Shown: positions 1 to 18,355 of the stretch, piece after piece | Numbering within the stretch: position 1 is the first letter of the stretch | Layout: every line of letters starts with the position of its first letter | From: Clostridium sp. UBA699 | Lineage (GTDB): Bacteria; Bacillota; Clostridia; Clostridiales; Clostridiaceae | Length of the DNA: 18,355 bases | Reading direction: 5' to 3' | Assembly: GCA_002298915.1 (NCBI GenBank) | Contig: DBML01000015.1 | Coordinates: forward strand, 16,234-34,588 | Notes under the pieces: model-generated | Databases searched by the model: none | Seen by the model: only the letters and a program-made list of their open reading frames with translations | Told to the model about the DNA's origin: nothing | Made by a program: the position numbers and the translations under genes

Positions 1-7933: not shown

Positions 7934-7960
7934 TGCTTTTCTGAAATTTATTATTGAAAT

Positions 7961-8004
7961 AAAAAAAACCACCCATTGATAGAATCATTTCTACCAATGG
8001 GTGG
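7961..8004 (-). terminator. Intrinsic terminator for minus-strand transcription (10-bp stem CCACCCATTG/CAATGGGTGG, with U8 on the minus strand).
   Basis: A8 at 7961-7968 on the plus strand equals T8 after the hairpin on the minus strand. Confidence 0.6.
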
Positions 8005-8121
8005 CAATTCTTGATTTCCAGTAATCCAGTCCATATGCATTTTTGCTGCTTCATTAAAATCATTTACATTTTACGGCTACTATGCAGATACCGATTAATA
8101 TCTCCTTGTTTTAGGCATGCA

Positions 8122-8156
8122 AAGAGCCCTCGCCGGTTTAGCCCGCGAGGGCTCTT
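8122..8156. other. Very stable GC-rich hairpin (12-bp perfect stem AAGAGCCCTCGC/GCGAGGGCTCTT, 11-nt loop) in the long 3' region of the RHH gene.
   Basis: Seen directly. It is not followed by a U-tract on either strand. Confidence 0.4.
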
Positions 8157-8224
8157 GATAAAGCTCTCGATACTATTATTATATATTGTTCTTAAACAAA
8201 CACTCCCTCAGAATTCCCTAATCT

Positions 8225-8818
8225 TTATGAGTGCTTTCTGCAGTAAGCTTCAACCTTCTCTGCAAAGGCTCCAGGAATTTTCTCCTGCCAATAGGGAACT
8301 GACGCCATCAGGGACTTAAGTGCCTTATGATATTTGCTTTCGCCAAGTTCGGTCTTTATTTTCCCCATCAGATATTCAAGGTCTTTAAATTTTAGGACGC
8401 GGGTGTTAGGATCACCTTTGACAAGATTATCGAGCACAGTCAAATATATAAACGCACTGCCTCGGTTCATGCCTGTCTTAACCGACACCTCTGTGCTTAG
8501 CGGATTGACTTCACCGGATCCTTCAAGATGCCTTAAGAAGGCAAGCCAAACTTCGTCAACCATCGCCGTGGTAATTCTGCTGTTACTGCGAGTCGAGGAT
8601 TTTGAACCCTCTTCAAAGGAGTCCTCAAAATCCTCTGATATTTTTGGTTCTGGTCGCTTAGCCACTGTTCCGGTCATAGTCATCGGCAGCCCTTTCTCTA
8701 AAGCTATCCTTCTTAGATAAATGCTCACGGCTATCGTTACATCCATTCCCAGTGAGTGAAGAACCTTTTCGGCTTCGTACAAGATTCCGTCGTCAATTTG
8801 GATTTCTATCTTTGCCAT
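8225..8818 (-). CDS. RelB/DinJ-type ribbon-helix-helix (RHH) antitoxin-like N-terminal domain fused to a ~150-aa C-terminal domain of unknown function. No partner toxin gene is present in the window.
   Basis: The N-terminus MAKIEIQIDDGILYEAEKVLHSLGMDVTIAVSIYLRRIALEKGLP resembles DinJ/RelB. The acidic linker and C-terminal domain are unrecognised. Start at MAKIE (8816-8818), with GGAGGTG 7 nt upstream. Confidence 0.55.
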   Translation of the reverse strand: MAKIEIQIDDGILYEAEKVLHSLGMDVTIAVSIYLRRIALEKGLPMTMTGTVAKRPEPKISEDFEDSFEEGSKSSTRSNSRITTAMVDEVWLAFLRHLEGSGEVNPLSTEVSVKTGMNRGSAFIYLTVLDNLVKGDPNTRVLKFKDLEYLMGKIKTELGESKYHKALKSLMASVPYWQEKIPGAFAEKVEAYCRKHS

Positions 8819-8839
8819 ATTAAACACCTCCACAAAATA

Positions 8840-8940
8840 CTATTACATTTCTTAAATTTACTATATCGCTTATCCGCTTTCTTGTCAATAGTATTTTATA
8901 GTATTTTCATTTTCTTCGTATATAAAGTTATAGTATTTGT
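8840..8940 (-). promoter_or_regulatory. Consensus sigma-A promoter (-35 TTGACA at 8883-8888, 17 nt, -10 TATAGT at 8860-8865) flanked by four ATACTAT/ATAGTAT repeats (direct upstream, inverted in the leader). These are putative RHH autoregulatory operator sites.
   Basis: Motif copies at ~8847, 8890, 8899 and 8931, read directly. Confidence 0.5.
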
Positions 8941-9037
8941 TTCACTAGCAGCACAAAAGGCTCCGAAGATGATTTAGAGCGTTTGACCGGAGGCGTTAAA
9001 TATGGCTTTCACTATAGCTGAGTTCGCTCAGCAAAGA

Positions 9038-9083
9038 AAAACCACCTGCTGATAATTAATTTTATCAGCAGGTGGTTTTCTTT
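9038..9083. terminator. Bidirectional intrinsic terminator (AAAAACCACCTGCTGATA-loop-TATCAGCAGGTGGTTTT).
   Basis: 14-bp stem flanked by an A-run and a T-run. It terminates the tRNA-Ser transcript on the minus strand. Confidence 0.7.
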
Positions 9084-9172
9084 TGGCGGAGACGGTGGGA
9101 TTCGAACCCACGTGCCCGTGAGGACAAAACGATTTCGAGTCGTTCTCGTTATGACCACTTCGATACGTCTCC
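9084..9172 (-). tRNA. tRNA-Ser, anticodon CGA, class II with long variable arm, encoded CCA.
   Basis: Manual fold: acceptor GGAGACG/CGTCTCC; D-stem TCG/CGA; anticodon stem AACGA/TCGTT; loop CTCGAAA; variable arm 16 nt; T-arm GTGGG-TTCGAAT-CCCAC; discriminator G; CCA. Confidence 0.85.
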
Positions 9173-9188
9173 AAGTGATTACCTACAC

Positions 9189-9217
9189 ATTATACTAGAT
9201 TTTTTTCAACAAATCAA
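9189..9217 (-). promoter_or_regulatory. Sigma-A promoter for tRNA-Ser (-35 TTGATT, 17 nt, -10 TATAAT).
   Basis: Read on the minus strand, about 16 nt upstream of the mature tRNA 5' end. Confidence 0.55.
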
Positions 9218-9224
9218 ATTTATT

Positions 9225-9253
9225 GCGCAAATACTTAATAATTGTTATGATTT
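9225..9253 (+). promoter_or_regulatory. Promoter of the tandem-MarR gene (-35 TTGCGC, 17 nt, -10 TATGAT). It is divergent from the tRNA promoter and partly overlaps it.
   Basis: Read directly. Confidence 0.4.
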
Positions 9254-9274
9254 TCTTATATCGGAGGGATGATT

Positions 9275-10252
9275 ATGAAACTTGAATTCTATACTCTGTC
9301 CAGGTACCTGTTCCTTAAAATTGAAAGGGAGTACGCTAACCTTGTCGAAAAGTCAGGCGTAACTCTTCCCCAGCTTAGGATACTTTGGATAATAAGCGCT
9401 TTTCCTGGAGCCAATTCAACTATGATATCCAATATCGGCTGCTGGACCCCGCCTACCGTGTCAAGGATGATCAAAATCCTGCTCGAGAAGAACCTCATCG
9501 ACCGCGATGCATCCGGGAGCAAATCAAAGGGCATCCACCTTACAGCGAAGGGCCTGGCCACAATTCAGGAAAACAGGCAGCTTCACGGGAGCGCCTTCCC
9601 GCTGTTCAAGCTGATGGACGCTACCGAAAAAGACGAGCTTGACAGCCTCATAAGCGTATACAAGTATACGGCTGTTGAATCGGGCAACGACTTAATAATG
9701 GACTACATCGACAAGGTTAACGATCTTTCGCTTAAGATCGACTACTCGACTTTCCCCGAGGCCGATCAGGCAAGGCTTAGGAAGCTGGTGGAGCTCTACA
9801 ACCTGCTCAGGGTGTTCGTGCTCTCAGTGGAGAACTCTCACAGCCTCCTGCTGAACAAGCTTGGCCTTACCTACCCGCAGATGAGAGCCCTAACTGTGAT
9901 AAAGGCCTACAGCGGGCTTACCTCCTCCCAGCTTGCCGAGATAGCCCTGTGGTCACCGTCCTCGGCAAACCTGGTCGTCAAGAACCTTCTTTCGAAAAAC
10001 CTCATCTACAGGAAAAAGGGAGTCGTGAAGAATTCTCTTCACATGTACGTCACTGACAAGGCAGTGGAAGTTCTCAATGAGGATTCCAAAGAGAACGAAA
10101 ATAAAATCGGCACGTTGAACCTGCTGGACGATGTGCCCAAAGAGAAGCTGCGCGAGCTCAACGTACTCCTTCATACCCTGAACAAGTCGGTGAACAACGA
10201 CATGGTGGTCGACTTCATAGACAGGGTGCTATACCCTGTCAAGAAGCTTTAG
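9275..10252 (+). CDS. Two-domain (tandem-duplicated) MarR-family winged-helix transcriptional regulator.
   Basis: 325 aa. Two MarR-like wHTH units (residues ~30-120 and ~190-280). Start at the second ATG (MKLEF), which has a GGAGGG spacing of 6. Confidence 0.65.
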   Translation: MKLEFYTLSRYLFLKIEREYANLVEKSGVTLPQLRILWIISAFPGANSTMISNIGCWTPPTVSRMIKILLEKNLIDRDASGSKSKGIHLTAKGLATIQENRQLHGSAFPLFKLMDATEKDELDSLISVYKYTAVESGNDLIMDYIDKVNDLSLKIDYSTFPEADQARLRKLVELYNLLRVFVLSVENSHSLLLNKLGLTYPQMRALTVIKAYSGLTSSQLAEIALWSPSSANLVVKNLLSKNLIYRKKGVVKNSLHMYVTDKAVEVLNEDSKENENKIGTLNLLDDVPKEKLRELNVLLHTLNKSVNNDMVVDFIDRVLYPVKKL

Positions 10253-10933
10253 AAGCCCATAGATAAGCGCCTGCGGCGATGGCGGGCACCCCGGAACCGT
10301 CAGGTCAACAGGCATTATTTCCTCAAGCCTGCTTACCACACCGTAGCTGTCCTTGAAGATGCCCCCGTCATGGGCGCATGCTCCAGCGGCTATGACGATC
10401 CTCGGTTCGGCCATTGCCTCGTAGGACTTTATCAGGGCTTCCTTCATGTTGATCGTTACAGGCCCTGTCACCACTATGCCGTCAGCGTGCCTAGGGGATG
10501 CCGCGAACTCGATCCCGTATCTGGAAAGGGAATAGTAGTTGTTGGACATAGCCGAGAGCTCGAGCATGCAGGCGTTGCAGGAACCTGTGTCCACAGACCT
10601 CAGAACGAGTGACCTGCTGAACCTTTTATAGATTTTACGCCTTAGCTCATCCCCTGCCAGCTCAAGCTCAGCCAGCCTGAACTCGTGGCTGTCGGAGAGC
10701 GCGCCCTGCCCGCAGGCTTCGATGCAACGTCCGCAGTATATGCAGCTTCTGTGGTCGATGGCAGCTTTCCCGTTTTCAACCTGTACTGCCCCGACGATGC
10801 ACTCCGAGGAGCATTCCCCGCAGCCGGTACAGCTGTCCTTAACTTCAATCTTTCCGTATGAATAAACGTTGGCGCAAAGGGGATCCTTTGCCGCATCCTT
10901 TCCGTTCATCATCCTGTCATATATAAATTTCAT
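10229..10933 (-). CDS. Ehr/Hyc-type fused subunit: N-terminal 2x[4Fe-4S] ferredoxin (HycF/NuoI-like) plus C-terminal small subunit (HycG/NuoB-like).
   Basis: Two CxxCxxCxxxC ferredoxin motifs at the N-terminus. NuoB-type cysteines are GSCNAC...GACA...PGCPP. It overlaps the convergent MarR gene by 24 nt. Confidence 0.75.
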   Translation of the reverse strand: MKFIYDRMMNGKDAAKDPLCANVYSYGKIEVKDSCTGCGECSSECIVGAVQVENGKAAIDHRSCIYCGRCIEACGQGALSDSHEFRLAELELAGDELRRKIYKRFSRSLVLRSVDTGSCNACMLELSAMSNNYYSLSRYGIEFAASPRHADGIVVTGPVTINMKEALIKSYEAMAEPRIVIAAGACAHDGGIFKDSYGVVSRLEEIMPVDLTVPGCPPSPQALIYGLLKLLDRV

Positions 10934-10941
10934 GGCAATCC

Positions 10942-12513
10942 CTACCTATCATTCTCAGAATAAGACATATTGAGGCTCTTGTTGCACAGAGGAAAGTCCG
11001 GAACAATCTCCCCCATGACGGCGTATGTCAGCCCCCTCCAGTTGGCGAAGGATGGCGTCTTCATGTAAATCCTTTCAAACCTGTTGCCCCTGCCCGCCAT
11101 GCCGTAGATGATGAGGTCGCCCTTCACCGTCTCAACGGACACTATCGCTTCCTGTCCCTGCATGAGGGTGAAAGGGTTCCGCTGTTTGGGGACGGTTCTT
11201 CCTCCGATGCATTCCAGTGCACCCCTGATGTAGTCGAAGGCATTCCTTACCTCCTCAACCTTCAGCTTGTACCTCTCGAAAACGCCCCCGATGCTCTCGG
11301 TGAGCACAGGCTTCTTAAGCTTCGGGTAGAGCTCGTAGCCGAAGCTGTTCCTCACGTCGTAGACGATCCCGCTTGCCCTGCCGGAGACCCCGGTCATGCA
11401 GAGCTTCACTGCATTGTCGTTCCTAATGATCCCCGTGTTCTCCACCCTATCCAGGAACGAAACCGAGCTCAGGGTCATTCCTACAATCCTGTTGAACCTT
11501 CCACAGAAGGATTCGAGTGTATCCACAATATCCACAGCCTTTGCGCTGCTGAATTCGATGCCGCTGCCGCAAGGGATTATCGAGTTCCTGAGGAACCTGC
11601 TTCCAGTAACCCTCTCGCAAAGCTGGCGGACTATCTCGGAAAAGTAGCTGTACTTCTTCGCAGGGTAGCTGAAGCCTATGTCGACGCATATGCCTGCAAT
11701 ATCCTCGAGGAAGTTGCACGCCCTTTCAAGCTCCAGGAGAACTACCCTCAGTGCCTTCAAATCGTCGGGTGCGGACCACCCAACAAGGCTCTCAACCAGA
11801 TGGGCATACCCTTCAGCGTATGCGGCTGTCGACTCGCCTGAGACTCGCTCGAACACCATGCCCAGCTTGTCAGCGTCCACATTTTCCATCAGCTTCTCGA
11901 TCCCCCTGTGCTTGTACATGAGCCTCAGCTCAAGGTTTTCGATCGACTCGCCTATCGCGCTGAACCTGAAGTGTCCGGGTTCGATGATGCCCGCATGGAC
12001 GGGGCCAACTGCTATCTGGTAGCCGCCCTCGCCAGCGAGACCCTTGTATTCGTATATCCCGGTCTCGCTGGTCTCCCTGACCTTGACTCCGTGAGGAAAG
12101 TCCTTCCGAAGAGGGAAAACGTCCTTTTCCCAAGGCTCATGCTTGACCAGGTGCCTCCTGTCTGCTCCCCCTTCTATCTCTAGGCCGTACAGGTCGGCCA
12201 TCTCCCTCTCGAAAAGGTGGGCCTGGAACACCAGGTTCTGGATGGACATGACGCTGCTGTCGGTCTTGTACCTTATGACTACGTAGTAGTTGTGCTTCCT
12301 GCTGATGAAGAGGATGCTGACAAGAAAGCCCTCCGCACCGGTTTCCTGCTGGCAATACTCAGCCGCGAAATTCAGCTTGTGGGCGGAATACAGAAGTGTC
12401 GCAACCTCCGCGGCTTCCGACTTTGGCACGCTGACGTATAGCTCGTTACCGTTTTTTATTACTGTGCTGTATTTTAAATTCTCCAGCTTTTCCTGGAGCT
12501 GATCAATCTTCAT
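10942..12513 (-). CDS. Fused NuoC-NuoD / HycE-like 'large subunit' in which the [NiFe]-ligand cysteines are replaced (Ehr type).
   Basis: GPVHAGIIEPGHFRF and YKHRGIEK motifs. At the N-terminal L1 position RVSGES replaces RxCGxC. At the C-terminal L2 position SLNMSYSENDR replaces SLDPCxxCxxR. Confidence 0.8.
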   Translation of the reverse strand: MKIDQLQEKLENLKYSTVIKNGNELYVSVPKSEAAEVATLLYSAHKLNFAAEYCQQETGAEGFLVSILFISRKHNYYVVIRYKTDSSVMSIQNLVFQAHLFEREMADLYGLEIEGGADRRHLVKHEPWEKDVFPLRKDFPHGVKVRETSETGIYEYKGLAGEGGYQIAVGPVHAGIIEPGHFRFSAIGESIENLELRLMYKHRGIEKLMENVDADKLGMVFERVSGESTAAYAEGYAHLVESLVGWSAPDDLKALRVVLLELERACNFLEDIAGICVDIGFSYPAKKYSYFSEIVRQLCERVTGSRFLRNSIIPCGSGIEFSSAKAVDIVDTLESFCGRFNRIVGMTLSSVSFLDRVENTGIIRNDNAVKLCMTGVSGRASGIVYDVRNSFGYELYPKLKKPVLTESIGGVFERYKLKVEEVRNAFDYIRGALECIGGRTVPKQRNPFTLMQGQEAIVSVETVKGDLIIYGMAGRGNRFERIYMKTPSFANWRGLTYAVMGEIVPDFPLCNKSLNMSYSENDR

Positions 12514-12523
12514 GTTTCACTTC

Positions 12524-13984
12524 CTAACCGCAGATTATAGCGACTGCGCTGTTTATCAATGGGTTCATAAGGTTGCCGAAAGTGGCGCTTATGAATATGA
12601 TCATAGCCAGTGCTGCAAAAAGGGGGACGATGTTCTCCCTGTCCTTTTCGAGCCTGACGAGCTCCTCCGTGCCGTCATCCAGGAATATAATCTTCACGAA
12701 GGGCACTATGAACCCGGCGAAGGCTATCAGCAGGCTCAGTGCCAGCACCGACGACGACAGGTATTCACCGTTGTTGAAGCCGTTCTGAAGTATCTTAAGC
12801 TCGCTGAAGAACGAAGCGGCAGGCGGGGTCCCGGTTATGACAAGGATGCCGATTATCAGGAATACAGAGTTGACAGGCATCGTCTTTATCAGGCACTTGA
12901 TCTTTCCTATCCTCTTCGTCTTGTAAGCGCTGAGTATATTCCCGGAAACCAGAAAAAGAAGGCTCTTCCCGTAGGCATGGATGACCGAGTGCAGAAGAGC
13001 GCCGTACACACCCAGAAGCCCTCCGAAGCCGAATCCCAGGCTCATTATGCCTATGTTTTCCACAGAGGAAAATGCCAGAAGCCTCTTGTAGTTTGTCTGC
13101 TTCAGTATGCTGAAGGTCGATATAACGAGCGACAGGCATCCGAACACGATGAAGAGGTACCTCATGTTCTGCAGGCCATCAGCCATCCTGACTATGACGT
13201 AGAACCTCACGATGACGTATAGCGCCAGGTTGATGAGGATTCCCGACATCATCGCGCTGATGGGAGACGGCGCCTCGCTGTGTCCGTCGGACAGCCAGGT
13301 GTGCATGGGCGCTATGCCCGCTTTGGTGCCTATTCCCACGAAGATAAAGGTGAAGGCCGCCATTAGCACGGTCCTGTTGAAACCCTTGTCCCACCCCAGC
13401 AGATAGGTCCACTGCAGCATGGAGGTGTTGATTTCGGCATTCAGGGAATAGATGAACAGTATGATTCCCACAAGCCCCATTGCGAGGCCAACCGAGCATA
13501 TTATAATATACTTCCAGGCCGCCTCGAGGGAGAGCTTGCTGTTGTTGAAGCCGATCAGGAAAGCGGTCGCAAGCGTTGTCGCCTCCAGCCCTATCCACAT
13601 GCCCATTATGTTGTTGCTCACGGCAAGGAATATCATAGAGAACACGAACACCTGGAAAAGCATGAAGTAAGCCTTAGCCTTCCTCAGGCTTATGGCTTTC
13701 TCTTCATATTCGCATAAGATGTACCTGTGTGAGTATATAGCCGTGACTGCGCTTACTGTCGTTATGATGATGAGCTGTATCTCGCTGAGGCTGTCTATGT
13801 ATACTGCGCTTCCGAAATGGTACAAGTGCCCGCCTGCAGCCACTTCAAAACCTGTCATTACAGAGAGGATCAGAAGTAGAACTGTCCCCAGGATGTTGAC
13901 TATAGAAATTGCCTCAATTTTTTTCAAGATTGCCGACGCCGATATTGCCGCTGCGAATACCGCGATCATTAGATTAATTTGCAT
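12524..13984 (-). CDS. NuoN/NuoM/HyfF-like antiporter-type membrane subunit.
   Basis: 486 aa with about 14 predicted TM helices and Mrp-antiporter-like conserved stretches. AGGTGG RBS. Confidence 0.7.
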   Translation of the reverse strand: MQINLMIAVFAAAISASAILKKIEAISIVNILGTVLLLILSVMTGFEVAAGGHLYHFGSAVYIDSLSEIQLIIITTVSAVTAIYSHRYILCEYEEKAISLRKAKAYFMLFQVFVFSMIFLAVSNNIMGMWIGLEATTLATAFLIGFNNSKLSLEAAWKYIIICSVGLAMGLVGIILFIYSLNAEINTSMLQWTYLLGWDKGFNRTVLMAAFTFIFVGIGTKAGIAPMHTWLSDGHSEAPSPISAMMSGILINLALYVIVRFYVIVRMADGLQNMRYLFIVFGCLSLVISTFSILKQTNYKRLLAFSSVENIGIMSLGFGFGGLLGVYGALLHSVIHAYGKSLLFLVSGNILSAYKTKRIGKIKCLIKTMPVNSVFLIIGILVITGTPPAASFFSELKILQNGFNNGEYLSSSVLALSLLIAFAGFIVPFVKIIFLDDGTEELVRLEKDRENIVPLFAALAMIIFISATFGNLMNPLINSAVAIICG

Positions 13985-13995
13985 TTTTCCACCTG

Positions 13996-14613
13996 CTATT
14001 CCTTTAGATTCGAAAGATAGTCCGTATTCAGCGTGTCGAAGGTCTTGTTTATGTTGAAGATCATTATCCCCATTATCATCGCAAGTATGAGCACCTCGAA
14101 CACTATACCGAACTCTATGACGGACCCCATCTTGACCATGGATATTTCAAAAAGGACGACCCCGTTCTCCATAGTGAGCAGCCCTATCATCTGAGTGATG
14201 GCCTTTCTCCTCCCCATCATAAGCAGCGCGCCAGTGATTATGAGGATGCACCCAACCTTGAAAAGGTAGTCCGAGAAGTTACCCAGGAAGATGAAGCTAA
14301 GCGCAACGGCCGCTCCGGTTACGATGTACGACCAGGAGCCGCTTAGTATGAGGTCTGTCTCCCTCTCCAGCTTGGCGTGCATGATCGACTTGCTGATTAT
14401 CATAGGTATTATGACGACCTTTGTTATTATTGTCAGGAAAAACAGGATGTAGTAGTGGTATTCACCCGCGGTGTAGCCCTTGGCAAGGCACAGAAGCGCT
14501 ATCGCAAGGGACTGCATGGCGAACCCCCTGTTGAGCAGCGAGGCCCGCCTGAAGCCGGACATGGCTACTGCGGATATCAGTATCAAAGAGATCAGAATTT
14601 CAATCATTCGCAT
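13996..14613 (-). CDS. HyfE-like small membrane subunit.
   Basis: 205 aa polytopic membrane protein; size and position match HyfE. Confidence 0.55.
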   Translation of the reverse strand: MRMIEILISLILISAVAMSGFRRASLLNRGFAMQSLAIALLCLAKGYTAGEYHYYILFFLTIITKVVIIPMIISKSIMHAKLERETDLILSGSWSYIVTGAAVALSFIFLGNFSDYLFKVGCILIITGALLMMGRRKAITQMIGLLTMENGVVLFEISMVKMGSVIEFGIVFEVLILAMIMGIMIFNINKTFDTLNTDYLSNLKE

Positions 14614-14622
14614 ACAGCTCCT

Positions 14623-15546
14623 CTAGAAAAAATTGATTACTATGGCGACGAGGCTCAGCGAGAACGCAGCCGAAAGCAGCTCGGGAACCCTGAAGAGCCT
14701 GAATTTTGCCATGGAGCATTCCACAAGCGAAATCGCCCCCAGCACCACCAGAACCTTCGCCATATATGATATGAAGGAGAGAACAACGGGAACGAGTGCA
14801 AAGGTCCCCGTCATTCCCATTGGGAAGAAGCAGTTTATGAATAAAGTCACGAAAACCATGAGCTTAACGTATGACGCCAGCTCCATCATTGCAAGGTCCC
14901 TGCCCGACGTATCCAGTATCATGGCCTCATGGACCATTGTGAGCTCCAGGTGCGTCTCCGGGTTGTCCACAGGAATCCTTGCATTCTCTGCAACGATGAG
15001 GACCGCAAATCCGATCGCAGCAATCAGGTTGGCTATGCCGTATCCGGTCGCGCCTGCCACTGCCTCGCTTATGCCGAACACGTTCATGGAACTTGTCTCC
15101 ATGTAGAGGAACGCAACCGTCAGGAACATGACAGGTTCGGCAAGCATTGATATGAAAAGCTCCCTGCTGCTGCCCATGCCCCCGAAGGCGCTGGCCGAAT
15201 CAAGCCCCGTAAGTGTCATGAAAAACTTAACAACCCCGAGAAGGAATATGATCACGAACATGTTCCCGGCAAACTGGTTCCCGTCGTTGAAGAAAACCGG
15301 CACCATGAATGCCGCGGTAATGCAGGCGCAGAGGCTAAGCCCCGGAGCAACAAGTGTCACGAAAGAACTGCTCGACGAAAGCACCCTGCCCTTCCCTAAC
15401 AGCTTTGCTATGTTGTAGTAAGGCTGCAGAACAGGGCAGGCTTTGCTGCCCCTTATCGACGCCTTTAGATTCTTTATTATCCCCATGAAAAACGGGGTCA
15501 GCATGAGAAGCATCAGGCTCTGTATGATGTAAAATGCGTATTTCAC
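14623..15546 (-). CDS. NuoH/HycD-like membrane subunit.
   Basis: 307 aa (HycD is 307 aa), polytopic. GTG start with TAGGAGGGG RBS. Confidence 0.7.
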   Translation of the reverse strand: MKYAFYIIQSLMLLMLTPFFMGIIKNLKASIRGSKACPVLQPYYNIAKLLGKGRVLSSSSSFVTLVAPGLSLCACITAAFMVPVFFNDGNQFAGNMFVIIFLLGVVKFFMTLTGLDSASAFGGMGSSRELFISMLAEPVMFLTVAFLYMETSSMNVFGISEAVAGATGYGIANLIAAIGFAVLIVAENARIPVDNPETHLELTMVHEAMILDTSGRDLAMMELASYVKLMVFVTLFINCFFPMGMTGTFALVPVVLSFISYMAKVLVVLGAISLVECSMAKFRLFRVPELLSAAFSLSLVAIVINFF

Positions 15547-15558
15547 GGCTTTCCCCTC

Positions 15559-17295
15559 CTAAACCAATTTGAGCACAAGCACGAGCGAAACGATGAGCGA
15601 AACGAATATATATGAAACGTATATCTGTATTTTTCCGTAGTGGATTTTTATGATCCTGGAAGCAATGTAATCGACAGCGCTTACAACCCTGACATATATG
15701 CTGTGCTCGATGACATCCCTGACCCTTGCCCTGGTGTGGACAGCCCCGTCCACCTTGACCTCTTTCCTGTAGCCGGCCGCGCTGCCGAATATCCTCATTC
15801 CGGGCTGCACGAAACCGTCCGGAGTGTACTCCATGTAAGGCCTGAAATAATTGAACCCGCAGGCCCACGTTCCACCTACAGAATCCGGTCCGTTCTTTGC
15901 GAGTTTCTTTGCCGAAAAATACACCGCAGCCGCTGTAAGCAGACCCACGCCCGACACAATTGTTATCTCCCAGCTTACAGCGCTAACCGATGAGCTTCCG
16001 TAAGCCCAGCCGTATATCAGGTTGATTATGAACGGCGAGAACACCCCGAACAGCACAGAGCACGCAGCCAGCGCAGCCATTCCCGCCTTCATGGTTCCAG
16101 GCAGCTCATGGGCTTGCTCCGCCTTCAGCGACCTTGGCTCGCCAAGGTATGTCATGCCGAAGCTCTTAACCGAAGCCCAGATTACCCCGCCGCCGGTGAG
16201 TGCGAGTACGATGCCGCAGAGCAGGATAGACATTGCGATCCACGGGATCTCAACCTGAGACATTGCCTGAATGAAGCTGCCGTAGATCAGTATCTCTCCT
16301 GCGAAGCCGTTCAGCGGCGGAACCGCAGCTACCGCAGCTGTCCCTATGAGCGCACATGCTGATGCGAATTTCATCTTCCTTGCAAGTCCGCCCAGCTCGT
16401 TCATGTTCTTCGTAGATGTGGCAAAAAGAACGCTGCCGGCGCTCATGAAGAGCAGGCTCTTGAACACCCCATGGTTGAGCATGTGGAACATCGCCGCAGC
16501 AAGTGCCAATGAGCTCAAGGCATGAAGGCCAATGCTCCTAAGAATCAGGGCGAGCCCCAGCACAGCGAACACCATCCCCATGTTCTCAGAGCTGGAATAA
16601 GCCAGAAGCTTTTTGATGTCGTTCTGGGCCAGCGAGTTGATTACTGCGTAAATTGCGGTCACCGTGCCGATCAGCATGACTGCAAAACCGAAATATGCCG
16701 AAACGTCCTGCACGAATAGGAATGCAACCCTTATGAACCCGTAGGCCGCAATCTTGAGCATTATGCCGGACATCATTGCCGAAACGTTGGACGGCGCAGC
16801 CGGATGCGCCTTTGGCAGCCAGGCGTGGAGCGGCACAAGGCCAGCCTTTGATCCGAAACCAGCCAACGCAAGTATGAGCACAACCAACCGCTGCTGCCCG
16901 GATATACCTGCAGTCCCCTCAGAAATGATGCTGAAGTCGTATGTACCTGTAAATTTTGCAAGCATTATGAACATCGCCAGTACTAGAAGCCCGCTGATAT
17001 GGGTCATGATGAAGTACATGATTCCGGACTTTATGTTTTCGCTTTTTTTATGTTCGAAAATGACCAGGAAGAATGACGATACCGACATAAGCTCCCAGAA
17101 AATCATGAAGCTTAAGCTGTTGCCAGAAAGCACCACCCCCGCCATCGATGCGACGAAGAGGGCTGTCATTCCCCAGAGGTACCTCGTTGAGTATTCGTTA
17201 CTGTACTCCCTGACATACCCCAAGGAATATACTATGTTCGGAAGCGCGGTCACCAGGATCAGCACTATGAAATAAATCGATAAAAAATCACGCAT
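15559..17295 (-). CDS. NuoL/HycC/HyfB-like antiporter-type membrane subunit; first gene of the Ehr-like operon.
   Basis: About 578 aa. TTG (17301) or ATG (17295) start after GGGAGA. Typical NuoL-family TM pattern. Confidence 0.7.
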   Translation of the reverse strand: MRDFLSIYFIVLILVTALPNIVYSLGYVREYSNEYSTRYLWGMTALFVASMAGVVLSGNSLSFMIFWELMSVSSFFLVIFEHKKSENIKSGIMYFIMTHISGLLVLAMFIMLAKFTGTYDFSIISEGTAGISGQQRLVVLILALAGFGSKAGLVPLHAWLPKAHPAAPSNVSAMMSGIMLKIAAYGFIRVAFLFVQDVSAYFGFAVMLIGTVTAIYAVINSLAQNDIKKLLAYSSSENMGMVFAVLGLALILRSIGLHALSSLALAAAMFHMLNHGVFKSLLFMSAGSVLFATSTKNMNELGGLARKMKFASACALIGTAAVAAVPPLNGFAGEILIYGSFIQAMSQVEIPWIAMSILLCGIVLALTGGGVIWASVKSFGMTYLGEPRSLKAEQAHELPGTMKAGMAALAACSVLFGVFSPFIINLIYGWAYGSSSVSAVSWEITIVSGVGLLTAAAVYFSAKKLAKNGPDSVGGTWACGFNYFRPYMEYTPDGFVQPGMRIFGSAAGYRKEVKVDGAVHTRARVRDVIEHSIYVRVVSAVDYIASRIIKIHYGKIQIYVSYIFVSLIVSLVLVLKLV

Positions 17296-17332
17296 ATACA
17301 ACTCAATCTCCCAATCATCAAGAATTTATTAA

Positions 17333-17368
17333 TTAGCATTCGAATATTATTTGTTAGCATTCGAATGT
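17333..17368. promoter_or_regulatory. Two copies of TTAGCATTCGAAT(A/G)TTAT, 22 bp apart, each centred on the palindrome CATTCGAATG/A. This is a candidate operator upstream of the Ehr-like operon.
   Basis: CATTCGAATG (17358-17367) is a perfect 10-bp palindrome. The first copy (17337-17346) matches 9 of 10. Confidence 0.4.
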
Positions 17369-17425
17369 TATGACGCACAAACACCACCATGGTAACATAA
17401 ATCAAATGCTAAAACAAGGCGCAAA

Positions 17426-17524
17426 TCACCTTTTGCCTGAGAATAAAAAAACTAGTACAATTACGACTAAAATTACTGTAATTGCGGAAATTATTGCGGT
17501 CATTATTGTTAAGGATTCGATCAT
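17426..17524 (-). CDS. Candidate 32-aa hydrophobic peptide (MIESLTIMTAIISAITVILVVIVLVFLFSGKR). It starts 2 nt after the tadA stop.
   Basis: I translated it by hand. It has a single predicted TM helix and a basic C-terminus. The RBS is weak and the region is AT-rich, so this is low confidence. Confidence 0.25.
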   Translation of the reverse strand: MIESLTIMTAIISAITVILVVIVLVFLFSGKR

Positions 17525-17526
17525 AA

Positions 17527-17979
17527 TTACACACCCGCCCTTTTTCTTTTGAAATAGTTGGTCAGAATTTCGCCGCATTCTTCATCGTAAAGCCAGACTA
17601 CCTCAGTCCATTTGTTCAACGCATCGTTCTGGAGCACGTTTATTACCGAACCGCAGGCTCCTGCCGTCGGGTCGAAGGTGCCGATAAAAACCTTACTTAT
17701 CCTCGCACTAAGTATCGCCCCTGCGCACATGGCGCATGGTTCCAGCGTTACATAGAGGTCGCAGTCTGAAAGCCTCCAGGAATCAAGCTTGCGGGATGCC
17801 TCCCGTATTGCCATTATTTCGGCATGGGCGGTGCAGTCCTTCATAGATTCTTTCAGGTTGTGTCCGCGGGCTATTATTTCATTGTTTCTAACGATTACCG
17901 CCCCTACCGGGACTTCATCGAGGCTCTCTGAAATCATTGCTTCATTTATAGCTTCCTTCAGGAATACATTCTGACCCAT
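17527..17979 (-). CDS. tadA: tRNA-specific adenosine deaminase TadA.
   Basis: HAEIMAIREA and TLEPCAMCAGAI zinc-deaminase motifs. Start at MGQNVF (17977-17979) with GGGAGG 12 nt upstream. The track's TTG-initiated 45-aa extension has no RBS. Confidence 0.85.
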   Translation of the reverse strand: MGQNVFLKEAINEAMISESLDEVPVGAVIVRNNEIIARGHNLKESMKDCTAHAEIMAIREASRKLDSWRLSDCDLYVTLEPCAMCAGAILSARISKVFIGTFDPTAGACGSVINVLQNDALNKWTEVVWLYDEECGEILTNYFKRKRAGV

Positions 17980-18182
17980 GACTGTTTTTAACCTCCCGCT
18001 TATTATAATGTTCTTGTTCTCTCTACGTTCTCTGTCAATATTAACATATTTCTTTCTTTGTTTTAACAACTTATTTTCTGAAAGAGTTTTTCTCAATTTA
18101 ATACTCCTCTTCAATCTATTGTGATTTTCTTCATTTTCTTCAACACATATTAATGTATGTTTTTTTGTTTTTTAATTTTTTG

Positions 18183-18283
18183 TTGCTAATTTAACTATGT
18201 ATGTGTATAATTTTTTTAGAATATGTAGATAGATAGAATTATTCTCATTCTCCTAGATTTGCCGCAACAGCGGCGTTTTTTTT
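18183..18283 (+). ncRNA. Candidate small RNA (~65 nt, roughly 18218-18283) with a consensus promoter (TTGCTA, 17 nt, TATAAT), two hairpins and an intrinsic terminator (GCCGC-AACA-GCGGC then T8).
   Basis: Promoter elements at 18183-18188 and 18206-18211. Terminator at 18261-18283. No ORF: the only ATG is followed at once by TAG. Confidence 0.45.
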
Positions 18284-18355
18284 GCCCAAAATCGGGGACG
18301 GTTAATCATCGGCTTAACTCAGAGGATTGAAGCAATCCAAGAATAGCCGCCCTTT

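Follow-up and report, generated by a model that had tools for sequence, protein, structure and literature searches.

An Ehr-type, hydrogenase-related complex without the Ni-Fe cysteine ligands and its conserved MarR-family neighbor in a clostridial clade

The operon, its membrane subunits, and the adjoining regulator

The window, the whole 18,355-nucleotide stretch of Clostridium sp. UBA699 DNA that we analyzed, carries on its minus strand six intact ORFs arranged head to tail and separated by intergenic gaps of 8 to 12 nt (Table 1). An earlier note, made from the sequence alone, had placed this operon at 10229 to 17301; the six ORFs stood, but the start did not, and we place the operon at 10229 to 17295, preferring the conserved ATG at 17295 as the ehrA start, since locus L003 does not keep the TTG at 17301. 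Disruption or pseudogenization, which the same note had named as grounds for refutation, was not found: the six ORFs are intact and of conserved length across 11 loci, and strong purifying selection acts on every one of the six genes, with dN/dS ratios against two relatives of 0.02 to 0.09 (0.075 to 0.085 for ehrA and 0.02 to 0.06 for ehrC). We concluded from these ratios that the cluster is not pseudogenized.

Table 1. Coordinates of genes and candidate regulatory elements in the window
Feature	Position	Strand	Length (aa)	Description
ehrA	15559-17295 (17301 with TTG)	-	578 (from conserved ATG)	EhrA-like, HyfB/HycC/NuoL-type antiporter-like membrane protein; NCBIfam HyfB, 2e-157
ehrB	14623-15546	-	307	EhrB-like, HycD/NuoH-type subunit linking redox module and membrane arm; Pfam NADHdh, 1.1e-30
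ehrC	13996-14613	-	205	EhrC-like, HyfE-like small membrane subunit; NCBIfam HyfE, 2.8e-14, full length
ehrD	12524-13984	-	486	EhrD-like, HyfF/NuoN-type second antiporter-like subunit; NCBIfam HyfF, 2e-117
ehrL	10942-12513	-		NuoC-like (~1-145) plus HycE/NuoD-like (~165-523)
ehrS	10229-10933	-		2x[4Fe-4S] ferredoxin domain (~26-90); linker helix (83-105); HycG/NuoB-like (~106-233)
marR	9269-10252	+		Two-domain (tandem) MarR-family regulator; convergent with ehrS, 24-nt overlap
Candidate operator	17333-17366	.		Two exact ATTCGAATGCTAA repeats, 21 nt apart, palindromic core ATTCGAAT
Putative promoter	17389-17417	-		-35 TTGTTT, 17-nt spacer, TG-extended -10 TACCAT; read from sequence

The subunit types proposed for the operon (HycC/NuoL-, HycD/NuoH-, HyfE-, and HyfF/NuoN-like membrane subunits together with a large and a small subunit) agreed with the Pfam and NCBIfam domains. 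EhrA has a Proton_antipo_M domain and covers positions 79 to 667 of the HyfB profile, ~75 N-terminal residues being missing relative to the profile; it matched HycC (1.2e-58) and MbhH (7e-49) in the PDB, and E68 in TM5, K150 in TM7, K181 in TM8, K279, and E334 in TM12 are invariant in seven clade operons. EhrB matched HycD over its full length (7z0s_D, 1.4e-29), and its acidic residues E129, E137, E187, D194, E201, E207, and E276 are invariant and common to 4f/Ehr relatives, while E149 and E167 of EhrC are invariant in clostridial, 4f, and Ehr operons alike. EhrD, which also has a Proton_antipo_M domain (PDB matches to MbhH, 3e-36, and MbsH, 6e-33), has invariant E134, K221, K340, and E395 and carries Asn at the TM8 Lys position. 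The charged residues of the antiporter-like and NuoH-like subunits are also kept in a true 4f hydrogenase operon.

The most useful lead in the earlier note proved to be the two-domain MarR regulator next to the operon. The protein has two MarR matches (Pfam MarR at 31 to 82 and MarR_2 at 198 to 249) and an internal repeat seen in BLASTP self-offsets, and its gene has a dN/dS ratio of 0.10. Orthologs adjoin the operon in C. drakei (45% identity, divergent orientation) and C. estertheticum (40% identity), and the regulator was present in 8 of 11 loci of the clostridial clade, being absent within 10 kb in the other three, and in none of 81 other Ehr/4f loci. The candidate operator lies upstream of the first gene of the operon, between the putative promoter and ehrA, and its motif also precedes gene A in L001, L003, C. 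drakei (L005), C. estertheticum (L011), L014, and L033; it was found in seven of the eight MarR-bearing clade loci and in none of the three without MarR. The putative promoter was not called by a consensus scan, and its TGnTAC(C/T)AT element is conserved in L001, L003, and L004. The MarR protein is probably a dedicated repressor that acts through the paired operators, in which case the operon would be switched on by a particular ligand or stress instead of being constitutive.

The redox subunits and the lost Ni-Fe site

EhrL comprises Complex1_30kDa and Complex1_49kDa domains (Pfam and NCBIfam) and ends at R523 without a C-terminal extension. Its best alignment in the PDB (phmmer) was to Escherichia coli HycE (7z0s_E, 9e-43, versus 1e-27 for NuoD). 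In this alignment, which had been suggested as a check of the claimed ligand loss, HycE RVCGICGFAH falls on EhrL RVSGESTAAY and HycE DPCYSCTDR on NMSYSENDR, and all four ligands are replaced: C241, C244, C531, and C534 (HycE numbering after PMC9474812) correspond to S225, S228, S517, and E520. The group 4 motifs L1 (RxCGxCxxxH) and L2 ([DE][PL]CxxCxx[HR]) are accordingly lacking at these two sites. There are no displaced ligands, since C299 is the only other cysteine conserved in the clade. All four motifs quoted in the earlier note are present in EhrL, GPVHAGIIEPGHFRF at 170 to 184, YKHRGIEK at 200 to 207, RVSGES at 223 to 228, and NMSYSE at 515 to 520, and the patterns ERV[SA]GES..AY.E and NMSYSEND[RK] are near-invariant among 120 homolog clusters (47 to 100% identity). 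The alignment thus supports the view that EhrL would be unable to bind Ni-Fe, and a protein that has lost this site would neither make nor consume H2. No hyp genes were present in the 18-kb window or in the 17.5 kb examined of a 35-kb metagenome contig.

The AlphaFold model of EhrL (pTM 0.85) had HycE (7z0s_E) as its top PDB fold match (TM 0.89/0.87), the monomer models being of low confidence right at the pocket (residues 162 to 189, 500 to 505, and 518 to 523). Of the proton-pathway residues of HycE, E193, R395, and E437 are retained as E178, R379, and E421, whereas H284 is Phe or Tyr in the clostridial clade, so that proton supply to the pocket would be unlike that of all relatives. The β1-β2 loop reads GPVHAGIIEPGH and includes the hydrogenase-type E178; the positions of the complex I quinone ligands are occupied by Gly226 (for the Tyr at the Nqo4 Y87 position) and Ile177 (for the His).

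EhrS has Fer4 and Oxidored_q6 domains (Pfam), PDB matches to HycG (6e-31) and MbhJ (3e-30), and an AlphaFold model with fold matches to NuoB, MbhJ, and HycG. Its proximal [4Fe-4S] site, CxxC...C...C, consists of C119, C122, C186, and C216, aligned with HycG and MbhJ, and the N-terminal domain contributes two CxxCxxCxxxC motifs. All 12 Fe-S cysteines are invariant in 28 homologs, which bears out the claim that the small subunit keeps its cluster ligands. The GSCNAC motif is a CxxC as in HycG and MbhJ and not the tandem-Cys N2 motif of NuoB (PMC9474812). The N-terminal domain had been called a HycF ferredoxin; a Fer4 domain is indeed fused, but polyferredoxin, FrhG, RnfB, and NdhI gave matches of similar strength (PDB and NCBIfam), and the domain is best described as a generic 2x[4Fe-4S] ferredoxin fold, not demonstrably HycF.

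In a neighbor-joining (NJ) tree, the clostridial clade (including C. drakei, C. magnum, and C. estertheticum) was monophyletic in 60 of 60 bootstraps, and its nearest neighbors in those bootstraps were always Cys-less sequences and never the four-Cys group; deep branching in this tree is poorly resolved, and it includes no reference Geobacter sequence. By sequence, the closest relatives comprise both Cys-less Ehr proteins and four-Cys 4f-like proteins, all with GPxHAGxIEPGHFRF. A pocket signature sets the clade apart (E227, Y232, F268, K464, and E520 in EhrL): the canopy residue K464 is Lys in the clade and Arg in 20 of 25 4f and 92 of 95 other Ehr sequences, and the canopy Asn is N267.

Proposed mechanism and alternatives

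We favor, at a probability of roughly 0.55, the explanation that the locus encodes an Ehr-type, ferredoxin-oxidizing, ion-translocating oxidoreductase of a distinct clostridial clade, without H2 chemistry and repressed by MarR. Reduced ferredoxin, or another donor of similarly low potential, would feed electrons into the two [4Fe-4S] clusters in the EhrS N-terminal domain. From there they would move on to the proximal [4Fe-4S] cluster, which corresponds to cluster N2 of complex I and to cluster G1 of formate hydrogenlyase. The electrons would then reach an acceptor in the remodeled former Ni-Fe pocket, predicted to be lined by S225, E227, S228, Y232, K464, N515, S517, Y518, and E520, with the β1-β2 loop Glu E178 retained. 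The free energy would move H+ or Na+ through the HycD-like, HyfE-like, and two antiporter-like subunits, and the two-domain MarR protein, bound at the paired ATTCGAAT operators directly downstream of the promoter, would repress the operon. Points against this explanation include the change of H284 to Phe/Tyr, the Asn in TM8 of EhrD, the low confidence of the monomer models at the pocket, and the three clade loci without a MarR gene within 10 kb.

In a special case of this explanation, the acceptor is named: the complex would be a complex-I-like ferredoxin:quinone oxidoreductase whose pocket binds menaquinone or an exogenous acceptor of quinone-like, humic, or phenazine type. Three clade-specific pocket positions are complex-I-like (K464, N267, and the Glu at the fourth-Cys position, which is found likewise in the ...FGEVDR of Paracoccus NuoD and the C. 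thermophilum 49-kDa subunit). Aromatic or phenolic ligands are often sensed by MarR regulators, and HpaR was the top NCBIfam match of MarR domain 2, albeit far under the cut-off. However, Gly226 and Ile177 occupy the quinone-ligand positions, the loop keeps its hydrogenase-type Glu, and EhrS carries the hydrogenase-type CxxC in place of the NuoB tandem Cys. To our knowledge, moreover, quinone synthesis is not known in most Clostridium species, and we consider this version unlikely.

Slightly more doubtful is a redox-gated cation/proton antiporter, in which the Fe-S chain would only sense the redox state of ferredoxin and thereby turn an Mrp-like transporter on and off, without net reduction of any substrate. 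Two Mrp/Nuo-type modules with intact charged residues, the lack of a linked acceptor-related gene, and stress-type MarR regulation are all consistent with such a device, and the pocket carboxylates E178, E227, and E520 could serve as redox-linked protonation sites. Yet the whole HycE/HycG/HycD coupling apparatus, including R379 and E421, is under strong selection, which exceeds what a sensor would appear to need, and we know of no superfamily member that works as a redox-gated antiporter.

A still smaller chance attaches to the operon encoding the membrane part of a bigger assembly whose electron-input enzyme, such as a formate dehydrogenase, is encoded elsewhere. The HycE lineage is formate-hydrogenlyase-like, PMC6349859 proposes a formate dehydrogenase-Ehr complex in Margulisbacteria and Saganbacteria, and Geobacter Ehr subunits were more abundant on formate (PMC7894505). 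In seven clade loci inspected gene by gene, however, no partner dehydrogenase gene adjoined the operon, nor did any formate dehydrogenase, HycB-like, NuoEF-like, or CODH gene (four further clade loci were searched solely for homologs of the window's own genes). The absence of an adjoining dehydrogenase is consistent with a free electron donor, and the clade's own fused ferredoxin domain can serve as the entry point.

A true [NiFe]-hydrogenase with displaced or substituted ligands, as the hydrogenase-like fold, the framework motifs, and the close four-Cys relatives might suggest, is contradicted by the alignment, with the ligand columns unambiguously Ser/Ser/Ser/Glu and C299 the sole other clade-conserved Cys, and by the placement of Ehr among non-hydrogenase homologs in HydDB (PMC5037454), and is very improbable. 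Least credible of all is a functionless, decaying remnant of a hydrogenase operon, to which the loss of catalytic ligands might point but which is contradicted by the intact ORFs of conserved length, the dN/dS ratios, and the invariance of the replacement residues.

Comparison with known systems

The operon does not fit an Mrp cation/proton antiporter, which would have an MrpA-G subunit set and no redox module: there are no MrpE/F/G-like genes, and the locus does carry a redox module, of HycE/HycG type. The Q-module of complex I (NuoB/NuoCD/NuoH) shares the fold, the lack of Ni-Fe cysteines, the Glu at the fourth-Cys position, and a Lys/Asn canopy, but the window differs in lacking the quinone-ligating Tyr and His and the NuoEFG/NuoA/NuoJ set and in having CxxC for the tandem Cys. 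That the Tyr and the loop His ligate quinone in complex I is general knowledge. The roles of both residues are also covered in PMC9474812.

E. coli formate hydrogenlyase (Hyd-3, HycBCDEFG plus FdhF; PDB 7Z0S) was the top solved-structure match for four subunits. Unlike it, the window has no Ni-Fe ligands, HycB, FdhF, or separate HycF, and EhrL, in contrast to HycE, has no C-terminal extension for endopeptidase processing and has His284 replaced. A second antiporter-like subunit is present, as in E. coli Hyf (Hyd-4) and unlike Hyd-3, and in gene order the operon is similar to hyfB-C-(D missing)-E-F-G-(H+I fused). The group 4f [NiFe]-hydrogenases (a putative HydDB class) have the same six-gene order, the NuoC-NuoD fusion, and GPxHAGxIEPGHFRF, and four-Cys 4f relatives are ~37 to 38% identical to the window protein; they keep RxCGxCxxxH and ELCY[AS]CxDR and match Pfam NiFeSe_Hases, whereas all four Cys are missing from the window protein.

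Several features that the earlier note had singled out proved to be ordinary in this company. HycE itself normally has its NuoC and NuoD parts fused (PMC9474812), as do essentially all 4f/Ehr relatives (large subunits of ~500 to 530 aa). Two antiporter-like subunits and the gene order A-B-C-D-L-S are the usual Ehr/4f arrangement, and the ferredoxin-small-subunit fusion is found also in the four-Cys Firmicute 4f locus L007 (240 aa) and in Ehr loci of other types, such as L009.

Ehr, first named in Geobacter (EhrA-D, L, and S) and the subject of a 2013 survey by Marreiros et al., is defined in citing papers by a group 4-like large subunit without the CxxC Ni-Fe motifs (PMC3569383, PMC6349859, PMC7894505, and PMC10284858 for the history; PMC3569383, PMC6349859, and PMC10284858 for the definition). 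EhrL is such a homolog, the NuoL-, NuoH-, HyfE-, and NuoN-like, large, and small subunits make up the Ehr set, and the protein groups with Cys-less sequences next to group 4f, in a tree whose deep branching is poorly resolved. The HycE alignment, motif conservation, phylogeny, and literature definition (PMC3569383, PMC6349859, PMC10284858, and PMC5037454) together support the earlier identification of a six-gene Ehr-type complex without the four Ni-Fe cysteines, a kind already described and descended from energy-converting hydrogenases. The earlier note called the function of Ehr unknown, and none of the papers that we found characterizes an Ehr complex biochemically. The subunit composition of Geobacter Ehr agrees by name (PMC7894505), a likeness by description and not by sequence alignment.

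Mainstream Ehr shares the membrane set and the Cys-less large subunit, is interleaved with group 4f, and has the ABCDLS order in many loci, but its large subunits are only 33 to 41% identical to that of the window. It has R[IV]SGD[ST].. and NLSY[SA]GNDL (Gly at the fourth-Cys position and a Leu end), whereas the window clade ends in ...NDR; it keeps the H284-equivalent His and the canopy Arg, where the clade has F268 and K464; and its small subunit is usually plain, of ~170 aa (24 of 29 scored), whereas that of the clade is always ferredoxin-fused. The clade also has an N-terminally shorter EhrA, and the pocket signature, the orthologous two-domain MarR partner, and the conserved operator pair are specific to it.

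The operon and its large subunit

Domain profiles and ORF calls in the window bore out the six-gene Ehr-type operon (Ehr, energy-converting hydrogenase-related complex) that an earlier note had proposed: six ORFs on the minus strand, spaced by only 8 to 12 nt, encode the subunits listed in the table. The best relatives of solved structure are those of Escherichia coli formate hydrogenlyase (HycE, 9e-43; HycG, 6e-31; HycD, 1.4e-29; HycC, 1.2e-58). AlphaFold monomer models confirmed the folds, with low confidence exactly at the pocket (residues 162-189, 500-505 and 518-523), and the EhrL model (pTM 0.85) superposed best on HycE (7z0s_E, TM 0.89/0.87), followed by complex I NuoCD fusions. EhrA falls short of the HyfB profile by ~75 residues at the N-terminus, a trait of the group of Cys-less large-subunit operons to which the window belongs (here, the clostridial or S-S-S-E clade). 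A JGI metagenome contig (sample 3300029327) matches the window sequence without differences, and the genomes nearest to it are from uncultured Bacillota. Plus-strand ORFs within the operon were taken as antisense artefacts.

Features of the window
Feature	Position	Strand	Description	Evidence
Two adjacent WYL + WCX domain genes	388-2598	minus	409 and 326 aa	
SPFH/Band-7 gene	3130-4278	plus		
Gene cluster	4356-7912	minus	flavodoxin_4, cupin, short-chain dehydrogenase, Fe-alcohol dehydrogenase, MerR regulator	
RelB-like gene	8225-8833	minus	202 aa; N-terminal ~70 residues resemble RelB/DinJ antitoxins	5.6e-9, below cut-off
Hairpin	~9040-9080		strong; precedes tRNA gene	
tRNA-Ser(CGA)	9084-9172	minus	between RelB-like and MarR genes	
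MarR gene	9269-10252	plus	two-domain regulator	
Ehr operon	10229-17301	minus	six genes	
EhrA		minus	HyfB/NuoL-type antiporter-like protein	NCBIfam HyfB, 2e-157 (profile search)
EhrB		minus	NuoH/HycD-type subunit	Pfam NADHdh, 1e-30 (profile search)
EhrC		minus	HyfE-like subunit	2.8e-14 (profile search)
EhrD	12524-13984	minus	HyfF/NuoN-type antiporter-like protein	2e-117 (profile search)
EhrL		minus	large subunit, Complex1_30kDa + Complex1_49kDa domains	profile search
EhrS		minus	small subunit, 4Fe-4S ferredoxin domain then Oxidored_q6	profile search
Antisense ORF (example)	12512-13222	plus	rejected as artefact	
ATTCGAATGCTAA copies	17333-17345, 17354-17366		candidate operator	exact repeats
-10-like element	17389-17394		TACCAT, TG-extended	by eye, conservation
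32-aa ORF	17426-17524	minus	very hydrophobic; between tadA and operon promoter	

Alignment of EhrL with HycE pairs RVCGICGFAH with RVSGESTAAY and DPCYSCTDR with NMSYSENDR, and the four ligand columns read C241 to S225, C244 to S228, C531 to S517 and C534 to E520 (HycE residue numbers from the formate hydrogenlyase structure paper, PMC9474812). The L1 His248 of HycE is replaced by Y232, and EhrL ends at R523 without a C-terminal extension. The only other Cys conserved in the family is C299, showing that the Ni-Fe ligands are not merely displaced. The loss of all four [NiFe] cysteine ligands claimed earlier, through the replacements RVSGES and NMSYSE, is therefore real.

EhrS keeps the four proximal-cluster cysteines, aligned with those of HycG and MbhJ, and additionally carries two CxxCxxCxxxC motifs; all 12 cysteines are invariant among 28 homologues of 53 to 85% identity. 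Its N-terminal domain has a 2x[4Fe-4S] ferredoxin fold of generic type, and because polyferredoxin, FrhG, RnfB, NdhI and HycF-type profiles score alike, the HycF label is not justified. Of the proposed HycF-HycG fusion, the HycG-like part with its [4Fe-4S] cysteines thus stood, and the HycF identity did not.

Conservation argues that the operon is functional and not a decaying relic, a reading that the data contradict. The lengths and order of the six genes are kept in 11 related loci, and dN/dS against two relatives is 0.02 to 0.09 for each gene. ERV[SA]GES..AY.E and NKS[FL]NMSYSEND[RK] are almost invariant across 120 homologue clusters (47 to 100% identity), which take in Clostridium drakei, C. 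magnum, C. homopropionicum, C. estertheticum and C. akagii as well as Parasporobacterium paucivorans, Fervidicella metallireducens and Desulfonispora thiosulfatigenes. One member at 64% identity (P0012) stands out in a clade that is clostridial in all else: it is labelled "Solirubrobacterales bacterium" (an Actinomycetota MAG), probably through a binning error or transfer. In seven clade operons, the TM5 Glu, TM7 and TM8 Lys, TM11 Lys and TM12 Glu of the antiporter-like subunits, the acidic residues of the NuoH-like subunit and two Glu of the HyfE-like subunit are invariant, and the charged ion-channel residues are common to the clade, a four-Cys relative and mainstream Ehr operons. One position departs from this pattern: the HyfF-like subunit has Asn in place of the TM8 Lys (~N251 region; SGILINLAL, compared with SGLVIKIGG in MbhH and MbsH), with its other channel residues kept.

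Placement among Ehr complexes and group 4f

A homologue search against 1.84 billion cluster representatives placed the entire clostridial family in one 50% cluster, with the next relatives at most 41% identical. These relatives are a mix of four-Cys and Cys-less proteins, all sharing GPxHAGxIEPGHFRF. The four-Cys proteins (R[IV]CG[VA]C...H and ELCY[AS]CxDR; ~25 of 150) are group 4f-like hydrogenases, and the larger, Cys-less set has R[IV]SGD[STE] and NLSY[SA]GNDL. In a neighbor-joining tree the window clade was monophyletic in 60/60 bootstraps; the tree did not fix its exact sister, but its nearest neighbors were always Cys-less and never the four-Cys group. Four papers place Ehr close to group 4f, without CxxC motifs, outside the hydrogenase classification and with no known function (PMC10284858; PMC6349859; PMC3569383; PMC5037454), and the "group 4f" matches of clostridial acetogens had already been discarded elsewhere as unvalidated hydrogenases (PMC9431212). 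Literature searches gave nothing decisive on a characterized Ehr or on expression of the clostridial genes. The Ehr signature proposed at the outset holds up on this evidence, and we regard the identity of the operon as a Ni-free Ehr complex as near certain.

We also considered that the clade might have lost its Ni-Fe site independently, from a Firmicute 4f hydrogenase. The shared ferredoxin fusion and ...DR end suggested this, but the bootstraps never put the clade with four-Cys sequences, although deep resolution is weak.

What had been described as a special, compact and fused version proved to be standard for the family. The A-B-C-D-L-S order with two antiporter-like subunits occurs in mainstream Ehr operons (L006, L008 and many more) and in a four-Cys operon (L007), and the NuoC-NuoD fusion is the build of HycE itself (PMC9474812). 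A ferredoxin-small-subunit fusion is found in L007 too (240 aa), and in SESG/SNSG Ehr types (L009 and four more); mainstream small subunits lack it in 24 of 29 scored (~170 aa). Mainstream gene orders are ABCDLS and SABCDL, the latter with the small subunit first (among L021, L031, L032, L034, L035 and others), and L025 and L070 each have a tandem pair of Ehr-like gene sets.

The MarR regulator and surrounding genes

The two-domain MarR gene noted beside the operon is a real, clade-specific partner with a conserved candidate operator. It is convergent with the operon, sharing 24 nt with the last operon gene; among 92 loci, MarR is present in 8/11 of the clostridial clade versus 0/81 other Ehr/4f loci. 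Full-length orthologues lie beside the operons of C. drakei (45% identity; divergent, upstream) and C. estertheticum (40%; upstream, same strand). Upstream of the first operon gene ATTCGAATGCTAA is repeated exactly, with the two copies 21 nt apart, and the same palindromic motif, TAA[CT]ATTCGAATG[CT]TAA, occupies this region in 7/8 loci with MarR and 0/3 loci without it. The copies lie downstream of a conserved -10-like element, suggesting that MarR would repress the operon by acting as a roadblock at the putative operator. This proposed extended -10 promoter was read by eye and from conservation, and a consensus promoter scan upstream of the operon called none; Rfam found no riboswitch or leader RNA. 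The MarR gene has no upstream ATTCGAAT motif of its own, and autoregulation therefore lacks support.

The 32-aa ORF (MIESLTIMTAIISAITVILVVIVLVFLFSGKR) upstream of the operon is called or visible in two further loci (L001 and L003), where its ...FLFSGKR end is conserved; it could encode a small membrane peptide or have arisen by chance. The flavodoxin-to-MerR cluster looks like an electrophile or carbonyl-stress module; L003 has a similar flavodoxin/aldo-keto reductase/SDR/Fe-ADH/MerR cluster beside its operon, and C. drakei a MerR and CMD pair after it. The RelB-like protein has a long unannotated C-terminal extension, and no obvious toxin gene lies beside it. WYL/WCX pairs often regulate defense or mobile islands. 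In a Clostridiaceae MAG (L004), the Ehr operon is followed downstream by a set of SIR2_2, DUF87-FtsK-like and SIR2_2+STALD genes (16530-20967) that looks like an anti-phage defense island.

The remodelled pocket and a possible electron path

Gene-by-gene inspection of seven clade loci showed no adjacent dehydrogenase, HycB-like, NuoEF-like, CODH or hyp gene. The six genes thus look self-contained, with the ferredoxin domain as the obvious point of electron entry. Reduced ferredoxin would hand electrons to the two [4Fe-4S] clusters of this domain, whence they would pass to the proximal [4Fe-4S] cluster and then to an acceptor in the remodelled former Ni-Fe pocket, coupled to H+ or Na+ translocation; we infer both the donor and the coupling.

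The clade has its own pocket: Glu instead of Asp at position 227, Tyr instead of His at 232, Lys at canopy position 464 (Arg in 20/25 four-Cys and 92/95 other Ehr sequences), Glu at the fourth-Cys position 520 (Gly in 86/95 Ehr) and a ...NDR terminus. Position 268 is Phe/Tyr where HycE has its proton-pathway His284, a His kept by 25/25 four-Cys and 86/95 other Ehr sequences. The most ambitious reading, to which we give a probability of roughly 12%, is that the clade is a functionally separate Ehr branch, an ion pump fed by ferredoxin and inducible through MarR. Its pocket, no longer carrying the proton-relay His of hydrogenases, would in part have converged on the quinone site of complex I, through its canopy Lys and Asn and its C-terminal Glu. 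The acceptor reduced would be organic, perhaps an aromatic or quinone-like compound of exogenous origin that MarR senses. If true, this would be a previously unrecognized inducible anaerobic respiration in bacteria generally taken to have no quinones.

A quinone or quinone-like acceptor would suit a partly complex-I-like pocket, but that pocket lacks the key ligands, and the hosts are commonly regarded as quinone-free. Alternatively, the complex could be a redox-gated antiporter without net turnover, or draw on a dehydrogenase partner whose gene lies elsewhere, along the lines of the FDH-Ehr complex proposed in PMC6349859. A cryptic hydrogenase is contradicted by the data.

Ehr genes are often misannotated as hydrogenases or NADH dehydrogenases, and the source names here ("Ni,Fe-hydrogenase III large subunit," "formate hydrogenlyase subunit 5," "NADH-quinone oxidoreductase subunit C") are of this kind; such genes should not be counted as H2 metabolism in metagenome surveys. 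The clostridial clade is practical for probing Ehr function: among its hosts, C. drakei, C. magnum, C. estertheticum, C. homopropionicum and C. akagii are in culture, and it offers a ferredoxin domain of its own, a distinctive pocket, and a proposed repressor with a recognizable candidate operator. The proposed dedicated repressor provides an experimental handle, through de-repression of the operon or a search for the inducer.

Compared with complex I, the canopy Lys, Asn267 and C-terminal Glu of the clade match its states, the Glu being that of ...FGEVDR in the NuoD of Paracoccus and in the 49-kDa subunit of C. thermophilum; the quinone-ligating Tyr and His positions are Gly226 and Ile177 in EhrL, and the small subunit has the hydrogenase-type CxxC, unlike complex I. 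Geobacter Ehr has the same subunit types as the window operon (PMC7894505). Another Ehr will not surprise a specialist, and the locus holds no new kind of system: it is a further member of the known Ehr type, in a clade-level variant.
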